From: a virus
Taxonomy: Duplodnaviria; Caudoviricetes
Virus record (IMG/VR): IMGVR_UViG_3300042260_000337
Length of the DNA: 64,000 bases
Reading direction: 5' to 3' (one strand)
Shown here: positions 1-64,000 of the stretch, one piece after another
Numbering within the stretch: position 1 is the stretch's first letter
How the letters are laid out: the number at the start of each line of letters is the position of its first letter
Program-made: the position numbers and the translations under genes
The notes under the pieces: generated by a model
What the model was told of the DNA's origin: nothing
Databases searched by the model: none
What the model saw: the letters and a program-made list of their open reading frames with translations, nothing else

Positions 1-212
1 ACTCGCTGATGGAACTCGATAATTGCCATAGAGTCAGCATGACGCTGACGTTCCATTTCGGCGTTCAACTCTGCAATCAAGTTGTCCCAAATGGTTTGTT
101 TGATTTCGTCGCACGAACTGTGCCAGTCTTCCAACCAGTAGGAAGAAGGACGATACCCACGGGCATCTTTGTGGAGGTCGGAGACAATCTTTTCATCAAA
201 CGTGTAAGTCAT
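1..212 (-). CDS. hypothetical phage protein, runs off the window edge (MTYTFDEKIVSDLHKDARGYRP...)
   Basis: ATG at 212 after GAGAGG SD and a sigma70 promoter at 241-269; frame open to position 1; not in ORF track. Confidence 0.75.
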   Translation of the reverse strand, partial: MTYTFDEKIVSDLHKDARGYRPSSYWLEDWHSSCDEIKQTIWDNLIAELNAEMERQRHADSMAIIEFHQR

Positions 213-240
213 CTTGCTTTCCTCTCTTGGATACAGGATG

Positions 241-269
241 ACTATAGAGTGATTCTACGATGTTGTCAA
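241..269 (-). promoter_or_regulatory. sigma70-type early promoter TTGACA-17-TATAGT with GANTC box in spacer
   Basis: -35 at 264-269, -10 at 241-246, TGATTCT (plus strand) at 250-256. Confidence 0.7.
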
Positions 270-272
270 CAT

Positions 273-647
273 CTATTTTTCATAAAATGATTTTATTTCT
301 ACCCAGTCATCAAAGTTGGCATCAAGCATAAGAAACTCGCTGGCAACTATTTCTTCAAACACAATGAGTTTGTTTACTGGACTGAGAAAGTATGGGCTGA
401 CCATATACTTGTCAAGCATTAGTATTTGTTTGCCTGATGTTCTTGGTAGTCTTGTGCTTAGTTGTATGGTGTAGGATTGAAAGACTTTTGATAAGGCGTC
501 CCTGCCAAGTGTAGTCAGACGAAAATGTTTTGTGTCATCATATGAGTATATAAAAATGTCACTGATATCAAACTTATTTTTTCCTGTCTTTTTTCCGACA
601 AGCGTTGAGTTCAACACATTCAGAACATTTGACTTACTCAAAATCAT
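273..647 (-). CDS. hypothetical protein
   Basis: 124-aa ORF tiling with neighbours; ends in TAG. Confidence 0.7.
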   Translation of the reverse strand: MILSKSNVLNVLNSTLVGKKTGKNKFDISDIFIYSYDDTKHFRLTTLGRDALSKVFQSYTIQLSTRLPRTSGKQILMLDKYMVSPYFLSPVNKLIVFEEIVASEFLMLDANFDDWVEIKSFYEK

Positions 648-933
648 CTAAGTTCAACTTAGTTCCTTGAGTGAGAACATAGACTTCAAACCCATCTGTC
701 TTGAATAACTTATTCAATCTTTGTGCCAAGTTTATAGCATGTCCAGAGTTTGAAAAAGATACCTTTTTGTATTTTGGACCTGGAATGTTCACAAGAGAAT
801 TTAGACTACGAATGTTTATTGGTTCGCCATTGAAAAATACAGCGTATATTGCATCTGCCTGTAATACTTGTTCACTGCGATATGAACGTGAGTCTGTATG
901 CTCAAGAATTATCGTTGGTTTTGGTCGCGCCAT
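634..933 (-). CDS. conserved hypothetical phage protein (MARPKPTIILE...)
   Basis: 99-aa ORF, GGGA SD, overlaps next gene. Confidence 0.75.
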   Translation of the reverse strand: MARPKPTIILEHTDSRSYRSEQVLQADAIYAVFFNGEPINIRSLNSLVNIPGPKYKKVSFSNSGHAINLAQRLNKLFKTDGFEVYVLTQGTKLNLDDFE

Positions 934-993
934 TGTTACATCCCTTTGGTCATTATTATATATGTATTTATTATTTTTTTGGAATAATAGCAG

Positions 994-1182
994 TTATTTG
1001 AACCTTCCGCCATCAATTATTCTTGGACCTTTCGGCGTATGGCAGTCTTTTAGTTCAAGTAATAGCATTCCAATAGCAGCATTAAGTTTATTCGCATCAT
1101 CTATAGACATGCGAATATCTTTATCTTTTTTTAGATTAGATCGTTGAACTAGGGTAATAAAGTCTTGTATGGGCTTACTCAT
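994..1182 (-). CDS. hypothetical protein
   Basis: 62-aa ORF downstream of an ATAAATA-like late motif. Confidence 0.6.
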   Translation of the reverse strand: MSKPIQDFITLVQRSNLKKDKDIRMSIDDANKLNAAIGMLLLELKDCHTPKGPRIIDGGRFK

Positions 1183-1195
1183 ACATTTATTTATG

Positions 1196-1218
1196 AAAAA
1201 ACCCGCCGAAGCGGGTTT
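1196..1218 (-). terminator. Rho-independent terminator
   Basis: AAACCCGC-UUCG-GCGGGUUU hairpin followed by U tract. Confidence 0.8.
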
Positions 1219-1221
1219 AGT

Positions 1222-2223
1222 TTACCGAACTGGATATGGCTTACTTAGGATTCTCGCCATTTCATCAGGGGCTTTGGCGAGGTTTTGCAAATCCCATTCA
1301 CCACACCATTTCAAGAAATGAATGCCAACACTCTTGTTTTCCTTGACTACGGACAGTTGGTTGATTGTGTTGATGAACTCATTACGAAGGTCTTCAGGCT
1401 GACTGGTCAAATCAATAAGAGTTTTGTTACGCTCGTAATCTGCTTTGACAGTATGCTCAACTCCGTTATGGTCAGTCCAACGTTGAAGCATAAAGTTGTT
1501 CCAGTTGAAACCGCCAGTGTCACGGTCAGAGAACGCTTCTTGAATACCAATCTTGTTCTTGCTTCCCTTTAGACGTGCGCCTGGGTATGCAGAGAAAATG
1601 TTGTCACTTGTATCGCCACGAATACATTTCTCAAACAGTAGCCATTCTGGGTCGGGTGCAACCAGTTTCTCCTTTGTCTTTTTATCAACAATCGGAGTCA
1701 TGTTTTTATCATCTTTGAAGAAACCTTCTGTAGTGATAATACGATTTTGCACACCATCATAGATTTTTACATTCGGGGCAAGCAACTGCATATAGTCGCT
1801 ATCGCTTGAAATAATGATATGGTTGTCGGTTGGATGGCTTTCAATGAACAACGCAATCATGTCATCTGCTTCTGCATTTTGATGGCGAAGCAAGGTTACG
1901 TTTGTTTTTTGGTCAAGAAACTGAATGAGGCTGTCGTATGCCTCAAACATAATCTTATCTTCTTCTTGCTCACGAAGGCTTTTTGCTTCTTGGGCTACTT
2001 TGCGATGTGCTTTGTATGGGGTATAAAACTGTTTGCGCCAGCTTTTCCCCTCCAAGCAAAACACTGCGTGGTCTGCGTTGAACTTGTTATAGCACATCTT
2101 CACACTATTCATCATAATGTGAAATGCCATACCAATTTTCATATCAATGTCGGCATTTCTCATCGCAACATGTTTTGCACGATGATACATGTTGAAGCTA
2201 TCAACCAAGATAAAAGTAGTCAT
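1222..2223 (-). CDS. rnh: T4 RNase H-like 5'-3' exonuclease/flap endonuclease
   Basis: N-terminal ILVDSFN, EADDMIA, IISSDSDYMQL and GDTSDNI motifs of the FEN1/5'-nuclease family. Confidence 0.85.
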   Translation of the reverse strand: MTTFILVDSFNMYHRAKHVAMRNADIDMKIGMAFHIMMNSVKMCYNKFNADHAVFCLEGKSWRKQFYTPYKAHRKVAQEAKSLREQEEDKIMFEAYDSLIQFLDQKTNVTLLRHQNAEADDMIALFIESHPTDNHIIISSDSDYMQLLAPNVKIYDGVQNRIITTEGFFKDDKNMTPIVDKKTKEKLVAPDPEWLLFEKCIRGDTSDNIFSAYPGARLKGSKNKIGIQEAFSDRDTGGFNWNNFMLQRWTDHNGVEHTVKADYERNKTLIDLTSQPEDLRNEFINTINQLSVVKENKSVGIHFLKWCGEWDLQNLAKAPDEMARILSKPYPVR

Positions 2224-2232
2224 ATATTCCTC

Positions 2233-2847
2233 TTATGAGTATTCTGAAAAGTTGTCATTAACTTTCAGACGTTGAACCAGTTGGCCTTCTTTGCTGTCTG
2301 TTAGGAAACTTTTTGGGTTTCCCTTTTCGTCGATCATATCTTCAAGCACGATATTCTTGCATAGGTCACTGAACCATTCGTTTACAATTTCTTCTGGTTC
2401 GATTCCGTTGTAGCCATTGTTCGCTAAGTATTCCACGAAATGCTCATTGAAGTCAAGCTCAAAATAGCCATTACTTGGATTTTTCGTATCAAAATCTATG
2501 TTAAGAACTGCAACATACGGCTCGTTGTTTAAGTCAGCAAGTTTATGGTCATATTGTTGCTTTGTGATAACTTTATGGTATAGGTCGGCACTTAACTTTG
2601 CACGTGCAAGTTCATCTTCGTCCTTGATTAGCAACTCTGCTTCTTTAATTGCAAACTCGTATGGACTAATCTTTCCATACTGAAGGTCAATATTAAGATG
2701 GCGAAACTTGCGATCTTCTTCATTGGGCATCATATCTGCCAATGCCCTATCTTTCGTTTCACCAGAAAGCGTTGCTTCAATCAGTTTTATTTTCTTTTCT
2801 CGTTCTGGCAGTAGCCAGTTCTTTGGATTTAGATATATTCCTAACAT
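2233..2847 (-). CDS. hypothetical protein
   Basis: ORF 2233..2871; start moved to the ATG just after the metK stop. Confidence 0.7.
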   Translation of the reverse strand: MLGIYLNPKNWLLPEREKKIKLIEATLSGETKDRALADMMPNEEDRKFRHLNIDLQYGKISPYEFAIKEAELLIKDEDELARAKLSADLYHKVITKQQYDHKLADLNNEPYVAVLNIDFDTKNPSNGYFELDFNEHFVEYLANNGYNGIEPEEIVNEWFSDLCKNIVLEDMIDEKGNPKSFLTDSKEGQLVQRLKVNDNFSEYS

Positions 2848-2849
2848 GA

Positions 2850-3938
2850 TTACCACCCTATGCGTTCCCAAGGAACGTCTTTGTCACCGAAATGCCCATA
2901 TATACAATTCTTGCTGTATTCAGTGAAGTTGAACAAATCAAACCTATCAATAATTCCTTTTGGTGATAGGTCAATCTCTTTGCGAATGAACCTTTCAATA
3001 GATGCGTTGTGACCATTACTGCTTACATAAATGGATGTTGGCTGTTTTACACCAATTGCATACGACAACTGAATTTGGCACCAATCAGCCATGTCATCTG
3101 CCACAACGTTCTTTGCCAACCACCGCGCCATATATGCTGCTGAACGGTCTACCTTTGTCGGGTCTTTGCCTGAAAACGCACCGCCACCATGTGGAGCAAA
3201 TCCACCATATGTGTCCACGATAATCTTGCGCCCAGTCACACCAGCATCACCGTCTGGACCGCCGATAACGAAGTTACCAGTTGGGTTCAAGTGCCATACG
3301 GTTTTGTCATCAATAAGGTCTGCGCCCAATGCTCTCATGGCTGCAAGTTTAGCCATGTTTCTTGCCAACTCTACATTCCCTTCGGTATGTTGAGTGCTGA
3401 TAACTATTTGGTCAATTCTTTTGACCAATCCACCTTCATATTGAACACTTACTTGCGACTTTGCATCTGGACCAAGAGCATTTCCTTGTAGGCGAAGTTC
3501 TTTTAGTTCTTTTAGAATTTGGTGTGAATAGTAGATGGGTGCTGGAAGATACGATGAGTTATGGTTGGATGCGTAACCGAACATAATGCCTTGGTCGCCC
3601 GCACCGAAGTCATCAGTTCCAAGGGCGATATCTGCGCTTTGATTGTGAATACGGTTTATGATTTCAAGGTTTTTCCAGTTGAACCCATCTTGCTCATACC
3701 CGATTTCTTTTACTTTGTTTCTTACGATTTCGTTAATTTCATCGTTTGACACGTTGAAGTTTTTTACTTCACCAGCCAATGCAACGAAGTTTGTTGTAAC
3801 CATAGTTTCGATGGCGACACGTGTAGATGAATCGCCCACCTTTAATCCAGCGTCAACAAGTGCATCACTAATTTGGTCTGCTACTTTATCTGGATGACCA
3901 TCGCTTACACTTTCACTCGTAAAGATGTAGTTATTCAT
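2850..3938 (-). CDS. metK: S-adenosylmethionine synthetase
   Basis: FTSESVSDGHPDKVADQISD, GAGDQG, GGPDGDAGVTGRKIIVDTYGG and GGGAFSGKDPTKVDRS signatures. Confidence 0.97.
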   Translation of the reverse strand: MNNYIFTSESVSDGHPDKVADQISDALVDAGLKVGDSSTRVAIETMVTTNFVALAGEVKNFNVSNDEINEIVRNKVKEIGYEQDGFNWKNLEIINRIHNQSADIALGTDDFGAGDQGIMFGYASNHNSSYLPAPIYYSHQILKELKELRLQGNALGPDAKSQVSVQYEGGLVKRIDQIVISTQHTEGNVELARNMAKLAAMRALGADLIDDKTVWHLNPTGNFVIGGPDGDAGVTGRKIIVDTYGGFAPHGGGAFSGKDPTKVDRSAAYMARWLAKNVVADDMADWCQIQLSYAIGVKQPTSIYVSSNGHNASIERFIRKEIDLSPKGIIDRFDLFNFTEYSKNCIYGHFGDKDVPWERIGW

Positions 3939-4143
3939 AGTTAATCCTTTGTGTTATATCTTCAATGATGAAATCTGCATCCCTTGAAGTTTGTCTTATT
4001 ACAAATGTAGTTCCTGTTTTGTTCAAAATGGATTGAATACGGTTGAGACGGTCAACCGTATTTTTCAATTCGTTCACTAATCTTTCTACTCTGGGTTCTT
4101 TCATCAACGATGCTCTCACAGAGTTAAAAATTCTCTTTGACAA
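3931..4143 (-). CDS. hypothetical protein
   Basis: 70-aa ORF overlapping both neighbours. Confidence 0.6.
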   Translation of the reverse strand: MSKRIFNSVRASLMKEPRVERLVNELKNTVDRLNRIQSILNKTGTTFVIRQTSRDADFIIEDITQRINYE

Positions 4144-4439
4144 ATCATCGTGATGGATTCTGTCAATTCTTCCGAACTTGATATGACATAAAGTTGTGAT
4201 GCAGTTTCATCTTTTTTATAGTCATACTTGTAGAACTCTAATATATATCCGCCATTTGCAGCAAATATCTTAAAGTTTAGTTTCGGGGAAGTATGCAATT
4301 CATTATTTGATGGCTGTGGGAATGAACTCGCATCAATTCCAATCACATGATTATTGGCGTATTTATTGTATAGCCGTGTTATTAGTTTTTGAAACATTGT
4401 CTGATTCGACTTTCTTTTTTTTAAGTATGCCTTGCGCAT
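4116..4439 (-). CDS. hypothetical protein
   Basis: start moved to MRKAYL (AGGAG SD). Confidence 0.65.
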   Translation of the reverse strand: MRKAYLKKRKSNQTMFQKLITRLYNKYANNHVIGIDASSFPQPSNNELHTSPKLNFKIFAANGGYILEFYKYDYKKDETASQLYVISSSEELTESITMICQREFLTL

Positions 4440-4651
4440 ATAATCTCCTATGAGGAAACGAGGGTAATTCCAGCCAACCACCCTCGTTATTGCTCTCACT
4501 CTATTTGACAGGGCTGGCAATAGTAGAGCATTATAGACGCACACTGCGCCACTTATCTAACACGCTCACGGCGATACATCCAGTGTATAGCGGGGGAATT
4601 ACCATACATCATACATTTAGAGGATTGTATAGGCTTCCTATTAGATAAGAT

Positions 4652-4846
4652 TTACTCAACAAGTAGTTCTCGTTCCAGTTTTTCAATTTCTTCTTTCAGA
4701 TGCAACTTCTCTTGTTTCATCTGAACAATCTTATTGTCAGGAACACGTTCATCATAGCATATTTTGATACGAGAATCAAGATCATTGTGTCTTTCTCGTA
4801 GCACTTTTAGATGGGACATTTTTTTGTCACGCTTATGGTCAGTCAT
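4652..4846 (-). CDS. DUF465/YdcH-like small coiled-coil protein
   Basis: LRERHNDLDSRI...MKQEKLHLKEEI pattern. Confidence 0.6.
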   Translation of the reverse strand: MTDHKRDKKMSHLKVLRERHNDLDSRIKICYDERVPDNKIVQMKQEKLHLKEEIEKLERELLVE

Positions 4847-5190
4847 TATGCTTTCTCCTTGGTTGTAGGGTCTTTTATCAACGCCACCATTGCCTCAAAG
4901 TATAATTTTGCTTCTAGCAATTCTGGATATTCTTGTATCAGCCGATGTATCTGCTGTTCTTCTTCCATCTTCCGTTTGGCCCAAGCTATTACCTGTTCCG
5001 TTTCTGGAGACAACGACATGTATGTATACGAGTTATATACTTCCCAATAACTACCGCTAAACACCAATAGCTTTCCTTGGTCCATTCTGACATCGCCAAC
5101 TTGATTGTGTTCTGAAACACTTCTATCTGCTGACGTGCCAGAATAGGATGTAGATACTATTAGATGTTTATCGGTAGATACGTTATTCAC
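4846..5190 (-). CDS. hypothetical protein
   Basis: 114-aa ORF with start/stop overlap. Confidence 0.65.
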   Translation of the reverse strand: MNNVSTDKHLIVSTSYSGTSADRSVSEHNQVGDVRMDQGKLLVFSGSYWEVYNSYTYMSLSPETEQVIAWAKRKMEEEQQIHRLIQEYPELLEAKLYFEAMVALIKDPTTKEKA

Positions 5191-5192
5191 AA

Positions 5193-5960
5193 TCAGTTAC
5201 CTGTTTTTGCGGGAAGAATGTAATCGTATACGCCAAGTCCAGAGTCAACTTGAATCATCATCGCCCCTTGGTCGGAGAACTTGATGGTCATGTTGCTGGT
5301 ATCGGCAAGACGAAGAATAGTGTTTACTGTGCGCAATGGGTATGACCAAGCAGATTTCAACTCACCGGACACGTTGAGTGCAAATGGCAAGTCAACCTTG
5401 TCTGTTCCGTTGCTACCGATAGAGAAGATAAGATTTCCATTTACTTTCTTGACCGTAAATAGAGAGTCATTTCCACCCAGAACACCATCAAAATAGCGAA
5501 GGTCAGTTACAGCTTTTTGAGTTGGCATAAACTCAATGTCCCACTTCGCGCCCTTGAAGTTCGCTGTTTTGATTTGGTCATCAACCACTTCACTGCGAAT
5601 GAGACGATAGTTTGATTCAAACCCACCGTTCATTTTGAAAGAAATGCTTGCTGGTGATGCTTCGCCATTTCTTTCTTCTTTGTTGACAACAATATCTGCG
5701 TCAACTTTCTTACCCTCAGTGTCTTCGCCCGAATAGTTCAGGTAGCCCTGAAGGACAGAAAGACGCCCGAATCCAACCTTACCAGTGAGTGCATCCACCT
5801 TGTTGTGTAGTTTGCCTTTGAGAACCACTGAACGATTGTCGTCAAGTGCGTCAATCTTTGTTTCGTCACCTTCTGTGGTGACTTTCACCGCTTGGATAAT
5901 ACCAAGTGAATGAGTGTGTTTTACTATGTCTTTTAGAATATCACGCATATTGTGCTCCAT
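5193..5960 (-). CDS. putative DNA polymerase sliding clamp (gp45/PCNA-like)
   Basis: 255 aa, beta-rich two-domain size, C-terminal YDYILPA, located in the polymerase operon; assignment by recall only. Confidence 0.5.
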   Translation of the reverse strand: MEHNMRDILKDIVKHTHSLGIIQAVKVTTEGDETKIDALDDNRSVVLKGKLHNKVDALTGKVGFGRLSVLQGYLNYSGEDTEGKKVDADIVVNKEERNGEASPASISFKMNGGFESNYRLIRSEVVDDQIKTANFKGAKWDIEFMPTQKAVTDLRYFDGVLGGNDSLFTVKKVNGNLIFSIGSNGTDKVDLPFALNVSGELKSAWSYPLRTVNTILRLADTSNMTIKFSDQGAMMIQVDSGLGVYDYILPAKTGN

Positions 5961-5978
5961 TTATATTTCCTCAGTATA

Positions 5979-7406
5979 TCAAAATTCAAACAGGTTGTCA
6001 ACTTCTTTGACTTCGGTTTTTACAACTTCATCAAACATTTCATCTTCTGGATTTGCAAATTCAATTCGTGCCTTTGCAATCTCCATATAATCAGGATCAA
6101 GTTCAATGCCAACGAACTTGAAACCTTCTAACATCGCACCCTTGCCAGTTGAACCAGAACCCATAAATGGGTCAAGAACAGTCCCGCCTTTTGGAGTAAC
6201 CATGCGAACCAAATAACGCATCAAATCAGTTGGTTTTACGGTTGGGTGATTGTTTTTCTTTGTTGGTGGATTGACCCAATCCTTTTCTTCGCATAGACAA
6301 GTGTGTGCTTCAAGAGAAGAAGCCCCGCACTTGGAACATATGCGGCGAATACCATTGCCTTTACCACCAATGGATTTAGCTTCAAAATCTTCTAAACCTT
6401 CATTTCGGTCTTTCTTAGATGTTTTGGCGCAATAAAAGAACCGTGCCGCAGAAGCATCGTCATTGTAACTATCCCACGAAACGCGATTGTATTCTCCATA
6501 GCAGTTTGTGTTTTCATCGCCAGTTTTGCTTGGTTCTTTTCCTGATACGCTACCGCCAGCTTTTGTATTTGGGAATAGAGAAACGACTTCCTCGCTACCA
6601 TCATGAATAAAGTTGGCGGGAAACCTTCCTTTCGGTGATGATGTATTTGGTGTTCCTTCAAACTTTCCATACGCATTGACTGCCATTCCATCAGTTTTCC
6701 AAGAACCATTTCCGCCGAGACGAGGATCATCAACTTCTGGATTCGTTGGAATGCGACTTTCATCAATGTTGATACCACCAGTTCCATACTTCAACACATT
6801 TGCAGCAACTGTATTTTCTTCCAATGGTTTTCTTGCAACAGTGATTGGTTCTAATGCGGGCTTTAGCGCAGTCCCCCAACCTTCCCATTGCTTTGCTTCG
6901 TCGGTAGCAGGAGCGGTAATACGAATAACATTCTTTGCACTCTTGTCTTCTGAGTTACCAGTATCTGCATTTGGCCTGAAACCGTGCTCTGCATTCGTCT
7001 TGGAAATGTGTGCCATTCCACCAGAGTTTGTTTTCGTCTCTGAAATAACTTCACGCTCTGCACCAGCCGATTTGTCAATGGCTTTACTAATATCCAATGA
7101 CTTTGGAAATCCACTTCCGTAAACCCATGCAATCATATCGCGGATTTCAAATCCCGCATCCTCAATACGAACTGCCATACGATGTTGAGTCCGAGTGCCA
7201 GCAAACGCAAGTAGATACCCACCCGGTTTCAATACCCGTAGAGCTTCTTCCCATATCTCTTGGGATGGAACGTCATAGTCCCACTTCTTTCCCATGAAAG
7301 AAAGCCCATATGGCGGGTCAGTTACAATGCTGTCCACGCTATTATCTGGAAGTGTTTTTAGCACTTCCAGACAATTTCCATTATATAATGTATAGTTTTT
7401 TTCCAT
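5979..7406 (-). CDS. DNA adenine/N4-cytosine methyltransferase, beta class, with insertions
   Basis: VTDPPY (motif IV) near N-terminus, HPTVKP and LDPFMGSGSTG (motif I) near C-terminus. Confidence 0.9.
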   Translation of the reverse strand: MEKNYTLYNGNCLEVLKTLPDNSVDSIVTDPPYGLSFMGKKWDYDVPSQEIWEEALRVLKPGGYLLAFAGTRTQHRMAVRIEDAGFEIRDMIAWVYGSGFPKSLDISKAIDKSAGAEREVISETKTNSGGMAHISKTNAEHGFRPNADTGNSEDKSAKNVIRITAPATDEAKQWEGWGTALKPALEPITVARKPLEENTVAANVLKYGTGGINIDESRIPTNPEVDDPRLGGNGSWKTDGMAVNAYGKFEGTPNTSSPKGRFPANFIHDGSEEVVSLFPNTKAGGSVSGKEPSKTGDENTNCYGEYNRVSWDSYNDDASAARFFYCAKTSKKDRNEGLEDFEAKSIGGKGNGIRRICSKCGASSLEAHTCLCEEKDWVNPPTKKNNHPTVKPTDLMRYLVRMVTPKGGTVLDPFMGSGSTGKGAMLEGFKFVGIELDPDYMEIAKARIEFANPEDEMFDEVVKTEVKEVDNLFEF

Positions 7407-7407
7407 A

Positions 7408-10149
7408 TTAGAACTCGAATAGATTGTCAAATGTTTCGGAGTTGTTGGTGTCGTTCAAATCCCAGTTTAGAACGCCAATCAGGTTGTTTATTTTCTTAGT
7501 AATAATTGTAAATTCCATTTCGTTGTTGTCAAATGGTAATTCCTGAAACCACATTGGCAACTTCAACTCATCAATGGGATACGCGATACTTGTAATCCCC
7601 ATAGGATTAGACTTCAACTTACAAACGATAGTTTTCATGCCATCAGTGATCTCCATACTATAGTTGTCACTGTTCATTCTACGAAGTCGGTTCCAGTTGA
7701 TTGCTGCAAGAGCATGACCTACTGCACACTTTCCTGTTTTCTCAAACACTTTTGTGTGATGAGTTAGGTTGTTTACTCGTTTCGGAGTTCCCTTTTGCCA
7801 AGCTGGCATCTTGCGAAACTCTTTTTTGAACTGCTTGATCATATCAATAACTTCTTTCTGTTCTGCGTCAGTTAGAAGTTTCATCAGAACGTCCTTCAAG
7901 AACTCCTGCATGTAGTCTGGGGTGTCAGAACGCTTTAGGTCAAGGCCCATCGCTTTTACTTTGCCAGGAAGCCCATCAATGTCCCTGCGCTTTCCATCGT
8001 CATCAAAAATAAGCATAGCATATCGCTTCTTCTTGATGAATAGCCCAGTTGTAGCGGCGTTTTCACGTCCTGCTTTGATGATTTCGCCCTGTTTCCTTGG
8101 CACATGGAAGAATAACTTCATAAAGTCGGGGAAACTTTCGTTCACCTGTTTTGCGATTTCGTCATACAACTCCATCACAATCTCTTTACTCCAAGCGATT
8201 TCTCCACTATCAATTCTATCTTTGTATACTGGATACATAGAGAAGTAGATAGAGTCGGTATCGCCATAGATAATAGAATCACCCTTGTAATCATATGTTC
8301 CCGCAATAACTTCGTTGGTTTTGCTACCCATATGGCGAGTGATACAACGTCCAGTGAGAGTAGTAGATTGACCAATCCGTTTATCATAGAAGCGGCAACC
8401 TGGGTTTAGAATAGCACCATACAGTGAGTTCAAGTTGATCTTCTTCACCAACTGACGTTTGTCCCAGAAAGCAACTTCTTTGCCTTCTCCAGCATCACGT
8501 GCATCTTTCATCTTGGCTTGAAGTTGCTTACGTTCACTATACCATCTTTCCAATAGACTTGGAATAATTCCTTGAACGTCTTGTCTGAAAACTGTCCCGT
8601 TTGCTGATAGCGCCCAGTTCAATTCGCTAGTATTGAAAATCAAATCATATACTTCTGCCCCAGTAAGATTGGAACTACTTCCATCTTCCATATCAAGGAA
8701 CAACGGAACCACCTTATCTCTTTCGTTTACATAACGAAATTCTTCTGATGAGAATGTATCTTCCCATGCCTGTGGAGCACCAAAACTTTTTCCGACAGTT
8801 CTTTTACCTTCAATAATACGGCTAGTAATCATTTCTTCGGTGTAGTTCTGACGAAGTTGAGCAACAATCGTTTCTGGCGACATATTCAATGACCGTAGAA
8901 CCGATGGATACAGAGAGTTCAAGTCAATACCAGAAATCCATCGCTGAATACCTGTCTTGGGCTGCGCCACAAACGCACCAGCAGCTTTTTCTTTTGCAAG
9001 AAACTCTGCAAGTTCGTCGTCATCCATGTCCGCTGGGTCGTCAGCATCTTCTTCGTTCCAGTCTCTTGCTTTGCGGTCAGGAACATGCATATCGCGGCGA
9101 TGTGCTTCATTGATGATTGCCTGTTCAGTAACGGCAACCGCACCCATTGTAGTTTTGATAAGAACTGTATTATCGTGGGCAATTTCATTCGCCAAGTCAA
9201 TAAACCGAAGTTTCTTATCTAAGTCTGCAATAAGCATAACGTCTTCTCTGTTATACTCAATGAACTTGTAGAAATCTTCGTTATATAATTGGTCTAGTGT
9301 TCCTTCATATGCAACCTTTTTACGCCCAAGTTCATATTCTGAAATAGCATCCAACGAGTATGAGTGCATTTCATGATATGTATACTTACGGTAAAGTTCA
9401 AGATAGTCCAAGTGAACCCGCCCCACCAGTTCATAGGTGAGTTGGTCTTTGCCATACTTCTTGACATATTTTTCTTTTGGCTGCACATCCCATAGACATA
9501 GACGTTTGATGTATTCTTTGCCGAGAACTTGAATAATTCTACGGACAGTATAAGGAATATCGTAACCTTCTGAGTTCCATCCGCTGATGATATCTGCATC
9601 ATCTACAAGAGATAGAAAATCTTTGAGCATTTCCTTTTCACTGCGATACCACTTTGTATTGTCAAACCGTGTGCAGATTTGTTCTGCTTCTTCATCTGAC
9701 ATACCTTTTGGTGGAATGGCCAATGTAATTAGTTCGCCTATCCAGTCAAGGTAAACTGTGATGGCGGTAATTGGCATAAATGCTTCTTCGGTTGACGAGA
9801 ACCCACGTTCCTTGTCAAAGTCAACTTCAATGTCGCAAAATGCAGTATGCAGAACGGGAGAATCTACCCCGTTGTAATTTAGAGATAGGCATTGGTTCTC
9901 TGGCTTGATATCGCTTTCAAACAGCTTTTTTCCAGAGTTAATCTTTAGTTCTTTATGGAAATCTTTAGTTGTCTTGCATCGGATTTGGCGAATTTTATCA
10001 CCAAAGATACTACGATGCTGGCCGTTTTGGTCCTTTACATAGAATGTTCTAATAGCGGGATAGTCTTTGAATACCCGCTTTCCGTTTAACCGTTCAACAA
10101 CACGAACCAAGTCGTGTTTTTTATCGTAATATGCATCAACGTATGACAA
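7408..10149 (-). CDS. polB: family B DNA polymerase (T4 gp43-like)
   Basis: exonuclease DIE and WNSEGYD; polymerase DLNSLYPS, KINLNSLYG and YGDTDS motifs. Confidence 0.95.
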   Translation of the reverse strand: MSYVDAYYDKKHDLVRVVERLNGKRVFKDYPAIRTFYVKDQNGQHRSIFGDKIRQIRCKTTKDFHKELKINSGKKLFESDIKPENQCLSLNYNGVDSPVLHTAFCDIEVDFDKERGFSSTEEAFMPITAITVYLDWIGELITLAIPPKGMSDEEAEQICTRFDNTKWYRSEKEMLKDFLSLVDDADIISGWNSEGYDIPYTVRRIIQVLGKEYIKRLCLWDVQPKEKYVKKYGKDQLTYELVGRVHLDYLELYRKYTYHEMHSYSLDAISEYELGRKKVAYEGTLDQLYNEDFYKFIEYNREDVMLIADLDKKLRFIDLANEIAHDNTVLIKTTMGAVAVTEQAIINEAHRRDMHVPDRKARDWNEEDADDPADMDDDELAEFLAKEKAAGAFVAQPKTGIQRWISGIDLNSLYPSVLRSLNMSPETIVAQLRQNYTEEMITSRIIEGKRTVGKSFGAPQAWEDTFSSEEFRYVNERDKVVPLFLDMEDGSSSNLTGAEVYDLIFNTSELNWALSANGTVFRQDVQGIIPSLLERWYSERKQLQAKMKDARDAGEGKEVAFWDKRQLVKKINLNSLYGAILNPGCRFYDKRIGQSTTLTGRCITRHMGSKTNEVIAGTYDYKGDSIIYGDTDSIYFSMYPVYKDRIDSGEIAWSKEIVMELYDEIAKQVNESFPDFMKLFFHVPRKQGEIIKAGRENAATTGLFIKKKRYAMLIFDDDGKRRDIDGLPGKVKAMGLDLKRSDTPDYMQEFLKDVLMKLLTDAEQKEVIDMIKQFKKEFRKMPAWQKGTPKRVNNLTHHTKVFEKTGKCAVGHALAAINWNRLRRMNSDNYSMEITDGMKTIVCKLKSNPMGITSIAYPIDELKLPMWFQELPFDNNEMEFTIITKKINNLIGVLNWDLNDTNNSETFDNLFEF

Positions 10150-10158
10150 AACGTCTCC

Positions 10159-10746
10159 TTATTTTATTCCTGAAATGGTAAATCTGGTAAGCACATTCAA
10201 CTTCATTGCGCTTTCATATGATATTGAAGATAATGGGTATTTATTTTTAATCTCATCAACACTATAGCATACATTGGTATGATCTTCAATAGACAAGTTA
10301 TTGGATTGTATCAGGCATTGTTTTCCCGCTGGTATTCTTTCAAACCATTCTGAAGTCATATGCTCACTGCTTAGATTTATGATAGTATCATAGTGTTCCA
10401 ACCCATCAAACGTCAATACATCTTCTGTAAAATGTGTTCCATAGTTATGGAACTTTGAGTTGAGCCGCTTGCTTATAACATTACATCTTGGATCAATGTC
10501 TATTTCATCTATGATGAAAGTAGGATAACGGTGACATATATAGTGTGTTAGAAATCCAAACCATGAGCCGATATATAGAACTTTTCCTCCATGGTTTGGA
10601 AGATGCGATAATGCAGTGATTGCTTGATTTTTGCTATGAATTTGATTTGTATGAAATGCATCTCTGACTTCTTCCATAGTTGTCAGAGATGCAATGTTTT
10701 CTTCATACAATATATCAAAGAATGCTGATATGTATGTTTCTATCAT
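10159..10746 (-). CDS. class I SAM-dependent methyltransferase
   Basis: VLYIGSWFG glycine loop, EIDIDP acidic motif II, TIINLSSEH. Confidence 0.75.
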   Translation of the reverse strand: MIETYISAFFDILYEENIASLTTMEEVRDAFHTNQIHSKNQAITALSHLPNHGGKVLYIGSWFGFLTHYICHRYPTFIIDEIDIDPRCNVISKRLNSKFHNYGTHFTEDVLTFDGLEHYDTIINLSSEHMTSEWFERIPAGKQCLIQSNNLSIEDHTNVCYSVDEIKNKYPLSSISYESAMKLNVLTRFTISGIK

Positions 10747-10979
10747 GCTTTGAGTAGATACATCATTGTTTCTGGTATATCGTTGATAACGATAAGTTCA
10801 TTTGGATAGCGAAGGTAGTCCGTTTTTCTACCGATTGGTTGAACTCTGACCATTTTCTCGCCTTGCGATACTATGGTGCAAACGTCTATTTCTCGTGTGC
10901 CTGTGGCGGCAAGGACAACAGTGTCCTTGCCGAGTTCTCTGCCAAATCTATCCTTATGAATGATTGGCTGTTTCGCCAT
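10743..10979 (-). CDS. hypothetical protein (SH3/KOW-like beta fold possible)
   Basis: 78-aa ORF with overlapping start/stop. Confidence 0.65.
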   Translation of the reverse strand: MAKQPIIHKDRFGRELGKDTVVLAATGTREIDVCTIVSQGEKMVRVQPIGRKTDYLRYPNELIVINDIPETMMYLLKA

Positions 10980-11236
10980 CAGCCACGTCCAACAGTTTTG
11001 AGAATTGTTTCAACATCTTCAAAGTCTTGCTTTGCTTCGGTTAGCCGTGCCTTGTGAGCAATGCTAATTGCTTTATTGATGAGAGAAGGCTTGATGTCAA
11101 GTTCTTCTGCAATTGCCTTGACCGTATCTTTTAGACCACCCTTGAGGTCTTCAATCTCTTGAAGGACTGAACATCCTTCATCTACGAGTTGAGTTAGTTT
11201 TGCTTTTTCTTCGGATGTGATTGTATCTAGTGACAT
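10979..11236 (-). CDS. T4 DsbA/GapR(DUF2312)-like dsDNA-binding protein
   Basis: EIEDLKGGLKDTVKAIAEELDIKPSLINKAISIAHK helical pattern; start moved to MSLDT (GAGG SD). Confidence 0.6.
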   Translation of the reverse strand: MSLDTITSEEKAKLTQLVDEGCSVLQEIEDLKGGLKDTVKAIAEELDIKPSLINKAISIAHKARLTEAKQDFEDVETILKTVGRG

Positions 11237-11253
11237 GTTTTTCCTCTGTGAAT

Positions 11254-11315
11254 AAAAAAGGGAACCTCTGAATAGAAGTTCCCTTGAATATAACACACCG
11301 AAGTGGCAGAGTCAA
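11254..11315 (-). promoter_or_regulatory. terminator hairpin overlapped by an extended -10 sigma70 promoter
   Basis: TTGACT (11310-11315)-17-TATATT with TG extension; GGGAAC...GTTCCC-U6 hairpin at 11254-11283. Confidence 0.6.
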
Positions 11316-11323
11316 TCGTTATT

Positions 11324-12715
11324 TTACCATTTTCTGCATGACCAGTAACGTGCTTTTGTTCGTGGGCCTGGGTTGTCGCAATTGTGTCTTGCTCTGAACG
11401 ACTTTCTGCGTTCTGGGTTTGACTTCTTGATTTTCATGTCTGGGTCACCGAAGTTTACCTTTTTTACATTTCCAGTGCTTGGGTCTTTGACATAGACCTT
11501 GAATTTTTTTACATCGCCGCGCATTGGCTTACCGAGTGGGACGTTTCTGCCTTGATACTCTGCTTCATCCAACTTTTCATCTTCGTTGAACCACATAACA
11601 CCATATGCTTCAAAGAAATCGTTGCCTTCATATGTTTCTTCATACATAGATTCTTTTGCCGCGCCACCTGATGGGAATCGGGTTTGTATCCCTTGGTTTG
11701 AACTTGTTTGCTTGTCCATGTATGATTTGGCTTTTTGCATACCAGTGTTTAGACCTTTCGCGCCCATGACCGCAGCATTTCCTATATCTTTTGCCAATGG
11801 CGAAGTTAGTGCTCTTCCTGCCCCACTTGCCGCTCTTGCTATTGCTGGCCCTGCTGCTGCTGCCCCTGCTCTTACTGCTCCCGCAATGGCACCTCCTGCG
11901 GCTCCAAGTGCTGGCAGAAACTCTTTTAGATTTTCGTGCTTTGACTTTATGGAATCGAGCATTTCTTGGTATTGGTCGGCCATCATTCGGTGATGACGCT
12001 GTGTGATGGGGTCTTTCACCATCTTTGCTTTTTTGAGTCTATCATCAATCATCATCTGTAAACGGCTGATACGATGTGAAGTATTTCCTTCGTCTATTTT
12101 ACTTTCTGGAACGCAGTTGGGGACTTCTTTACTGCCTTTTTTTTTAGTTCCGACCATTTTGTAACCTGACCAGCATGGGTCTTTGGCACCGCCCTTCATT
12201 TTTCCAGCTTCTTTTATCTTAGACTCACCAATAGTATCTTCGTCGGCCATTGGACTGTTCATGACGGCATTATAGTCATCCATTTCATTATCTGACGGCA
12301 TTTCGTCACCCATTGGTAGGTCCATTTGCATACCGCCACCCATTGGGTCATTTAGTTGTTCAACATCGCCACCAAGTTCATCGCCCATGCCACCCATGCC
12401 ACCCATGTCACCGCCCATGTCTGGACCTTCAAAATCGTCAAATCCGCCCATTTCGTCGCCCATAGCTGGTTCGCTTGATTGTGCGTTTAGGTCAAGAACA
12501 TACATACGTGAGGTTAGTGCATCTGACATGCGCTGATATGCTGCATATGCGCTGTTATGCATTTTAGAGAACTGTAGCGACAAATCATGAATGGCGTCTC
12601 TGGCGTTCTTGCCGCTTTGAATTTCAGATGCAAGTTGTTCAGTTGTGCGATTTAGATAATCTTCAAACTCATCATTGGAGATTACAAAATTTTCAAAAAG
12701 TTGTCTAAGTTTCAT
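11324..12715 (-). CDS. modular late protein, probable internal head protein
   Basis: MKLRQLFE N-terminus; modules CWSGYKMVGTKKKG...VPNCVP and KVNFGD...RRKSFRARHNC...KARYWSCRKW typical of T4-like phages. Confidence 0.7.
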   Translation of the reverse strand: MKLRQLFENFVISNDEFEDYLNRTTEQLASEIQSGKNARDAIHDLSLQFSKMHNSAYAAYQRMSDALTSRMYVLDLNAQSSEPAMGDEMGGFDDFEGPDMGGDMGGMGGMGDELGGDVEQLNDPMGGGMQMDLPMGDEMPSDNEMDDYNAVMNSPMADEDTIGESKIKEAGKMKGGAKDPCWSGYKMVGTKKKGSKEVPNCVPESKIDEGNTSHRISRLQMMIDDRLKKAKMVKDPITQRHHRMMADQYQEMLDSIKSKHENLKEFLPALGAAGGAIAGAVRAGAAAAGPAIARAASGAGRALTSPLAKDIGNAAVMGAKGLNTGMQKAKSYMDKQTSSNQGIQTRFPSGGAAKESMYEETYEGNDFFEAYGVMWFNEDEKLDEAEYQGRNVPLGKPMRGDVKKFKVYVKDPSTGNVKKVNFGDPDMKIKKSNPERRKSFRARHNCDNPGPRTKARYWSCRKW

Positions 12716-12721
12716 TTTACA

Positions 12722-12937
12722 TTACCTTCTTATCATTGTTGTTGTAACAGGGTTAGTATAACTCAGATTACCTACATCGGCACTGTAACCCATCTTATGT
12801 TTCTTTTTAGATTCAGTTTTAGCTTTTCCATAAACAGAACGCTTCGCATCGGCCTTCTTGGTTCCAGGCGTCATAGGCATCGCAACTGATGCAAATGCCC
12901 CTGAAAAATTCTCGCTTATGATCTCATTTATTTTCAT
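12722..12937 (-). CDS. small basic late protein with capsid-targeting-like N-terminus
   Basis: MKINEIISE; GATAAATA at 12943-12950. Confidence 0.7.
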   Translation of the reverse strand: MKINEIISENFSGAFASVAMPMTPGTKKADAKRSVYGKAKTESKKKHKMGYSADVGNLSYTNPVTTTMIRR

Positions 12938-12953
12938 AATAGTATTTATCCTT

Positions 12954-15900
12954 TTATGCAGCTTTGGTATTTAGGTTTCTACCAAACTCAAGTTTGCGTT
13001 TGATACTACTCAATACTTCAAAGAATAGTTCTTTTACCGCATTTAGATTTTCAAAGAAACTAAAGAAGGTAAGACCTGGAACTTTTTCAGTAGCAACATT
13101 CATCACTGTTGAAATGAAAGTTCCGAATTGGTCGGCAAAGTTTGATTTGACCACGTTTGCCAATATTGTTTTTACACTAGATAGATTCTGGACCATGTAT
13201 TTGGCAAACGCATATACGCCAAGACTTCCCAAGAAGCCGATAATGCCGCCACGCTTGAATATTGCAGATGCGAATGTAATGATATTCTGCACCATATCCC
13301 TCAGTGTGGTAGCGACTGTTTCGTTATTGACAAGGCCAATCGCAGTGTTCAGAACCGATGATAGTTGCTTCAACATTCCTCTTGACGATTTCACCATTTG
13401 GGTGTATGATTTCTCAAAATATGTTTCATCCATAAGAATATCTTTGATAAGAACAGCGGCGTCTTTCATGGTAAGAATGGTAGCCGATAGGTCATCAATC
13501 GTATTTTGTGCTTTACTTCCCAACCATTTTGTGACGGAAACCAACATTGCTTCATGTAGTTGTGCTTCTGTAAGCATCTTGCGACCTGTATCGCCATACA
13601 TTTCTCTCAAATTGAATGCTGGCTTTCCATCTTTTGAAACTTTGTTTCCAAACTTTGCGGCTTGTTTTTTGATTTCGTTTGGGCCAACATCAATCGTAGT
13701 GTTGACGCCTTTTACGATTTTACCAACCCCGCCAGTTTCATGAATATCCTTGAATGTAGTTTGAGGGAAGTTGATAAGCATACTCAATCCCTCCTTGGCT
13801 GGAAGGCTCATACGGAATGCAGTGATTTTGTGTATCTTTGCATTTTTAGCAGCAAGCCAACGATGATGCCCATCCAACACATAGTTGTCAGAACTGATTA
13901 TGATTGGCTTGTTCATCTTTCCGTTTGTCATTGCAGCTTCTACGCCCTTGTCGCTGAACTCTGACTGAGTTGACATTAGGTCTGCTGGATCAACTATTTC
14001 TTTTTTTATTTTGCCACCATTATCGTAGATATAACGAAACAAATCTTCATAATGCTTTTCGTCAATTTGCGGCATATGGCGTCTTGGAACACCAAGTGTG
14101 TCGGCAGGATGAGGTTTTACGATTTTTAGTTCATTTAGTTCGCCCTCACTATGAACTTCTGGGTGCTCTGGTGAACCACCAATCTCTTTGTATTCCGCAC
14201 CGAACTTATCAAGAATTCTTTTCAAACGAGCAACTTGTTCTTGATTGGCAAGGGTGACTACCATATCTGAGTCACTTTGCCCGAACTCATGTGGGTCTTG
14301 CTGGTTCAATCTTGCAAAATGCTGACCTAGCTTATACCAATCAAAATCACCTTTTGTATCAATCACCAATGTATTTTGTGGCATAGTAAGCAAGTCGTGT
14401 TGGTATCCAGTGGGGTCATCTTCAACTGCGTCTTCATTGAATGCAACATCGGTTGCCTTCTTTGCGATTTCACCTTGAGGATGTTTTGGGTTGATAGTTA
14501 CAACTTCTCCGTTCATCAACTCTGAGATATTTGCAGTTTTACCAATTGTATCTAACAGTTGATGCAGCTTGTCATTTGCATCATACCCATTAGTTTCATA
14601 GTTTGCCTTGCCTCTGACTTCGGTTCTCTTTCCAGAATCGGTATTCAGAATATGTAACACATACAGGTCATCATCACGTTCAAGTTGTAGCTTGTATGAT
14701 TCATTCATATGCTTGAAATACTGAACCTGACGCTCTCTTTTTAGAGCGCCAGCTTTAGTTGGGTAAGTTCCAAGGTTCTTTTTGCCATCTTTAGAGCGAA
14801 GTTGAAATCCGCCCTTCACTTTTTTTATAGTTTCATTTACTGATTCTGGCGTTGGTGTTTTTGCTGGAACTGCCAGTAGCTTGCTGAATGTTTTCTTTGG
14901 CTTTTTTGGTAACACTGCCAGATATTCTTTTCTCAACTCTTCTTTTTTAGGAGTAAGTTCGCGAATGTGGGATTGAAGTTCTTTTATTTTTTCTTCATTT
15001 GGGTCTGCACGATTGACTTCTGCACGAAGTTTTGTAGTATAGTCATCAATCATGTTTTGAATGCTGTTTATTTCATTCTTGATTTCTGCAACGTTTTCGT
15101 CTCTTTCGTCATCATATATTGGAGCATCACTATAAAGTAGGTTATCGCCTTCGACATGACTATACTTCTCTACACCATTTTCTTTGTATGCTGCAAATAC
15201 CGTTACGCTTGGGTCTTTTGATAACGCAACCCATATTTTTCTTCCGCCCGCTGATTGCATAGAGTCTGCCTGAAGGAATAGACCCACCTTTGTAACCAAG
15301 TGGGCATAGAATTTTGGCATCAATCCTTTTCCTTGAAGTGCAGGATCAAGTGCTGCGGCATGAATAACGCAAGGCGATTTTGATGAACTACGAGTCATAT
15401 GGACCAAGGCATGCATATTGGTTTCTTTGTCGCATAATAGCGCGTTTAGTTCACGTCCTTCTTTTGCTATAAAGACACGAAACTTACCCATTGGTTCTAC
15501 TTCGGTAAATCTACTGTAATATTTTTTGATTGGAAAGCCCCACATATAGGATTTCCAATCTTTGGAAACTTTCACAGTTTCTATTTCTTCGCCTAACTTT
15601 TTCTGTATCTCGCCAGTTTCATCATCAACCGAATATTGACTACGGAAGAACGCACTTCCGTCATCAGTCATATTTGACACTGAAATCTTTTTACTAGGAA
15701 ACTCTTTGAATAGGTCATCAACCAACATTTTGGCATAACCTTTTCTGCGGCTATCATCTGCGGTAATAACATGAGAGATATAAACCTCGTCATCTACGAT
15801 GCTTACATCAACGCCAGCTTTGACTACGCCATCAACCATCAGATACTTGGTTCCGAATGTTTCGCCTTTGTAGTGGTCAGAAACGGACACTGGGTTTATT

Positions 15901-18542
15901 TTTATATTCCCAGTGTTCTCTGTCATTTTTTCATTTTTTTTTACTGACTCTGTTTTTGTTACCTTTGGTTTATCATACATTGGGTCATGAGCGGCATGAG
16001 CAAATAGATACACATCCTCGTGTTCTTCATCCCAAGTTTGTTTGCTTTGAGCGTCCATCTTTTCGTCTCTTAGCTTTTTCTCCATTGTTCGCAAGTCAGC
16101 ATATTCTTTTTTGAGACGAGCAAGATTGGCAGTGTCCGTTTTATCCATGGAACTATAATCATCCCATACTTCACGTATCTTATCTTCTACAAACGCAAGT
16201 TCTCTTTCAATCTCTTTGACTTCGTTTTTCAACTCAGTGTCATAGGTATGGAAACCACTACGCAGGAAGTCATCTACATCGTTGTCAATATCCGATAGCT
16301 CCCAGTTTCCGCCATCATTTTTTGCTGCGTATACGGTAATTCCTGGGATTTTTGACAGAGCAATCCATATCTTCTTTCCGCCTTGCGATTGAAGATCATC
16401 ACTGCGAATAACCCAACCCTTCTTACATAGGAACGCATATAGCTTAGGCGCAATGCCTTTTCCTTGCCAAGATGGGTGAATGATAGTTGCCTTTGCAATC
16501 CAGTATTCCATGCCTTCTCTGTTACCATAGTCGCGCTCAAATTCAATCAGTGATATTGGTTTGCGATCCAGTGCAGAGTTTTCATTCTTGTCAGTAACCA
16601 AAAATACTTTGCGAGAGTTGGCTCCGTATTGTTCTAATACTACATCATATCCACCAAGTCTGCCTATCTTTCTTACATACTTTGTGTTCTTGCCTTCCCA
16701 ATCAGTATTGCCAATCCATCCCCAACTTTTTGGTAGGTCAACGGAAGAAACCTCATTGATAGATTCGTTTTTTGGTTTCTTGTCAGTGGTAGCAAGAAGA
16801 TATATCAGTTCATTCTTTTGGCGACTTAGGCGGTCATCATTGTAAATTTCGTCACGTTCTTTTGTAAGTTTGCGAATATGGTTATCCAAGAAATCCAAGT
16901 CAGATTGCATCTTTTCCAACTGCTTTGGGTCGGATACTTTTTCTGATTGTGCTAGTAACACGTTATATTGAGAACGTGCAGCTTTGATTTCGTTAGTATA
17001 CTCATCTACGCCTTCATTGCGATAAATTGGGAAATCACCAGCCAAGACTTCATCGCCATCAACTGCGGTATAATCCATGTTGCCATGTGCATCTTCTTTT
17101 GCTGCATACACAGTTATGCCAGGAATTTTTGCCAACTCTGCCCAAATCTTCATGCCGCCTTTTGATTGGTCGGTATCTGAACGAAGGAAGAAACCTTTCT
17201 TTACAAGGTATGCATAAATTTTTGGCATAAGTTTTTTGCCTCTTAGCGCCTTGCCAAGAGCCGCACCTTTTACTTGCCATAGTGTTACTGAATCTTCGGT
17301 GTAGTTTTGAGTAAGTAGTAGTTCACCTTCAATAATAACTGGGTCACTGCTTTCTTTTGATAGTTGTTCGGTGGTTATGAATATTGAACGATTCATAACG
17401 CCTATTTTCTTTTGATATAGATTGATTGGTCCAAGAGTTCCGATAAGAGATACGCCAGAATACATAAGCAAGTCTTTGCCTATGTTTCCTGGGTTCCAAT
17501 CACTTTCAACACCAACCTGTGTAATACGGTCTTCTTTTATGCCATAACGTTCTTTATACATTCTTTCAAGTTGACGCCCATTCAATCCTTGAAACGCACG
17601 AGCAATATCAAATGCGTATCCACCAATACTTTGCTTTCTTGGGTCACTTGTTACCAATCTGTGCAATGCTTGTAGAGCAGAATCATAAAAGTTTTGACTT
17701 GCTTTTGCTGCAAGTTTCGCCTGAAGTTCGTCTCTACTTATGGCTTCATTTGTAATTGCCTCTTCTTCGTCACTAGTATCGCCAGTAATAGAATATGTTT
17801 TTCCTTTTACTGTGAACTCTTTTTTTCCAGCTTTTATTGCATTCATTCTTGCATCAGTGAACGGATTGGACTCGCCCATCATTTTATCGGCAAGTTTTAC
17901 ACCCGCACGGTCTGCCAACTTTTTCAACTTGAATAGATTTTTACCAGTCTTGAACGCAGCTTTCAACGTTGCAACGGTTGTTTGCCCTACCACTGCCATT
18001 ACAATCAAATCAGTTAGAGGTGGGATTGAACCCAAGTCTTCGCTTAGTTCTGCCTCTCCAACCAATCTTCCTTTATATGGATGTGGTTGTGATCCAGTTC
18101 TTGATGGTTTTGAGTTCTTTGGTAATGGTTCTGAACCACGAACCTGATCTACGCTTTCAACTGGAAACTCTCTGTCTGGTGACTTGAAGTTCTTTTTTCT
18201 CATAACAGTTTTTGCAACCAAATCTAACTGATTAGTTTTTCTGTTCCAATTCAACACAAATGGAATGTTTACATCAGATTCCAAATCCTTCATAATGGCT
18301 TCTTTGTCTGGTCCCATTTGCGCGATTGGTTTGCCCCAACGCTTATATTCCTTGGCAAACAAACGCCCTAGTTCTCGTATTGTGATCTGCTTTCCATTTC
18401 TTTCGTCGTTTACGCGGTCAAGAAAGTGATGAGTAAACCCGACATCAATGCCAAGTTTGTTGAATACATTATCAATATGAACTTCAAGTGCATCCAGTGC
18501 AGATTTTGTTACTTTACCATCGATATCTGTTATGTTTACCAT
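12954..18542 (-). CDS. 1862-aa polyvalent protein: N-terminal nuclease-like domain, four GNAT-like domains, ParB/Srx-like domain
   Basis: acetyl-CoA motif A variants LRGKKLMPKIY, WQGKGIAPKLY, SRRKGYAKML, LQGKGLMPKFY; ParB-like ISSDNYVLDGHHRW; modules separated by (I/L/V/M)xE linkers. Confidence 0.75.
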   Translation of the reverse strand: MVNITDIDGKVTKSALDALEVHIDNVFNKLGIDVGFTHHFLDRVNDERNGKQITIRELGRLFAKEYKRWGKPIAQMGPDKEAIMKDLESDVNIPFVLNWNRKTNQLDLVAKTVMRKKNFKSPDREFPVESVDQVRGSEPLPKNSKPSRTGSQPHPYKGRLVGEAELSEDLGSIPPLTDLIVMAVVGQTTVATLKAAFKTGKNLFKLKKLADRAGVKLADKMMGESNPFTDARMNAIKAGKKEFTVKGKTYSITGDTSDEEEAITNEAISRDELQAKLAAKASQNFYDSALQALHRLVTSDPRKQSIGGYAFDIARAFQGLNGRQLERMYKERYGIKEDRITQVGVESDWNPGNIGKDLLMYSGVSLIGTLGPINLYQKKIGVMNRSIFITTEQLSKESSDPVIIEGELLLTQNYTEDSVTLWQVKGAALGKALRGKKLMPKIYAYLVKKGFFLRSDTDQSKGGMKIWAELAKIPGITVYAAKEDAHGNMDYTAVDGDEVLAGDFPIYRNEGVDEYTNEIKAARSQYNVLLAQSEKVSDPKQLEKMQSDLDFLDNHIRKLTKERDEIYNDDRLSRQKNELIYLLATTDKKPKNESINEVSSVDLPKSWGWIGNTDWEGKNTKYVRKIGRLGGYDVVLEQYGANSRKVFLVTDKNENSALDRKPISLIEFERDYGNREGMEYWIAKATIIHPSWQGKGIAPKLYAFLCKKGWVIRSDDLQSQGGKKIWIALSKIPGITVYAAKNDGGNWELSDIDNDVDDFLRSGFHTYDTELKNEVKEIERELAFVEDKIREVWDDYSSMDKTDTANLARLKKEYADLRTMEKKLRDEKMDAQSKQTWDEEHEDVYLFAHAAHDPMYDKPKVTKTESVKKNEKMTENTGNIKINPVSVSDHYKGETFGTKYLMVDGVVKAGVDVSIVDDEVYISHVITADDSRRKGYAKMLVDDLFKEFPSKKISVSNMTDDGSAFFRSQYSVDDETGEIQKKLGEEIETVKVSKDWKSYMWGFPIKKYYSRFTEVEPMGKFRVFIAKEGRELNALLCDKETNMHALVHMTRSSSKSPCVIHAAALDPALQGKGLMPKFYAHLVTKVGLFLQADSMQSAGGRKIWVALSKDPSVTVFAAYKENGVEKYSHVEGDNLLYSDAPIYDDERDENVAEIKNEINSIQNMIDDYTTKLRAEVNRADPNEEKIKELQSHIRELTPKKEELRKEYLAVLPKKPKKTFSKLLAVPAKTPTPESVNETIKKVKGGFQLRSKDGKKNLGTYPTKAGALKRERQVQYFKHMNESYKLQLERDDDLYVLHILNTDSGKRTEVRGKANYETNGYDANDKLHQLLDTIGKTANISELMNGEVVTINPKHPQGEIAKKATDVAFNEDAVEDDPTGYQHDLLTMPQNTLVIDTKGDFDWYKLGQHFARLNQQDPHEFGQSDSDMVVTLANQEQVARLKRILDKFGAEYKEIGGSPEHPEVHSEGELNELKIVKPHPADTLGVPRRHMPQIDEKHYEDLFRYIYDNGGKIKKEIVDPADLMSTQSEFSDKGVEAAMTNGKMNKPIIISSDNYVLDGHHRWLAAKNAKIHKITAFRMSLPAKEGLSMLINFPQTTFKDIHETGGVGKIVKGVNTTIDVGPNEIKKQAAKFGNKVSKDGKPAFNLREMYGDTGRKMLTEAQLHEAMLVSVTKWLGSKAQNTIDDLSATILTMKDAAVLIKDILMDETYFEKSYTQMVKSSRGMLKQLSSVLNTAIGLVNNETVATTLRDMVQNIITFASAIFKRGGIIGFLGSLGVYAFAKYMVQNLSSVKTILANVVKSNFADQFGTFISTVMNVATEKVPGLTFFSFFENLNAVKELFFEVLSSIKRKLEFGRNLNTKAA

Positions 18543-18555
18543 TTTTTATTATTCC

Positions 18556-19845
18556 TTAGATTTCGAACCATTTTAGTAGTCCAGCAGCGTTCTTACTTGA
18601 GGTTGCAGAACGTATCGCCAGAGTTAGTGTTTGTTGTGTGGTTGCATTTTTTGCTCCCAACTGATTGTCCCAACTCAATTGGCCATTGCCAATCGTCGCT
18701 GGTGAAGTTTTGCCACCCATGTATCCACCATATATGCGTTCCCCCAAGCTACTAAATGTAACAGTGTTAGTCGCTATATCAACGTTACTTGATGATGGAT
18801 TGAAAGTGAACGCACTTGACGGCGTTGCATCCACAAACAGACCCCATTCAAAGTCTGTATTAGATATATTTAGTATATCAATTCCAGCAGGAACTACGAT
18901 TGCATTTGTATTACCAAGACGAATAGTTGCCAAGTTTACCCAGTCAGTTCCTACTGATACTCCAGACAGACTTGCAGTTCCATCTACTTTTCCAATCGCT
19001 CTTGCCTCATATCCACTTTCTGAAATGACACTTGAACATATGGTCTGCATGGTAGCTGATGGGCCATTAGATTCAATTTGAAAACGTATAGGTAGGTTTA
19101 CAGTTCTTGTGTATACTGCATCGTTTATATTCGCATTATGGAATATATGAGCAATCACGTATTGACCGTTGATTACGAACCCAGTTCTAACCGAACCAAC
19201 TCCAAGCCATTCAACATCAATAAACAAAATTTGAGACTTGGTAACATCAAGAATAAGACCACTTGGGCCAGTTCCATCTAGCTTGTCAACGTTCCAGTCA
19301 GATTGCATGACTTTATTTACAACGCCTTCATTACGAATTGACATCACCAAATCTTCATCTTCGCTAGAGAATGTGATACCATTTGAAGTATCCCATAAAC
19401 CAACCACTTGAGTAAGGCCAGACTGTGGAGTATCCATAACAAATGTGTTTAGAACCAAGAAACTTTTTCCCGGTTGATAACTCATTCGGCGCTTACTCTG
19501 ACGATACGCAATCCCAACGCCAGATACCGCAATATCTGCACTACTGCGACTATTCGTATGAGACACTGACGCACTGCCGTTTGTATAGTTGAAAAACTTG
19601 TTACTAATCACGTTTACGTTTGTAGCGTCAAATAGTGTAACAGGGTTTGAAACACGAAGTCTCCCAAATGCATCAACACCAGCATTCAAGTTGCCAAATG
19701 GATTATATACGGTATTTGAAAGACCAGAGTTTACTTCTACGTTTTCAATACTTACGCGAAGTGATGGTTCGCCATCATCATCATAGCGCATTGCGTTTTG
19801 TAAGCCTGAAAGATTTCTATCTGCGTTGTCATGTTGATATGTCAT
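18556..19845 (-). CDS. probable virion structural protein (beta-rich)
   Basis: 429 aa, S/T/G/N-rich, DAFGRLRVSNPVTLFD motif seen in T4-like phage structural genes. Confidence 0.6.
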   Translation of the reverse strand: MTYQHDNADRNLSGLQNAMRYDDDGEPSLRVSIENVEVNSGLSNTVYNPFGNLNAGVDAFGRLRVSNPVTLFDATNVNVISNKFFNYTNGSASVSHTNSRSSADIAVSGVGIAYRQSKRRMSYQPGKSFLVLNTFVMDTPQSGLTQVVGLWDTSNGITFSSEDEDLVMSIRNEGVVNKVMQSDWNVDKLDGTGPSGLILDVTKSQILFIDVEWLGVGSVRTGFVINGQYVIAHIFHNANINDAVYTRTVNLPIRFQIESNGPSATMQTICSSVISESGYEARAIGKVDGTASLSGVSVGTDWVNLATIRLGNTNAIVVPAGIDILNISNTDFEWGLFVDATPSSAFTFNPSSSNVDIATNTVTFSSLGERIYGGYMGGKTSPATIGNGQLSWDNQLGAKNATTQQTLTLAIRSATSSKNAAGLLKWFEI

Positions 19846-19848
19846 ATC

Positions 19849-20439
19849 TTATTTTCCTTTTTTCGCTGCGGCAGCTTTTATCTTATCTGCATATGGAAGC
19901 AAGTAATCTGCCACCAAATCAAAGAATGAACGACCATCTATTCTTGTGTCTTCTGAAACGCCAGCCGCATCTGCAAATGCTTTGCGATCCCCATCCAATA
20001 CTGCTTGTCGTAGAGCGGTAGCAGAACTCAATCGTGGAGTTGCAACTTGAACGATGTTTGGAAAGTTATAGTAACCATGGCGACCTTCCTCGCCATTGTA
20101 TTGTTGTATTGTTTTTGTAACCCAATCTTCGTCTGTATACACCATGAGAGTTACATTGCCATGTTCTTTATACACTTTTGACGCCAATGTTAGCCAAGAG
20201 GTTTCGGCAACAATATGACCTTTGATTTCTGGCATAATGGCTTCCATCACTTTGACTTTCACGTCAAATGGCAACGGGTCTTTTGGCCCAACGGTTGATT
20301 CATTTGTTCCGACATACCATACTGGGTTCTTACTTGCCATTTCCCATGCTGCACGGTGTCCTTTATGTGCTGGATTGAAACGACCAAAGATTATGCCGAC
20401 TGTGTTTTCTTTTGCTTCGTATAGTTGAAATATTCTCAT
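19849..20439 (-). CDS. HIGH-family nucleotidyltransferase (cytidyltransferase-like)
   Basis: IIFGRFNPAHKGH and RLSSATALR motifs; TAATG coupling to the upstream gene; start MRIFQLYE. Confidence 0.8.
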   Translation of the reverse strand: MRIFQLYEAKENTVGIIFGRFNPAHKGHRAAWEMASKNPVWYVGTNESTVGPKDPLPFDVKVKVMEAIMPEIKGHIVAETSWLTLASKVYKEHGNVTLMVYTDEDWVTKTIQQYNGEEGRHGYYNFPNIVQVATPRLSSATALRQAVLDGDRKAFADAAGVSEDTRIDGRSFFDLVADYLLPYADKIKAAAAKKGK

Positions 20440-21602
20440 TATCTTGCTCCTGGTGTCCAACGATGTCTTGGAACAAACTTCACGTTGCCAAACTCTTTTT
20501 TGTCATCGCCATAGCGAACACGACCTTCGCCATTTGTATCCCAAATCTCGCCCTGTTCGCCTTCTACTTGGTCAATCACTTCATTCTTCATATTCTGAAT
20601 CATCTTGACCAATGTGAATATTTTGTCCAACGCATTGTTGTTTGCATCATTCAGTTGTATGATTTTTTCTTGCTTAGAAGGCGATACCTTGCTGGATTTC
20701 AACCAATCAAAGAATAATGGTTCACCGAGTTGGTCAAGTTTTTTAGCACCAGCGGTTTGATTTACAAAACGATAGATAATATCTTTCAGATCGCTCAAGC
20801 CTTTGACACTTTCTAAGAACGCATCAATAGGCTTAGAGTTCTGTGCAACGTATTTTTCAACATCACTGATTGCTGATGTGTCTACTTTTACTGGTTTTGT
20901 ATTATATATTGGACCCAACACGATTAGTTTTGTTGAGCCGTTGAACATGGAGAAATCAGAGATTGGTTCTTGTGAATGGTCTGGCATACCAAACTCTGGG
21001 AAGTATGCATGTCCAACAACCATTACATTCGCAGCAGAAATACGGCGACCAAGTTCACTATCTTGTCTCACATGGTAACAAGTATTTGATTTTGGATTTG
21101 GACAGAACGTATAGATTCCATCTTTGAGTTCTGGGCGGTCAAGAAATAGAGAATCTGCATACACAAAGCCAACAAAGTCTTTCGGTGTGGCAGCATCAAA
21201 CAACGGATAGAGTCCTGCAAACTTTTTTGCAAAAGCATCACGTTGTTGCTTTTCCTCATCTGATGCAGGAGAACCAGATTTGTTTGCAATGAAGTCGATC
21301 AAATCTTCTGGGTTGTCTGTTTTTGCACCACGTGACCAGCCGTTGTGACCAGCTAATATAAGTGGACCGCCTTTGGTTTCACGTCCCCAATACACTTGTG
21401 GATTACCATCCCACTTCATACGAATAGATTTTGAACCTTCGTCAGTGGCAACATCTTTCAAATGTTCCAATGCTTCAATGGTTCCTTTACTTCCGTAAAA
21501 GAATACCAAATCTTCTAAGTGGTTGAACGCACGACCAAGTTGCTTGTTTTCCGCAACATACCGTCTGGTATACGTTTCTGCGATTATTTCTGAAAATCTC
21601 AT
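20439..21602 (-). CDS. ligase/capping-like nucleotidyltransferase-fold protein (DUF6267-like)
   Basis: HLEDL and MKWDG (KxDG motif I), EG and KFV motifs near C-terminus; start MRFSEIIAE after GATAAATA at 21629-21636. Confidence 0.6.
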   Translation of the reverse strand: MRFSEIIAETYTRRYVAENKQLGRAFNHLEDLVFFYGSKGTIEALEHLKDVATDEGSKSIRMKWDGNPQVYWGRETKGGPLILAGHNGWSRGAKTDNPEDLIDFIANKSGSPASDEEKQQRDAFAKKFAGLYPLFDAATPKDFVGFVYADSLFLDRPELKDGIYTFCPNPKSNTCYHVRQDSELGRRISAANVMVVGHAYFPEFGMPDHSQEPISDFSMFNGSTKLIVLGPIYNTKPVKVDTSAISDVEKYVAQNSKPIDAFLESVKGLSDLKDIIYRFVNQTAGAKKLDQLGEPLFFDWLKSSKVSPSKQEKIIQLNDANNNALDKIFTLVKMIQNMKNEVIDQVEGEQGEIWDTNGEGRVRYGDDKKEFGNVKFVPRHRWTPGAR

Positions 21603-21649
21603 TTCTGTCCTTCCATAAACTATTACAGTATTTATCATTCTGTCCATAT

Positions 21650-21680
21650 AAAAAAACCCCGCCGAAGCGAGGTTGTTTTT
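21650..21680 (-). terminator. Rho-independent terminator
   Basis: AACCUCGC-UUCG-GCGGGGUU plus U7. Confidence 0.8.
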
Positions 21681-21693
21681 GGTTTAGATTTTT

Positions 21694-22176
21694 TTAGGAC
21701 ACTTTGACGAGAGTGCGATTATGAAGCCGTTGAATGTTGTATCCACCAGCAAGGATAGTTTTGATAGTGACGATGTGACCAGCAACATTGAAGTAGCCTT
21801 CAACACCATCACTGCACTCAACCAGTTCAAAGTCGGGGATTTCAGTGATGCCTTTTTTATTCAGGGCGGCGATGATATTGGCGTCACGCTTTGCAATCAG
21901 AGCATTGGTGTTTTTAGCCATATTGGCAAGACCACCTTCGCGACCATGACCAACCAGAAGGTTCCACATTGCTTTGGAACCAAAGTGGGCGATAGCAGCC
22001 ATGCCACTATCAAACCGACCGAAGCCAGAATCAAACGGGCCACCAGCTTTGTGGTTGGCGCGGGATTTCTCAATAAACTCTTTCAGGGTGTCAAGTTTAT
22101 GAGCCGCCCATTCTTGGTCTGCGGCATGGAGACGAGCGTTGACTTCGGCAAAGGCGGCTGCAAGTTTCTCTTTCAT
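21694..22176 (-). CDS. hypothetical early protein
   Basis: start moved to MKEKLAA; preceded by a TTGACC-type promoter. Confidence 0.7.
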   Translation of the reverse strand: MKEKLAAAFAEVNARLHAADQEWAAHKLDTLKEFIEKSRANHKAGGPFDSGFGRFDSGMAAIAHFGSKAMWNLLVGHGREGGLANMAKNTNALIAKRDANIIAALNKKGITEIPDFELVECSDGVEGYFNVAGHIVTIKTILAGGYNIQRLHNRTLVKVS

Positions 22177-22234
22177 TCTTCGCTCCTGATTCGTCGTCCC
22201 TACAAAGATAATATACGACAATCAGCGAGTGAGG

Positions 22235-22531
22235 TCAATCGTTATTTTGCAGATTTTTCCATTTTTCTGCTTCTTGAAGATGATTGGAAATGACAGAAAC
22301 AATTTCTTGCTTGAACTGGTCATCGTCATCATCGCTATCAACAGTAATCGTGATTATGTTAGAGTAATGCCCATCGTAGTCCGATATCACTCCCATGTTT
22401 GCCAGCTTTGTATACAACGTATCACTAGCATTACAGGCATCATTCCACGCACTTTCGTAGTCAAGCAATGCTTCAAACTGTGGCATCGTTACAGTCAATG
22501 CATAGGTGGTTGACATTTTTTCAAATACCAT
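22235..22531 (-). CDS. hypothetical protein
   Basis: 98-aa ORF, AAGG SD, TTGACA promoter near 22587. Confidence 0.65.
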   Translation of the reverse strand: MVFEKMSTTYALTVTMPQFEALLDYESAWNDACNASDTLYTKLANMGVISDYDGHYSNIITITVDSDDDDDQFKQEIVSVISNHLQEAEKWKNLQNND

Positions 22532-22595
22532 GATGGCGTTCCCTTATTTGTGGCTATGAGTTCAATATAACTGAATGATGGATGGTTGTCAAATG

Positions 22596-22620
22596 AAAAA
22601 AGACCCCGAAGGGTCTTTTT
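22596..22620 (-). terminator. Rho-independent terminator (bidirectional shape)
   Basis: A6-GACCC-CGAA-GGGTC-T5 on the plus strand. Confidence 0.75.
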
Positions 22621-22828
22621 ACCAGAACTTCCACCAAGGAGAGGGCTGTTCCTGAATTACTTCCAATGCTTCTTGGCATTCTACGACTGCATCCCAGTCA
22701 CCAATCTGCTTATAGTTTTTTATTCTCTTTTTTATCTGTTTAGTTGTCCAGTAAAACATTTTGCCTTGTTCGTTTTCAAATACGCCAACGACATTTAGCT
22801 TTCGGACATCAACGTAACGAAATCTCAT
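22619..22828 (-). CDS. hypothetical protein
   Basis: start MRFRY with GGAG SD. Confidence 0.6.
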   Translation of the reverse strand: MRFRYVDVRKLNVVGVFENEQGKMFYWTTKQIKKRIKNYKQIGDWDAVVECQEALEVIQEQPSPWWKFW

Positions 22829-22879
22829 TTTTTGTCTCCAACTCACTATATATTTAGTATAATGAGAGGAAGAAATATA

Positions 22880-23158
22880 CTATGAGGTTATTTCTTTGAT
22901 CCATTCTTCGTATCCGATTTCAAACGGGCGAATAGGAAATGATAGTGTCCAAGTTGATTGAGCATCAATTGTTTCCCCGCCAAACTGCATATGAAGATAT
23001 ACGATGCCTTTTTTGGGAATCCATTCAAACTCTACAGGGTCAATGGTTGATTTGTAAAACTCATTGCTGCATATTTTACGAGCGATGGATATCAACTCTT
23101 TTGGTTTGAACTTTGGCTGATATGATTGTTTGGGAAATTTTGGTTTGTATGGTAACAT
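22880..23158 (-). CDS. hypothetical protein
   Basis: 92-aa ORF ending in TAG. Confidence 0.55.
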   Translation of the reverse strand: MLPYKPKFPKQSYQPKFKPKELISIARKICSNEFYKSTIDPVEFEWIPKKGIVYLHMQFGGETIDAQSTWTLSFPIRPFEIGYEEWIKEITS

Positions 23159-23217
23159 ATTACACTTTTGTGATTATGGCGGATGAGGTGAGATTCTAAA
23201 TCTCACCTCATTATAAA

Positions 23218-23309
23218 TGGCGGAAGTGGTAGGATTTGAACCCACGGAACGCTCTCACGTTCGTCCGCTTTCAAGGCGGATGCAATCAGCCAGACTCTGC
23301 CACACTTCC
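23218..23309 (-). tRNA. trnS: tRNA-Ser(UGA)
   Basis: cloverleaf with long variable arm, anticodon loop CUUGAAA, encoded CCA. Confidence 0.95.
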
Positions 23310-23765
23310 GTTATTCTTATTCTTGGCTTTATAGGTAGGCAATTGACTATCGCAATTACTACACACAAACCTCAAATTTTCTAACCTATTATCATTATTT
23401 ATCCCATTTATATGATCTAGGATAAGTGGCATTGGCTTTCCATTCCATAGTGGACCAATGCCACAACAATCACACATATAAGGAATCATTTTTTGATCAA
23501 TAATTCTTTTTTTCAGTCTATGCCTTGCATACGTAGATTTTTCTACAAATACGTCTTCGTCGCATCGGCGTATGGATTGTTGATAGTCAGTTAGTTCTAT
23601 ATTCTTTCCCTTGTTCCAAGGGATATTGCCTTTTTTTACCCCTGCATTTGGGCTTCTCACTGCCTTGACACGATCTGGATTATCTTGGCAGTGTTTTTCG
23701 TGTCTTGCGTTTGCACCAATGTTACTTGTTTTTCTGGAACAATATCTACAAATATAAATATTCAT
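23286..23765 (-). CDS. HNH homing endonuclease with Zn-binding N-terminus
   Basis: CDCCG...LILDHINGINNDNRLENLRFVCSNCDSQ; late motif GATAAATA at 23829-23836; stop codon lies inside tRNA-Ser. Confidence 0.85.
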   Translation of the reverse strand: MNIYICRYCSRKTSNIGANARHEKHCQDNPDRVKAVRSPNAGVKKGNIPWNKGKNIELTDYQQSIRRCDEDVFVEKSTYARHRLKKRIIDQKMIPYMCDCCGIGPLWNGKPMPLILDHINGINNDNRLENLRFVCSNCDSQLPTYKAKNKNNGSVAESG

Positions 23766-24113
23766 ACTGGAAATCTCCCTTTGAATTTCTAGAGTAGATG
23801 GGAACGGCAATTCCGCGATCTACACTATTATTTATCAAAGTAGTAACAAACCAACGCGATAAACCCAATAGGGTAAAATGCATATTTATTTATCTTTGTT
23901 ACAAGACTGATGGGTATAAACATGCAAAAACCCGATTATGTTATACGCATATTATAGAGGCCATCAGCGTAATCTGCATTCGAAGTGCAGCACGACTTAC
24001 GGGCATAGAAGCGATTCATATAACCCTCTAATTTATATCAGTATCAACGAGGATTGATACCAGTGATACTGCCACTCCTAACTCCAAAATGTTAGGCGGC
24101 AGTCACATATAGT

Positions 24114-24190
24114 TGGTAGCGCATACGGGTTTCGAACCCGTTTCTCCGCCTTGAAAGGGCAGCGACCTTCGCCAAGAAGTCCAATGCGCC
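24114..24190 (-). tRNA. trnE: tRNA-Glu(UUC)
   Basis: cloverleaf, loop CUUUCAA, CCA. Confidence 0.93.
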
Positions 24191-24207
24191 AAAAAATTTA
24201 CGATGCT

Positions 24208-24411
24208 TTACTTATCAAGATACTTAGAAATCATTTCAAGAATGTCGTCATATTCGGCAACGATTTTGATTTCTTTTTCAATCGTGTCAATGATATCTGA
24301 ATGTTCACCAACGCCGACTGGGTTATTTAGATAGACTTCAATGTTCGCCAAGTGTTTGTCAATATGACCTTGGGCATGACTTTTGAGTGCCTTTAGAAGT
24401 GCTTCTTTCAT
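24208..24411 (-). CDS. conserved small phage protein (MKEALLKAL...NPVGVGEHSDII)
   Basis: AAGGA SD; start moved out of tRNA-Val. Confidence 0.7.
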   Translation of the reverse strand: MKEALLKALKSHAQGHIDKHLANIEVYLNNPVGVGEHSDIIDTIEKEIKIVAEYDDILEMISKYLDK

Positions 24412-24434
24412 CGTATTTCCTTTTTGAAGATTTT

Positions 24435-24509
24435 TGGTGCGGGATGAGAGGGTCGAACTCCCGACATCCTCGGTGTAAACGAGGCGCTCTACCACTGAGC
24501 TAATCCCGC
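24435..24509 (-). tRNA. trnV: tRNA-Val(UAC)
   Basis: cloverleaf, loop UUUACAC, CCA. Confidence 0.95.
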
Positions 24510-24513
24510 ACTA

Positions 24514-25212
24514 TTAGTTATTTATCAAGAACGCAATGGTGTCGTAATTAAAACCAATATGGTTGTTTATGACGTGATAATTGTTATTTTTCAATAATTC
24601 CAATGCTTCTAAATTATGAGTTTGATTTCCCGACGAACCTGTCTCAAATCTAATAAACTTTGGGTAAACACCGCCTCGCTTATTACATTCTTTCATCAAA
24701 TCTACAATGAGTTCTGAATCAGCGCCTTCTGCATCAATTTTTACATAGTCTACAGAGGTCACGTCATATGTGTCAAACAATACTTTCCATGATATGCATT
24801 TAACATCCTCACATGTAACCAATCCTTCTTTAAGAAGATTTCTACCATATACTGGTATTAGCTTTTTTTTGTTAGCTTTCGTTTGATTGTTTAAATGTGT
24901 TTGGAAATCATCAGTATAGAAATAATGAAAGTCGTGAGGGCTTCCAATTTTGTTACATCCTTTTAAAAAAAGACGCAACTTTTCTTTTTCTATAACTTCT
25001 GACTTGACATAGTAAATTTTTACATTATTTTCTGTTTTTAAGAGTTCATTTGGGACCATTGCCGCATGAACTTTTTTGACATTTTTTTTGTTTGGAAGAA
25101 CGTCTACATATTCACCAACTGCTTCTATGGATATTCCATAAATTTCATCGCTGCTTATTTCGCACAACGTGTCAAAGTCTGATGTTCCTACTTCTATAAA
25201 ATCATAATGCAA
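24514..25212 (-). CDS. FkbM-family methyltransferase
   Basis: FIEVGTSD, SIEAV and VDYVKIDAEGAD motifs. Confidence 0.7.
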   Translation of the reverse strand: MHYDFIEVGTSDFDTLCEISSDEIYGISIEAVGEYVDVLPNKKNVKKVHAAMVPNELLKTENNVKIYYVKSEVIEKEKLRLFLKGCNKIGSPHDFHYFYTDDFQTHLNNQTKANKKKLIPVYGRNLLKEGLVTCEDVKCISWKVLFDTYDVTSVDYVKIDAEGADSELIVDLMKECNKRGGVYPKFIRFETGSSGNQTHNLEALELLKNNNYHVINNHIGFNYDTIAFLINN

Positions 25213-25294
25213 TTATTATTCCAGTGACTTTTGTGTTTTTTTCAACGGGAAGTATGTTACCCGAATGGCATATTCAAATCATATGCTAGGATTT

Positions 25295-25369
25295 TGGAGC
25301 GGGCGATGAGATTCGAACTCACGACATTTTCGTTGGCAACGAAAGGCTCTACCACTGAGCTACACCCGC
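25295..25369 (-). tRNA. trnG: tRNA-Gly(GCC)
   Basis: cloverleaf, loop UUGCCAA, U73-CCA. Confidence 0.95.
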
Positions 25370-25425
25370 ATAGATTTGCATACTGGCATATACAAATTCG
25401 AAGTCCATAAAGGACACTTTGATAT

Positions 25426-25500
25426 TGGTGGAGAATAGGGGGTTCGAACCCCTGATTCAAGAGTGCAAATCTTGCGTGATCCCGATTTCACCAATTCCCC
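25426..25500 (-). tRNA. trnA: tRNA-Ala(UGC)
   Basis: cloverleaf, G3-U70 pair, loop UUUGCAC, CCA. Confidence 0.92.
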
Positions 25501-25933
25501 ATTTATTTTTTACCAACTCTGCTATTGTCGGTATAACCTCGTTTTTCCATTTACTGTGAACCATTTCATGATGATTTGGACACAATGGTATTAGATTTGT
25601 TGGATTGTTATTTTCGTGATTTTCATCTATGTGATGAATAGACACTATTTTATCAAATCCACATATAGCACATTCTTGCTTCCAGTGATTGAATGCGATA
25701 GTTCTGTAACTCACCGCGTTGTCAACCCACCAAGTTTTACGATTGTTCGCGCAACTGCGAGAACAAAAACGTGCATTTTTATATGCTTTTGTCTTTTCTC
25801 TACCATTCCAAATATATGAGTTGTTACAGCATTCACATATTTTTATGTGGTCTATAATGGGACCAAAGCGTTTATCGTTTTTAGCTTCTTGTAAAGCCTT
25901 GTATTGTTCAGTATGATATTTTCCGTTGTTCAT
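25457..25933 (-). CDS. HNH endonuclease
   Basis: CECC...FCSRSCAN Zn finger; CAICG...IHHIDENHENNNPTNLIPLCPNHHEMVH; GATAAATA at 25939-25946; stop inside tRNA-Ala. Confidence 0.85.
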   Translation of the reverse strand: MNNGKYHTEQYKALQEAKNDKRFGPIIDHIKICECCNNSYIWNGREKTKAYKNARFCSRSCANNRKTWWVDNAVSYRTIAFNHWKQECAICGFDKIVSIHHIDENHENNNPTNLIPLCPNHHEMVHSKWKNEVIPTIAELVKNKWGIGEIGITQDLHS

Positions 25934-25983
25934 ACTATTATTTATCAAAAAAGCGATATTCAATCGCTCTTTCCTCTATATTT

Positions 25984-26068
25984 TGGTGCGGGTAGAGGGA
26001 CTTGAACCCCCACACCTTACGGTGCCAGAACCTAAATCTGGTGCGTCTACCAATTTCGCCATACCCGC
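25984..26068 (-). tRNA. trnL: tRNA-Leu(UAG)
   Basis: type II cloverleaf, loop UUUAGGU, CCA. Confidence 0.95.
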
Positions 26069-26081
26069 ATTGTGAAGTTGA

Positions 26082-26157
<76 letters not shown>

Positions 26158-26191
26158 ACAATGAACTTCACATACTTATTTATCTTTTATA

Positions 26192-26458
26192 TCAAGAATC
26201 GGTAATTTTGTCAACAACTTTTTTCAAGTATTCGTAAGTTTCTTCGTAAGTCTTGAAAACTTTTGTTCCACTCTTACTTATCACTCTTACCGATGAACCA
26301 AAACATTGAACTAATCCAAAGTTTGGAAATCTACCATTGCCATTGAATCTGGCGTTCCATCTTGTTCTTCTTCTTACTGGTTCATGAAACTCATGTGGAA
26401 TGTTTAGTATCTCACTGCATTTCATGTAGAACTCTTCTTTTTCTGATAGTGTTTTCAT
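26192..26458 (-). CDS. hypothetical protein
   Basis: 88-aa ORF with GAGAGG SD. Confidence 0.7.
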   Translation of the reverse strand: MKTLSEKEEFYMKCSEILNIPHEFHEPVRRRTRWNARFNGNGRFPNFGLVQCFGSSVRVISKSGTKVFKTYEETYEYLKKVVDKITDS

Positions 26459-26551
26459 ATTATCCTCTCACATCAAACACGGTTTAGGCTCTACCGAAAA
26501 CCATAACAAGAGGTTACTTCGCAATCTAAATGCTACTAACATTGTCTATAT

Positions 26552-26625
26552 TGGAGCGGGTGACGGGAATCGAACCCGTGTCATTAGCTTGGAAGGCTAA
26601 GGTCTTACCATTACACAACACCCGC
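26552..26625 (-). tRNA. trnG: tRNA-Gly(UCC), copy 1
   Basis: cloverleaf, loop CUUCCAA, UCCA end. Confidence 0.92.
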
Positions 26626-26786
26626 ATAAAACTTATATCTAGACCCGATCTTTTCACCCCCAGAGCAAACAGAAGATTGACTGCATATATTTAGCGGCAA
26701 CCAGCGTCTATTATCTTTCCAAGTTAGCCCAACGGCAAGTCTCGCCCATGTCTCTTATGTGTTTCATCAGCAAGAATCTAGATTAT

Positions 26787-26860
26787 TGGAGCGGATAGTC
26801 GGGATCGAACCGACGACAAGAGATTGGAAATCTCGCATGTTACCCCTACACCATACCCGC
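26787..26860 (-). tRNA. trnG: tRNA-Gly(UCC), copy 2
   Basis: cloverleaf, loop UUUCCAA, UCCA end. Confidence 0.88.
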
Positions 26861-26908
26861 AGTGTTTTGACGGTGTTTGGTGACGCAGACCGACAACTGC
26901 TCCATAAA

Positions 26909-26985
26909 TGGTCGGGGTAAAAGGATTCGAACCCTTGACCTCTCGGACCCAAACCGAGCGCACTACCAGACTGTGCTACACCCCG
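26909..26985 (-). tRNA. trnP: tRNA-Pro(UGG), copy 1
   Basis: C1-G72, loop UUUGGGU, CCA. Confidence 0.93.
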
Positions 26986-27038
26986 TTGATTATTGTAGTA
27001 ATATACTACAATAAATGTTCTCTGTCAAGAACTAAATC

Positions 27039-27115
27039 TGGTCTGGGTAGTAGGATTTGAACCTACGGCCTCCGCAGTCCAAGTGCGGCACTCTACCAGA
27101 CTGAGCCATACCCAG
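27039..27115 (-). tRNA. trnP: tRNA-Pro(UGG), copy 2
   Basis: C1-G72, loop CUUGGAC, CCA. Confidence 0.92.
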
Positions 27116-27134
27116 ATAAAAAGTTATTTTTTGT

Positions 27135-27210
27135 TGGCTGGGAAGGGTGGGTTCGAACCACCAACCAACGGATTCAAAGTCCGCTACTCTACCAATTGAG
27201 CTACTTCCCA
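27135..27210 (-). tRNA. trnQ: tRNA-Gln(UUG)
   Basis: U1-A72, G73, loop CUUUGAA, CCA. Confidence 0.93.
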
Positions 27211-27219
27211 ACAATACTA

Positions 27220-27368
27220 CAGTGACATGCAGCTACTATTTCCCTCGGAAACGTTTGACTGTGTATGAAGTGTTGTTATAGACAGGGCTGTTTGCAGCTT
27301 TAACGTAAATCATACACAAGTGCAGAGGATCGCACGGTCTTCCCTCACAAGGGGAGATTATATCACTG
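27220..27368 (-). ncRNA. unassigned ~150-nt rod-shaped RNA candidate
   Basis: terminal stem CAGUGAUAU/AUGUCACUG and inner stem UGUGUAUGA/UCAUACACA; no ORF. Confidence 0.45.
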
Positions 27369-27459
27369 TCTAATCTAAATAGGTGTCCATTTAGAGTTTG
27401 GACAAACTTGGGGCTTCAAAAGCCACTCCACCACTTGCTTTTACAAAAGCAAGAAAATA

Positions 27460-27533
27460 TGGCGACCGATACGGGACTCGAACCCGTTTTACCTGGTAGA
27501 CAGCCAAGTGTAATACCCATATACCAATCGGCC
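27460..27533 (-). tRNA. trnD: tRNA-Asp(GUC)
   Basis: cloverleaf, G73, loop CUGUCUA, CCA. Confidence 0.9.
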
Positions 27534-27540
27534 AAACGGT

Positions 27541-27717
27541 TTAGCGTTTGTTGGTTGCTACGTCACGAATGACTTCAAGTGCTTCTTCAAGTGAAAGAAC
27601 AACTACCTTAGCAGATGCCCATTCTTCATTGTCATCGTATCCACGATATTCAATGATATATCCATTGTCTGCGAAGGCAATAGACATATCTTCTACTTTG
27701 TTTGTTACTTCTGCCAT
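27541..27717 (-). CDS. hypothetical acidic protein
   Basis: start MAEVTNK with AGAGG SD. Confidence 0.65.
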   Translation of the reverse strand: MAEVTNKVEDMSIAFADNGYIIEYRGYDDNEEWASAKVVVLSLEEALEVIRDVATNKR

Positions 27718-27827
27718 TGTTTCCTCTAAAGTTAATATGAGTGGCATTCCACCACTCCGTCAGGTTTGAGCACACGAGTCTCGGCTTCAGACTTCCCGAA
27801 TCCTTACGGCAAAAATACAGTTCACAG

Positions 27828-28523
27828 TTACGGGCTTTCACTCCCTGTATTCTTTTCTTTGGTCCACTGAACTATTGGATTTAAGTCTTTACCAGCCAGG
27901 GAATCTCTATTCAACTTATTTTCATAAGTGAGGGAAATCGGGCTTAAATCCTCATTAAAAAAGTGTTTACTCGTTACTTTAATCCACTCATTGAACTCTT
28001 CATCGTTTTCATACACAATCTTGTTGTGCGAAAACTTGTTACTAAACATACTCTGAACTGGTTCGTATCTAAACATACCCAACAAGAACTTTGCTTGATT
28101 GATTGCGTGTTCTTGTCTTCCGTATCTTTCGCCGTATACGGAATAGTAAGACTTTCCGCAGTCGGAACAAGTTACATATTTCTTTCTGAGTAAGTCTGAT
28201 ATTGACAGATTATACCAAAACTTTTCAATCTTGTCAAATCTTTTTCCTTGTAGAAATGCTAACGCAATCGTCAACGATCTATATTCTTGTGCAAGATAGT
28301 GATGTTTATTATTCAGGCAAGCAGCTACACCTTCGTGTCTTATACCTAACTTAGCAAGGTAATGGCCACCTTTGTTATCACTTCCAAGTTTGTGTCCATG
28401 TTCGCGTTGGTATTTGTGACCAGTTTTGTAATAGCCGCTTCTATCTTTTTTGAGTTCTTTGATTGATTTTTCCAAGAACTCTTTTCTATGTTGCAGTTTG
28501 ATTTTGGTTTCGTCAATATTCAT
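27828..28523 (-). CDS. hypothetical protein
   Basis: 231-aa ORF, ATGA coupling to the upstream gene. Confidence 0.7.
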   Translation of the reverse strand: MNIDETKIKLQHRKEFLEKSIKELKKDRSGYYKTGHKYQREHGHKLGSDNKGGHYLAKLGIRHEGVAACLNNKHHYLAQEYRSLTIALAFLQGKRFDKIEKFWYNLSISDLLRKKYVTCSDCGKSYYSVYGERYGRQEHAINQAKFLLGMFRYEPVQSMFSNKFSHNKIVYENDEEFNEWIKVTSKHFFNEDLSPISLTYENKLNRDSLAGKDLNPIVQWTKEKNTGSESP

Positions 28524-28780
28524 TTGTCTTCTCCATTTTGAATCAAAGCCTCATTGGACTCTGTAATACTAAGGTAACAGTTCTTGATTTTAATCGCACC
28601 TTTTGTGTGCGGGTTGTCAGGTGTTTCCTTAGTAGACCACCCTACTTCTGATATGACATGATTAACATAAAAGGTTTGACCTTTTGCTTTAACCACCCAC
28701 ATTGGAATAGTCGGGTCTTCAAGATGTTTTTTGTTGAAGTGAAATACTAACTCGTTGACTTTTGTTTTTTCAATCTACAT
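28520..28780 (-). CDS. conserved small phage protein with in-frame UAG at codon 2 (M*IEKTKVNELVFHFNKKHLEDPTIPMWVVKAKG...)
   Basis: AGAAAGGA SD-ATG(28778-80)-TAG(28775-77), then 84 sense codons in frame with track ORF 28520..28702, whose own ATG lacks an SD. Confidence 0.65.
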
Positions 28781-28889
28781 AGTTTATCCTTTCTGATTGA
28801 GTAGGTTACTGACGATCTAAATGGGTATTGGCGTTAGCCGCAGGGTTTCAGGTTCCTACTCGCTACTACAAACCCTTTTTCGCTTTATT

Positions 28890-28966
28890 TGGTGGCCCTA
28901 GTGGGACTCGAACCCACGACCAATAGTTTTAGGGACTGCCGCTCTAACCAACTGAGCTACAGGGCC
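28890..28966 (-). tRNA. amber-suppressor tRNA (anticodon CUA)
   Basis: GGCCCUG/UAGGGCC acceptor, GCUC/GAGC D stem, GUGGG-UUCGAGU-CCCAC T arm, A73-CCA; anticodon loop CCCUAAA (atypical C33, one C-A mismatch in the stem). Confidence 0.8.
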
Positions 28967-28974
28967 AATATGAA

Positions 28975-29240
28975 TGAGTGTTTACCCTATCGTTGCTCGG
29001 TATTCATTATGGTAAGTAATGAAATCCCAAGCTATTGTCGGAAGCGTTTGACCTCCACGGTTCATTTGGATACCACCTCGCATTACTTCGCGGTGTTACT
29101 GCCACACTCAGAGGATACATTGATTTCAAGTCCTATACGACCACAATAGAGGCTCTTGCGAGTAGTCTACCGTCTAACCATATAGTGTTCTGCGCGTCTT
29201 TCCAATCCAACCAAGATAAACCCCGTTGGCGGTAGGAACT
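28975..29240 (-). ncRNA. unassigned ~260-nt structured RNA candidate
   Basis: no credible ORF; CUC-GCAA-GAG tetraloop, long-range CUAUUGU/ACAAUAG stem, GC-richer than its surroundings. Confidence 0.5.
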
Positions 29241-29274
29241 CAATGTATCGTCAAAATGTGATTTCATTTTGTCA

Positions 29275-30119
29275 AGGCTGAGATTATACCTTGAGGTGAG
29301 TGCCTTCGGTCATTACCCAATCCCTTGCGAGGATGGTTCTACCTTTATCCACAAGAGTCGTTTCCGATCATCTTGTATCACTCAATGCGGCCTTTGTTAG
29401 AGAGTGGCATTTCTCTCGTCGCATACTGCTATTCATCCTTCCATCTTCCGCCAGCCTTGCGGGCTGTTCAAGGTCGCTAAACCCTTACGTCTTCTGTCCG
29501 AATAATCACGTCCACCTTGCGAGTTTCAGTGAACCATATTCTCTTGCGAGTATGGTATTACGCATCTTTCACAGTATACCGAGGTAGTCTTTCGCTTTTG
29601 TTTCAATAATAGGAGTTGAACCTACAATCGTTCTCTTAGAAGGAGACTGCATTACCATTATGCAATATTGCGAACCTATTTCGATGTGCTACCTCAGTTG
29701 CACCATACCTTGTTAGATACAGTATACAACACACCGACTGTCTTTTGCCTTGCGGGCTACTCAACGTCTTTTCAAGTATCCGGGGCCTAACCCTTCCACT
29801 CTCAAGATGCTACTACGCCTTTCCTTGCAGGGTCAGACAGTGTAGCTACCTGTTAACCTTCAGTATTCGTTAGTTTGGCTGAAAACTGTTCGGACGCCAA
29901 TCCTCTTACCACTCACCGACTGGCTCTGTGGCTATCCTTTCAGACAGTTCTCCTAACTTACTACCTACCGCCTCTCTACAGACGGGACTTGCTTTCGGTT
30001 TAATCCGAGTCAAGTCTGGTTCAGGCTTGTATAGATGGACCATCACTGGCGCAAGTTTATAGGAAACCTTGCTTTGGGCGTATTACTACGCTTACCCTTA
30101 TGGACGCTATACCGCCCAA
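29275..30119 (-). ncRNA. GOLLD-like giant ornate ncRNA (~845 nt)
   Basis: own promoter TTGACT-17-TAGGAT (30127-30155); five or more C-GCAA-G tetraloop hairpins; 3' end ...CUCAAGGUAUAAUCUCAGCCU; sits in a phage tRNA cluster and carries an internal tRNA, as known for GOLLD. Confidence 0.72.
29601..29672 (-). tRNA. tRNA-Arg(UCU)-like domain embedded in the GOLLD-like RNA (probably degenerate)
   Basis: GCAU/AUGC D stem, loop CUUCUAA, GUAGG-UUCAACU-CCUAU T arm; top two acceptor pairs mismatched, no CCA. Confidence 0.6.
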
Positions 30120-30164
30120 TCTCTACATCCTAACTCAATTCCGAAGAAGAGTCAAGGACTTTTT

Positions 30165-30548
30165 TTATTTTTTTGGAACAGGACTGTCAGAAAAGACATC
30201 CGATTTTTCTTTGCTCTTGCCGTTTGTAAGTTTAGTAACTTCAACATTCAATAGCTTTGCAGCCATTGTAATGATTTCCATTTCGGCATCAGTATACGCA
30301 ACAGCTAACATGTTTTCGGCATACGCAGATTCTTGATCAAACTTATGCGGATTAGATTTATCTTTGGATGCAGCAGCCGCAGCAAATGCAACACCCATTC
30401 TATATTGAACATATGGGTCAGTGCTACGGAGTTGCTTGAAGGCAACCATATCAGGTAACGCATCTTTCATTTGGTCAGATACATCCCCTGCTTTGAAGTA
30501 TTCTTTGTTTGCCAAAGATTCAGATATTATGTCACGTATTTTCATCAA
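30165..30548 (-). CDS. late protein with capsid-targeting-like N-terminus
   Basis: MKIRDIISE; GATAAATA at 30570-30577. Confidence 0.7.
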   Translation of the reverse strand: MMKIRDIISESLANKEYFKAGDVSDQMKDALPDMVAFKQLRSTDPYVQYRMGVAFAAAAASKDKSNPHKFDQESAYAENMLAVAYTDAEMEIITMAAKLLNVEVTKLTNGKSKEKSDVFSDSPVPKK

Positions 30549-30828
30549 TCAAGTCTCCGCTGATAATAGTATTTATCATTCAGAGACGACTGTATTGGCT
30601 TTCCAGCTACCTTAGAAGCAAGCCATATTGGACATTGCTTTACATCACAACAGCTTTGAACTGAGAGATTGTGGCAACTAAGACTGGAAACTTGTGGTTG
30701 GCTCTACACGCATCGCCCCGTGCGATTTAACTGACTAGGGTTATTGTCAGGACCGAAATAGGGTGGAAACGTCATTACAAGTAACGCTTCCGTTACTATC
30801 TATTATCATCCCCGATAGTGGGGGTATT

Positions 30829-30904
30829 TGGCTCCCAGTGCAGGGCTCGAACCTGCGACATTCTGATTAACAGTCAGACGCTCTACCAACTGAGCTAACT
30901 GGAA
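30829..30904 (-). tRNA. trnN: tRNA-Asn(GUU)
   Basis: U1-A72, G73, loop CUGUUAA, CCA. Confidence 0.93.
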
Positions 30905-31013
30905 ACATAGTTTTTGGCTCTATCCCAACGCAGGAGGACGATTTAACTGCTATATGCCGTAGCAGGACCGAGATTCTTGCGTCTTACGTATTTATCATAC
31001 TGCGCTAGTATTT

Positions 31014-31090
31014 TGGTAGGGGATGAGGGACTTGAACCCCCAACCGACCCGTTATGAGCGGGCAACTCTGACCAATTGAGCTAATCCCCC
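31014..31090 (-). tRNA. tRNA with CAU anticodon (Ile2/lysidine type more likely than Met)
   Basis: cloverleaf, CCCG-CUCAUAA-CGGG anticodon arm, CCA. Confidence 0.88.
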
Positions 31091-31252
31091 ATATCTGTTT
31101 TCAGCTACACACAACACTTTCCAACCCGTAAAGGCTAGTGTGCCAAGTGTGTATGTGAAAACAGATTTTGTGCAATCAGGTCTTACAGGTTTATCACCCC
31201 GCCTGATCTTGTTTTCAAGCCATCATCGCTTTCGCTAGGCCAGCATCGTAAA

Positions 31253-31279
31253 TTTTCAAAGAGCGTGGAACACCGTTCC
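31253..31279 (-). promoter_or_regulatory. rrn-type antitermination leader: boxB-like hairpin plus boxA
   Basis: GGAAC-GGU-GUUCC hairpin followed by GCUCUUUGAAAA (boxA consensus). Confidence 0.6.
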
Positions 31280-31291
31280 GATTACTTGTTT

Positions 31292-31530
31292 CTTATATCA
31301 CGTTCGTTTTTCGTTGTCAAGAACTCTTTTCAACTTTTTTCGTCCGCGTTTCAGTTCCGAGCATCGTTCCTTTGTGTCCCGCTCTATGTTCTTAACTTAG
31401 CAAACTTTGTTTTCTTTGTCAAGAACTTTTTTTCTTTTTTTTCACGGCTGCTTCTGGTTACTAGCCTTAGCCCTTCCGCGATATTCTTAACTTACCAAAC
31501 TCTGTTTGATTCGTCAAGAACTTTTTTCAG
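31292..31530 (-). promoter_or_regulatory. three tandem strong sigma70 promoters with A-tract UP elements driving the tRNA island
   Basis: TTGACG-17-TAAGTT (31489-31517), TTGACA-17-TAAGTT (31394-31422), TTGACA-17-TATAAG (31292-31320), each with an upstream A tract. Confidence 0.8.
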
Positions 31531-31643
31531 GTATCTGGTTCGGCCACCAGCGGGAGAGATTTTTCCCAAAATGTCAGCATACCAGTATCACAAAGAGTAA
31601 CCAGATGCCGCCCGATCTTTATTGCCTTATCGGACTTCCTGAA

Positions 31644-31779
31644 TGTGACTATCGGAATCGAACCGAATACTAGCGTATAAAGTATGAAACAGGGACTCCA
31701 CAGAGGCTAACTATTTGCCAAATAACTTTCATCACAGAGAAGCTAACCATGGCCTCTCACGAGTTTATTACGTAACCAC
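31644..31779 (-). ncRNA. tRNA-like RNA with ~60-nt insertion
   Basis: GUGGUUA/UAGUCAC-A acceptor-like stem, CGG-UUCGAUU-CCG T loop; promoter TTGACA-17-TATATT at 31800-31828. Confidence 0.4.
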
Positions 31780-31840
31780 CCGATGTTTCCATATATAGTA
31801 ATATAGTTCATTACGTATATATTGTCAACATATAAAAACC

Positions 31841-31870
31841 AAAAACCCCCAACTTTTTCAGTTGAGGGTT
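31841..31870 (-). terminator. Rho-independent terminator
   Basis: AACCCUCAAC-UGAAAAA-GUUGGGGGUU followed by U tract. Confidence 0.75.
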
Positions 31871-31904
31871 CTTGAAACTTCGGTCTTCCAGCCTACTTTA
31901 CGTC

Positions 31905-31985
31905 TCACATCCCCCCAAGGCACACGTTATCCTCTGGATTATTACCCAGTCCTTGTGCCTGTATTGATGTCGCGACGAAAGTCAT
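31905..31985 (-). CDS. 26-aa leader-like peptide MTFVATSIQAQGLGNNPEDNVCLGGM
   Basis: AAGGA SD, GATAAATA at 32014-32021, terminator immediately downstream. Confidence 0.45.
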   Translation of the reverse strand: MTFVATSIQAQGLGNNPEDNVCLGGM

Positions 31986-32029
31986 TTTTTTATTCCTTAT
32001 TATCCTATAAAGTTATTTATCTTTTTTCT

Positions 32030-33112
32030 TCATTTTAGTGATTTTATGGCGTTTATGAACAGTTTTTTGTCAAAACCCTGTAAATCGGTATCTTTTAGTA
32101 GGTCAATCAGTTCATCTAACGATACGTTCATATTATTTATCAATGGTTGAACTGGTATGGAAGGGTTTATCTTTTTCATGAAACCAAGAAACCCAATCCC
32201 AAGTGCCACGTTTAGCTTGTTGGAGACTTCATTGCGAATCGCACCAAGCAGAACACTTCTGAACTGGTTTGGATTTATTTGGAATCGCCCACTGTTGCTA
32301 CTACCGACATTACGAAGGTCACCGAGTGGTTCGATGTCTGTATCAAGTAATGTCTGTATAGCATTGTCAAGACGTGCTTTCTTCTTTGCAGCTAATCTAT
32401 CTTTTGGAGTAGAACTTTTTGTATCAGGAGATTGCTTGGCATAGAAATATGCCGCCGCTTTTTTCTTGTAATGTTCATATTGACGTGGGGTCAGTTTTTT
32501 GTAGTTAGAGAAACGACTCATCACGCCATCAACAAAGTCTTTTACGTTTGTAGCTTCTTCATCATGAAGGTGATGAAGAAACGCCGCATCTATTTCAATG
32601 GGGTCAGTATGATAGTTGTAGTCATCGGTCTGTTGTTTTCCTACCATCTTATGATAGAATGAACCAAACTGTCTACGTTGCATCACATGGCGAAGTTCAT
32701 GAACCAGCGTAGTTTCCACTGGTTTTGATTTCACTTCTGATGTAGACAAGCTACGAGGTTCAGTTTTGAGTATAGCAGGAAGATAAAGAACAATGTCATC
32801 CAACTGCGAAGCCTCTTGCGATACAGAATGAGAATACGCACCCTTCAACGTTGCCGATGCTCTATTAGCGAATATCAACGGAACATATTGATGTAGATAA
32901 TCACACAGCATATCAAATATGTCGCCATATTCTTTTAGCTGTTCTCTTACTGAATCTGAAATGTCTATTTTCATCCTTGTAACTTCATTTGCATCAATAC
33001 GATACTGAACGTTGCCAAGGATGTCTTTTGCCATCATAGTAAGTGGCGTAAGTATTTTGTAATTTGATTCAATGACCAGCATTGGATCAGATTTGAACTC
33101 ATTAAGTTTCAC
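32030..33112 (-). CDS. zincin-like (HExxH) metallopeptidase-domain protein, probable internal head protein
   Basis: LVHELRHVMQ plus downstream PIEIDA; N-terminus MKLNEF...VIE. Confidence 0.6.
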   Translation of the reverse strand: MKLNEFKSDPMLVIESNYKILTPLTMMAKDILGNVQYRIDANEVTRMKIDISDSVREQLKEYGDIFDMLCDYLHQYVPLIFANRASATLKGAYSHSVSQEASQLDDIVLYLPAILKTEPRSLSTSEVKSKPVETTLVHELRHVMQRRQFGSFYHKMVGKQQTDDYNYHTDPIEIDAAFLHHLHDEEATNVKDFVDGVMSRFSNYKKLTPRQYEHYKKKAAAYFYAKQSPDTKSSTPKDRLAAKKKARLDNAIQTLLDTDIEPLGDLRNVGSSNSGRFQINPNQFRSVLLGAIRNEVSNKLNVALGIGFLGFMKKINPSIPVQPLINNMNVSLDELIDLLKDTDLQGFDKKLFINAIKSLK

Positions 33113-33133
33113 ATCTTTTCTCCAATGCTGGTA

Positions 33134-34231
33134 TTATTTGTGCTTCATCCCTGCGAGGCGTTGTAGCCATCCCAAGTCGTCGCGTTCAGACTCGAAAACG
33201 AATGTATTCGCTTTCTTGTTGTTGCGTAGGCGGGTGTAGATTTCACCTACCTTTCCTGGTTTCAAAGTGCCTACGTCAAACATTACGCCGCCGTTTGTAT
33301 CATAAACTTTGGCTCCGTCAGTTGTCTTTATCAAGACACCTTCCTGATTGTATTTAGCACCCAGTTGAAGCATTTTTTGTTTGAAATCTTCATCACTGCC
33401 TTTTGGTGCTATAACAAAAATCGAATCTTCTGCTACATGAACTTCCTGTGGTGTTCCAGCATTTTCAATCCAGTATCCATCCACAAAGAAGAACCCATAA
33501 CCAAGTTTTCTTATGGTTGCAGCAAGTTCTTTGTTACGGCGCACATTTTCTTCTCTGTCATATTCACCACGAAATGCAGTCAATAGTGAAATAGGACGGT
33601 CGGATTCTGCATGTTGCCATACACGACTCAAACTTGCTTCATTTAGTTGCTTGTTACTTTCATCAATCTTGGAGACTACCATTTTGACGAAACGCTTACC
33701 ATTCACATTTTTTGGTGGTTCTACTTCCTCAAACGCAAATGCTCGTCCCTTGATGCGACTTAGAAACTCACCAGCGGCACGTCCAAAACGTGCATTACCA
33801 GTAACTATTTTTTCTCCGCGACCAGGAAAATCCGAGTTATTTGTGCCATATAAAAATGCACCTTCTCCACCCTGTGGAATAATCAGAACCGAATCTTGGT
33901 CATAACGTTGACCCAACATAATAATGTCGTTTACGAACTGTTTTGCGTCTTTGCCATTTGGTGCAACGAAAAACGATTCTTCGCCAACTTCTTTTGCGTT
34001 GTCTGTTCCGAAATCTTCAATGTAGTTTCCTTGGATTTTGGTAACACTATACCCTTTTCCAATCATGTATTGCATCAACTCTTTGTTGCGTTCACGGTTT
34101 CGAGCACGAGTATTTCCACCGCGAAATGCAGTGATTGCCGCAGTGGTTTCCTCTTGTGTTTTATCCCATAGCCGAGACAGGCCACTTTCATTCATATTAT
34201 TGTCCATGAGTGTTTTCCTTATTGACGCCAT
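33134..34231 (-). CDS. tandem two-domain SAM lyase-like protein (T3 SAMase/DUF3293-like)
   Basis: two repeats each with TAFR, N..RN.EL, G.(Y/W)IE, (E/A)E(E/D)S.FV and Y.Q(D/E).VL, in the same order as T3 SAMase SAFR, GCYRE, EEKTVRV, EQDCVL; GATAAATA at 34245-34252. Confidence 0.6.
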   Translation of the reverse strand: MASIRKTLMDNNMNESGLSRLWDKTQEETTAAITAFRGGNTRARNRERNKELMQYMIGKGYSVTKIQGNYIEDFGTDNAKEVGEESFFVAPNGKDAKQFVNDIIMLGQRYDQDSVLIIPQGGEGAFLYGTNNSDFPGRGEKIVTGNARFGRAAGEFLSRIKGRAFAFEEVEPPKNVNGKRFVKMVVSKIDESNKQLNEASLSRVWQHAESDRPISLLTAFRGEYDREENVRRNKELAATIRKLGYGFFFVDGYWIENAGTPQEVHVAEDSIFVIAPKGSDEDFKQKMLQLGAKYNQEGVLIKTTDGAKVYDTNGGVMFDVGTLKPGKVGEIYTRLRNNKKANTFVFESERDDLGWLQRLAGMKHK

Positions 34232-34266
34232 TTTATTTCATAAGTATTTATCACATAAATAATTCT

Positions 34267-34551
34267 ATGTTTATATATATCATTGGATCATCTGACAAGC
34301 AAAAAATCGGCATAAGTGCAGACGTATCACAACGTCTCAAGTCATTACAAACTGGAAACCCAGAACCACTTATCATTCATCACACTGTGGAAGTCCCCGA
34401 CGATAGGGCATACATTTTAGAGCAGAAGATACACAAAGAACTTTCTTATTTGCGTATGAAAGGTGAATGGTTTCGTATGTCTCCAACTATGGCTAAATCA
34501 CAACTTGATTACGCAATCATTCGTTGGCTTGACGATCCACTTTTAGATTAG
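34267..34551 (+). CDS. GIY-YIG-like T5orf172/MUG113-domain protein
   Basis: IYIIG...KIGIS...RLKSLQTGNP...LEQKIH...GEWF; divergent CATAAATA at 34254-34261. Confidence 0.8.
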   Translation: MFIYIIGSSDKQKIGISADVSQRLKSLQTGNPEPLIIHHTVEVPDDRAYILEQKIHKELSYLRMKGEWFRMSPTMAKSQLDYAIIRWLDDPLLD

Positions 34552-34802
34552 CCGAAATAGAATAGTTCAACCTTAGTTTCCACACGCTGTTGATAAACTT
34601 CAACAGGCGCACGGTCCACTACAATCAAACTTTTATCTTCTAGGTCTTTGAGATATAGTTCAATATAGTCTTTCCCGTCTTCATTTACAATGAGTAGGAA
34701 TGAAGAATATCTATCTTTATGTGATTCTGTGAGTTTGTCAAGTCTGTCAAGCAACATTTTACCAAGAAAATCTGCACGGGCATCAATAACGTTGGATTTC
34801 AT
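34548..34802 (-). CDS. hypothetical protein
   Basis: 84-aa ORF. Confidence 0.6.
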   Translation of the reverse strand: MKSNVIDARADFLGKMLLDRLDKLTESHKDRYSSFLLIVNEDGKDYIELYLKDLEDKSLIVVDRAPVEVYQQRVETKVELFYFG

Positions 34803-34811
34803 TTTTTCACT

Positions 34812-35348
34812 TTATTGGAAGTTGACGAATACAATGCCGTCTTTGATTTGACGTTTTTTGTCTTTGCTTTCTTGGTAGATTTCTTGTAGTTCATAGAATC
34901 TGCATATCAATCCACTCGCTATTTCATAGTCTTTGTTTACGTCAATACTGACCTGAATGCTGTCAACGATAAAGTCAGATTGTTCTTTCAGAGTGTGTTG
35001 AAATATATCAACTTCTTCTTCGGTTGTCAACTCAGAAAGTTCATTTCTAAACTCATGCGCAACTTGCATATCTTGTGGTAGAATACTATCGTGGAAATCT
35101 GCATCAACTCCATGCATCTGAACGAGGTATCTTGCACGTTCAATAGGATTGAGCAATGTATGATACGCTCTGCCAGCAAACGAAAGCCGTTCTCTTGCAA
35201 CAAATGATGTGTCATTAGACAACAATGCAACTACCTTTTTGTAGTGTGCAGTTAGGCTTCTCACGCTAATCGCAAACTTTTCTTCTATGTTGAAGAACTC
35301 AAAGTAGTTTTTTGAGTCGAAGTTGTATGTTTTTTTAGTCCCTGACAT
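34812..35348 (-). CDS. HscB/Hsc20-like co-chaperone lacking the HPD motif
   Basis: NYFEFF...L...Y...AYHTLLNPIERARYLV matches the HscB J-domain pattern; HPD position reads LSND. Confidence 0.65.
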   Translation of the reverse strand: MSGTKKTYNFDSKNYFEFFNIEEKFAISVRSLTAHYKKVVALLSNDTSFVARERLSFAGRAYHTLLNPIERARYLVQMHGVDADFHDSILPQDMQVAHEFRNELSELTTEEEVDIFQHTLKEQSDFIVDSIQVSIDVNKDYEIASGLICRFYELQEIYQESKDKKRQIKDGIVFVNFQ

Positions 35349-35400
35349 TTCTTACCTATAATACGTATTTCATATATAATACTTGATTCTTTTTGCAGAG

Positions 35401-35859
35401 TCAAGAGTTTTTCTGCTTTGGTGTGAGATCGTGATATGGACGAAGTTTCGGGTCAGTCTTTAGATTTTCGTTGAACACCAACCCATACCTCCAACCATCA
35501 TCAACCTGTTTCTGTATCCATCGGTTATGCTTTATCATATCCAAGTCTTGGTCGCCTTCGCAGTCTGGCAAATCAAACCGTTCAGTAGTCGTTACTTCCA
35601 TTTCGTAATCGGCATCGGTCCAGTTATTCAATATATCAAGTATTGCCTCTGCCTCTACCTCATCCACGTTACGAGTAAAGTTGAAGTCATATACATGTTT
35701 TCCTTCGCGAGAACGGTATATAACCGCAGTGCCTTCTTTTGTAGGAGAAAAGATATTTGGCAACGATTGCTTGAATATTCCAATCAACCCTCTGACATCG
35801 TGTTTGTCAAGGGGTTCATCAAGTATAACTCGTAAGTAATGTTTGAATGTCGTCGCCAT
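35401..35859 (-). CDS. protein with C-terminal RyR-repeat-like domain
   Basis: HNRWIQKQVDDGWRYG...KTDPKLRPYHDL. Confidence 0.6.
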   Translation of the reverse strand: MATTFKHYLRVILDEPLDKHDVRGLIGIFKQSLPNIFSPTKEGTAVIYRSREGKHVYDFNFTRNVDEVEAEAILDILNNWTDADYEMEVTTTERFDLPDCEGDQDLDMIKHNRWIQKQVDDGWRYGLVFNENLKTDPKLRPYHDLTPKQKNS

Positions 35860-35867
35860 ATTATTCC

Positions 35868-36206
35868 TTAGTTATTTCTTGTGTCGCTTACTGTTGAACT
35901 ACTTCCTGTGGCAGTCGTAGTCATAGATATATTTTCAAATGTCGGCATTGCAGTAGTGTGTTGAGTTGGAGTTCCACTGATATACAGTCCGAACCAAGCT
36001 GCCCCAACACCAACTAATACAGAAACCAACCCTGCTTGCTGCGTGTTTGGGTCAGGTAGCAACATAAACCACTGAACCACACTGTATAACAAGTAGATGT
36101 AAACTGATAGAAATATTCTTGGGAATACTCTCCACTTGTCAAAATATTCTGGTGCCAACCAAATAACCATAGCCATTTTAGACCATTTCATGTGCGTCTC
36201 CTTCAA
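35868..36206 (-). CDS. two-TM membrane protein, possible holin
   Basis: two hydrophobic segments (PRIFLSVYIYLLY; GLVSVLVGVGAAWFGLY); GATAAATA at 36219-36226. Confidence 0.55.
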   Translation of the reverse strand: MKETHMKWSKMAMVIWLAPEYFDKWRVFPRIFLSVYIYLLYSVVQWFMLLPDPNTQQAGLVSVLVGVGAAWFGLYISGTPTQHTTAMPTFENISMTTTATGSSSTVSDTRNN

Positions 36207-36283
36207 TCTCTCTGAATGTATTTATCTAAAAAGAAAGGGGAGCCTTTCGGCCCCCCTCCCGTATTAGTCAAACTTAGCGACTA

Positions 36284-39200
36284 TTATAGCTGAACGTATT
36301 CAACTGTAACTGTTGCTGCGCCTGCTGTTGCTGCTGAAACTAGAGAGATTGTCGCACCACCAGCGGTTGCTGTTGCGAATGGTAGTTCTGCAACGTATGT
36401 GCCAACTACATCTTCTTCAATTTCTGCTGCTGTCATTAGAGTATTGGTGCCATCAGAAATTGACACTGTTGCGTCATATGCTGATGTAACTTTTACTGTA
36501 ATGCGTGAAACGTAGTAGGTGTGTCCTGCAACGTTTACGATTGTGCCGATTGCTTCTGATGTTCCAACTGCTTTACGAACTACGAATGAGTTCTTGTCTG
36601 CAACTGCTGCATCTGTGTATGCTTCTGTTGCGTATGCGTTGGTTGTTAGGTAAGCAGCTACACGACCGTCTGTGTAGTATAGGTTGGTTGAACCTTCTGC
36701 TAGTGCATCAGTTGTGTGGTTTGAGATGTCTGAAACTGTTCCAGTTACGTCACCAGTTAGGTTACCAGTTACGTTACCAGTTAGGTTACCGATAAATGCG
36801 CCAGCAACGAATGTATCAGTGCCAACAGTCCAACGATCTGCTGATTCATCCCATAGTAGAGACACGTTTGCGTCTGAACCGCGCTCAACCTCGATACCAG
36901 CATTTTGTGATGCTGCACCAGTTGCGTTTGAGTTTAGAACGATTGTGTTGTCTGCTAGAGCGATAGTCTCAGTGTTTACAGTTGTGGTTGTTCCGTTGAC
37001 AACTAGGTTACCAGTGATAGTAACTGTGTTTGCTGTAATGTCGTCGGAGTTTAGAACACCAGATACAGTAACATCGTTGAATGTTACGTCTGAGGTTGTT
37101 TCAACTGCTTGACCGATAGAAACAACACCAGTTGAAGAAACTGCAACGCCTGTTCCAGCGGTGATTGATAGCGCAGTGTAGTTTGTGCCATCATTTGTTA
37201 CTTCCCACTGATCAGTTGTTTCATTCCACTTGATTTCAACGTCTGCTGATGTGCCACGTTCAACGCGGATGATTGCGTTTTCGGTTGGTGCGCCAGTTAC
37301 GTCTGAGTTTAGAATGATGTTTGCTTCTGCGTTGATATCGCCAGCAACGGTTAGAGAACCATTGACGTTTACGTTATCAATGTTTACCCACTTTGTGCCA
37401 TCCCACGCGATGATTTGGTTTGTAGCCACACTTGTGATTTCAACATCATCTAGACCGTCTAGTGTTAGACCTGTGATGCCTGAAGTTAGGTTTAGAGTTC
37501 CAACAGTAACGGTGTCTGCGGTTACGTTTGCTGCGTAAACATTGTTCCAAGATTTAGCAGCAGTACCTAGATCGTATGTGCCTGTAACGTCTGGAATGAA
37601 GTCTGATGCTACGTCAGCATTGAACTCAACATAGTCTGTATCCGCATCACCTACGATTAGGTTGCCTGATAGTGACATGTTGTTGCCGTTGATGTTTGCT
37701 GAGAATGTTGCATCGCCAGCAACAGTTAGTGAACCACCAACTGATAGGTCGCCTGAAACAGTTGCGTTACCAGTGGTTGATAGGTTACCAGCTAGTGATG
37801 CTGAGTCGCCGTTAACTGTTAGTGAGCCACCAACAACTGCGTCACCATTTTGACGAACTTCAAATAGCTTCTGTGCGTCTGATGATACAACTTCAAATAC
37901 GTTTACAATGTTTGAACCCGCTGCCTTTGTTGCGTCTGATTCTACAGTTACTAGCTGTGATAGAACTGTATTACCAGTTACACTTAGGTCGCCAGTCATT
38001 GTCATGGTGTCGCCTGAGATGTTTGCTAGGAATGTAGCATCGCCAGCAACGTTGATTGTGCCGTCGATTGAAACGTTACCAGTGAAGGTTGAAGTTCCGT
38101 TGCCTGAAACGGTTAGAACGCCACCAACTGATAGGTTTCCGCCAATTACTGCATCACCAACTGTTTCGATTGCTGATAGATCGCCACCTGAAACATATGC
38201 GTCAACACGTGCATCTGTGTAGTATAGGTTTGTGCCTTCTGCTAGGTCAGTAGTTGACTTTGTTGCTAGACGTGTATCGAACATTGATTCGCCACGTGCA
38301 ACTGTCCAGTATAGGTTTGTACCTTCTACAACGTCTGTTGTTGAGAACTCAGTGAAGTCTAGTGCAACTTCGCCGTTGGTTATTGAAACGCCCTTGCCAC
38401 CTGTGAAGTGAGCACGAACTTCTGCTGCTGATGGACCTGTGTAAGTGATTACGCCAGTTGTTGAGTTGTATGATAGAGCACCATCACCACCATTATCAGT
38501 CACAGAGATTGATGCACGAGCACGAGCCTGTGTGAAGAATAGGTTGGTTGTTCCTTCGGTGATTTCATCAGTGTTGTCTTTAGCTTGAACTGATGTATCA
38601 ATGTATGAACGTAGTGTTGAATCTAGTGTTGAGATTTCACCGTCAGTATAGGTGTTTGCATCTGCTAGTGCTTTTGCAATTGAACCCGCTACTTCTGCGC
38701 CACCTTCAATAATGTCTAGACGTGCATCTAGTGCATTGTCTGCTGCTAGACGTGTTGCTGCTTCTGAGTCGATGTTGTCCTGTAGAACGCCATCTGCTGC
38801 AATACGTGCTGATTCTTCTGAGTCGATGTTTGACTGTAGAGTTGCATCGTTGTTGAAACGAGTGGTTGCTTCTGAGTCGATGTTGTCCTGTAGAACGCCA
38901 TCTGCTGCTAGACGTGTTGCTGCTTCTGAATCGATGTTGCCCTGTAGGACACCTTCTGCTGCTAGAGCACGTGCTTCTTCTGCATCAATTGCGTCTTGTA
39001 GATCAGAATCGCCAGCAATACGTGCTAGTTCTTCTACTTTTAGTGCTGCATCTAGCTTGTTGTCGGCATCTTTTAGTGATACTGCTGCTGAGATGTAGTT
39101 TGCAGTGCCATTAGCGGTGTAGCCGCCGTCTGTGCCTAGACCAGCGCCAACCTGAGTTGCGTCTAGTTCTGCTTGAACTGCTGCTGCGTCAGATGATGAC

Positions 39201-39403
39201 TTTGAGTCAACATATGCTTTTGATGCAGCATCGTTAGCATTTAGTGGGGTGGTAGCAACGCGGATGTTGTCTAGTGTTGAACCGTCAGCCTGTGTTACTT
39301 TGAATACTGAGTTACCAGCATCATAAACAACACGGCCACCAGCCTTACCAAACTGAACGTCAGCGGAAATACCTGATAGACCGAAATTCTTAATATTAGC
39401 CAT
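36284..39403 (-). CDS. 1039-aa fibre/structural protein
   Basis: coiled-coil repeats, repeated L(A/V)EG(S/T)TNLY(Y/W)TD motifs, G-x-L-x-V beta-helix-like repeats. Confidence 0.75.
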   Translation of the reverse strand: MANIKNFGLSGISADVQFGKAGGRVVYDAGNSVFKVTQADGSTLDNIRVATTPLNANDAASKAYVDSKSSSDAAAVQAELDATQVGAGLGTDGGYTANGTANYISAAVSLKDADNKLDAALKVEELARIAGDSDLQDAIDAEEARALAAEGVLQGNIDSEAATRLAADGVLQDNIDSEATTRFNNDATLQSNIDSEESARIAADGVLQDNIDSEAATRLAADNALDARLDIIEGGAEVAGSIAKALADANTYTDGEISTLDSTLRSYIDTSVQAKDNTDEITEGTTNLFFTQARARASISVTDNGGDGALSYNSTTGVITYTGPSAAEVRAHFTGGKGVSITNGEVALDFTEFSTTDVVEGTNLYWTVARGESMFDTRLATKSTTDLAEGTNLYYTDARVDAYVSGGDLSAIETVGDAVIGGNLSVGGVLTVSGNGTSTFTGNVSIDGTINVAGDATFLANISGDTMTMTGDLSVTGNTVLSQLVTVESDATKAAGSNIVNVFEVVSSDAQKLFEVRQNGDAVVGGSLTVNGDSASLAGNLSTTGNATVSGDLSVGGSLTVAGDATFSANINGNNMSLSGNLIVGDADTDYVEFNADVASDFIPDVTGTYDLGTAAKSWNNVYAANVTADTVTVGTLNLTSGITGLTLDGLDDVEITSVATNQIIAWDGTKWVNIDNVNVNGSLTVAGDINAEANIILNSDVTGAPTENAIIRVERGTSADVEIKWNETTDQWEVTNDGTNYTALSITAGTGVAVSSTGVVSIGQAVETTSDVTFNDVTVSGVLNSDDITANTVTITGNLVVNGTTTTVNTETIALADNTIVLNSNATGAASQNAGIEVERGSDANVSLLWDESADRWTVGTDTFVAGAFIGNLTGNVTGNLTGDVTGTVSDISNHTTDALAEGSTNLYYTDGRVAAYLTTNAYATEAYTDAAVADKNSFVVRKAVGTSEAIGTIVNVAGHTYYVSRITVKVTSAYDATVSISDGTNTLMTAAEIEEDVVGTYVAELPFATATAGGATISLVSAATAGAATVTVEYVQL
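38730..39000 (-). repeat. five tandem 54-nt (18-aa) coding repeats DSEAATRLAADGVLQDNI
   Basis: near-identical 54-nt units inside the fibre gene (11+7 coiled-coil period). Confidence 0.85.
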
Positions 39404-39434
39404 TATTATGTCTCCTTAAAAGCTATAATGGATG

Positions 39435-39470
39435 AAAAAAGGAAATCTGAATACCAGATTTCCCTTTTTT
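39435..39470 (-). terminator. terminator-like hairpin in the leader of the fibre gene
   Basis: GGAAAUCUG-GUAUU-CAGAUUUCC plus U6. Confidence 0.65.
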
Positions 39471-39562
39471 ACTCTGGGATAAACTCGTCAGAGTATGTAA
39501 AGATCGTCTCCTCTCCTTACATATGTATTTATTAAACGCTCAAAAAATATAATATTCCGATA

Positions 39563-41560
39563 TTATACATAAGTTACTGTTATTTTTATTTCGCCATTTG
39601 TTGAGCCATTATGTGCCAATGTGGCAATAATGTTTACTTCTTCTTCGCCTTCGTAATGGAAATCTGGAGTCAAGTTATACGAACCAACATTTTCAAGGTC
39701 AATCAGAGCATCACTGACTAGTTCAGAAATATTTCCATCTACACCAATATTTAGCGTAGGAACGTCAGAATAGCCAGTAAATGGGGTAATAACTTCAACC
39801 AACACACTGACAACACGAGAGTGCGGACTAATACGGCCCATTTCAATAACTTCAATGTTGCCTTCAACCTGTGATGGCATTACATAAATATGGTGTAAAC
39901 TATTTGCATCTGTTGCCGCACTATCTTGTGTTGCTACCACAACCCATGCCGAGCCATTCCAAATGTAAAGACCCCATTCACCTTGTCCTGCATCTAATAC
40001 ATATGCTTGGTCGCCAACAAGAACATTATACAATGCATCTCTTGCTACAAGGTCGGCCACGACTGTAATGCCAGCTTTGCGAATACCCTGTTCAATGTCC
40101 ATTCCGATTGGATACGAACCATTATGTCCAGAAACAATACCAAAATCTTCACAAGGAGTTCCAGTAACATTGCTTACAATTATTTCACCACCGTCTGCTC
40201 TTGTTAGAAGTAATGATTTTGCGGTTGATGCATCATAATAAGTTGCTAATCCAGATATAGAACTCGTGCCAGCAAATGGATGGTTATTTGTGTCATTTGT
40301 TAGGTCTACTATAGTGATCGAACCCCCCTGTGTTTCTGTGATATATAGTTTGCCCCCTGATGCTCTTGCTGAAATGTTTGGAATATTTGCTGCAATAATA
40401 TCAGCAACCATGTCTTCTGCAATCGCAACAGTTTGTGAATATTCAGATTGACCAGCCGTTGTGGTAGTAAAGTTAACAGTTACACCATTTATAGATGCAG
40501 AGAATGGAGGGTATCCACCAACCAATCCGTAAATTGCGGATGATATGTCGGACACTGCTTCTGTCAGTGCAGTGGCATTACTTGCAGTTACTTTGTGTTC
40601 TGATGTATATGCATTTATATTATTGACCGCACTTGAAATAGAAGGGCCAGTGAATGTTATTTCTGTTCCATTCAAATTAATTTTATTTCCAGAAGTCGTA
40701 GTAGCATTCAACACTGAACCACGAACTGTGCTTGGAACTGCATTTTTTATATTGAGAAACACCGCCGCCCCAGTAGGGTTTGTAGTAAGGTCACCAGAAC
40801 CATCAATTGATGCATAAACAAAATCACCAGCATTTCCTGGTAATGATGGAGAGAAGTCAATAGTGCCATTCATTGGACGTATCATAAACTTGTTTGGGCC
40901 AGGACCGATATGTGTAATGGTTCCGATTAGTTTGTCAAGATTTGAACTGGACGAAACTTCATAATCACCTTCGTCTGACATGCCGATAACATCACCAACT
41001 TCAAAATTGTGATTTTCTTTTTCAAGAACAAAGTGAGCACGTGGGTTTAGATATTTAAAACGTGAGTTTACGTTTGCATAGAAATCGCTTGAAACAATAC
41101 CAAGTGGCAGTGGGTCAATCATTGGGTCGCCAAATTCATTCAGTTCAAAAATCACTGCTTGACCAGGAACGGTGAATATACCGATACCAGATGCGTTTCT
41201 GAAAGTATTATATCGTAGAACGTCTTCAACCACACAAACCACCGATGTTGATGTTTTTTCTGTGATGCTTATAATTTGTAGTGCTTTGCCATCCGTTGCA
41301 CCAGCAATAAAGTCCCCGACCAATACATCAAATCCATCATATTTGAACGGAGTTCTAGTAAGGTGAGAACCATGTGATATTGGGGTTAGTGTCAAGGTAA
41401 GTTCCCAACGATATGGCTTTGGATTTGCACCGCCGCCCCACCATTTATCACCCATACCATCATCGTATATCCAGTATTCTTTCATTGTCATGTTGGTAAC
41501 AGTTGCGGGCAACACCTTCGCTGGAACGTTCAAATCAATTGCACTTGTTTTCATTGTCAT
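39563..41560 (-). CDS. virion structural protein (tail/baseplate region)
   Basis: 665 aa, T/S/G-rich, C-terminus resembles that of the adjacent fibre gene. Confidence 0.65.
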   Translation of the reverse strand: MTMKTSAIDLNVPAKVLPATVTNMTMKEYWIYDDGMGDKWWGGGANPKPYRWELTLTLTPISHGSHLTRTPFKYDGFDVLVGDFIAGATDGKALQIISITEKTSTSVVCVVEDVLRYNTFRNASGIGIFTVPGQAVIFELNEFGDPMIDPLPLGIVSSDFYANVNSRFKYLNPRAHFVLEKENHNFEVGDVIGMSDEGDYEVSSSSNLDKLIGTITHIGPGPNKFMIRPMNGTIDFSPSLPGNAGDFVYASIDGSGDLTTNPTGAAVFLNIKNAVPSTVRGSVLNATTTSGNKINLNGTEITFTGPSISSAVNNINAYTSEHKVTASNATALTEAVSDISSAIYGLVGGYPPFSASINGVTVNFTTTTAGQSEYSQTVAIAEDMVADIIAANIPNISARASGGKLYITETQGGSITIVDLTNDTNNHPFAGTSSISGLATYYDASTAKSLLLTRADGGEIIVSNVTGTPCEDFGIVSGHNGSYPIGMDIEQGIRKAGITVVADLVARDALYNVLVGDQAYVLDAGQGEWGLYIWNGSAWVVVATQDSAATDANSLHHIYVMPSQVEGNIEVIEMGRISPHSRVVSVLVEVITPFTGYSDVPTLNIGVDGNISELVSDALIDLENVGSYNLTPDFHYEGEEEVNIIATLAHNGSTNGEIKITVTYV

Positions 41561-41570
41561 CTTTTTATCC

Positions 41571-43664
41571 TTATGCTAGTAATGTGAATAAGACCCAAGC
41601 GTGGGTAGTGGTGCCAAACTGTCGGGATGCGCCAGTATCAACTTCTGCTAACTTCAATGTCATCTTGGCAGTTCCAAAGTTTCCAAAAGCAGTTGGAGCG
41701 CCAGCAACTCCACCACCTGATATTTTTCTAGTGGTCATGTCGGCTGTGATAGGAGTAATAACATACTCATTTGTCGCATAAGCATATCCGTATATCATTG
41801 TGTTTGCTGGTGGTAAGCTATAATCTGGGAAAGTAAATTCAATAATACCACCCGCTGTTGATACTACGTTTGCAGTAATCCCGCCTGTTAGGTTTGAAAC
41901 ACTTATTACAGAACCATCAGTTGCATAGTTTATCTTTGCATATTCAACTGCGGTTGCGATTGGCTTATCCAATAGATCGTTGTATGAGCCAGTGGTTGCA
42001 ATTGTTGATAAATCGGCAGAGTTTGCTTTAGCATCAATCTGAGATGAAACACTTGTAAAATACTCTGGGTCATTATTGATTGCTGTGGCAAGTTCACTTA
42101 GGGTGTCAAGTGTTTCTGGTGCCAAACCAACCACGTTTGCCAGTGCATTGTCAACATATGATATGGTAGCGTAATCATTTTGAAGAGTAGTGTTTACGTA
42201 AGAGACGGTTGCAAATTGTGTTAGGTCTGGAACGTTACTTAGTGTATCGTATGATACTTCTAAGTTTGCCAAGTCACTTTGTATTTGTTGCACTGCTTCT
42301 GCAATAGTGATATAACCAATGTCGTTATCAAATGAACTTAGTGTGGATGGAGTATTGATTAGATTGGTATATTCTTTACCAATAAAAATCTCAACGCCGT
42401 TATAAACTAGGTCGCCTTCTGGGTCAATACTTAGGGTGTTTTCGCCAATATCAATAGTGTTACCAGATAGATACAAGTCTCTGAAACGATTCGTAGGAGA
42501 ACCAAGGTCTTGCTGTATGTTGGTCGCTGGAACAAAACTCCATCCCTCGTTTAGTGTAACTGTTTGAGTTTCACTGTCAGCGGTAAGGCCGGGGAAGCCT
42601 GTGATTGGTTCGCCATTCCATAGTAGCTCTGTGCCATTAGATGACAGTGTGTTATTGTCAATGTGAACAGATGCATTTGATAGATATACTTCTGACCAAC
42701 GATTAGTTGGAGAACCAAGTGATTGTGTGCCGTTGTCTTGTGGAACAAATGTCCATCCAGAATCAAGAATGATATTATGGCCGATTTCTTCAATGGTCAA
42801 ACCTTCAAGGTCTGCTTCAACCAAGTCAAGATTAACAGAGTTTCCGCCAGAAATAGTTAGTGTTGTGCCATCAATAGACAATAGCTGAACAGTCCCAGAA
42901 CCACCACCACCTGACGGTGCCGCTGCTATCCACTTGCTGCCATCATATGCTAAAAGATCACCAACATTTCCAGAAATAGTTAGGTTGTCAGAAAGAACCG
43001 CAGTTCCCTGTAGAGTTTCAGCGTAAATATCATTGAATCTTCTTAGTGGAGAACCAATATCCCACATGTTATTTTGGTCTGGGACGCTATGGCCATCTGT
43101 TCTAATGAACTTTGCTTGTGTCTCGGATTTTGAGTATACGTCAAGTTCTTGTCTTGCCGCTGCTATGTTTGCCAGATCGGATAGATTGTTATCTATCTCT
43201 AGGTATGTTCCTTGTCCTACAGTTCCAGAAATAGATACCGTTATGGTAGACCCGTTGTCCGAAATGGATAGTCCGTTTCCGACTGCAAGACTTTTGAACT
43301 CAAAGTCATCGTTTCCATTCAACTGTGCAAATATCGGAGTTCCGTTGCCAAGATTTGTAGCAGTCTGAATTTCATTTTCAAAAGTATTTGAGATTACTAA
43401 TGCGTCACCGTTGTCAACGATAGAAATATTATTTCCCGCAATGAGTGTTTTTAGTTCTAAATCGTTTCCAGTAACACCATATGAGATGCCAACGCCTATA
43501 CCAACATCGGTCACGTTTGTAACTGGTGTGGTATTTGCTCCAGTTCCAGAGCCGTATGCGTTTACAAATGCATTTTCACTTGCATCAAATATTAGTATTT
43601 GGTCTTGTTCTAGTGTCCCTACCAGCTTAAATGTAGGTGAAAATGGTTGTGCGTTAATGCTCAT
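41571..43664 (-). CDS. tail fibre-like protein
   Basis: repeated D(I/L)GSP..R(F/W)..(I/L)Y motif, APETLDTLSELATAINND, ATTGSYNDL. Confidence 0.7.
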   Translation of the reverse strand: MSINAQPFSPTFKLVGTLEQDQILIFDASENAFVNAYGSGTGANTTPVTNVTDVGIGVGISYGVTGNDLELKTLIAGNNISIVDNGDALVISNTFENEIQTATNLGNGTPIFAQLNGNDDFEFKSLAVGNGLSISDNGSTITVSISGTVGQGTYLEIDNNLSDLANIAAARQELDVYSKSETQAKFIRTDGHSVPDQNNMWDIGSPLRRFNDIYAETLQGTAVLSDNLTISGNVGDLLAYDGSKWIAAAPSGGGGSGTVQLLSIDGTTLTISGGNSVNLDLVEADLEGLTIEEIGHNIILDSGWTFVPQDNGTQSLGSPTNRWSEVYLSNASVHIDNNTLSSNGTELLWNGEPITGFPGLTADSETQTVTLNEGWSFVPATNIQQDLGSPTNRFRDLYLSGNTIDIGENTLSIDPEGDLVYNGVEIFIGKEYTNLINTPSTLSSFDNDIGYITIAEAVQQIQSDLANLEVSYDTLSNVPDLTQFATVSYVNTTLQNDYATISYVDNALANVVGLAPETLDTLSELATAINNDPEYFTSVSSQIDAKANSADLSTIATTGSYNDLLDKPIATAVEYAKINYATDGSVISVSNLTGGITANVVSTAGGIIEFTFPDYSLPPANTMIYGYAYATNEYVITPITADMTTRKISGGGVAGAPTAFGNFGTAKMTLKLAEVDTGASRQFGTTTHAWVLFTLLA

Positions 43665-43676
43665 TTCCTTCGCCCC

Positions 43677-44045
43677 TTAGTAATTCAAATATATTTTTTC
43701 AATGTATCCAGCATTTGTTACATTCGTAATACCAATAGAATCTCTATCAAGTATTGCTCGTAAAAAAACTAGATTGGCGACGAAGGTAATCCCCTCAACG
43801 CCAGTAAATGATTGATAATCTTTGTAAGGCATTCCGTTTAGAAGAATATTGAACCAGTCACTTTCGGTAGGATTGGTTGCTAATGTTCCTTGAATGCGAA
43901 CACGGCCCGATAGATTCTGCCCATATATGGCAATTGTATGCAGCCCGTCAGTATATCCATAATAACTATCGCCAGGAACGGGTGTCCCTGTAACATTTAG
44001 ATTTACTCCGCTGTTTCCCATAAGGGTAGAAGTTTTACGTGCCAT
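43677..44045 (-). CDS. probable structural protein
   Basis: beta-rich 122 aa in the structural operon. Confidence 0.6.
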   Translation of the reverse strand: MARKTSTLMGNSGVNLNVTGTPVPGDSYYGYTDGLHTIAIYGQNLSGRVRIQGTLATNPTESDWFNILLNGMPYKDYQSFTGVEGITFVANLVFLRAILDRDSIGITNVTNAGYIEKIYLNY

Positions 44046-44058
44046 CGTGATTGGTTCC

Positions 44059-44229
44059 TTACTCTTCTATTTTTTCTACTTCGACAACAACGCCAGAACC
44101 CAGCAGTTCTGCCACGACTTGTTCCAATGTTGAAACAATGTCATCTGACAAAACGCTGGGTTCTGAGTTGTTATTTTTGGTAAGTTTGGATACTTTGACT
44201 AGAAGGATTTCTTCTTTTATTTGTGCCAT
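44059..44229 (-). CDS. 56-aa late protein (MAQIKEEILLVKVSKL...)
   Basis: GAGG SD, GATAAATA at 44258-44265; below the track cut-off. Confidence 0.65.
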   Translation of the reverse strand: MAQIKEEILLVKVSKLTKNNNSEPSVLSDDIVSTLEQVVAELLGSGVVVEVEKIEE

Positions 44230-44290
44230 GGTTGTTTCCTCTTGTTATGCTTATTCTTATTTATCATAAGAACACAACAAGAGGAAATGG

Positions 44291-45025
44291 TCACTTTAGT
44301 TCGTCAATCAACACTGCTCGTTTTACTGAAAGGACCATATCTCCACCGATCATGGCCAAGTAACTTGCGGTTTGTTCATCGTCACATGCAACCGCTAATG
44401 TAGAGTATTGCCAATATCGTCGTTTATCTACCTCTGCAAGATTTGGAGATATGTAGATATTTTCCAATGAAGAAGCCATTTCTCTGAATGAAACCACTTC
44501 TTTAAGATCGACATCGCGACCAGCGATCATCGTAATCTTATAACGATGACGCTCATAATACAAACATTTTCTTACTTCTTCGGTTACGGAAAGTTTTGAC
44601 TTTACTTCGTCATAATCTTCAAATGCTGGCTCACATTCATCTATTGCAAACTCCCTGTAGTTTGCAAAGTTTTTAATTTGCTCATACAGTTCTTTTGACG
44701 TTATATAGATCAACGTATGGATAGAGTCATTGCGAACTTTGATTTCACCCTTGTTTGTCTGTGAAAGTTTTTCTATTTGGTCATGTAATCCTAATCTACG
44801 CGCCAATTCATCTTCTGTTGAAGGGTAATGTCGAACTGTAAAATGAGCACTATATCCAAAACTTCTGTTTTTTTCCGAAGTCATCGTTGATGGATTTAGG
44901 GCGTATTCCAAATATTTGTCATAAAAGTTGAATATAAGTTTAGTTCGTATTCTAAACTTATACTTCTTGTAAAATGGCTTTGTAACGATTTCTTTTTTGA
45001 TTCGTTTATACTTAAACATACTCAA
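44291..45025 (-). CDS. hypothetical protein
   Basis: 244-aa ORF overlapping the clpA stop. Confidence 0.7.
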   Translation of the reverse strand: MSMFKYKRIKKEIVTKPFYKKYKFRIRTKLIFNFYDKYLEYALNPSTMTSEKNRSFGYSAHFTVRHYPSTEDELARRLGLHDQIEKLSQTNKGEIKVRNDSIHTLIYITSKELYEQIKNFANYREFAIDECEPAFEDYDEVKSKLSVTEEVRKCLYYERHRYKITMIAGRDVDLKEVVSFREMASSLENIYISPNLAEVDKRRYWQYSTLAVACDDEQTASYLAMIGGDMVLSVKRAVLIDELK

Positions 45026-47231
45026 ATGTCAATCCTTCCTCATTCACTGAAACATTTACTGTTCCGCCATTGACAAGCCGACCAAACAAAATCTCTTTTG
45101 AGATTGGCTTCTTGATGCTGTCATGAACAACCCGCTGTAGAGGACGTGCGCCCATGTTTGGCTGATATCCCTTATCGCAAACCCAAGACCTTGCTTCGTC
45201 ACTGAGCACAATTTTGATATTCTTTTCTTCAAGCATGGTGTTTAGTTCTTTTACTGCCTTGTCAACAATCATTAGAATATGGTCTTTGTCCAGATTTTTG
45301 AACTCAACCACTGCATCAAGGCGGTTACGAAACTCAGGAGAGAAGAACTTCTCAATCGCAATCTTACTTGCATCATCGTTGCTGTTGCTAAATCCAATCG
45401 CTTGCTTTGAGCGTTGTGCAGCACCAAGGTTAGAAGTCATAATAAGAATGACGTTACTGAAATCAGCAGTCTTACCAGTTGAAGAAGTCAACTTGCCATC
45501 ATCCATAACTTGAAGAAGAAGGTTCATAACACTTGGATGTGCCTTTTCAACTTCGTCAAGAAGAACAATGCAGTTTGGAGTTTCTTCAACTTCATTGATG
45601 AGTTTACCAGAACCAACTCCACCTTCAGCATGTCCGACATAACCAGGAGGTGCGCCAATCAGTTTTGATACTGAATGGGATTCCATATATTCTGACATGT
45701 CATACTTACGCAGCTTGACATTCAGGTTGTCAGCAAGTTGACGACATACTTCTGTCTTACCAGTTCCAGTTGGTCCAACAAACAGGAACGAACCGACTGG
45801 TTTATTTCGTGGTCGCATACCAGCTTTAGCAACAAAGATTGCATCGGTCAATTGTTGAACTGCCGTATCTTGTCCAAAGATTTTTGACTTGATATTATCT
45901 TCTAGCTTTTCGTAATTGGTGTTCTGTTTTGCATCAATCATATCAAGAGAGATATTCGCAATTTTTGAAATTGCTTTGCGAATTTCATCATCGGTGATAC
46001 GGTCAGTAGTCTTATGCAGCTTTGCTTGTGCGCCCGCTACGTCAATAACGTCAATAGCACGGTCTGGGTTGAACCTGTTGAAGATGTATCGTTCTGCCAA
46101 GTCAACGGCTAAGTCAAGAGCACTATCATCATACGATACATTATGAAATGCCTCGTAGTATTCGCGCAACCCACGAAGGATTAGCTTAGTGTCGGCATTG
46201 CTTGGTTGGTCAATATTCAGACGCTGGAAACGGCGCTGTAGAGCACGATCCTTTTCAAAGTTCTCACGGTATTCTTCACTGGTAGTTGCACCAATACAGT
46301 GCAGCTTTCCACTTGCCAACAATGGTTTTAGAAGGTTTGCAATGTCAATGTTAGACCCGCCAGCATTACCAGCGCCCATAATCATATGGATTTCGTCAAT
46401 AAACAGAATTGCGTTGTCTTTTTTGGCAAGTTGGTCAAACACAATCTTGGCACGTTCTTCAAACTCGCCACGATATTTGGTTCCCGCAACCATTGCAGTC
46501 ACGTCAAGTGAATAGACAACCTTGTCTTCTAGGGTGTGCGGAACTGTTCCTTCCACAATCATAAGGGCAAGACCTTCTGCGATTGCAGTTTTACCAACCC
46601 CTGGTTCGCCAACAATAATGACATTGTTCTTCTTGCGACGAGCAAGAACTTCTGCAACTTCTGTAAGTTCACGAGTGCGGCCAACGATTGGGTCAATTAG
46701 ACCTTCTGATGCTTGGCGGTTTAGGTTGGTGCAGAAGTCTTCAAAGCGAATTTGTTGATTTCCACCACCTGAAGCACCCTGTGGAGATAGACCAGCCGCC
46801 GCATTGTGTTCATTTGTAATAATTTCAATTGCTTTGTTGCGGTCTGCACCATGCTTCTTCAATACGAAGTATGCATAGGAGTTCTTTTCACTCAGTAAAG
46901 AAATAAAGATATCTTTGCATACCAGTTTTGTGCTACCAGAGAAGATAGCTTGTGTCACAGCACGGTTGAATACGCGGTCAAGGGCAAGTGTTTTTCTTGG
47001 TTCATGCCCATTTGCATTTGGAATGTCATCGCGTTCACGCAAAAAGGTTTCAAGGTCTGAAACGATAGAACCAACATCTACTCGCATCTTATTGAGGAAG
47101 GCTATTACATCATCTTCTTCCAGAATTGAATAGAGAAGGTGTTCCAAAGTCACGTATTCATGTGCAAGTGCGGTCGCTTTTTGAATTGCACGTTCAATGG
47201 AAAGATTTACACGGTCAGGTTGGTTGCTCAT
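45012..47231 (-). CDS. clpA: ClpA-type Hsp100 AAA+ chaperone
   Basis: Clp N-domain HEYVTLEHLL; two Walker A (GEPGVGKT, GPTGTGKT), Walker B LFIDEIH and LLDEVEKAH; 739 aa with no ClpB M-domain. Confidence 0.92.
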   Translation of the reverse strand: MSNQPDRVNLSIERAIQKATALAHEYVTLEHLLYSILEEDDVIAFLNKMRVDVGSIVSDLETFLRERDDIPNANGHEPRKTLALDRVFNRAVTQAIFSGSTKLVCKDIFISLLSEKNSYAYFVLKKHGADRNKAIEIITNEHNAAAGLSPQGASGGGNQQIRFEDFCTNLNRQASEGLIDPIVGRTRELTEVAEVLARRKKNNVIIVGEPGVGKTAIAEGLALMIVEGTVPHTLEDKVVYSLDVTAMVAGTKYRGEFEERAKIVFDQLAKKDNAILFIDEIHMIMGAGNAGGSNIDIANLLKPLLASGKLHCIGATTSEEYRENFEKDRALQRRFQRLNIDQPSNADTKLILRGLREYYEAFHNVSYDDSALDLAVDLAERYIFNRFNPDRAIDVIDVAGAQAKLHKTTDRITDDEIRKAISKIANISLDMIDAKQNTNYEKLEDNIKSKIFGQDTAVQQLTDAIFVAKAGMRPRNKPVGSFLFVGPTGTGKTEVCRQLADNLNVKLRKYDMSEYMESHSVSKLIGAPPGYVGHAEGGVGSGKLINEVEETPNCIVLLDEVEKAHPSVMNLLLQVMDDGKLTSSTGKTADFSNVILIMTSNLGAAQRSKQAIGFSNSNDDASKIAIEKFFSPEFRNRLDAVVEFKNLDKDHILMIVDKAVKELNTMLEEKNIKIVLSDEARSWVCDKGYQPNMGARPLQRVVHDSIKKPISKEILFGRLVNGGTVNVSVNEEGLTFEYV

Positions 47232-47601
47232 TTTTGTCCTTGATTTTCACTAATAGGGTTAGGTTTGGCAAAATGTTTTCTACTTTGATGGTATCGCCAA
47301 CTCTTGTTTGATATGGAACGAATACTTCAACTTGATACTTATCAATTTCTATAAGTATGTTTTCTCCAAGATAGTCTTTCAACTCTTTGTGAGAAGTGTA
47401 TATTGTCGTTTTGAATATTTGGGAAGATGGCGGAAGATTGGATAAGGTTTCATACGCTTCAACTATCTGTCTAAACTTTTCGGTATCGCCACCAATGTCT
47501 GGGTGATATTTTTTGACAAGTTCATTGAATCGTTGTTTTAGTTCATCGGATGTGAAGTTAGTTGGTAGTTCAAATAGTTTGATTGATTCAGTCGGTGACA
47601 T
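47215..47601 (-). CDS. J-domain (DnaJ-like) protein
   Basis: ELKQRFNELVKKYHPDIGGDTEKFRQIVEAYETL with intact HPD. Confidence 0.85.
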   Translation of the reverse strand: MSPTESIKLFELPTNFTSDELKQRFNELVKKYHPDIGGDTEKFRQIVEAYETLSNLPPSSQIFKTTIYTSHKELKDYLGENILIEIDKYQVEVFVPYQTRVGDTIKVENILPNLTLLVKIKDKNEQPT

Positions 47602-47956
47602 AGTAGCGTTCATACGCAGCAATGATACTCTTTTGTTGTGAAACAAGTTCCAGAACACTTGCCATGTTCAGGCTCAATTGTTCATATCCATTTGCATCTA
47701 TTGCAAAGAGAACGACAGACTTACCATTCTTTTCCAAGTCGTTGAATACCTCATCTACGTTTTCACGAGTAACAACGATATAGTCAACAGTTTTTAGATT
47801 GAGGGTTGATATTTTTGGCAAAACCAATGCTGGCTTTGGAGTTGGAACCGCAGAGTATGTGACTGGTTCTGGCTTTGGAGAACAAGCACTAAGGACGGTA
47901 ATTGGGATTAGCAATGTCAGTGCAACTGAGATTGATTTCACTTGGTTTCGTAGCAT
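47588..47956 (-). CDS. o-spanin (Rz1-like lipoprotein)
   Basis: signal peptide with lipobox LSAC, Pro-rich linker, overlaps the i-spanin. Confidence 0.75.
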   Translation of the reverse strand: MLRNQVKSISVALTLLIPITVLSACSPKPEPVTYSAVPTPKPALVLPKISTLNLKTVDYIVVTRENVDEVFNDLEKNGKSVVLFAIDANGYEQLSLNMASVLELVSQQKSIIAAYERYYVTD

Positions 47957-48374
47957 TCAATTCTTCCTGTGTTAGTGGGCTTCCACTTTGTATTTCAAAA
48001 CATCTTAGCACATCTTGGCTTGCTTTGTCAATGATTTTTTCTACTAACTTTGGTTTTGATTGTGCTAAAAAACCAAGGTCGTGCTCACTTAGTTTTTCTT
48101 CAAGTGCTGCCACGCGGTCTGATGCAATGGAAAAATCTTTTTGGGTTTTCTCAAATTCAGTTCGAATTTCTTCTATGTTTTTTTGTAGTTCTTTTAGAGT
48201 TGCTTCGGCAGATTGTTGTGCTTGTTCTGCAAGTGCAGCATTAGTGCGATACGTCTGTATTTGATCCTGAGTGTATGTATAATACTTCCAAGCACCAAAC
48301 GATGCCAGTCCCAATACTAATGTTACGATTGAACCAACAATCAAATATTTCTTTATGTTATTAAATGCAAACAT
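47889..48374 (-). CDS. i-spanin (Rz-like)
   Basis: N-terminal TM helix followed by a coiled coil. Confidence 0.7.
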   Translation of the reverse strand: MFAFNNIKKYLIVGSIVTLVLGLASFGAWKYYTYTQDQIQTYRTNAALAEQAQQSAEATLKELQKNIEEIRTEFEKTQKDFSIASDRVAALEEKLSEHDLGFLAQSKPKLVEKIIDKASQDVLRCFEIQSGSPLTQEELNATKPSEINLSCTDIANPNYRP

Positions 48375-48592
48375 TACTTATACCTATACGTTATTCGACC
48401 TTTACTTAGATCATATGGGGTCATTTCCATTTTTACTTTGTCATACAATATCACTTTGATATTATTGGTTCTCATTTTACCAGACAAAATACCTTCAACT
48501 TCATGCCCATTGTCAAGTTTAACACGAAATCTACCATTTGGCAACACGTCAATTACTTGACCTTCAACTTCTATCGATTCTTCTTTAGCCAT
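48374..48592 (-). CDS. infA: translation initiation factor IF-1
   Basis: [35 protein letters not shown]....[20 protein letters not shown]. Confidence 0.95.
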
Positions 48593-48984
48593 TCTTTGAT
48601 TTGCTTCTCCGTTATTGTTACTTTGCTTCCAGAAAAGAACTGTAGGTTCCATTCTTCAACATTGCATAGCTGCCCCGCATCTAGCAATATTTCAAACACC
48701 GTTTTCATCATTTCCAAGTTATTTTTGATTTCAATGAAAACAAGGTAGAACCCCGAATCATCTGGGTTTGGAGAAACTTCGGTATCAATAACTTTAGTAG
48801 CGCCTTTTTCTATAAACCCTGCCAAGTCCTGTGCTGGTGGTTCATCAGCAACATAAAATGCAAGAACGGTAACTTCATCTGCGCCACCAGTCTTTGGTTC
48901 AAACTCAGCAATACTTACGTCCCTTTTCACTAGGGATTGCAAGTCGCCTTTTTCTACACCTTCTACAATTTTACGGCGTTTCAT
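48571..48984 (-). CDS. conserved hypothetical phage protein
   Basis: 137-aa ORF coupled to both neighbours. Confidence 0.7.
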
Positions 48985-49499
48985 TTTGAACCTCCTTGAT
49001 TTTCAATATTGGTTTCATCATCAAGTCCATCATCATATGCTTGGTTTAGTTCATCTACATCAACGGAATCACCATCCACATTGATTTTATCATCGGTGAA
49101 CTCATCAATGAAACGTCTTGGCATCCATACATCAATCAGCCAAACTTTATGCTTCTTGAGTTTTGGTCTGTTGTTCTCATCCAAATCTTCGCGAGATTTG
49201 ACATCAACGGGAACTTTCAAAATGCCTTTTTTGAACTCTACTTCGCAGCCAAGTTCCACTAAACGTCTTGCACCCTTTGGGTCTGGCATCTTCTTATATG
49301 GATACATCAGCTTTACATAAAGCCAGTAACGAGAAAGGGATGGACCTTCTATTACTTCGCCATATTTCCAGTTATCATATACATACAGCCCTTGCTTATC
49401 AAAGACATGCTCAAATTCCAATAGCATATCAAGCAAAGTTCCGTTTGCATCAATATCTCGTAGATTGTCTAAAACATCTTCATTATCTATTTCTGACAT
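48981..49499 (-). CDS. conserved hypothetical acidic phage protein
   Basis: 172-aa ORF, GGAG SD, GATAAATA at 49524-49531. Confidence 0.7.
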   Translation of the reverse strand: MSEIDNEDVLDNLRDIDANGTLLDMLLEFEHVFDKQGLYVYDNWKYGEVIEGPSLSRYWLYVKLMYPYKKMPDPKGARRLVELGCEVEFKKGILKVPVDVKSREDLDENNRPKLKKHKVWLIDVWMPRRFIDEFTDDKINVDGDSVDVDELNQAYDDGLDDETNIENQGGSK

Positions 49500-49574
49500 A
49501 CATATTCTCCGTCAATTATAATGTATTTATCCATGGTTTATAATAATAAATATTTTTACAATATGGAGAAGCCT

Positions 49575-49802
49575 ATGACTGAAAACCCAAAACTTATTAT
49601 TAGTATTGATGAAATTTACGATATGAGAGACCGCAAACGTCTTGAATTAGAATATTATACCAAACAACTGCTTGAATTACAAGAGAAAATGTCTTTCATT
49701 CGTCGCGAAATAGTATTGACTGAGACTATCATAAAGTTAGTTGAGAGTGACAAAGTGATAGATTTGATCAACAGTGACACGTTCATGCTTCCCAAAAAAT
49801 AA
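49575..49802 (+). CDS. small coiled-coil hypothetical protein
   Basis: GGAGAAG SD before MTENPK; divergent ATAAATA motif. Confidence 0.6.
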   Translation: MTENPKLIISIDEIYDMRDRKRLELEYYTKQLLELQEKMSFIRREIVLTETIIKLVESDKVIDLINSDTFMLPKK

Positions 49803-49891
49803 GGTATAATGGCAACCTTTGATTGAAAAAATGATAAGTAATAGTGAGTTAGTAAAAACTCATCTGAAAATCCCCCAACGGAGGAAAAAAT

Positions 49892-50644
49892 ATGGCACGA
49901 AAAAAGCGTGTTGAACGACAACCACAGCGAGTCAGCCATGAGACTCGTTCGTATGAATCAAATGGCGGTGTAGTTCCTCTGCACAGAAAAACAATCCCAA
50001 CAATATTGCCCAGAAATGTGGCACAAGAAGATTACCTATATCAGTTGGCCGACCCACAAAACAACATAGTTTTTGCGATTGGTCCAGCAGGAACAGGTAA
50101 GACCCTTCTTTGCACACAGATGGGCGTAAAGGCTTTTATGGAAAGAGAGGTGAAGAAGATTGTTATTACTCGTCCAGCCGTATCGGTAGACGAGCAACAT
50201 GGTTTCTTACCAGGAGACCTAAACGAAAAGATGGCTCCTTGGACAAGACCAATATTTGATATACTTGAAAAACACTTCACAGTAGATCAAATCACGATGA
50301 TGTTAGAAAATCATATCATCGAAATCGCGCCACTCGCTTATATGCGCGGTAGAACATTTGAAGACTCTTGGATTATTGCAGATGAAATGCAAAACGCTAC
50401 CAAGTCTCAAATGAAGATGCTTCTAACACGTATCGGAAATAATACTAAGATGATAGTCACCGGAGACCTAAAGCAGCATGATCGCGGATTTTCAGAGAAT
50501 GGTCTTTCCGATTTTATGGACTTGGTAAAACGATACGAAATGGCAAACCTAAAACATATTGCTATTTCCAGATTCGATATGATGGACGTTGAACGCCATC
50601 CTGCCGTAGTTGAAGTTCTAAAAATATACGGAGAAGACGACTAA
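49892..50644 (+). CDS. phoH: PhoH-like ATPase
   Basis: GPAGTGKT, ITRPAV, GFLPGDL.EKM.PW, PLAYMRGRTF, DEMQN, TGDLKQHD. Confidence 0.95.
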   Translation: MARKKRVERQPQRVSHETRSYESNGGVVPLHRKTIPTILPRNVAQEDYLYQLADPQNNIVFAIGPAGTGKTLLCTQMGVKAFMEREVKKIVITRPAVSVDEQHGFLPGDLNEKMAPWTRPIFDILEKHFTVDQITMMLENHIIEIAPLAYMRGRTFEDSWIIADEMQNATKSQMKMLLTRIGNNTKMIVTGDLKQHDRGFSENGLSDFMDLVKRYEMANLKHIAISRFDMMDVERHPAVVEVLKIYGEDD

Positions 50645-50669
50645 AAAAAGGGGGCATCAGCCCCCTTTT
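50643..50669. terminator. bidirectional terminator between convergent genes
   Basis: A tract-GGGG(G)C-ATCA-GCCCC-T tract. Confidence 0.75.
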
Positions 50670-51118
50670 TCAACTTCTTGAAGTTTTGCCATAATTTCAA
50701 GATAGAACCGATGGTATTTTTCCATACGGACAATATCCTTTTCAGTCACACCTTTCAGGCGACGAACATCAGTATTGTGGCGAAGATCGCACATCTTGAC
50801 TTTCATGGCATCAACGTTTGAGAAAACACCCTCTTTGTATTCTTCATACGTCTGGCCAGGAACTTTGGTCAACGCACGAATACCATTGATGACACGCTCA
50901 CTGATACCAGCATCACGCAAGTCTTTGTAAGTTACTTTCGTGTCTTCAATCACGTCATGACCAAGAGCGATGCACTGAAGTTCTTCGTCATTCGTTTTCA
51001 GATAATGCATCACTTTCATCGGATGCAGAATGTAAGGAGTGCCACCACGATCAAACTGCCCATCATGGGCGTTGGTGGCAATCAGAATCATCTTACTGAG
51101 CATTTCACCTTTTTTCAT
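50657..51118 (-). CDS. HD-domain hydrolase of the RelA/SpoT hydrolase (Mesh1-like) type
   Basis: A..AH.GQ.DRGG.PYILHP..V, LGHDVIEDT, KMCDLRHN. Confidence 0.8.
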   Translation of the reverse strand: MKKGEMLSKMILIATNAHDGQFDRGGTPYILHPMKVMHYLKTNDEELQCIALGHDVIEDTKVTYKDLRDAGISERVINGIRALTKVPGQTYEEYKEGVFSNVDAMKVKMCDLRHNTDVRRLKGVTEKDIVRMEKYHRFYLEIMAKLQEVEKGG

Positions 51119-51280
51119 CTTCTTCTCCTTTGTTACAGTTATATCCTATCAGCGATAGAAAGCACTGTCAACGTGTTTTTTGAAGAATCTCAGAAAGTTC
51201 AAGGATTTCCTCAATGTCATCAGCATAAAGATTCATAAACTGTTTCAAGAACTCGTTTTCTTCATCTTCAAACTCATCGT

Positions 51281-51487
51281 TTACTGCTTCGGTGTTGGGA
51301 TTTGTTCGCATGTTTTCAGCACTTCCATTACTTCTTTTGCGGGGATTGGTGATTCTACTAAGTCGCCGTTTGCGTCAATGATATACTTTATGTTGTTGTT
51401 ATAGATGGTGTCAATACTGTCCAACTTTACAAACGAGTGATCTCCGATTTGGAGCCAAAAAAAGCCAGCAATGAGGATGCAAGTCAT
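51281..51487 (-). CDS. hypothetical protein
   Basis: start moved to MTCILIAG just after the ligase stop. Confidence 0.5.
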   Translation of the reverse strand: MTCILIAGFFWLQIGDHSFVKLDSIDTIYNNNIKYIIDANGDLVESPIPAKEVMEVLKTCEQIPTPKQ

Positions 51488-51488
51488 C

Positions 51489-52616
51489 TTACATCCCCAT
51501 CCACACGGCACACTCATCCCACCGAGTGTTGGTGGTCAGGTGCTTTTCAATGTGCTTCAAGATCATTTCACGACCGTCTTTGCCGACGAAACGACCAAAC
51601 ACATACTGCGGAGCAAACGAGTCATTCTTCTGAATCGTAGGCATCCATTCTTGAGCATAACGCTTACGGTCAAGACCAGAAGCTACAACAGTGTTGTAAT
51701 ACCGATCATAACCTTCAATCAGCGCATGCAAACGTTCAGCAAACCGCTGTTCAAACTTCTCAATGCGTTCTTTCGTAGCATTGGGCAGCAGACCAACAGC
51801 ATCATCGATTTCCTCATTCAGAATGAGAGCAACGATGTTACGGTCAAACGTCACACGGTCCAAAGTCTTGTGAATACGAACATACCAGTCGTTTTTGATT
51901 TTGATCATATGACCATCAGCAAAACGAATGATGTCGCCCTCGCGGTTTTCACGCTCACGAGCCTTGGCAATGTAGTCCGACAGCGATTCGTTTACCGAAC
52001 CATAGACAGGAACCACATTGAAGGGAACATGACGATTGAACGGAACGTATTCGCCAGTCAAGTTGTCACGAATAGCCAACAGAACCAAGTCTGCGGTTTC
52101 ATACGGCAACACAATCTGATTGTCGGGAGCAACATACTCAAAGATAGGAGTTTTGTTGTCGGCAATCATGATTTCAATGAACTGAATCCGTTCTTCGTTC
52201 AGCAACTTTTCTGCATCTTCTGCAATATCAGTCACCCCCATCTTGGTGCCAAGACGGAACGAACCATTCAGGGGAACTGGACGAATCATAGAACCATCCA
52301 TCTTTTCCATGATGGTATGCGGAGCAGAAATATCAATCTCGTTGGATTGCGTTTCAGGACGTTCATTCACGTTGAAGAACTTATGAAACGGACGAGAAAT
52401 CAGTTTGCCTTCTTTGTCAAAGATCAAGCCGCGACATTCACGACGAATAGCACCACCAAGGTCTTCGGGACCATCCATGTCAAACGTGTCAATCATAGAC
52501 ACAGCATAGTTGATGACAGTGTAGTCGCCCTTGTCGGCAACGATGAACTCGTCACGGCCCTCAATATGAGGCAACACGTCATTGATAGTGCGGATTTCAG
52601 GGAACTTATATTTCAT
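51489..52616 (-). CDS. T4 Rnl1-like RNA ligase
   Basis: RECRGLIF, RPFHKFFNVNE, EKMDGS (motif I), FEYVAPDNQIVL, EGDII, KIKNDWY. Confidence 0.9.
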   Translation of the reverse strand: MKYKFPEIRTINDVLPHIEGRDEFIVADKGDYTVINYAVSMIDTFDMDGPEDLGGAIRRECRGLIFDKEGKLISRPFHKFFNVNERPETQSNEIDISAPHTIMEKMDGSMIRPVPLNGSFRLGTKMGVTDIAEDAEKLLNEERIQFIEIMIADNKTPIFEYVAPDNQIVLPYETADLVLLAIRDNLTGEYVPFNRHVPFNVVPVYGSVNESLSDYIAKARERENREGDIIRFADGHMIKIKNDWYVRIHKTLDRVTFDRNIVALILNEEIDDAVGLLPNATKERIEKFEQRFAERLHALIEGYDRYYNTVVASGLDRKRYAQEWMPTIQKNDSFAPQYVFGRFVGKDGREMILKHIEKHLTTNTRWDECAVWMGM

Positions 52617-52683
52617 GGTGGTGCCTCTCTGTCTTACTCAAGCAACATAGCATAGACACACAACAGTGTCAATATGTTTTTTC

Positions 52684-52881
52684 TTATTCGATCCAAGTTT
52701 TTGCATCAATCACAGAACCGCAAGACTTGCAGTATGTGATGTAAACAGTATATGAAAATCCTGCTTGCACTGTGATTATGTCTTTGAACTTTTCTGCAAA
52801 GACATGATTACTTTCGTTTTTGCAGCAATCGTTTATCATTGGAGTATCTGGGTTCTCCATACAGTTATTACAATCATCCAT
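52684..52881 (-). CDS. Cys-rich hypothetical protein
   Basis: CxxC...CC...CxxC. Confidence 0.5.
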   Translation of the reverse strand: MDDCNNCMENPDTPMINDCCKNESNHVFAEKFKDIITVQAGFSYTVYITYCKSCGSVIDAKTWIE

Positions 52882-52931
52882 TTTATAACTCCTTTCTTTA
52901 CCTTACAACTATATACAATTTTCAAAAAATG

Positions 52932-53459
52932 TCAAGCGGCTTTGTATTCGGCAAAGAACATTTCTTTACCTTTCGCACAAAGATGGAGAGTAGAAAACCA
53001 AGCATCAAACGACTGAATGTTTTCATTCACATTGAAGCCCACTTCGGCAAACCGTTCTGCTTTTTTCAGATATTTCCGAACCTTGGCTTCCAGCCGAACA
53101 ACGGCGTTTGATTTTTCAGCGGGCGGCGAAGGACGAAACTTTTCAGCATCCTTGGTTCCACGATTGTTATTACAAGCATAGCAAGATGCAGCAAGGTTTT
53201 CCCATTCGTTGGTTCCACCTTTTGATTTCGGAATGACATGCTCAACGGTTACGCTGTTGCGTTTACCATGAACTTCGTGCATATAGCAACCGCAGAAGCA
53301 GCATTTCCAGTTCTGTGCTTCTGCGAGACGAGTTCGAAGATAAACCCATTTTGATTGTTTGTGCGCCAACCGAGCAGTCAACGAGTCTTCATACATTTTA
53401 CGAAAATATTTCGCATCATTCGGAGTCTCGTTGATGATCGGCAGAACGTCAAACTTCAT
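52932..53459 (-). CDS. HNH endonuclease
   Basis: QNWKCCFCG...TVEHVIPKSKGGTNEWENLAASCYACNNNRG. Confidence 0.88.
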   Translation of the reverse strand: MKFDVLPIINETPNDAKYFRKMYEDSLTARLAHKQSKWVYLRTRLAEAQNWKCCFCGCYMHEVHGKRNSVTVEHVIPKSKGGTNEWENLAASCYACNNNRGTKDAEKFRPSPPAEKSNAVVRLEAKVRKYLKKAERFAEVGFNVNENIQSFDAWFSTLHLCAKGKEMFFAEYKAA

Positions 53460-53486
53460 ATCTGGTTCCTCTCTGGATACAGATTA

Positions 53487-53515
53487 TGTATACAGTGATT
53501 CGTTCCGAATGTCAA
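53487..53515 (-). promoter_or_regulatory. early sigma70 promoter with TGATTCG box (near-identical copies at 55379-55407 and 56185-56213; variants at 54686-54714, 56663-56691, 62983-63011)
   Basis: TTGACA-n7-CGAATCA-CTG-TATACATAATCTGT repeated; SD and ATG follow each intergenic copy. Confidence 0.8.
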
Positions 53516-53916
53516 CCATTGAATGCCAGATTAAATGCGGCAGTTTCCTTTTCTTCATAATCTTCGTCAGATGAAACATCAAAGCTATATCGAACCGCAG
53601 CCTTGATCTGGTCCCCAAACGCATTCACCAATCCATCGGTCCACCGATTAATGATGTCTTCCATTTGAGTTTCATCGGCTTCATAGATGCTGTAACCGTG
53701 GCGGGAACATTTGTCGTCTTGAAGTCCGTAGTAGTCATGAGTTACAGTATCGTATTCAATATCTTCTTGTAATAGTGCTACTGCGCCAGACGATTGGCCA
53801 ATATCGTCTTCTAACTCTTTGTTGCCTTCAAACACAACCATAACAAAGTTATCGGGTTCATCCTCGTTGTCACGAAAATAGTTTGTGTGGAAACTCAACT
53901 CAAACATATAGCGCAT
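53512..53916 (-). CDS. hypothetical acidic protein
   Basis: start MRYMFEL with AGGAG SD. Confidence 0.65.
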   Translation of the reverse strand: MRYMFELSFHTNYFRDNEDEPDNFVMVVFEGNKELEDDIGQSSGAVALLQEDIEYDTVTHDYYGLQDDKCSRHGYSIYEADETQMEDIINRWTDGLVNAFGDQIKAAVRYSFDVSSDEDYEEKETAAFNLAFNG

Positions 53917-53938
53917 GGTAGTATCTCCTGTTGTGTAA

Positions 53939-54220
53939 TCAGTTTTGCTTTGACGCAGCATCAAGCAGCGCCATCATTGTTTCGCCCATAAACCTTTGAC
54001 TATCGGCAAGGTCAAGGTTGATCAGTTCAGCGTCATTGCCTTGGATTTGTTTACGGGAGTGTTCAATATCTGTGGCTAGGACTTCTAGGTCTTCTGCGAG
54101 AGTGGGATGCAGATAAGAAACCGCACGAGCAATAGATTGAAGTTCAAATACCGCACTCTGAATACGGCGGTGAGAGGCGGAAGTATCCCGCCACAGTGCT
54201 TCGCGTTTCGCATCCATCAT
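53939..54220 (-). CDS. hypothetical protein
   Basis: 93-aa ORF, coupled start. Confidence 0.6.
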   Translation of the reverse strand: MMDAKREALWRDTSASHRRIQSAVFELQSIARAVSYLHPTLAEDLEVLATDIEHSRKQIQGNDAELINLDLADSQRFMGETMMALLDAASKQN

Positions 54221-54378
54221 TCCGCAACCTCTCGCTCTACAACCTCATCACCGTCTTCAAGGTATTCATCACCCATATATTCAGAATACGAGCGATACTT
54301 TTTGTTGAAAACGACTTTCATTTTTCTGACTACAACTTCAACGTAGCCATGGTCAGACGAGGGGACTAAAACTTTCAT
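54217..54378 (-). CDS. 53-aa hypothetical protein (MKVLVPSSDHGY...)
   Basis: fills the gap with TGATG couplings at both ends; below the track cut-off. Confidence 0.55.
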   Translation of the reverse strand: MKVLVPSSDHGYVEVVVRKMKVVFNKKYRSYSEYMGDEYLEDGDEVVEREVAE

Positions 54379-54659
54379 CACAGGGGTCCGTACATAAGTT
54401 CGTTACGGGCTTTTTCCCAATCAAATTCTTCAATCGCACGTTCACCAGCGATGGGAGAATATTTACCCCAAGTAAATACGTAGTAGACTTTCACGTATTC
54501 CTCAAGACCTTTCATCTTGGAACGATCACTGGCCCAACCAACCGCACGAGTCACATCGGTAGTGCTACCAAACACACCATCATAGTCCATCACGACATAA
54601 CCAACGAAGTCGGTGGTTTCAGCGATGTTGAGGATTTCACGAGGGAAGGTCATTGGCAT
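54378..54659 (-). CDS. hypothetical early protein
   Basis: AAGGAG SD, promoter upstream. Confidence 0.65.
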   Translation of the reverse strand: MPMTFPREILNIAETTDFVGYVVMDYDGVFGSTTDVTRAVGWASDRSKMKGLEEYVKVYYVFTWGKYSPIAGERAIEEFDWEKARNELMYGPL

Positions 54660-54710
54660 ATCTCCTTGTTGCCGATTACATAGTATGTGTATCTGATTCG
54701 CGGGCGTTTG

Positions 54711-54989
54711 TCAAGCAGAATATAGAAAAGATTCCAGAGGAATGTATACGCGACCTGGGATTTCCATTCGCTTCACGCATTCCTCTTGTTCTTCTGTTTC
54801 GGGAGCAAACACCAGACTATCAATCATAAAATAACCAGCAGCGCCATCCCAGACGCCACGAAACATCAACCCATTTTTGGCTTTCATAATCAGCAATGGC
54901 TGATCTTCGTCGTCTGTTTTCGGAAACTCCGAAATAGGACGCATATAGTCCAGATAGTTTATACTCACTTCGTCCATTTCGTCTCTCAA
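54711..54989 (-). CDS. hypothetical protein
   Basis: 92-aa ORF, coupled start. Confidence 0.6.
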   Translation of the reverse strand: MRDEMDEVSINYLDYMRPISEFPKTDDEDQPLLIMKAKNGLMFRGVWDGAAGYFMIDSLVFAPETEEQEECVKRMEIPGRVYIPLESFLYSA

Positions 54990-55351
54990 TACATCAGGTA
55001 GGTTACAGCTTTGATGTTCGTTTCAGCTTCACCGATTTCAACTGCAACTTTCTTTGCTTCTTCAACCGCTTCAATGAAGGTAAGAGCATGGACCTTATAA
55101 GGAGTCATACGGCCAACAAACTTGACTTCCCAAACAGACTTGGGGACAACGGGTTCTGCTTTTGCTTCTTTGACTTCATGCAGAACACTCACGTTCCGAC
55201 GACCCATGCGGTCCCATGTGTGCGGCATATCGGCTTCAATTGTAGCACAGAACTTGTCAAATGCTTCTTCTGGGGTAGTAGCTTCAACTTCGAGTTCGAC
55301 CGACATACCGCCAATAGGGCCATATTCACCGACGACAAGATACTTGGTCAT
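54986..55351 (-). CDS. hypothetical early protein
   Basis: AAGGAG SD, promoter upstream. Confidence 0.65.
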   Translation of the reverse strand: MTKYLVVGEYGPIGGMSVELEVEATTPEEAFDKFCATIEADMPHTWDRMGRRNVSVLHEVKEAKAEPVVPKSVWEVKFVGRMTPYKVHALTFIEAVEEAKKVAVEIGEAETNIKAVTYLMY

Positions 55352-55403
55352 TTCTCTCTCCTTGCTGACTACAGATTATGTATACAGTGATTCGTTCAGA
55401 ATG

Positions 55404-55670
55404 TCAAGCCCAAGATACTTCAATCCACACATCAACAAACTGTCGGTCTTCACTTTGAGTTGTCACATTGTAACCAAGTTCAACAAGTTTTGCGTTCACT
55501 TCTGGGTTCTTGAACCGAGCCGAATATCCATGAAAGATACAGTGGTCATAAGGAACACGAATGTTCGTTTTGCCTTTGGTGGCAGCACTACGAACCATTT
55601 CATCAAGTTCCGCCAGAACTTTTTCAAGCGGTGGTCCAGCGAGTTCTTTTGCTTCTTTTGCACTAATCAT
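55404..55670 (-). CDS. hypothetical protein
   Basis: 88-aa ORF. Confidence 0.6.
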   Translation of the reverse strand: MISAKEAKELAGPPLEKVLAELDEMVRSAATKGKTNIRVPYDHCIFHGYSARFKNPEVNAKLVELGYNVTTQSEDRQFVDVWIEVSWA

Positions 55671-55681
55671 TTCTTTTCCTT

Positions 55682-55963
55682 TCAGAGAAACATAGAACGT
55701 TCAATGGTGACAGGTCCACCCAAGTCTCGCACACGAAACTTTTTGCGAACAGAGTAACCATTTTCTTCGCAGAAGTTTTTATACCACTGTTCTTCGTCAA
55801 TACACTGTTCGTTGGCAGCTTCCACGTTGGTGAACGACCACTTGAGTTGCCAGTTGTTGTCTGGGTCAATGCCGTTGAGACGATAATGTGCCTTGTGTTC
55901 TTCTGGCAAATCTTCCAGATATTCAACAACAAAACGATTGACGGTTTCAGTATAGGTATTCAT
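55682..55963 (-). CDS. hypothetical protein
   Basis: 93-aa ORF, GAGAGG SD. Confidence 0.6.
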   Translation of the reverse strand: MNTYTETVNRFVVEYLEDLPEEHKAHYRLNGIDPDNNWQLKWSFTNVEAANEQCIDEEQWYKNFCEENGYSVRKKFRVRDLGGPVTIERSMFL

Positions 55964-55975
55964 TCTGTTTTCCTC

Positions 55976-56155
55976 TCAACGATCCCAGTTGTTTTCATTC
56001 AACCATTCTTGAACAGTCCCCCACACTATCAGATGAGTCAGAACTCCGATGGCGATTGCCCAGTTAGGGAGAACAGCAGGGGCAAAAACCCACACAATGC
56101 CACCAAGAAAGAAAGGAGCAAGAATAGTCCAGAACATATAAAAAGCAAAGCGCAT
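55976..56155 (-). CDS. 59-aa two-TM membrane protein (MRFAFYMFWTILAPFFLGGIVW...)
   Basis: AAGGAG SD, promoter upstream, hydrophobic; below the track cut-off. Confidence 0.6.
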   Translation of the reverse strand: MRFAFYMFWTILAPFFLGGIVWVFAPAVLPNWAIAIGVLTHLIVWGTVQEWLNENNWDR

Positions 56156-56215
56156 CTATGTTTCTCCTTAGTGGCTACAGATTATGTATACAGTGATTCG
56201 CCCTCACTGTCAACA

Positions 56216-56458
56216 TCAAAAGTAGTTGCGTTCCCAGTATTCTTCATTTTCTTTTTCAATGGCGACCCATTCATCTATGAGTTCAAGAACAGTGTCGGGC
56301 GACACGATGTATGGTTCTTCCCAATCTGGGTCGTTGTGTGATGAATAAACAGAGCGACCGCCATACTGAACATGAAAACATTCATTCTCATCTTCATATA
56401 TACGAACTCCACCCCATTCTTCATAGGTGTTCCAGTTGGCTTCATATACAAGATTCAT
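56216..56458 (-). CDS. hypothetical protein
   Basis: 80-aa ORF. Confidence 0.6.
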   Translation of the reverse strand: MNLVYEANWNTYEEWGGVRIYEDENECFHVQYGGRSVYSSHNDPDWEEPYIVSPDTVLELIDEWVAIEKENEEYWERNYF

Positions 56459-56637
56459 GCTTTTATTTTGTAACCTTCAGTTTCTATTCCATATTCGGCA
56501 AGTTCTTCAAAAGTTTTGATACTTCCGCATTCAACGAGGTCCAACAGACAACTATATTCTCGGTATCCTTCCCTTGAAATATAATCATTCTTTTGTTCTT
56601 CCAAAATCTGAAGAAGATTGGCTTTGCTGTCAGTCAT
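56455..56637 (-). CDS. hypothetical protein
   Basis: GGGAG SD, promoter upstream. Confidence 0.6.
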   Translation of the reverse strand: MTDSKANLLQILEEQKNDYISREGYREYSCLLDLVECGSIKTFEELAEYGIETEGYKIKA

Positions 56638-56693
56638 GATTATCTCCCTTTGTTACTTTACACTTATAAGATGATTCGTATCAAAAGTCAAAT

Positions 56694-56719
56694 AAAAAAG
56701 GCGACCGAAGCCGCCTTTT
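56694..56719 (-). terminator. Rho-independent terminator
   Basis: AAGGCGG-CUUCGG-UCGCCUU plus U tract. Confidence 0.75.
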
Positions 56720-56722
56720 CTG

Positions 56723-56914
56723 TTATTTTGTTAGCAATTCAAATACGTCATCTGGTAGAACACCGTTGTGTTTTCCTAACAGTGACACAGTTTTGACCGC
56801 AGCAAGTTTCTTGTTACGTTCATCATTTGCTTTCCATACAGCAGCCATCCAAGTAACATACTCTTTTGACGAAGTATCAAACAGGTCTTTTGGGATTGGA
56901 GGAAAATCACTCAT
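56723..56914 (-). CDS. hypothetical protein
   Basis: 63-aa ORF overlapping the NAMPT stop. Confidence 0.55.
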   Translation of the reverse strand: MSDFPPIPKDLFDTSSKEYVTWMAAVWKANDERNKKLAAVKTVSLLGKHNGVLPDDVFELLTK

Positions 56915-58325
56915 AGCGAGACACCATTTCAGTTTCAGGGTTCACAACCGCACGTTCACGGATTGCTTCAAACGTATCTTCAAGAAGAAGGTCACCGTTT
57001 TCATATACAACCCGAAGAACTTTGTCTTCTTCACGAGCGTTCTTTTCTTCTACGGTTCGGAACCCGCAGCTTCCAATTCCACATTCGTGAACCAGTTCAA
57101 GGCGACCTTTCTTAGAAAGTTTACCTTTATCAGTGATTGGGTCTTTGTAAACATCAACCCAAACCCCATTCACAAGTGCAGCAGAACACTTCATCGCAAA
57201 CTTCTGGTCATCGCGTTGTGGAGCGCCAAGTAGAGCGCCACCCATACCAAATGCAACGTTGTCGGCACAGAAACCATTTGCTTTCAGGCTTTCAAGAATA
57301 GCTTTGACACTATCCGAATTGATGCCATCACCTTGAATGATACGAACATGATTTAGAAGTTTGTAACCTTTTGCGTTTACAGTTGAACCAAAAGTTTTGT
57401 CCAACAGTTTTGCAACTTTTGTCACAACTTCAACTGGGTCACCAGAGTCGGGACGGACAACAAGAGTTGCGCCAGACTTGATTACTTCTTCGCGAAGTTC
57501 ACCACCCCATAGATTTTCAACAGCGTTGAAAATATCATAGCTGTCAGAAACAACAGCAAGGATTGACCCAGGTTTAGCGAACTGTTTCAGCATATTTTTG
57601 TATGCTTTGACTTCGTTTTCGCGACCCCAAGAAGTAATGGTGCTATGTTCAGCAGCAGGAATAGAGAACCCTGCCATTGGCATTTTGTAGTAGCGTTTTG
57701 CACCAACTACAGCAGCAATAGTGTCAGTCCCCATAAAGCTGACCAAGTGAGCCATGCCGCCAAGAGTGGCAGACTCATGCGAAGATGTTCCTCGCGCACC
57801 GAAGTCGTGTAGTTTGAAGTTGAGTCCAGCAAGATCGCCGCCAGTTTCAACCATGAACTTCTGAATGATTTTCTTGATTTCACGGCTGGTTGTGGCAACA
57901 GTGGTTGGATACCAGATTGCACGAAGCAATGCAGTTTCCAAGTAGGTGGTCAACCAGAAACACTTTGGATCGGTGTTTTCAACAGTAACCATTGCGTTGT
58001 GAACAGGAATCACAGTCCCTTCGGGCGCAGCTTTGATGCGAATAGGAAGTTTCCCGCCAAGTTCCTTGACGATGTATTCCCAACCTTCACGATTGAATGG
58101 TTCCCCATGGCCAGTCCAGATTTCTTCTGCTTCATCCACATCTGCCATCGTGATTGGTTCAAGCAGATACTCTTTGATGAACGCTTGTAGTCCGAAGAAC
58201 ACAAGTTCATTGTATTTTCCGCCACGGCTTTCAATGTAGCTGAATACAGTTTCTGTATTTTCAGGGTATTGAACGAACATTGACGCTTTGTAGCTGTCGG
58301 TATTTAGTAGTAGATTGCTTTTCAT
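56907..58325 (-). CDS. nadV: nicotinamide phosphoribosyltransferase (NAMPT)
   Basis: TDSYKAS, LHDFGARG, IPAAEHSTITSWG, VSDSYD, VRPDSGDP, IIQGDGI, FGMGGALL, KFAMK. Confidence 0.95.
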   Translation of the reverse strand: MKSNLLLNTDSYKASMFVQYPENTETVFSYIESRGGKYNELVFFGLQAFIKEYLLEPITMADVDEAEEIWTGHGEPFNREGWEYIVKELGGKLPIRIKAAPEGTVIPVHNAMVTVENTDPKCFWLTTYLETALLRAIWYPTTVATTSREIKKIIQKFMVETGGDLAGLNFKLHDFGARGTSSHESATLGGMAHLVSFMGTDTIAAVVGAKRYYKMPMAGFSIPAAEHSTITSWGRENEVKAYKNMLKQFAKPGSILAVVSDSYDIFNAVENLWGGELREEVIKSGATLVVRPDSGDPVEVVTKVAKLLDKTFGSTVNAKGYKLLNHVRIIQGDGINSDSVKAILESLKANGFCADNVAFGMGGALLGAPQRDDQKFAMKCSAALVNGVWVDVYKDPITDKGKLSKKGRLELVHECGIGSCGFRTVEEKNAREEDKVLRVVYENGDLLLEDTFEAIRERAVVNPETEMVSRYE

Positions 58326-58409
58326 AATAGAACTCCTCTATTGTTAGATTGCCAAACTCTCTGTTTGGACTTGATGACATTACCACGTCATTGTGATAAT
58401 GTCAATAGG

Positions 58410-58721
58410 TTATGCAGCGGCTGGTCTGGATTCTTGCCATTCTTTTGTCCACCTTGGCAATTCACGATACCCAACAGGCCAATCATTTAGCCCAATATCA
58501 GTTAGTTTGCCGCAGCATGGACACTTGAATGATACGGCTGGTTCTTTTGTAAATATACCCCACCCCTCACCAGTTCCCTGATAATAACGAAGGTCATCGA
58601 ACTCAAGTTCAAGCAATGCTTCGCATCCATTTTCGCCATTGCCCCATCCAGTGCATCGATGTTGCAGTGACCAAGTATTTTTTCCGTTTTTTCCCGCTTC
58701 AAGAATCTTCATTTTGCTCAC
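58410..58721 (-). CDS. hypothetical Zn-ribbon protein
   Basis: C...C and CPCC. Confidence 0.6.
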   Translation of the reverse strand: MSKMKILEAGKNGKNTWSLQHRCTGWGNGENGCEALLELEFDDLRYYQGTGEGWGIFTKEPAVSFKCPCCGKLTDIGLNDWPVGYRELPRWTKEWQESRPAAA

Positions 58722-59749
58722 CCAATGTTGATAAAGTTGTCGATGATGTGGAAGTGATCTTCAAACATCTTTTCTTGCTTCACGTCTTTGAACGGAACCC
58801 AGAACGCTTTTTCGGCATCATCCGAACCTTTCACTTTCGGCAGTTCACCAACGCCCAAATCAATGTGAAATGCTTGGGTAATGGTGCGACCACGAGACGA
58901 ACGATTAGGAGCATCAAAAGTCTTGGAACCCTTGATAGAACCTTTCAGCACTGGGACAGGAACCTTGATTTTGGTTTCTTCTTTCAGTTCACGAATGGCA
59001 CCATCCAGCATAGTCTCATCTTGGTTCAGGAAACCGCCAGGGAGCGCCCATTGGCCCTTGCCAGGCATGTCACCACGCTTGACCAGTAGGATGTGTCCAG
59101 ACTGCACTACAACGGCGTCTACGGTCATAAAAGTGGGCGGGAAAGGTGCAGCCTTCCATGCTTCTTTATACTTCTTGACCATGTTGTATTCTTGCTCAAT
59201 AACTTTCCACTGAGCAGATGCAGATAGAAAAATGTCAAGCATCCTGCTTCTAGCAGCATCAGGCATCAAAGTTTTGAGATTCTCTAGCGTGTTACTATTA
59301 ACTTCAAACAAAGATTTACGAATGTCAGTTGCGTTGATACCACCAACATCATCAACTTCAATATGATTCTTCCAACGTGGAAAGATGTTCAGGTAGTAGC
59401 TAGTGCTGTCTTTTGAATGGCCAATCAGACCAACATCTTGTGCATTCGGGACAGTAGCATCAACAATCTTTTGAATGGCGTTGACCCATTTGTTGTCGTC
59501 ATATGGGTAATCTGACACAGGAACGACCTTCACACGAGTCGTGCGTTCAGTCTTACCTGGCGGATACACGGCTTCAATCATAGCCTTGCGTTCTTGGAAT
59601 GTAAATGGATTTCGGATATTACGAGCAGCGAAGCTGGAACCTACGACTACAACAACTTCATGTGCTTGTTCAAGTGCAGCATCAATAACTGCTTTGTGTC
59701 CATTGTGAAACGGCTGGAACCGACCGATAAAAACGAGTGCGTCTCGCAT
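58718..59749 (-). CDS. nadM: bifunctional NMN adenylyltransferase/Nudix hydrolase
   Basis: GRFQPFHNGH, RNPFTFQER, INATDIR; Nudix GQWALPGGFL...GAIRELKEET; GSDDA. Confidence 0.93.
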   Translation of the reverse strand: MRDALVFIGRFQPFHNGHKAVIDAALEQAHEVVVVVGSSFAARNIRNPFTFQERKAMIEAVYPPGKTERTTRVKVVPVSDYPYDDNKWVNAIQKIVDATVPNAQDVGLIGHSKDSTSYYLNIFPRWKNHIEVDDVGGINATDIRKSLFEVNSNTLENLKTLMPDAARSRMLDIFLSASAQWKVIEQEYNMVKKYKEAWKAAPFPPTFMTVDAVVVQSGHILLVKRGDMPGKGQWALPGGFLNQDETMLDGAIRELKEETKIKVPVPVLKGSIKGSKTFDAPNRSSRGRTITQAFHIDLGVGELPKVKGSDDAEKAFWVPFKDVKQEKMFEDHFHIIDNFINIG

Positions 59750-59833
59750 TGCAAAAACTCCTTTTGCTGTTATGTGAAGGACTCTCTGTCCTTCACTATT
59801 ATTTATACTTTATTTTCAAATATTTGTCAAGCA

Positions 59834-60844
59834 TCATTCGTCATATTCAAACTCTTTTTCACGAGCGTTCATTACATCCGTAGAAATCTTGTTGAGTAGA
59901 CGATACTCTGCATATTCTTCTGACTGTGAACCTTGGTGCATAACAGGCATCCAAATCTTACGAGTTGCTTCCATAAAGCTATTGACCATCTTACCAAGAA
60001 GTGCTTCGCGCATCAGTTCATACGCACCTTCTTTGTTTCCAGAAATAAACATTTCAAGAATAGGGTCAGAGAAGTTTACAATGTCTGCAAACCCACCACC
60101 AGCATAACCACTGCCAAATGCATGACCAAACGTATCTGACAGAATGTGGTCACGGCTTCCCTCAAAGAAATACTGACGCATAAACAAGTCGTTTAGAATG
60201 TCACGCTGTTTTTGTGCGGTTTCATCATCGGCTTTGATGATGTCATTCACAGAGCCGAGTCGTGGCGATTTTTTATTTGCACAAAACTCCATATAGTCAG
60301 GAATCAATGTTGCAAGTTTTGCGTAGGTAATGTTCTTGAAATAGTATTGGTCAGTTTCCCACCCTTCTGGGATTTCTGCATCTTTACGCTTATACCAATC
60401 AAACGTCCATTCATTCCACAGACGATCAACTACATCTTTACGAATCATAGTAAAGAAGACTTGTCTGTATTTTGGTTGACCTTCATATCCACGAAGTGGA
60501 TTGTTCACACGAAGGCGTTTTTCATGAACAACTTCAAAGAAAGTGTCAATGTCAAAGCCTTCACGTTTTACAGCGATGTCATGATATTGATTTTCGCCAA
60601 CTTCAAGTTCAATGAGGTTTTTGCGAATCCCTTCAACAATCAAGTCAAGAGCGACACCACTGCAATCTTCGCCCGCACCATAGTCATTGTATTTCGCACG
60701 AAACGGAATAATGACAGGATTATATAGTGCCGTAGAATAGCAAAAGCTATCTCGATACGATTCCACGATGGGGAATACGTATACTTCTTCACCAGAAATG
60801 ATCGGTAGACTCGTTAGACCACAAGTTGCGTTCCAGCTTCCCAT
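59834..60844 (-). CDS. hypothetical protein
   Basis: 336-aa ORF, AAGG SD. Confidence 0.75.
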   Translation of the reverse strand: MGSWNATCGLTSLPIISGEEVYVFPIVESYRDSFCYSTALYNPVIIPFRAKYNDYGAGEDCSGVALDLIVEGIRKNLIELEVGENQYHDIAVKREGFDIDTFFEVVHEKRLRVNNPLRGYEGQPKYRQVFFTMIRKDVVDRLWNEWTFDWYKRKDAEIPEGWETDQYYFKNITYAKLATLIPDYMEFCANKKSPRLGSVNDIIKADDETAQKQRDILNDLFMRQYFFEGSRDHILSDTFGHAFGSGYAGGGFADIVNFSDPILEMFISGNKEGAYELMREALLGKMVNSFMEATRKIWMPVMHQGSQSEEYAEYRLLNKISTDVMNAREKEFEYDE

Positions 60845-60855
60845 TGTGTATTCCT

Positions 60856-61431
60856 TTATTTGTTGTTACGGATTGCAGTTGATAGATTGATAGTCAGGTT
60901 GATGCCACTACTCACATCTATCCAAAACTGAAGATGTTCATCGGAATCATAGAACGAGTTGTTGATTGCAGTTTCAAGCAGTTTCAACATAAAGTCAAGG
61001 TTTTTTTCTGCAAATGTGTTCACAGAAACATCGTATAGATACATACTTTCTTCCATAACCTTTGCATAGTTTATGACAGTAGTATGAGTAGAAGCCAATC
61101 CATGCAAGTCTGCACGAATCATCCAACGAGTTGCTTCATCCATATGGGGCGTGATTTCATGATGTGCGGTTGCCAGAATGATTTCGGCAGCTTTTGTTCT
61201 GTTTGGATAGTATTTCAGCAACAACTGAGCAGAACGTTCTTCTTTCAATGGGTCTTTATCGTATACAACATCATGAAACAACACGGCATAATCCAAATCC
61301 TCATCGTATGGAGCATTCATACGCTCTAAAAACATATAGCATTCTTGAATATGATCTGGGTTATGGTATGCGAGATTTTTGGCATACCATAACTCAGCAA
61401 ATTTATTATTACCTAACCTAGACCATTGCAT
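60856..61431 (-). CDS. HD-domain metal-dependent phosphohydrolase
   Basis: YHNPDH, LFHDVVYD, EERSA, ILATAHH, ADL. Confidence 0.8.
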   Translation of the reverse strand: MQWSRLGNNKFAELWYAKNLAYHNPDHIQECYMFLERMNAPYDEDLDYAVLFHDVVYDKDPLKEERSAQLLLKYYPNRTKAAEIILATAHHEITPHMDEATRWMIRADLHGLASTHTTVINYAKVMEESMYLYDVSVNTFAEKNLDFMLKLLETAINNSFYDSDEHLQFWIDVSSGINLTINLSTAIRNNK

Positions 61432-61945
61432 TTTTCAGTTCCTTGCAGTTGCCATACAAATCAAAGATGGCAACCACATCAAACCCTTCATCAATTTCAG
61501 GCTTCACGTAAGTATCCATCATACGATTGATAATATCAATCGGAATAGTCTTGCCAGGCCGACCAGCGAGGCGTTTCTGCCATTCGGCATAATCATCATC
61601 AGTAGCGGGCGGTTCAATGCACTCACACTCAACCCGATAACCAGCTTGTTTCATGCGATTGATGACCTTGCGCCGCTTACCGACACCAAGATTGGTTTGG
61701 TCCCAAATGATGGTGAGCTTGTCGCGAATGGCAACATCCAACCACTCGTTCATTTGCTTAGTGGCTTTGTCAATATACTTGTCAAACGCGAAGTCATACG
61801 ACCAGCCCATAGCGGCACCCCATTCTTCAATGAGGTTGTCTGTGCTGTAAACAAAAGCATCAGGCTCCATTGCAGCAAGCGATTGAACGCGAGTGCTCTT
61901 GCCGCTGGCAGGATAGCCAACCATGACAACACAGACAGGTTTCAT
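61418..61945 (-). CDS. P-loop kinase (AAA_33/polynucleotide kinase-like)
   Basis: VGYPASGKST, STD, IIWDQTN...R. Confidence 0.8.
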   Translation of the reverse strand: MKPVCVVMVGYPASGKSTRVQSLAAMEPDAFVYSTDNLIEEWGAAMGWSYDFAFDKYIDKATKQMNEWLDVAIRDKLTIIWDQTNLGVGKRRKVINRMKQAGYRVECECIEPPATDDDYAEWQKRLAGRPGKTIPIDIINRMMDTYVKPEIDEGFDVVAIFDLYGNCKELKNAMV

Positions 61946-62142
61946 CGAATCGTCTCCATTACGTTTCCGCTTACACGATAATATACGCTATATTCTTCGG
62001 TTTTGCAAGACCAAAAATCTTCATATTTGGTCAAAGCCTCATTTTCATTTTCAGCCATCACGATGCGAATGTCCTGAAACTCTTTGGGGTCGCACATATA
62101 ATCAGTGCGATACACAGTGCCTTTGACCAAATACGGAATCAT
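61942..62142 (-). CDS. hypothetical protein
   Basis: 66-aa coupled ORF. Confidence 0.55.
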   Translation of the reverse strand: MIPYLVKGTVYRTDYMCDPKEFQDIRIVMAENENEALTKYEDFWSCKTEEYSVYYRVSGNVMETIR

Positions 62143-62387
62143 AGTGCAGTTTCTTTCATATAACGAGTTGCGATTTCAAATGCTTCATCCAGCGTAAAGC
62201 GAGTAGAGGCAATAAACTCTGGTGTTCGGCTGGAAGGCATAGCCTCAAAGATACGGTGAAGTCCTTTATCCAAAACAGTTGTTTCGAACACTTTCACACA
62301 CCATTTATCTTGCCCACGCTTTTCAATGGTGACATCATCGCCAAGGTCAAACCGAGTTGCCAGTTTTAGCATATCATTTGGAGTCAT
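62139..62387 (-). CDS. hypothetical protein
   Basis: 82-aa coupled ORF. Confidence 0.6.
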   Translation of the reverse strand: MTPNDMLKLATRFDLGDDVTIEKRGQDKWCVKVFETTVLDKGLHRIFEAMPSSRTPEFIASTRFTLDEAFEIATRYMKETAL

Positions 62388-62610
62388 TTTCTACCCACTT
62401 TCCAGTAAGAATACCAAACGGACCAGCATACCAATAAGTAAACAGAACACTTTCGCTTTCGCTAAGTTCTGTTATCTTGCTGAAATACGGCTGGTCCAGA
62501 TTGTTGTGTCGCCAAGGAGTTTGTGACGACCAATCATCTGACCAAAAAAACTTGGTGATACGTTTCTTTGATTTCAGTTGAAACAGTTCGGTTGCCATCA
62601 TTTCCCCCAA
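62374..62610 (-). CDS. hypothetical protein
   Basis: 78-aa coupled ORF. Confidence 0.5.
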   Translation of the reverse strand: MGEMMATELFQLKSKKRITKFFWSDDWSSQTPWRHNNLDQPYFSKITELSESESVLFTYWYAGPFGILTGKWVENDSK

Positions 62611-62966
62611 TGTTCAATGAAGTTGTTCATGTATTCATAGATGTTTTCCGCCCCAACAGGGTTCTTGGAATGAACCATAAACGAAAAGTTTTCTGGAAGT
62701 TCTTCAATCCCATCCATCACCATTTCACTGATGCGTTGTGCGATTTCATAACCAGTCCGTTCATTTTCACCAAGGTCATGGTCAAAACTGATCATCACTG
62801 GCATACCAAAAGTGAGAATGATATCCTCAACTTCATACCAGTTGCGGGCAATAACCCAATCATGAACTTTATACATATATTGTTCTGTGAGCGATTTCGC
62901 CCAAGTCACATCACTTGGAACTCTCTCATCGTCAATGAACAGATTATAACCCATATTATTCTCCAT
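62598..62966 (-). CDS. cyclic-phosphate-processing receiver-domain (cREC-like) protein
   Basis: LFIDDER, ISFDHDLG...TGY, VHSKNPVG pattern. Confidence 0.7.
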   Translation of the reverse strand: MENNMGYNLFIDDERVPSDVTWAKSLTEQYMYKVHDWVIARNWYEVEDIILTFGMPVMISFDHDLGENERTGYEIAQRISEMVMDGIEELPENFSFMVHSKNPVGAENIYEYMNNFIEHWGK

Positions 62967-63213
62967 ATCTCAGTATGAAAGCAGCATAGTCTGATTCGCT
63001 TTGAAAGTCAAGCCAAAATCGTTTCTCTTTTTCATTGAACGTGCATCCGTGTGGTTCAAGTTCTTTATTCAAAAACTCTATGGAAAAACCATCGTCTCTC
63101 GTGTATCCAGTTTCTGGATTGGAAGAATACGTATCTTCCAGATAGTTCATAAAGTTCATCCAATAGACGGGACACACGTATAACGTATTTCCAAGGTCAA
63201 CTCTAATGGTCAT
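62956..63213 (-). CDS. hypothetical protein
   Basis: 85-aa coupled ORF. Confidence 0.6.
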   Translation of the reverse strand: MTIRVDLGNTLYVCPVYWMNFMNYLEDTYSSNPETGYTRDDGFSIEFLNKELEPHGCTFNEKEKRFWLDFQSESDYAAFILRYGE

Positions 63214-63565
63214 TTGTGTTCACCGAAACAATATGCCACTCGCCCCATTCATCATTCAATGTTTTTTCTTTATATCGGCAATATGTGGCGTTCACTGTCA
63301 GTTCCACATCATCAACATACGCATTTTTCACTTCAATTCTACATTCACTAAACCGAATCTCATGCGCCAGCGGAATACCAAGAATAAGATACAAAGAAAC
63401 AATCCATAATGCCATAACCACTAACAAGTTAGTTGTTCGTTGCAATGCGTAAACGAATACCAGAACGCTAATACCACACAGTGCAATAAAAAACCACAAT
63501 GCTGGCTCACTTACATGAGACGTTCCGAAAATGAGTTCGCCAAGATAGGTAAGAAAATCAATCAT
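63203..63565 (-). CDS. hypothetical membrane protein
   Basis: two N-terminal hydrophobic segments. Confidence 0.6.
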   Translation of the reverse strand: MIDFLTYLGELIFGTSHVSEPALWFFIALCGISVLVFVYALQRTTNLLVVMALWIVSLYLILGIPLAHEIRFSECRIEVKNAYVDDVELTVNATYCRYKEKTLNDEWGEWHIVSVNTNDH

Positions 63566-63695
63566 TTTGGTCCATAAATAGTTGAAAAAGTTTCAGCCGC
63601 CCAATGTTTGGCAAACAACTTGTCCCAATACACAAAGTCTTTGCTTTGGACATTATCTTTTGCCCAAGGATTAGTGACTGCAATACTAAATCGAA

Positions 63696-64000
63696 TCATG
63701 GTTTCTTCCATAGTGTTGGTCCAAAGATGCCCCTATCTTCCACATAGCAATAGCTTGGAACATAGTATTCAATGAACCTGTCGCTCACATCTACTTTGAA
63801 AATACTTGCCCGATCTTCTGGCTTATCGCCATGATAGATGACTCGGATTGCAATATCTCTATTTGTAAGTCCGCTTTCCCATGTAGTTTTATCGTCAGAC
63901 AACATACTCTGTATGTTATGTCCAAACCAAACATCCTTGAAGTTTTGAATACATGGTTTCGGAGTGTTATATTCTTTCTGGTATACGGTGCCAGCACCAA
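63696..64000 (-). CDS. hypothetical protein, N-terminus beyond the window
   Basis: frame of track ORF 63696..63905 stays open to the window edge. Confidence 0.55.
   Translation of the reverse strand, partial: GAGTVYQKEYNTPKPCIQNFKDVWFGHNIQSMLSDDKTTWESGLTNRDIAIRVIYHGDKPEDRASIFKVDVSDRFIEYYVPSYCYVEDRGIFGPTLWKKP

Follow-up and report, generated by a model that had tools for sequence, protein, structure and literature searches.

A Putatively Gated Locus

On the minus strand of a 64,000-nt stretch of phage DNA, which is referred to here as the window, a gene for an amber-suppressor-type tRNA (28890–28966) is followed by a gene with TAG as its second codon. The tRNA is 77 nt long, was assigned the anticodon cta by ARAGORN, and scores 60.6 bits with the Rfam tRNA model, whose gathering score is 29. 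Its anticodon loop is CCCUAAA, with C rather than U at position 33; there is one C·A mismatch in the anticodon stem, A36-A37-A38 and the discriminator A73 are present, and CCA is encoded. A moderately structured spacer (28795–28889, fold z-score −2.06) leads to a strong Shine-Dalgarno (SD) sequence, AGAAAGGA (28787–28794), which was read directly and lies 6 nt before an ATG (28778–28780). The ATG is 109 nt from the 3′ end of the tRNA and is followed in frame by TAG (28775–28777), ATT (28774–28772) and GAA. After the TAG, 84 codons are open up to a TGA at 28522–28520, so that the whole gene, here called the client, spans 86 codons (28520–28780). The first-pass annotation of this DNA had described the tRNA with its C33, its mismatched stem and its CCA, and an SD-led ATG-TAG-ATT-GAA about 110 nt away; both descriptions were borne out. 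An ORF caller begins the client at an internal ATG at 28702 and returns 60 aa only.

The spacer has no site resembling a promoter, the closest being weak 9/12 matches over the start of the ORF, and nothing like a terminator was found anywhere in 27400–29800; the tRNA and the client therefore probably share one transcript. The spacer is nearly identical among close relatives, and its first hairpin is also found in L165. Downstream of the client on the same strand is an ORF of 231 aa (27828–28523), whose own ATG overlaps the client TGA as ATGA. This overlap suggests that the 231-aa ORF is translationally coupled to the client and thus probably gated indirectly. The pair is also present in close relatives. 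The idea that the 231-aa ORF is the detached C-terminal domain of long-form homologues of the client was rejected, as the two have no similarity.

The bare fact of an in-frame stop, and nothing more, would suggest an error of assembly, or a gene in decay after a recent nonsense mutation, and the first-pass annotation had allowed for an error in the assembly. Independent assemblies of other samples in JGI, ENA and Logan provide eight contigs (L164, L168–L174) that are 85–97% identical to the window in the client protein; these keep ATG TAG ATT, which excludes such an error. The CCCUAAA loop with C33 is likewise kept in all eight, the tRNA being cut off at the end of L164. With the identical TAG also in 82 distinct homologues, and with strong conservation of the protein sequence downstream of it, an artefact or a gene in decay is extremely improbable.

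Conservation of the Early TAG

With the read-through protein as query, IMG/VR yielded 244 related stretches, and in the protein database the client family falls into 344 clusters when grouped at 90% identity and 157 when grouped at 50%. The family has been named FHFNKKHLED from a conserved motif of the protein. Among 88 distinct gene sequences that were examined, 82 have TAG at the same alignment position, which corresponds to codon 2–7. The first-pass annotation had left open whether homologues would carry Gln or Lys at this codon or a conserved TAG. All 82 share one plan: an SD, ATG, 0–5 codons, TAG, and then 7–14 codons to the motif FHFN(K)KHLED, which is invariant. In related loci the SD as a rule lies 5–9 nt before the ATG. 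The codon preceding TAG is variable, with 19 kinds among the gated homologues, and the proteins have diverged to about 60–75% identity while the position of the TAG has been kept.

Conservation of the protein is unbroken from the TAG to the first internal Met, M27 (alignments A1 and A2), and after the TAG both the FHFNKKHLED motif and the first β-strand come before the next ATG. In many loci the interval from the TAG to the motif is free of in-frame ATG, GTG and TTG codons. These observations speak against the view, also considered in the first-pass annotation, that all homologues start at the ATG at 28702.

The same gene occurs, unannotated, in a cultured phage, Rhizobium phage RHph_I1_18, with TAG at codon 6 (ATG AGT GAG TTC ATG TAG AAC); there a tRNA(cta) begins 12 nt after the stop codon of the client gene. 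Four homologues without the gate still have a tRNA(CUA), so the link between protein and tRNA does not depend on the gate. An assignment of Gln to the gate, taken from M-Q-I-E homologues in databases, was dropped: the encoding contigs translate only with TAG read as Gln, and since gene callers read TAG as Q, the 'Q' in these entries is no evidence for Gln.

ATT can serve as an initiation codon, as in infC, and start-stop elements are known regulators. It could thus be supposed that the ATG and TAG form a start-stop mini-ORF, that the protein really starts at the ATT after the TAG or by 70S re-initiation, and that the nearby tRNA(CUA) is there for other reasons. In support of this, ATT follows TAG in 62 of the 82 gated homologues. 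The codon at this place can also be AAC, GTT, CAC, AAG, ACT and others, and the TAG may lie as far as 7 codons from the SD-led ATG. Any stop codon would do for such an element, yet every gated homologue uses TAG and no TGA-gated member of the client family was seen. As a control, 505 kb of related loci were scanned for an SD-led ATG separated by no more than 7 codons from a stop that is itself followed by 60 or more open codons; this stop was TAG in 85 cases, TGA in 11 and TAA in 3. Re-initiation also leaves the linkage of the tRNA unexplained, as it does the change of the gate to TGA exactly where the phage suppressor is UCA (see below), and it appears distinctly unlikely. The base after TAG is A in 75 of the 82, and by Bossi's context rule UAG-A(UU) is said to favour suppression. 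A stop followed by ATT is common to otherwise unrelated gated genes, namely those for peptidyl-tRNA hydrolase PTH2 and homing endonucleases.

Linkage of the CUA tRNA to the Gene with the Early TAG

The pairing of an early TAG with a tRNA(CUA) recurs in about 80 distinct phage loci. In 52 distinct gated loci that were examined with 10-kb flanks, ARAGORN found a tRNA(cta) in 38, always on the strand of the gene. The tRNA is upstream of the gate in 40 of 41 cases, starting 97–3151 nt before the TAG, and in several loci its CCA end is a few bases from the SD. Two loci have CUA tRNAs with odd D-arms that were missed by ARAGORN (L185, L199), L175, also outside the 38, has one with a 6-nt CCCUAA loop, and one further gated locus has its CUA tRNA 50 kb away in its own record. 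In all, at least 42 of the 52 gated loci have a tRNA(CUA). No CUA tRNA was present within 10 kb in ten of the 52, all of them fragments; the five that were looked up are 6–75% complete by CheckV.

In 43 of 80 loci no tRNA besides the CUA one is present in about 20 kb. Among the 514 tRNAs in these loci 61 are CUA, and there are no UCA or UUA suppressors. Besides the tRNA there is no conserved neighbour gene, the best being present in 16 of 55 loci, and PTH2 neighbours are restricted to jumbo-phage loci and a few others.

The 64 distinct CUA tRNAs collected from related loci differ widely in sequence and keep the cloverleaf, with compensatory changes in 16 of 18 predicted stem pairs. Their anticodon loop is YUCUAA(A/C/U), in which the YUCUAA core is invariant; U33 is found in 63 of the 64, C33 being unique to the clade of the window. 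A73 is found in 57. Because of its C33 and its mismatched anticodon stem, the window tRNA may be a poor decoder. Of the tRNAs in the phage's own record, tRNA-Lys(UUU) is its closest paralogue, with 77% identity; this and A73 are consistent with charging by LysRS or GlnRS.

The ARAGORN label 'tRNA-Pyl' merely restates the anticodon, since no match to the PylS synthetase (TIGR02367) was found in the 102.7-kb record, which is about 27% complete. A tRNA-Pyl has a tiny D-loop, a 3-nt variable loop and a 6-bp anticodon stem. In the window tRNA the D-loop is ordinary and contains GG, the variable loop is 5 nt and the anticodon stem 5 bp long, and the T-loop has GTTCGA; a pyrrolysine system was rejected.

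The unusual loop and stem of the window tRNA, together with those gated loci that have no CUA tRNA within 10 kb, would fit a different division of labour, in which host tRNAs read through the UAG and the phage tRNA(CUA) serves mainly another purpose, for example as a decoy for anticodon nucleases or in readthrough of host genes. Published work on XacN1 also found no targets for phage CUA suppressors, in a search that covered C-terminal extensions only (PMC5852040). The tight, co-oriented linkage to the gated gene, with a tRNA that is often the only one in 20 kb, and the covariation of gate codon and anticodon speak against host tRNAs as the decoders, and we give that alternative a small probability.

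PTH2 Genes and Codon-Anticodon Covariation

In the jumbo phages Phosso and Atu_ph07 the client domain is found as the C-terminal half of a protein of about 175 aa that has no gate. Its gene is the second one downstream of a gene for PTH2, and the three genes overlap at their stops and starts. Here it is PTH2 that is gated. In Phosso its sequence begins M-K-Y-TAG-V-E-E (Pfam PTH2, E 3e-20) and in Atu_ph07 M-I-G-E-H-F-TGA-I-N-Y, with no in-frame start codon between the TGA and the conserved N-terminal strand of the enzyme. Phosso has two tRNA(CUA) genes, of which one lies on the same strand some 5 kb upstream; a pattern search did not find a UCA tRNA in this phage. The same searches in Atu_ph07 found a tRNA(UCA) and no CUA tRNA; UCA is the only suppressor tRNA listed in the published description of this phage (PMC6102473).

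IMG/VR contigs of jumbo phages repeat the pattern. In eight loci PTH2 begins with M-L-T-N-S-F-L-TAG or a close variant and a tRNA(CUA) is the sole tRNA in 20 kb, and in two it begins with M-(N/K)-H-L-D-H-R-TGA and the sole tRNA is tRNA(UCA). Two additional loci pair TAG with CUA, making ten TAG/CUA loci, and no mismatched pair of gate codon and anticodon was seen among the PTH2 loci examined. In these sequences the gate codon of PTH2 covaries with the suppressor anticodon, TAG with CUA and TGA with UCA. No other observation speaks so strongly for decoding of the gate by the suppressor that the phage itself encodes, and for the gating itself as the thing that selection keeps.

Gates are also found on other genes near the tRNA. 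In L027 and L029 PTH2-like genes are gated and the client gene is without TAG. Homing endonucleases are gated in L030, L051 and L042; those of the NUMOD3 type (L030 and L051) carry a copy of the same M-x-TAG-I-E-Y leader. There is no PTH2 gene in the window's record.

The Client Protein

No Pfam, PHROG or NCBIfam family matched the client protein. Its domain of about 80 aa is β-rich and has 11 invariant and 17 nearly invariant columns in 99 sequences. AlphaFold models with pLDDT values of 86 and 89 (88.9 for the window protein) place strand 1 at residues 3–16; further strands in the window model are at 28–32, 35–39 and 41–44. The middle of the domain, P.W..KG.TYYVNH..W..P, is WW-like, the reference WW motif being W..G..YY.NH..W..P in a three-stranded sheet. 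The match to Pfam WW (PF00397), of 11.3 bits, falls short of the gathering score of 26.9. The family profile matches NEDD4L (E 0.0015) and, at E 1e-9, a protein that has six WW repeats.

Three architectures occur: the domain alone, as in the window; the domain followed by a C-terminal ferredoxin-like domain and an acidic tail; and, in jumbo phages, the domain preceded by a helical extension of about 100 aa at the N-terminus. No telling domain fusion was found among the 157 family clusters. A Foldseek search of the PDB found nothing, the ESM Atlas yielded nothing usable, and fold searches with the client domain gave Z values of at most 3.5 and no functional lead. ADP-ribosyltransferase halves, which filled the top VIA-align rows for the N-terminal domain, were treated as noise at Z 3.5. 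For the long form's C-terminal domain, VIA-align matched generic ferredoxin-like, ACT or RRM folds at Z 5.5. Hits in AFDB clusters, BFVD and the Atlas were all uncharacterised proteins, mostly viral ones in the latter two.

Since the recurrent partners of the client are a suppressor tRNA and, in jumbo phages, gated PTH2, the protein most likely acts on translation, that is on the ribosome, tRNA or peptidyl-tRNA, perhaps buffering the side-effects of readthrough.

The Genetic Code of the Phage

The window is part of a 102,689-bp IMG/VR virus record with a CheckV completeness of about 27%, derived from a large tailed phage that uses the standard genetic code. The record encodes a family-B DNA polymerase, virion proteins, a Lon-like protease and NAD-salvage genes, and 17 of its 37 tRNA genes are inside the window. 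The first-pass annotation had noted that TAG still terminates genes, and this was confirmed: TAG ends 12 of the 70 ORFs of at least 120 aa in the window, among them, of the three sites named there, the one at position 273, and 30 of the 161 ORFs of at least 100 aa in the whole record. In related phages it ends about 11% of long ORFs, with no sign of back-up stops or of avoidance of A as the next base. A strong suppressor should therefore be costly to these phages.

A suppressor tRNA and an internal TAG could also mark the onset, or the relic, of a reassignment of TAG (code 15) in a partly recoded lineage; an early stage of reassignment was one of two interpretations put forward in the first-pass annotation. 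Suppressor tRNAs are typical of recoded phages (PMC9523058; PMC7886860), and some gene callers chose TAG = Q for contigs with the client gene. Recoding of the code-15 kind is recognised by TAG inside many ORFs and its rarity as a terminator, and the record has neither. A scan for an SD-led ATG with an early stop found exactly one TAG gate in 102 kb, and there is no enrichment of TAG as an interrupter of ORFs. In four relatives (L017, L019, L037 and L044) TAG ends the gated gene itself. Throughout the family the early TAG stays at one homologous N-terminal position, down to about 60% protein identity. Reassignment, whether beginning or receding, is thus very improbable.

Proposed Mechanism

The other interpretation offered at first, a local switch that works by readthrough, with a suppressor licensing a single gene, is supported by the conservation of the TAG, by its co-occurrence with the tRNA and by the covariation seen with PTH2. 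A programmed gate dependent on the phage suppressor tRNA is the best explanation of the sequence data, and we regard it as likely; re-initiation, readthrough by host tRNAs, incipient recoding and artefact all fit the data less well. According to this explanation the phage would make tRNA(CUA), probably from the same transcript as the client gene. Ribosomes starting at the SD-led ATG would meet UAG immediately. When the UAG is not decoded by the phage tRNA, Met alone would be made; when it is, the product would be the 86-aa protein and probably that of the overlapping 231-aa ORF too. Any inserted residue should be tolerated, because the TAG precedes the folded domain, and selection would keep the TAG as a regulatory gate and not as a coding position.

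Expression of the client would in this way depend on how much suppressor there is and on how active it is, which could make the gate a licence, a timer or a read-out of UAG suppression. Either a licence or timer, or a read-out driving translation-care functions, would fit such a dependence. A more specific reading, which we put forward tentatively and hold to be possible rather than probable, is that the tRNA(CUA) and the early UAG form a self-contained sensor of UAG suppression. It would weigh the level and charging of the suppressor against RF1 and would make, in proportion, translation-care proteins that handle or tune readthrough, namely the WW-like client and, in relatives, PTH2.

Comparison with Known Systems

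The gene for release factor 2, prfB, is autoregulated through an early in-frame UGA and a +1 frameshift, by which it senses its own product, RF2. The two systems are alike in the early in-frame stop and in an expression that hangs on termination versus alternative decoding, with a built-in decoding sensor. They differ in that prfB relies on a +1 frameshift, whereas the phage gate is proposed to be decoded in frame by a dedicated tRNA. The same logic has been used in synthetic amber-gated circuits, in which a UAG near the start of a gene forms an AND gate with a suppressor tRNA (PMC11669171; PMC6412442). Those circuits are engineered, whereas here a natural cassette is conserved across hundreds of phage loci.

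In the code-15 recoded phages, which include crAss-like and other gut phages and read TAG as Gln, a phage tRNA(CUA) is likewise found with TAG inside frames whose expression is thought to depend on the tRNA; there, TAG is spread over many genes, mainly late ones, and is avoided as a terminator (PMC9523058; PMC7886860). The phages considered here, unlike these, have one or two client genes per genome, with the stop always within the first 8 codons, and still terminate with TAG.

Suppressor tRNAs with CUA or UCA anticodons have also been reported in phages that are not recoded, namely XacN1 (PMC5852040), Summit (PMC9022506) and Atu_ph07 (PMC6102473), and have been treated as orphans. None of the three papers names a target, and according to the abstract of that on Summit the targets 'are not identified' (PMC9022506). 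The present analysis differs from these reports in offering a candidate target, an N-terminal gate in specific conserved genes. A full-text literature search found no published description of such an N-terminal gate or module. The locus would combine a phage suppressor tRNA with programmed stop-codon decoding, and its client belongs to an unannotated family with a WW-like domain.

Significance

The gene family described here is found in about 250 IMG/VR stretches and is fully translatable only through an early UAG. Gene callers miss or shorten it: besides being passed over in RHph_I1_18, it is represented in many records, the window included, by the 60-aa piece only. With it come about 64 diverse natural amber-suppressor tRNAs, each of them paired with a natural reporter context. 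For the orphan suppressors of phages with the standard code, such as XacN1 and Summit, the family is a concrete and testable candidate target. If confirmed, the gate would be a natural counterpart of the synthetic amber-gated circuits and, after prfB, a second regulatory early in-frame stop. Should the tentative reading as a sensor prove true, these phages would possess a natural feed-forward or feedback loop on decoding, which would account for suppressor tRNAs being present at all in phages with the standard code.

Organization of the suppressor tRNA locus

The suppressor tRNA, tRNA(CUA) (28890-28966, minus strand), belongs to a single tRNA island with a GOLLD RNA (RF02032) that lies about 300 nt upstream of it. 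The GOLLD RNA (29275-29737, minus strand) is matched over the full model length with an Rfam score of 193 bits versus a gathering score of 150, and a gene for tRNA-Arg(UCU) is nested within it (29600-29672). At the beginning of the spacer between the suppressor tRNA and the amber-gated client gene (28795-28880, minus strand) there is a hairpin, AAAGGGUUU ... GAAACCCU. This hairpin is conserved; its presence in a distant relative as well (L165, upstream of position 2213) suggests that it may have a role in processing or stability. Farther downstream, the 231-aa ORF that overlaps the TGA of the client gene contains a perfect sigma-70 consensus promoter (12/12; TTGACA, 17 nt, TATAAT, with TG; 28209-28237, minus strand), directed at a downstream 68-aa ORF and tRNA-Asp.

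Elsewhere in the window, also on the minus strand, are genes for a Lon-like ATP-dependent protease (45012-47231; phrog_4871, E 8e-257) and for an NAD-salvage pair, nicotinamide phosphoribosyltransferase (56907-58325) and NMN adenylyltransferase/Nudix (58718-59749).

Amber-gated homing endonucleases

Directly upstream of the client gene in three related phage loci are homing-endonuclease genes of the NUMOD3 or HNH_3 type (L030:2311-2976, L051:2293-2976 and L042:2208-2970), which are likewise amber-gated. Those of the NUMOD3 type (L030 and L051) begin with the leader M-x-TAG-I-E-Y that the client also has, as if they had acquired a copy of its 5′ end.

Detection and annotation

ARAGORN missed or mislabelled three CUA tRNAs (L185:9222-9300, L199:9604-9678 and L175:9723-9799), and phage suppressor tRNA counts are therefore underestimates. 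Those of L185 and L199 have degenerate D-arms; that of L175 has a 6-nt loop, CCCUAA, and is similar to the C33 tRNA of the window. Odd ARAGORN calls were also seen in the window's full record, outside the window itself: a ‘Tyr’ tRNA with anticodon ATA (G000:C1:848-944) and a ‘Ser’ tRNA with anticodon ACT (2695-2784).

The public protein collection contains versions of the client gene called with TAG as Q (P0002 and P0018; contigs L164 and L165). These resemble intact homologues containing Q, and could mislead inference of the residue inserted at the gate.

Follow-up and report, generated by a model that had tools for sequence, protein, structure and literature searches.

We analysed a stretch of 64,000 nucleotides (the window) from a Caudoviricetes record (IMGVR_UViG_3300042260_000337), whose 102,689 bases at an estimated completeness of 27% (IMG/VR virus record) point to a jumbo phage. 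All relevant features at the locus lie on the minus strand. An open reading frame (30548-30165) comes first, ahead of a promoter-like site (30155-30127) called by the promoter scan and of a GOLLD RNA (29275-30140), which was identified by Rfam RF02032; its 5′ domain spans about 30140-29738 and the Rfam match covers 29737-29275 (193 bits, model positions 1-416). A tRNA with anticodon CUA (28966-28890; ARAGORN and Rfam) and a gene with an amber second codon (28780-28520) lie downstream. The stretch between GOLLD and this tRNA (29274-28967), here called X, begins with a short linker (29263-29274) after the conserved GOLLD 3′ end (..AAUCUCAGCCU), the Rfam alignment stopping at 29275. Two modules follow, a stalk-closed cassette (module A, 29100-29262, with a 116-nt interior at 29124-29239) and a three-way-junction RNA (module B, 28975-29118), and an 8-nt spacer (28967-28974) precedes the tRNA 5′ end as placed by ARAGORN and Rfam. 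Between 28400 and 30300 the promoter scan called the GOLLD promoter only, with none in X, and the terminator scan called zero terminators. Because X has no promoter or terminator of its own and no terminator was called across this interval, a single transcript from the GOLLD promoter onward is the simplest reading, and we infer that GOLLD, module A, module B, tRNA(CUA) and the amber gene share one untranslated precursor.

X is non-coding, as a preliminary description of this DNA had stated. Its longest open reading frame has 44 aa and loses its ATG in the relative L337 (L-numbers denote fetched viral and metagenome loci that were compared with the window), and a search for codon periodicity or other coding signal in X gave none. 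The GC enrichment noted earlier is also present (0.44-0.47 in X vs 0.35-0.39 in the flanking genes). The sense strand of X folds better than dinucleotide shuffles (z -2.29), whereas the antisense strand does not (z -0.6); the sense-strand values for the modules are -2.99 for module A and -1.77 for module B. Both the CUC-GCAA-GAG hairpin (29162-29153, within the module A interior), which is present in the minimum-free-energy fold, and the AUGAAU/AUUCAU-type hairpin (29023-29003), which corresponds to helix P3 of module B and is backed by compensatory changes, had been picked out correctly. The third proposed element, a 7-bp long-range CUAUUGU/ACAAUAG stem, fared differently: the complementarity exists, CUAUUGU finds a local partner in the fold of module A, and comparative support is nil because GACAAUAG (29039-29032) stays unchanged as an unpaired internal-loop segment throughout the eight module B sequences, so that the stem is one of several competing pairings in X. 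The TTGACA at 29270-29275 was rejected as a promoter; it reads TTGTCA in L337 and L343, and the promoter scan calls nothing in X.

Two syntenic metagenome contigs, L337 and L343, carry X at 96% identity and GOLLD at 73-92%. The window and these two contigs are 99.3% identical in module A from its GA/UC pairs inward (29251-29102), 97.9% in module B and 100% in tRNA(CUA). The GOLLD 3′ domain reaches 89-92%, the GOLLD 5′ domain 73-84%, the amber gene 85% and the gene after it 67%, and 29274-29252, which comprises the linker and the 5′ strand of the outer helix (helix I) in module A, is 65% identical. Four of the differences that L337 shows in 29274-29252 are U↔C exchanges opposite G in helix I, and pairing is kept in all four. 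The positions 28781-29251 (modules A and B, tRNA(CUA) and the leader of the amber gene) form a sharp block of 94-100% identity with flanks of 65-92%. Judged from these alignments, the block would reflect either very strong constraint on X or recent exchange or recombination.

The Rfam search that the preliminary description had proposed, run on X at E≤10, returned no family match inside X besides an alignment to YrlA (RF02553; 22.8 bits, E 0.015, gathering score 69), which extends from 29041 to 28913 and borrows the real tRNA. Full-length relatives of module B had no Rfam match either, and neither X nor a typical cassette of the kind described below was matched by blastn among 50,697 cultured-phage records. 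With respect to tRNAs, X gave no match to RF00005 at E≤10 and no ARAGORN call. A derivation from decayed tRNA genes was rejected after alignment of modules A and B to the 17 tRNAs of the window with 300 shuffles each, none of the local alignments being significant (best z 2.0 for module A with tRNA-Sup and 2.9 for module B with tRNA-Ser). Elsewhere, a sub-threshold YrlA match (43.4 bits, E 9e-7, cut-off 69) lies inside the phage tRNA array of L342 (6286-6402, plus strand) and resembles a permuted tRNA, with T-arm and CCA first, then acceptor and D-arm.

Homologues of X were sought with nhmmer in loci fetched via the neighbouring amber gene and via GOLLD motifs. Only the 3′ half of X was matched, and in the matching phages the homologue sits 5′ of GOLLD, not 3′. 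Because the 3′ half matched alone and on the other side of GOLLD, we split X into modules A and B; what had been described as one large RNA of ~260 nt, the second of the locus, is thus two modules, each with its own homologues and contexts. The segment GAGUGU (29109-29104) is common to both, and the 7-bp closure of module B and helix I of module A are rival pairings of it.

Relatives of module B were collected by pattern scans of viral and metagenome contigs and then with a covariance model (R1), yielding 14 matches that represent eight distinct sequences; the copy in the window scores 117.6 bits (E 4e-28). It shows the core features of the family: a P1 arm with AAGUAA (29088-29083) and GAA, forming an internal loop that by eye is of E-loop or bulged-G type, and the invariant single-stranded segments GACAAUA and ACGAUA flanking a covarying P2/P3 hairpin. 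Across the eight distinct sequences 94.2% of the cells in paired columns are standard pairs, compared with 35-47% when the partners are slid by one to three columns, and 28 of the 51 pairs change on both sides (slid controls, 1-5); these figures come from a model-fitted alignment, which works in their favour, and an earlier MAFFT alignment already gave 21 double-changed pairs. Module B has no codon periodicity. An antisense reading frame through it (28961-29125, plus strand), stop-free over 55-60 aa in the window, L133, L333 and L342, was rejected for this reason (variable columns 37/59, 33/59 and 34/60), and also because it shifts between relatives and is interrupted in L337 and in copies of the L013 type. 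Pairing of module B with the anticodon arm of tRNA(CUA), the pairing exploited by the YrlA model, was rejected as well: the tRNA(CUA) of L133 has no complementary CUAUUG, and its duplex energy is no better than that of shuffles, RNAduplex on full lengths being a poor measure in this case.

The genomic contexts of module B are diverse. In the L275 group, L216, L013, L336 and L133, an UP-element promoter and a boxA-like CGCUCUUUGAUAAUUU are followed by a stalk of ~21 bp with module B and then by the GOLLD 5′ end; L333 has the same leader of promoter, boxA-like element and module B, followed by tRNA-Asn, and in L342 module B likewise precedes tRNA-Asn. The window, L337 and L343 share the order GOLLD, module A, module B, tRNA(CUA), and in these three the closing stalk of ~21 bp (type 2; ACUGUGUUUAC.. 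/ ..GUAAACACAGU) is missing, its place being taken by a 7-bp helix of UGAGUGU (29110-29104) with ACACUCA (28981-28975). Among ~80 loci carrying tRNA(CUA) or the amber gene, L013 was the sole match of R1. The type-2 stalk is reusable: in L364 (just 5′ of a GOLLD) and in L361, R1 detects only the stalk, which there encloses other interiors. The operon leader of the window itself contains a hairpin (31166-31093, minus strand) between a boxA-like element and tRNA-Met, whose arms (CUGUUUUCACAUACA.. / ..GCUGAAAACAGA) resemble the type-2 stalk by eye, R1 not reaching E≤1 there; in other phages stalks of this type surround module B, and in L361 and L275 they surround different interiors. Two loci have T-arm-like sequences (GGUUCGAUUCC, GGUUCGAAUCC) without an ARAGORN tRNA call, just upstream of GOLLD in L017 (480-564, plus strand) and just upstream of module B in L342 (2180-2211, plus strand).

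Module A is built on a basal helix of ~20 bp that encloses the 116-nt interior. From the outside inward it consists of helix I (29261-29254 with 29109-29102), a U·U mismatch (29253/29110), two GA/UC pairs (29252-29251 with 29112-29111), a C·C mismatch (29250/29113) and helix II (29249-29240 with 29123-29114), in which GAUAC pairs with GUAUC. A matching signature, UUU-GA-Y-GAUAC ... GUAUC-Y-UC-U-RA, stands right after GOLLD in relatives, and we defined type-1 cassettes by helix I of ~8 bp, U·U, GA/UC, a pyrimidine·pyrimidine mismatch and GAUAC/GUAUC extended to 9-10 bp. The window carries this architecture (UGACGAUAC...GUAUCCUCUGA) with C·C replacing the second U·U, and its dot-bracket pattern matches that of other members.

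Type-1 cassettes were collected by regular expressions on all fetched loci and by one strict pattern scan. The resulting 35 distinct cassettes have like stalks and unrelated interiors, and all 35 fold into helix I of ~8 bp, U·U, GA/UC, the pyrimidine mismatch, helix II of 9-10 bp and a variable interior. According to the per-position counts, the first mismatch is U·U in 33 of 33 instances, and helix I is paired in 85% of cells (slid controls 19-48%, shuffled partners at most 71%) with several pair types per position, up to four to six. The strict stalk pattern found 28 stretches in viral contigs, 23 of them with both helices, compared with 14 matches in 185,579 prokaryote genomes, of which two, both on tiny contigs, have both helices and the other 12 are chance matches. 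Type-1 cassettes are thus phage-specific and essentially absent from those prokaryote genomes. Most of the 115+92 viral matches that the loose patterns of the analysis gave were due to chance. The type-1 cassettes exactly span gaps between stable RNAs on the same strand: 10 lie directly 3′ of a GOLLD end and 14 directly 3′ of tRNA-Lys(UUU), where helix I overlaps two nucleotides (CA) of the CCA, and the 5′ end of the next tRNA is often at -3 to +6 nt from the cassette.

The interiors vary from tRNA-like structures with T-arms (L346, L354 and L366) to a short hairpin (L013, L275 and L364). The 116-nt interior of the window, with three hairpins, is known from the window lineage only, nhmmer with the 5′ half of X having found no homologue in more than 330 loci; its predicted internal fold comes from thermodynamics, since the interior has no diverged homologue. 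In L366 (359-877, plus strand) cassettes of type 1 follow tRNA-Lys(UUU) in tandem, the 3′ arm of one being able to pair with the 5′ arm of the next, so that repeat-hairpin and cargo-enclosing folds compete; one interior there (782-862) scores 37.6 bits on the tRNA model without an ARAGORN call. In L275 (6400-6906, minus strand), and also in L276, the space from GOLLD to the next tRNA holds three consecutive stalk-closed modules: one type-1 cassette, one hairpin with the arms GUUGAACAG.../...CUGUUCAAC, and one module whose closing strands are CUGUUUACACAUAC / GUAUGUGUAAACAG. A box C/D k-turn reading of UGAUGA...CUGA in the stalk was rejected, as CUAA stands in place of CUGA in most members and the stalk forms a regular helix interrupted by two pyrimidine mismatches.

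These observations bear on the 3′ end of GOLLD. Ten GOLLD loci lack a terminator; in these, a long-range helix of 14-25 pairs starts 1-16 nt past the conserved end of GOLLD and encloses a module of 60-250 nt, whereas three GOLLD loci (L095, L104 and L096) have an intrinsic terminator there instead. In the window the helix starts about 14-15 nt past the GOLLD end, and it is likewise close in the nine other loci; with 20-22 pairs and at most two mismatches, the stalks of the window and L337 fit about two turns of double-stranded RNA formed from flanking sequences. GOLLDs outside tRNA arrays terminate exactly where X begins, but array-embedded GOLLDs have, in place of a terminator, a long leader-trailer helix that closes a structured module. 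X is not part of GOLLD as modelled by RF02032, whose alignment is complete (1-416) and ends at 29275.

X is a real conserved, structured and non-coding region that combines two modular RNA families, both typical of tRNA operons in uncultured phages. The collection of homologues and the covariation analysis, also proposed in the preliminary description, bear this out, for the pairs of module B and of the module A stalk covary across relatives; with the strong conservation and the negative searches of Rfam and cultured phages, the description of an undescribed structured phage non-coding RNA holds. On balance we favour, with moderate confidence, the reading that X is a pair of modular structured RNAs in one precursor, that the stalks are processing and stability signals and that the modules are excised. 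The model draws on the geometry, on the flush junctions and on the analogy with rrn leader-trailer stalks and MALAT1-mascRNA. The trailer of the upstream stable RNA, be it GOLLD or the CCA end of a tRNA, and the leader of the next RNA would be zipped into a helix of ~20 bp, which in the module A family has a fixed sequence and mismatch signature and an interchangeable interior. Such stalks, of a length typical for RNase III substrates, could act as double-strand processing and stability signals, set the GOLLD 3′ end where a terminator is absent and separate neighbouring RNAs. RNase P acting at the tRNA would free the 3′ side of module B, and the interiors would emerge as small, stable RNAs. 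In other phages module B is the interior of the second stalk type, placed after a promoter and boxA-like element and immediately 5′ of GOLLD or the first tRNA. By analogy with these systems, cleavage would fall within the stalks and the products would be stable.

The main role of X may nevertheless lie outside processing, since a processing signal needs no conserved ornate interior. The preliminary description had suggested a partner or cargo of the GOLLD cage, and X, or at least the lineage-specific interior of module A, might be an appendage attached to GOLLD or docking through its GNRA (GCAA) loop. The two RNAs do abut (0 nt between the GOLLD 3′ end and X, and no terminator), the interior's ACUCGCAAGAG is the same 11-mer as in a GOLLD hairpin at about 29552-29542, module B adjoins GOLLD in six of the eight distinct sequences (~3 independent contexts), and X is better conserved than GOLLD. 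Both module types, however, occur without GOLLD: in L333 and L342 module B stands before tRNA-Asn and GOLLD is not in the vicinity, cassettes like module A come mostly after tRNA-Lys, and a 92%-complete phage of 342 kb has a type-1 cassette and no GOLLD. The side on which module B lies also differs, being 5′ of GOLLD in some phages but 3′ of it in the window; stand-alone GOLLDs are ended by terminators exactly at the start of X, and the cryo-EM papers describe GOLLD as consisting only of a 5′ region, a linker that sometimes includes a tRNA, and a 3′ region. An obligate partnership is not supported, the appendage reading seems quite unlikely, and modules A and B look more like cut-out cassettes than like a dedicated partner of GOLLD. 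There is a small chance that the core of module B is a new functional RNA class, binding a ligand or protein or cleaving itself, that acts on the stable RNA it always precedes, or that the lineage-specific interior of module A is a docking domain on the 3′ ends of GOLLD subunits which loads or gates the 14-mer cage. We regard as unlikely that module B is a cis-acting transcription element, either a put- or EAR-like processive antiterminator or an rrn-type boxA/boxC leader for a long untranslated operon. Its position 15-53 nt past the boxA-like element and behind an UP-element promoter in six of the eight distinct sequences would suit such an element, as would its highly conserved core nucleotides; the window, L337/L343 and L342, on the other hand, have no upstream promoter or boxA, no downstream terminators were seen for module B to override, and the stalk around it holds other interiors elsewhere.

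Three further readings concern the cassettes or X as a whole. The cassettes could be decoys in the manner of Y RNAs or tRNA mimics, with a stalk that docks a protein of host or phage (such as a Ro60/Rsr-like one or an anticodon nuclease) and an interior that mimics tRNA. The T-arm-bearing interiors of several members, among them the one in L366, are in keeping with mimicry, the invariant stalk sequence with its fixed mismatches suggests recognition by a protein, and weak YrlA matches occur in these arrays, including the 43.4-bit one in L342. Against this, the interior in the window is not tRNA-like, the YrlA match of the window falls far below the cut-off and covers module B and the real tRNA, and the TROVE domain (PF05731) of Ro proteins was not found in five phage records (G000 and four related ones), of which most are incomplete and one is 92% complete, with control genomes positive; the decoy reading has a slim chance. 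Identical arms around unrelated interiors at different loci, the tandem arrays as in L366 and the sharp step in identity at the boundary of module A, with its 99% block, would all be explained if module A were a MITE-like mobile DNA element with the arms as terminal inverted repeats. This is very unlikely: helix I changes in sequence without losing its pairing, to a large extent by means of G·U pairs, which function in the sense RNA only, the mismatches are conserved as mismatches, and insertion is always strand-specific and flush with RNA ends. Finally, X sits in a tRNA array, and a short stretch of it (UGGUUAGA..GG.AG) is similar to the part of the neighbouring tRNA around the D-loop, as might be expected of a neutral spacer or decayed tRNA genes. 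At 96-99% X is, however, far better conserved than the neighbouring genes (67-85%), module B and the module A stalk covary, and the tRNA similarity is not significant over the 34 tests; on these comparisons we consider the neutral reading largely refuted and extremely improbable.

The locus bears on GOLLD, which is among the largest bacterial or phage RNAs with a solved structure and for which we know of no function; the formation of its ends and the RNAs transcribed together with it deserve attention. The helix that follows GOLLD is part of a cassette system that is specific to phages and whose interiors are interchangeable, and a separate, covariation-supported three-way-junction RNA recurs beside GOLLD or the first tRNA of the operon. 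Both modules are absent from Rfam and are reasonable candidates for new RNA families, a value tempered by the fact that non-tRNA structured RNAs in phage tRNA clusters are a general phenomenon known since T4.

The stable RNAs species 1 and 2 of T4 (rnaC and rnaD) and those of T5 are encoded in tRNA gene clusters; they are small, structured non-tRNA RNAs that are co-transcribed with phage tRNAs and freed by processing, and T4 species 1 RNA is an RNase III substrate in vitro. To our knowledge their function has not been established, and we know of no description for T4 of a shared stalk with interchangeable interiors and a flush CCA junction. X is like them as a small structured non-tRNA RNA of a phage tRNA cluster, but neither X nor the typical cassette has a sequence match among the 50,697 cultured-phage records. 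With GOLLD (RF02032) X shares the strand, the inferred transcript and similar C-GCAA-G hairpins, while lying outside the model and the described architecture, at the place where other GOLLDs have a terminator. YrlA and other bacterial Y RNAs (RF02553) likewise combine a long basal stem with a variable, often tRNA-like module; the score of X (22.8 bits vs a gathering score of 69), the unrelated stalk sequence and the phage records without a Ro/TROVE gene set X apart from them. In MALAT1-mascRNA and NEAT1-menRNA (PMC8457004), the 3′ end is formed by a downstream tRNA-like structure with leader-trailer pairing. The resemblance lies in a long non-coding RNA without terminator that is followed by a structured module which could recruit tRNA-processing or double-strand nucleases, and extends to the T-arm-bearing interiors of some GOLLD-adjacent cassettes (L090 and L346); this is a likeness by analogy to a eukaryotic system, the interior in the window not being tRNA-like. 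The RNase III leader-trailer stalks of bacterial rrn operons, together with boxA, are similarly helices of ~20 bp formed from sequences flanking a stable RNA, and module B relatives stand directly after a boxA-like element behind UP-element promoters. The phage cassettes differ in that they enclose 50-130 nt rather than rRNAs and in that the stalk sequence itself is conserved, with fixed pyrimidine mismatches.

Follow-up and report, generated by a model that had tools for sequence, protein, structure and literature searches.

The tRNA-Arg(UCU)-like domain in the linker of a viral GOLLD RNA is probably a tethered tRNA mimic from a homologous pseudo-tRNA lineage

The window analysed here, a stretch of 64,000 nucleotides of viral DNA, encodes a GOLLD RNA whose variable linker contains a tRNA-shaped domain labelled Arg(UCU). 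Our results favor the view that this domain is probably a tethered tRNA mimic and not an excised decoding tRNA, a reading that rests on comparison of sequences. A survey of 88 GOLLD loci shows that the linker 'tRNAs' of this GOLLD clade, as judged from their alignment, form one homologous pseudo-tRNA lineage. Taken together, the survey, homology and covariation results show that selection keeps the three arms and the elbow of the domain, but not its acceptor end or the identity of its anticodon.

GOLLD RNAs, reportedly described by Weinberg et al. in 2009, are among the largest structured RNAs of bacteria and phages; they form RNA-only cages and have no known function. They occur in phages and prophages near tRNA islands, with tRNAs 'sometimes present' in the linker (10.1101/2024.12.08.627333). 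Cages have been solved by cryo-EM as a 14-mer for the env-38 GOLLD and as a 12-mer for the GOLLD of S. agalactiae (10.1101/2024.12.08.627333; PMC12990946), and the variable linker, which is unresolved in the structure, points into the cage (10.1101/2024.12.08.627333).

That the interval studied here is a GOLLD RNA is practically beyond doubt. An Rfam scan of the whole window matched RF02032 (GOLLD) on the minus strand at 193.3 bits, against a gathering score of 150 bits (E 6e-53, model positions 1-416), and the covariance-model match was reproduced on the whole contig, where it is the sole GOLLD in 102.7 kb. The first-pass annotation, which had called the interval a GOLLD-like giant RNA, was thus borne out by this check; the elements it listed are all present, but their orientation had to be corrected to the minus strand. 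The Rfam model spans only the conserved 3' domain and leaves the 5' domain outside. In a BLAST search with the upstream 423 nt, homology with the 5' domains of more than 40 other GOLLD loci began consistently at ~30118, and comparison with other GOLLD loci placed the conserved start of the RNA at AGAGAUUGGGCGG. Taking the 3' end from the model and the 5' end from the start of homology gives a full-length RNA of ~845 nt (Table 1), in agreement with the limits of 29275-30119 that had been proposed.

The remaining features of the RNA agree with membership of the family. Next to the 3' domain, which scores above the gathering threshold, there is a 5' domain of ~400 nt, bringing the total length near or above 800 nt; a helix backed by covariation surrounds the variable linker; and the setting is that of a phage near tRNA genes (a viral contig, with 17 tRNAs in the window). 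An ORF search of the interval found none longer than 95 aa, consistent with the earlier remark that no credible ORF is present. The multiple C-GCAA-G tetraloops that had been noticed are also real, as the RNA strand contains five copies of the CGCAAG motif in its 845 nt, where the frequency in the rest of the window would predict 0.16 (P about 8e-7).

Table 1. Coordinates of the GOLLD RNA and its parts in the window
Feature	Position	Strand	Basis or remark
Full-length GOLLD RNA, ~845 nt	29275..30121	-	Rfam model end, BLAST homology start, conserved AGAGAUUGGGCGG
Variable 5' domain of GOLLD	29738..30121	-	68-88% identity with 5' domains of GOLLD on other viral contigs
Conserved 3' domain of GOLLD, including linker	29275..29737	-	RF02032, 193.3 bits
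Promoter-like site, TTGACT-17 nt-TAGGAT	30127..30155	-	Consensus scan, position before conserved start
Bracketing helix, 5' arm CUGAGGUAG	29689..29697	-	Pairs with 29579-29587, covariation
Leader CACAUC...AUAGGUU before tRNA-like domain	29673..29688	-	Nearly invariant whatever the anticodon label; CACAUCGA forms the 3' strand of Rfam's first helix
tRNA-like domain, Arg(UCU) label	29601..29672	-	D, anticodon and T arms intact; acceptor top open; no CCA; U at position 20
'Anticodon' UCU in CUUCUAA	29638..29640	-	ARAGORN; UAUG (8-nt loop), UGA or CUU in closest homologues
GOLLD core trailer CAAAAGCGAAAGA, directly abutting discriminator base	29588..29600	-	Invariant in alignment
Bracketing helix, 3' arm CUACCUCGG	29579..29587	-	Covariation with 5' arm

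A dedicated sigma70 promoter had also been proposed, and here the result is mixed. A consensus scan did find a promoter-like site with an A-rich tract upstream, ending ~6 nt before the first base conserved with other GOLLDs, and from its sequence and position a promoter of its own is plausible for the GOLLD of this window. Shuffled sequence, however, yields such motifs at least as often (3 found, 4.0 expected), and the region upstream of the GOLLD start is not conserved in relatives. Since several of these relatives have a tRNA directly upstream, an own promoter is not a family-wide feature. At the other end, a scan found no terminator-like site after the GOLLD 3' end, so that transcription may read through into the downstream tRNA. 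The 308-nt gap between the two (28967-29274, minus strand) has no credible ORF; Rfam returned nothing for it even with E values up to 1, and other GOLLD loci show no conservation of it. One further CGCAAG hairpin lies in it (29155-29160). The tRNA beyond the gap (28893-28966, minus strand) has the anticodon CUA, of amber-suppressor type and labelled 'Pyl' by ARAGORN, with an intact acceptor stem and an encoded CCA.

The window belongs to an IMG/VR viral contig of 102,689 bases for which CheckV gives a completeness of 27%, implying a genome of roughly 380 kb, and related GOLLD loci are found on contigs of 280-608 kb; the genome that hosts this GOLLD is that of a large marine phage, probably a jumbo phage. 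Rfam and ARAGORN find the 17 tRNAs of the window all co-oriented with GOLLD, one of them inside the GOLLD match. Genes typical of large phages are present as well (DNA polymerase, DNA methyltransferase, exonuclease, SAM lyase, ClpB-like ATPase and HNH endonuclease). The SAM lyase domain is fused to DUF3293 (33134-34231, minus strand) and is probably anti-restriction, and the phage-encoded ATPase is a ClpB/Hsp104-like double AAA+ protein (45012-47231, minus strand). The HNH endonuclease ORF lies inside the tRNA array (23286-23810, minus strand); an association of tRNA array, GOLLD and HNH has been described for mycobacterial tRNA clusters (PMC6582537). Pfam gave no match for the flanking ORFs 30165-30548, 27828-28523, 28520-28702 and 31265-31600, nor did PHROG for the two of them that were scanned (30165-30548 and 27828-28523), and no CCA-adding or RNA-repair gene was found among the window ORFs scanned.

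The embedded element is a 72-nt cloverleaf called as a tRNA by both the Rfam tRNA model and ARAGORN (Arg, UCU), as had been noted from the sequence; its score with the former, 46.3 bits, is below that of every other tRNA in the window. The D, anticodon and T arms are complete, and the anticodon, with C35 and U36, sits in a canonical 7-nt loop that has U33 and A37; the discriminator base is A73. Its acceptor end is different. As the first-pass annotation had observed, the top two acceptor pairs are broken and CCA is lacking: C1.A72 and G2.A71 are unpaired, leaving five of seven pairs where all 16 other tRNAs of the window have seven, and the trailer reads CAAAAG where CCA is encoded in 16/16 of the others, although CCA addition after transcription would still be possible. 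A20 is a major identity element for bacterial ArgRS. In the D loop of the embedded element (AAUGGUA) a U follows GG, which places U at position 20, whereas the free Arg(ACG) and Arg(UCG) tRNAs of the contig read GG-A. A20 is found in 15 of 19 free Arg tRNAs overall; among six embedded Arg-labelled elements, only that of roseophage MD18 has it.

The tRNA-like domain lies between the arms of a 9-bp bracketing helix in which CUGAGGUAG pairs with CUACCUCGG. Across 37 distinct homologues 99.3% of the cells are paired, with compensatory changes in four of the eight pairs tested. The closing helix of the earlier description is thus present and covaries. Since the bracketing arms also enclose CACAUCGA, the 3' strand of Rfam's first helix, the arrangement is a pseudoknot rather than a plain loop.

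The comparison was extended to other viruses. Distant blastn revealed GOLLD in the roseophages MD18, DSS3_MAL1 and DSS3P8, and the core motif just 3' of the linker retrieved 85 further stretches from viral contigs; the survey covers 88 loci, and 12 of 13 sampled loci passed the Rfam GOLLD cut-off. ARAGORN places a homologous tRNA-like domain at the same linker position in 47/88 loci. In 46 of these 47 the embedded element ends 2-6 nt before AAGCRAAAG, and the linker measures 86-100 nt, again in 46/47; another 31 of the 88 loci have a linker of at most 75 nt and no tRNA. The presence of the domain goes along with tRNA arrays, the median number of free tRNAs per kb being 1.08 in loci with the domain versus 0.00 in loci without it; where an element is embedded, every one of the 505 free tRNAs has the orientation of GOLLD. 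In several lineages the domain has been cut down to two small hairpins or lost, which indicates an accessory module, dispensable for GOLLD as such.

The defects of the window's element recur throughout the survey. A seven-pair acceptor stem is found in none of the 47 embedded elements but in 515 of 595 free tRNAs of the same loci, and CCA is encoded in 3/47 and 563/595, respectively; the loci are interrelated and were fetched with one motif, so that P values for these contrasts overstate independence, but their direction is unambiguous. De-replication to 20 clusters at 80% identity left an intact acceptor in 0/20 and CCA in 1/20. The anticodon loop has 6 or 8 nt in 8 of the 47 embedded elements, while a loop of other than 7 nt occurs in only one of the 595 free tRNAs. 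The GG of the D loop and the TTC of the T loop are kept by all 47.

A second class of GOLLD was also encountered (e.g. L006, L008 and L015), with a linker of 48-62 nt, the bracketing arms CUCCCGAAG/CUUCGGGCG and higher Rfam scores, at 290-307 bits; these short-linker RNAs have no linker tRNA and almost no tRNA genes nearby. In a metagenomic viral contig a group I intron match at the Rfam threshold (L060, 3523-3744) lies ~2 kb from GOLLD.

Two sets of observations bear on the common origin of the embedded elements and on selection for their shape. First, conservation of the leader (CACAUC...GUAGGUUCGCAA) and of the trailer (ACAAAAGCGAAAGACU) does not depend on how the anticodon is labelled, and the bodies between them resemble each other across labels. 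Identity with the body in the window is 84% for the element of locus L014, where the loop is CUUAUGAA (8 nt), 76% for a 'Ser(UGA)' element and 65-71% for 'Lys(CUU)' elements. Elements labelled 'Ser' or 'Leu' measure 71-76 nt and have no long class II variable arm, whereas free Ser tRNAs measure at least 84 nt. Secondly, when 37 distinct linkers are aligned, pairing reaches 99.2% over the bracketing helix and the D, anticodon and T stems taken together, and 15 of the 21 pairs show compensatory changes; pairing in slid controls is 28-49%. We also considered whether the embedded body is a copy of a neighbouring tRNA. This was rejected, as the identity between an embedded body and the free tRNA that shares its anticodon within a locus is only 0.35-0.71, the background mean being 0.51. 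A kissing loop between a conserved GOLLD segment and the anticodon loop was likewise rejected (no 8-nt position bin is common to more than 3 of the 20 distinct loops).

According to the mechanism we propose, this GOLLD, located inside a co-oriented tRNA array, may be transcribed from its own sigma-70-like promoter, possibly with read-through from upstream, and by homology with the solved GOLLD RNAs 12-14 copies would assemble into a cage with the variable linker pointing inward. What is labelled 'tRNA-Arg(UCU)' is the local version of the linker domain present in about half of the surveyed GOLLDs, and not an inserted tRNA gene. Selection keeps the D, anticodon and T stems and the elbow loops, leaving the three 'anticodon' bases to drift freely, and the acceptor end, never fully paired and without CCA, runs into invariant GOLLD sequence. 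The domain would stay covalently tethered, one per subunit, lining the interior of the cage, where it would engage something that recognizes tRNA shape: the ribosome, a tRNA-processing or tRNA-modifying enzyme, or a tRNA-targeting nuclease. Excision, charging with arginine and decoding of AGA would not take place. A more specific version is that of a purpose-built mimic, with 12-14 copies exposed on the inside of the cage, whose elbow and anticodon arm catch the ribosome or bait a host defence nuclease that targets tRNAs, with diversifying selection and not neutral drift behind the rapid turnover of anticodons on a conserved scaffold. We offer this version tentatively and hold it to be rather unlikely.

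The first-pass annotation had suggested a structural or decoy domain rather than an excised working tRNA, and that suggestion is supported: the homologous linker lineage is acceptor-defective, CCA-less and drifting in its anticodon, and A20, a determinant for ArgRS, is absent from this copy. The opposite reading nevertheless keeps some support. It holds that a functional tRNA-Arg(UCU) is stored or caged in GOLLD, freed by RNase P and a 3' nuclease, provided with CCA by the host, charged, and used to read AGA. The canonical anticodon loop and A73 agree with this, and a C1.A72 mismatch alone is tolerated in bacterial initiator tRNA, but in the window's element two acceptor pairs are open, CCA is missing, both being intact in all 16 neighbours, and U20 stands in place of A20. 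The element is the only AGA/AGG decoder among the 37 tRNAs of the contig, in which Arg(ACG) and Arg(UCG) have free-standing genes, and 24% of the Arg codons in its long ORFs are AGA; the contig, however, holds ~27% of the genome, so that a free Arg(UCU) may sit elsewhere, and two close relatives, with a 5' domain 86% identical to that of the window, have two free Arg(UCU) genes and an embedded element with an aberrant loop. More generally, 10 of 14 large arrays also contain a free tRNA with the embedded anticodon, whereas duplicates among free tRNAs are rare. The 6- and 8-nt loops of homologues, the 'Ser' and 'Leu' labels without a class II arm, the absence of an intact acceptor stem from all 47 homologues, and a leader and trailer that are invariant GOLLD sequence and not disposable flanks all argue against a working tRNA.

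The stored-tRNA reading has been published as 'inhibited storage', in a 2026 review that cites a tRNA-Phe in J13/15 of a Mycolicibacterium GOLLD (PMC12990946). On the other hand, the 'pseudo tRNA gene' inside the GOLLD of M. aubagnense gave no northern signal although GOLLD itself was detected, and an excised product was thus not detected there (PMC6582537). The roseophages show a pattern that looks complementary. In MD18 Arg(UCU) occurs only inside GOLLD, while DSS3P8 has a free Arg(UCU) where MD18 has Arg(CCU); given this complementarity, A20 in the MD18 copy, and its position as the only UCU decoder in a complete genome, the embedded copy of MD18 may be functional. The functional reading is likelier for MD18 than for the window's member, for which we consider it unlikely.

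A further possibility is that the tRNA-like fold is a processing signal, at which RNase P and/or RNase Z would split GOLLD into halves that stay paired through the bracketing helix, the excised piece having no role of its own. The domain does lie between the two structural domains, the covarying 9-bp helix around it could keep the halves joined, the T arm and elbow recognized by RNase P are kept in 47/47, and a free anticodon would be expected; two-piece tmRNA, which the roseophage GOLLD adjoins, and MALAT1/mascRNA provide precedents. An unpaired acceptor top without CCA is, however, a poor substrate for bacterial RNase P, and compensatory changes maintain the anticodon stem, for which RNase P has no need. 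The domain is commonly missing from GOLLDs, and domain-less env-38 still forms a cage. We therefore regard a processing signal as very unlikely. Least probable of all, and hardly credible, is a decaying relic, now functionless, of a tRNA gene captured in the linker: the linker is the variable region of the family, the domain is truncated or lost in several lineages, and both the drifting anticodon and the defective acceptor would fit decay, but neutral decay is disfavoured by the preservation of the stems (compensatory changes in 15/21 pairs), of the elbow loops (47/47, across 20 sequence clusters) and of linker length (86-100 nt in 46/47).

An alternative closure of the domain was also noticed. 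UUCG (29673-29676, minus strand), just before and overlapping the acceptor start, could pair with CGAA (29590-29593, minus strand) of the invariant AAAGCGAAAG trailer across a 9-nt A-rich bulge, and such a pairing would explain the open acceptor top. The minimum free energy fold, at -28.7 kcal/mol, uses UCGC/GCGA; a cloverleaf that keeps the acceptor stem comes to -21.2 kcal/mol. In 43 of the 47 embedded elements the leader contains TTCG and the R of AAGCRAAAG is G. As neither segment varies within the clade, they yield no covariation signal, and no matching change is seen in the AAGCAAAAG clade.

That GOLLD linkers can contain tRNAs and pseudo-tRNAs has been published before, and the RNA of this window by itself adds nothing categorically new. 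The added value lies in the survey, which shows the embedded linker 'tRNAs' of this GOLLD clade to be one homologous pseudo-tRNA lineage; a single lineage with a drifting anticodon was not found stated in the accessible GOLLD literature, where tRNAs are 'sometimes present'. In phages with tRNA arrays, about half of the surveyed GOLLDs carry the homologous domain, which would face the interior of the cage. That its shape is under selection, and its acceptor and anticodon identity not, argues against simple 'tRNA storage' for most members and points toward recognition of tRNA shape. A mimic displayed in a cage, if true, would provide GOLLD, for which no function has been known since 2009, with a concrete role that can be tested, namely in the struggle for control of translation in the infected cell. 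The cultured pairs MD18/Phaeobacter and DSS3_MAL1/Ruegeria, with DSS3P8 as a natural control without the domain, make the question testable.

Among known systems, the closest parallel is the GOLLD of Mycolicibacterium and Mycobacterium (PMC6582537, PMC12990946), which like that of the window has a tRNA-shaped element in linker J13/15, a published position. The reported 'pseudo tRNA' of M. aubagnense and the element described here are both CCA-less and defective in the acceptor; the window's GOLLD differs from these mycobacterial members in lineage, being that of a marine large phage, and in label, Arg(UCU) as opposed to Phe. The GOLLDs of env-38 and S. agalactiae belong to the same family and share the plan of two domains and a linker, at 833 nt compared with ~845 nt. 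In env-38 the linker is disordered and there is no solved structure with a tRNA-like domain in place; the oligomer of the window's RNA is predicted by homology.

The roseophage GOLLDs (MD18, DSS3_MAL1 and DSS3P8) are ~65% identical to that of the window over the 3' domain. MD18 and DSS3_MAL1, like the window, have an embedded Arg(UCU) with two acceptor mismatches and no CCA, whereas DSS3P8 has lost the tRNA and retains a remnant of ~50 nt. The setting differs as well, as the roseophages have a two-piece tmRNA and then a nucleotidyltransferase gene directly after GOLLD, neither of which is present in the window. This tmRNA is of the permuted alphaproteobacterial type (L001, 3714-4129; L002, 3546-3962; L003, 3635-4021), and a phage-encoded tmRNA of this type directly follows GOLLD in two metagenomic relatives also (L013 and L083). 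MD18 contains in addition a tRNA-Met-like copy (L001, 1575-1650) with two acceptor mismatches and an insertion in the D arm; its 3' half is common to it and the adjacent tRNA-Met, and it looks like a partial duplication or pseudogene.

Beyond GOLLD, the tRNA-like domain of tmRNA, the 3' tRNA-like structures of plant viruses and the mascRNA of MALAT1 resemble the domain described here, insofar as a tRNA-shaped module within a larger RNA is used, in GOLLD probably, for its shape and not for decoding. The GOLLD domain, which retains its anticodon arm and elbow while its acceptor end is closed off, is the reverse of those mimics, which keep a functional acceptor end that is charged or processed, often without a true anticodon arm.

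What the first reader, a model, noticed from the sequence alone, without database searches (positions are those of the whole stretch)
30698..30971. Duplicated ~58-nt RNA motif flanking tRNA-Asn
Seen: two spacers (30914-30971 and 30698-30756) share three exact blocks in the same order and spacing on the minus strand: UCGGUCCUG, CAGUUAAAUCG and UAGAGCCAA (29 nt). The intervening stems differ but still pair (CUGCUA/UAGCAG versus CUGAC/GUCAG), which is natural covariation. Known: a stem followed by UUAAAU occurs in pistol ribozymes, and small ribozymes process some phage tRNA transcripts. I could not find the pistol pseudoknot. Inference: a new small ribozyme, processing signal or protein-binding motif.
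Basis: partly seen in the sequence, partly recalled or inferred. Interest (0 to 1): 0.62.

Follow-up and report, generated by a model that had tools for sequence, protein, structure and literature searches.

The report
Jumbo-phage tRNA-array junction RNA family
The two repeats are copies of a small, tightly folded RNA that many uncultured giant phages carry among their tRNA genes; I found it in no RNA catalogue I could search, it is not the ribozyme it superficially resembles, and its job is untested.

Summary
Both spacers hold a member of a ~60-nt RNA family that is absent from Rfam 15. I recovered about 100 distinct copies from uncultured jumbo phages (195-519 kb genomes, 1-4 copies each). 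All 76 in the core set lie within 1 kb of a tRNA, in co-oriented tRNA arrays.

Consensus: CGGU-A-[hairpin P2]-YUAAR-UC-[hairpin P3]-A-GA-GCC-NANNRCA. Covariation supports a three-way junction closed by GG/CC and organised by a lone-pair triloop (UUAAA or CUAAG, never mixed).

It is not a pistol, hammerhead, theta ribozyme or Y RNA by the tests run, and the two copies are not a recent duplication. Best reading (0.5): an autonomous small stable RNA, released by host tRNA-processing enzymes, that acts by binding a partner. Rivals: cis-acting processing or protection element (0.2); new self-cleaving ribozyme (0.15). No RNA data were available.

The parts
30909..30970 (-). Copy A of the junction RNA, between tRNA-Met(CAU) and tRNA-Asn. 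P1 5' GGU 30969-30967; J1/2 C 30966; P2 30965-30947; triloop UUAAA 30946-30942; P3 30941-30919 with bulged A 30921; P1 3' GCC 30918-30916; tail with conserved C 30910
   Evidence: (62 bits)
30693..30755 (-). Copy B. P1 5' GGU 30754-30752; J1/2 C 30751; P2 30750-30731; triloop UUAAA 30730-30726; P3 30725-30703 with bulged A 30705; GCC 30702-30700; tail C 30694
   Evidence: (56 bits)
30927..30959 (-). Predicted loop-loop contact of copy A (loop 2 GCA with loop 3 UGC, 3 bp). In copy B, loop 2 CCC(U) can pair with loop 3 GGG(G)
   Evidence: read from the sequence; family-wide statistics; inferred for these two copies
30829..30904 (-). tRNA-Asn(GUU), starts 9 nt after the GCCAA of copy A
31014..31090 (-). 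tRNA with CAU anticodon upstream of copy A
30596..30690 (-). Second unassigned RNA unit starting 7 nt after copy B: 7-bp closing stem, G-CCA end, T-loop-like hairpin; also in distant phage L216
   Evidence: no Rfam match
31253..31517 (-). Three tandem rRNA-operon-like promoters (-35 boxes at 31517, 31422, 31320) and a boxA-like sequence (31264-31253) that probably drive the operon
   Evidence: read from the sequence; repeat family D3; conserved in L120, L127, L138; not picked up by the consensus scan, so inferred
29275..29737 (-). GOLLD RNA 3' half with embedded tRNA-Arg; same array, separate from the motif

Best explanation
Each copy is an autonomous small RNA gene occupying a tRNA-sized slot in the phage tRNA operon. 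SHOWN (by comparison): the secondary structure, the lone-pair triloop, loop-loop complementarity, the conserved tail C, the array context and the exchange of alleles between slots. INFERRED from solved analogues: P3 stacks on P1, the two adenines of Y(UAA)R dock in the minor groove of the GG/CC pairs, and P2 and P3 lie side by side, locked by kissing loops, giving a compact nuclease-resistant body. INFERRED: it is co-transcribed with the tRNAs and released when host enzymes cut the flanking tRNAs (RNase P at the next 5' end, RNase E/Z and trimming at the previous 3' end), leaving a 7-12-nt single-stranded tail. SPECULATIVE: it works by binding, presenting the junction face (bulged A, J1/2 A, U-G pair) and the tail CA to a host or phage protein, most plausibly as a decoy or cofactor for an RNA-binding or RNA-cutting protein during infection.
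For: Structure: 99.3% of cells paired, 9 of 14 pairs with compensatory changes, 0/500 shuffles. Triloop closing pair CG 45 / UA 31 / mixed 0 in 76 distinct copies, and the next pair UA 72 / AU 4; neither was enforced by the search pattern, and chance hits mix freely. Invariant positions are just GG, AA and CC, the published Y(UAA)R/CC:GG signature (PMC3035441; PMC6689051). Kissing: z -3.3 to -4.3, p<=0.003 over 46 clusters. Context: 76/76 within 1 kb of a tRNA and 64 within 100 nt, in co-oriented arrays, commonly 5-12-nt spacers on both sides. Autonomy: tandem copies, and copies followed by ORFs, promoters or other RNAs; the same allele sits in different slots. P2 tolerates 50-60-nt inserts. 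Tail C at +6: 92% of 76, 16/16 model-only members, 23/24 in a scan that did not constrain the flanks, against 12% in tRNA trailers. Precedent for stable non-tRNA RNAs of unknown function in a phage tRNA cluster: T4 rnaC/rnaD (PMC9697503).
Against: No partner protein identified: TROVE in 0/10 carriers, DUF2828 in 1/5. The conserved tail C is explained equally well by a tertiary contact, a cleavage site or a catalytic role. The 3D fold is transferred from analogues, not modelled. Most members were found with a pattern, which inflates conservation at patterned positions.
Confidence: 0.5

Rival explanations
1. Cis-acting processing or protection element: the compact fold and its tail mark a cut site or block an exonuclease, helping release or stabilise the RNA unit that starts 7-11 nt downstream, and the element is then discarded.
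For: 38 of 76 copies have a tRNA starting 7-11 nt after GCCAA and none closer, whereas 44% of tRNA-tRNA spacers are under 7 nt. Several others precede an unrecognised structured unit at a similar distance. Half of the downstream tRNAs start with C or U, against 28% of all array tRNAs (related phages are not independent).
Against: 1-4 copies per genome against up to 46 tRNAs per locus. Tandem copies, and copies followed by promoters or ORFs. The tail C is fixed relative to the motif, not to the tRNA start, and the minimum spacer follows from the tail's own length.
Confidence: 0.2
2. [quoted passage not shown]
For: Same helix order and loop-loop pseudoknot as about 40% of hammerheads (PMC3088659). 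Theta ribozymes act next to phage tRNAs (PMC10879173). Variable stems around a fixed core, plus a near-invariant unpaired C at fixed distance, are what ribozyme alignments look like.
Against: All invariant core bases are explained by a known non-catalytic A-minor junction. No conserved unpaired G. The J1/2 base is A, C or G and the bulge can be A, U, AA or AG. No fixed distance to the upstream tRNA 3' end (3-12 nt or more), unlike theta ribozymes.
Confidence: 0.15
3. A Y RNA-like partner of a Ro60/TROVE or DUF2828 protein.
For: Window copies begin GGUCC like vertebrate Y RNA GGUCCGA; other phage tRNA-array RNAs were so interpreted in earlier scan notes.
Against: The family consensus is GGUAC; the GNCGAAN0-1G motif (PMC4201824) and the CNGCAA handle are absent; TROVE 0/10 and DUF2828 1/5 carriers; no YrlA hit on the motif.
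Confidence: 0.03
4. A CCA-ended tRNA mimic (aminoacylation or CCA-enzyme substrate).
For: Most copies read GCCA at the end of P1 and sit in tRNA slots.
Against: The CC is paired in P1; the following A is only 17/24 when unconstrained (GCCC, GCCU, GCCG occur); there is no acceptor or T arm, and conservation continues past CCA.
Confidence: 0.05
5. A neutral local duplication or a DNA-level repeat.
For: Two copies 215 nt apart, and both are followed by GUUUCCAGU.
Against: About 100 diverged copies with compensatory changes, strand-specific G-U pairs and kissing loops.
Confidence: 0.01

Closest known systems
Y(UAA)R/CC:GG A-minor junction (23S rRNA H42-H44 and H90-H92, type B RNase P P10-P10.1; Geary et al. 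[quoted passage not shown]
   Same: Three-way junction, Y(UAA)R triloop with U-A/C-G closing pair, adjacent invariant GG/CC helix.
   Different: There it is a module inside a large RNA. Here it is the core of a free-standing ~60-nt unit with kissing loops, a bulged A in P3 and a conserved tail; no sequence homology to rRNA was detected (Rfam).
T4 rnaC/rnaD (species 1 and 2 RNAs) and GOLLD (RF02032)
   Same: Non-tRNA structured RNAs encoded in phage tRNA clusters, function unknown; GOLLD is in the same array and in 3 of 5 carriers tested.
   Different: No match of the model to the T4 cluster with filters off or inside GOLLD; much smaller and multi-copy.
Type III hammerhead ribozyme
   Same: Order of helices, single nucleotide between closing stem and first hairpin, loop-loop pseudoknot.
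   Different: CUGAnGA/GAAA core absent; those positions form a triloop and Watson-Crick pairs instead.
Pistol ribozyme
   Same: A hairpin followed by UUAAA.
   Different: No six-base-pair pseudoknot from the P1 loop to a conserved junction, no conserved catalytic G/A residues, and UUAAA swaps to CUAAG.
Theta (minimal HDV-like) ribozymes (PMC10879173)
   Same: Small RNA beside phage tRNA genes.
   Different: Different fold; not fixed within 5 nt of the tRNA 3' end.
Purine riboswitch aptamer (from own knowledge)
   Same: Three-way junction with L2-L3 kissing loops, often through GG/CC pairs.
   Different: No ligand-binding junction sequence, variable arm lengths, not in mRNA leaders, no Rfam hit.

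Membership tests
Pistol ribozyme | Six-bp pseudoknot between P1 loop and the P2-P3 junction | tested here: not met
   Loop 2 is unconserved and pairs with loop 3 instead; definition from PMC6154101
Pistol ribozyme | About 10 highly conserved nucleotides including G40, A/G32, G42; Rfam model match | tested here: not met
   Invariant set is GG, AA, CC only; no Rfam hit at E<=10 or E<=5
Hammerhead ribozyme | Core CUGAnGA ... GAAA ... UH | tested here: not met
   Equivalent positions read YUAARUC ... AGAG ... UN, with N = G in 6 of 94; no Rfam hit
Hammerhead ribozyme | [quoted passage not shown] | tested here: met
Any self-cleaving ribozyme | Site-specific protein-free cleavage | not testable with these tools
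   needs an in vitro assay
Theta / HDV-like ribozyme | Nested double pseudoknot with cleavage site within 5 nt of a tRNA 3' end | tested here: not met
   Three-way junction fold; distance to upstream tRNA 3 to over 400 nt
Y RNA / YrlA | GNCGAAN0-1G motif near the 5' end | tested here: not met
   Consensus CGGUACUG against PMC4201824
Y RNA / YrlA | Ro60/TROVE gene nearby or in the genome | tested here: not met
   0 of 10 carrier records, 8 of them at least 90% complete; DUF2828 in 1 of 5
tRNA or tRNA-like RNA | Acceptor stem with free NCCA end and a T arm | tested here: not met
   CC paired in P1; A after CC variable; not called by ARAGORN or Rfam
T4 rnaC/rnaD | Sequence or structure homology | tested here: not met
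   No hit in the T4 tRNA cluster at E<=5, filters off
Y(UAA)R/CC:GG A-minor junction motif | Y(UAA)R triloop with covarying closing pair in a multi-helix junction | tested here: met
   CG 45, UA 31, mixed 0
Y(UAA)R/CC:GG A-minor junction motif | Adjacent conserved CC:GG receptor helix | tested here: met
   GG and CC 94/94; these bases were in the search patterns, but also hold in all model-only members
Y(UAA)R/CC:GG A-minor junction motif | Physical A-minor contacts in 3D | not testable with these tools
   needs a structure or chemical probing
Viral candidate structured RNAs of Fremin et al. 2023 (PMC10690425) | Listed among the 10,006 unnamed candidates | not testable with these tools
   supplement not held; not described in the passages read

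The most novel reading that the evidence does not exclude
Probability: 0.15. Interest if true: 0.9.

Novelty: new variant of a known kind. Interest (0 to 1): 0.6.

Why it matters
It adds a well-defined, multi-copy RNA family to the non-coding cargo of jumbo-phage tRNA arrays, with a structure precise enough to test directly: ~60 nt, about 100 natural variants, and specific predictions for the triloop, the kissing pairs and the tail C. It looks like a natural minimal version of an rRNA junction motif stabilised by freely varying kissing loops, useful as a model and scaffold. If it cleaves itself it would be a new ribozyme class; if it binds a host protein it would point to an unknown RNA-based phage strategy.

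Tried and rejected
Strict three-block patterns found nothing in viral or metagenome contigs because the window's GGUC is a minority variant; a two-block pattern gave only chance hits. A first degenerate pattern gave 3 chance hits. Model R1 was built with an off-by-one structure string and never used; all model results use R2. GTDB genomes: 9 pattern hits, none structured; this was one exact-pattern scan, so absence from cells is not proven. Cultured phages: blastn found nothing convincing; the model found nothing in Phosso, Atu_ph07, 2.275.O, XaC1, K64-1 or MD18, and the weak GAP32 hit lacks the triloop; one search had no positive control. A first kissing test with folded loops was only marginal (p 0.02), and a reversed-loop control was also significant (p 0.01), so I added letter-shuffle and length-matched controls. 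Literature searches for the motif words gave only unrelated papers. No covarying partner for the tail was found.

Full report
Observation. The three shared blocks are present on the minus strand at the stated places, with the stated stems. Both copies fold into the same three-way junction, although their energies do not beat shuffles. No other copy exists in the 102.7-kb record, and the chance of 29 ordered exact bases recurring in the window is about 3e-10. Rfam 15 has no family for the motif in the window (E<=10) or in 12 loci carrying consensus copies (E<=5).

Setting. The window is part of a virus record judged 27% complete. Its DNA polymerase B is closest to the jumbo phages Phosso and Atu_ph07 (46-49%) and to GAP32/K64-1-like phages (43%). 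The motif lies in an array of 17 co-oriented tRNA genes with a GOLLD RNA. Upstream are three repeated promoter-like units and a boxA-like sequence, read from the sequence and conserved in relatives; that they drive the motif's transcription is inference.

Finding the family. Homologues of two neighbouring proteins led to related contigs with diverged copies. These defined a degenerate pattern. Scans of viral, metagenome and genome collections, filtered for stems, gave 128 hits and 78 distinct sequences, two of which I removed as chance. A covariance model added about 15 more and a scan with free flanks about 12, about 100 in all. Carriers with near-complete genomes measure 195-519 kb, and the five searched whole hold 1-4 copies. 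None was found in GTDB genomes or in the cultured phages tested.

Structure. Consensus: CGGU, A, hairpin P2, YUAAR, UC, hairpin P3, bulged A, GA, GCC, tail. On 41 sequences 99.3% of cells pair and 9 of 14 pairs show double changes; no shuffle reaches this and slid controls fall to 15-41%. The stems were part of my filter, so the telling tests are those not imposed. The first and fifth triloop bases are C-G (45) or U-A (31) and never mixed, while chance hits mix freely. The base after the triloop pairs with the base before RCC (U-A 72, A-U 4). P3 therefore runs directly into P1. Only GG, AA and CC are invariant. [quoted passage not shown] Transferring the 3D contacts from these is inference.

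Two additions. First, loops 2 and 3 are complementary within a copy more than between copies or after letter shuffling: one sequence per cluster, 46 clusters, z -3.3 and -4.3, p<=0.003. Examples reach 6 bp, and one subfamily swaps C/G for A/U across the loops. The effect is an average; some members show little complementarity. Second, a tail outside all my patterns is conserved: C six bases after CC in 92% of 76, 16/16 model-only members and 23/24 in the free-flank scan, against 12% behind tRNA CCA ends. By contrast the A after CC (17/24) and the C before GG (15/24) vary, so CCA mimicry is not required. Both window copies have the tail C (30910, 30694).

Context. All 76 core members lie within 1 kb of a tRNA, 64 within 100 nt, in arrays that are nearly all on the motif's strand; 38 have a tRNA 7-11 nt downstream and 31 have one 3-12 nt upstream. 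Others are tandem or are followed by unrecognised RNAs, promoters or ORFs. The copy B allele sits in the upstream slot in L126, and other alleles replace either copy in close relatives. The unit thus behaves like a tRNA gene cassette, and the two window copies are not a recent duplicate pair.

Mechanism. I favour an autonomous stable RNA freed by host tRNA processing and acting through binding (0.5). Conservation is concentrated in a folding core, a few junction bases and a tail, and the arms accept large inserts. T4 rnaC and rnaD are a precedent for such RNAs but are not homologous. A cis-acting processing or protective role (0.2) fits the tight downstream spacing but not the low copy number or the tandem copies. 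A new ribozyme (0.15) fits the hammerhead-like topology with a loop-loop pseudoknot (PMC3088659) and the tail C, but the hammerhead core is replaced by ordinary pairs and no unpaired G is conserved. About 0.1 remains for functions not listed.

Comparison. Pistol: pseudoknot and catalytic residues absent. Hammerhead: topology met, core not met. Theta: fold and position not met. Y RNA: motif absent, TROVE in 0 of 10 carriers. I could not check whether the motif is one of the 10,006 unnamed candidates of PMC10690425, whose supplement is not held; that is the main caveat on novelty.

Verdict. A real, apparently uncatalogued small RNA family of jumbo-phage tRNA arrays, built on a known tertiary motif. 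The structure is well supported; the function is untested. Interest 0.6.

Noticed in passing
window 30596-30690 (-): A ~95-nt RNA unit with a 7-bp closing stem, G-CCA end and a T-loop-like hairpin; its first bases match those of tRNA-Asn. Covarying versions in L125, L126 and distant L216. No Rfam match.
   Followed up: partly
window ~30975-31008 (-) and ~31180-31215 (-); L141 14765, 15145, 15833: Recurrent hairpin with an internal loop GCA/GUAA and a GAUAA-type loop, often directly upstream of the junction RNA (L120, L123, L127, L138, L262, L283).
   Followed up: no
window 31091-31170 (-): Long hairpin (z -6.8) whose outer stalk is constant while the interior is swapped for unrelated structured inserts in L120, L121, L127, L138; resembles an RNase III processing stalk.
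   Followed up: partly
L125 9633-9750, L126 7508-7625, L138 ~12480-12600: tRNA-Asn interrupted by a 45-nt structured insertion in the anticodon loop, downstream of a 113-aa ORF that looks like an HNH nuclease (by eye, not scanned) and, in L125 and L126, a second intact tRNA-Asn. Similar 33-50-nt inserts in tRNA-Arg or Asn in L282, L374, L378.
   Followed up: no
window 28890-28966 (-): tRNA with CUA (amber) anticodon, conserved in relatives, although ORFs are long under code 11.
   Followed up: no
window 29275-~30120 (-): GOLLD RNA with an embedded tRNA-Arg(UCU); the Rfam model covers the 3' half, and the 5' half probably starts at the promoter at 30155.
   Followed up: partly
window ~27275-27375 (-); L125 ~9760-9860; L216 ~2060-2130: Another multi-stem RNA containing GUGAUAUAAUC that takes the place of copy B in L125 and L126; no Rfam match at gathering score.
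   Followed up: no
L141 13500-16400: About 3 kb nearly free of ORFs, with three junction-RNA copies, several tRNA-shaped RNAs missed by ARAGORN and repeated hairpin modules.
   Followed up: partly
window 33134-34231 (-): Gene whose N-terminal half matches the SAM-lyase-type protein of relatives (PF23780 there); 365 aa here and 357 aa in L120 against about 174 aa in most relatives.
   Followed up: no
window 56907-58325, 45012-47231, 12954-18542 (-): Phage-encoded NAMPT-like enzyme, ClpA/B-type ATPase and a 1862-aa protein with GNAT-like segments.
   Followed up: no
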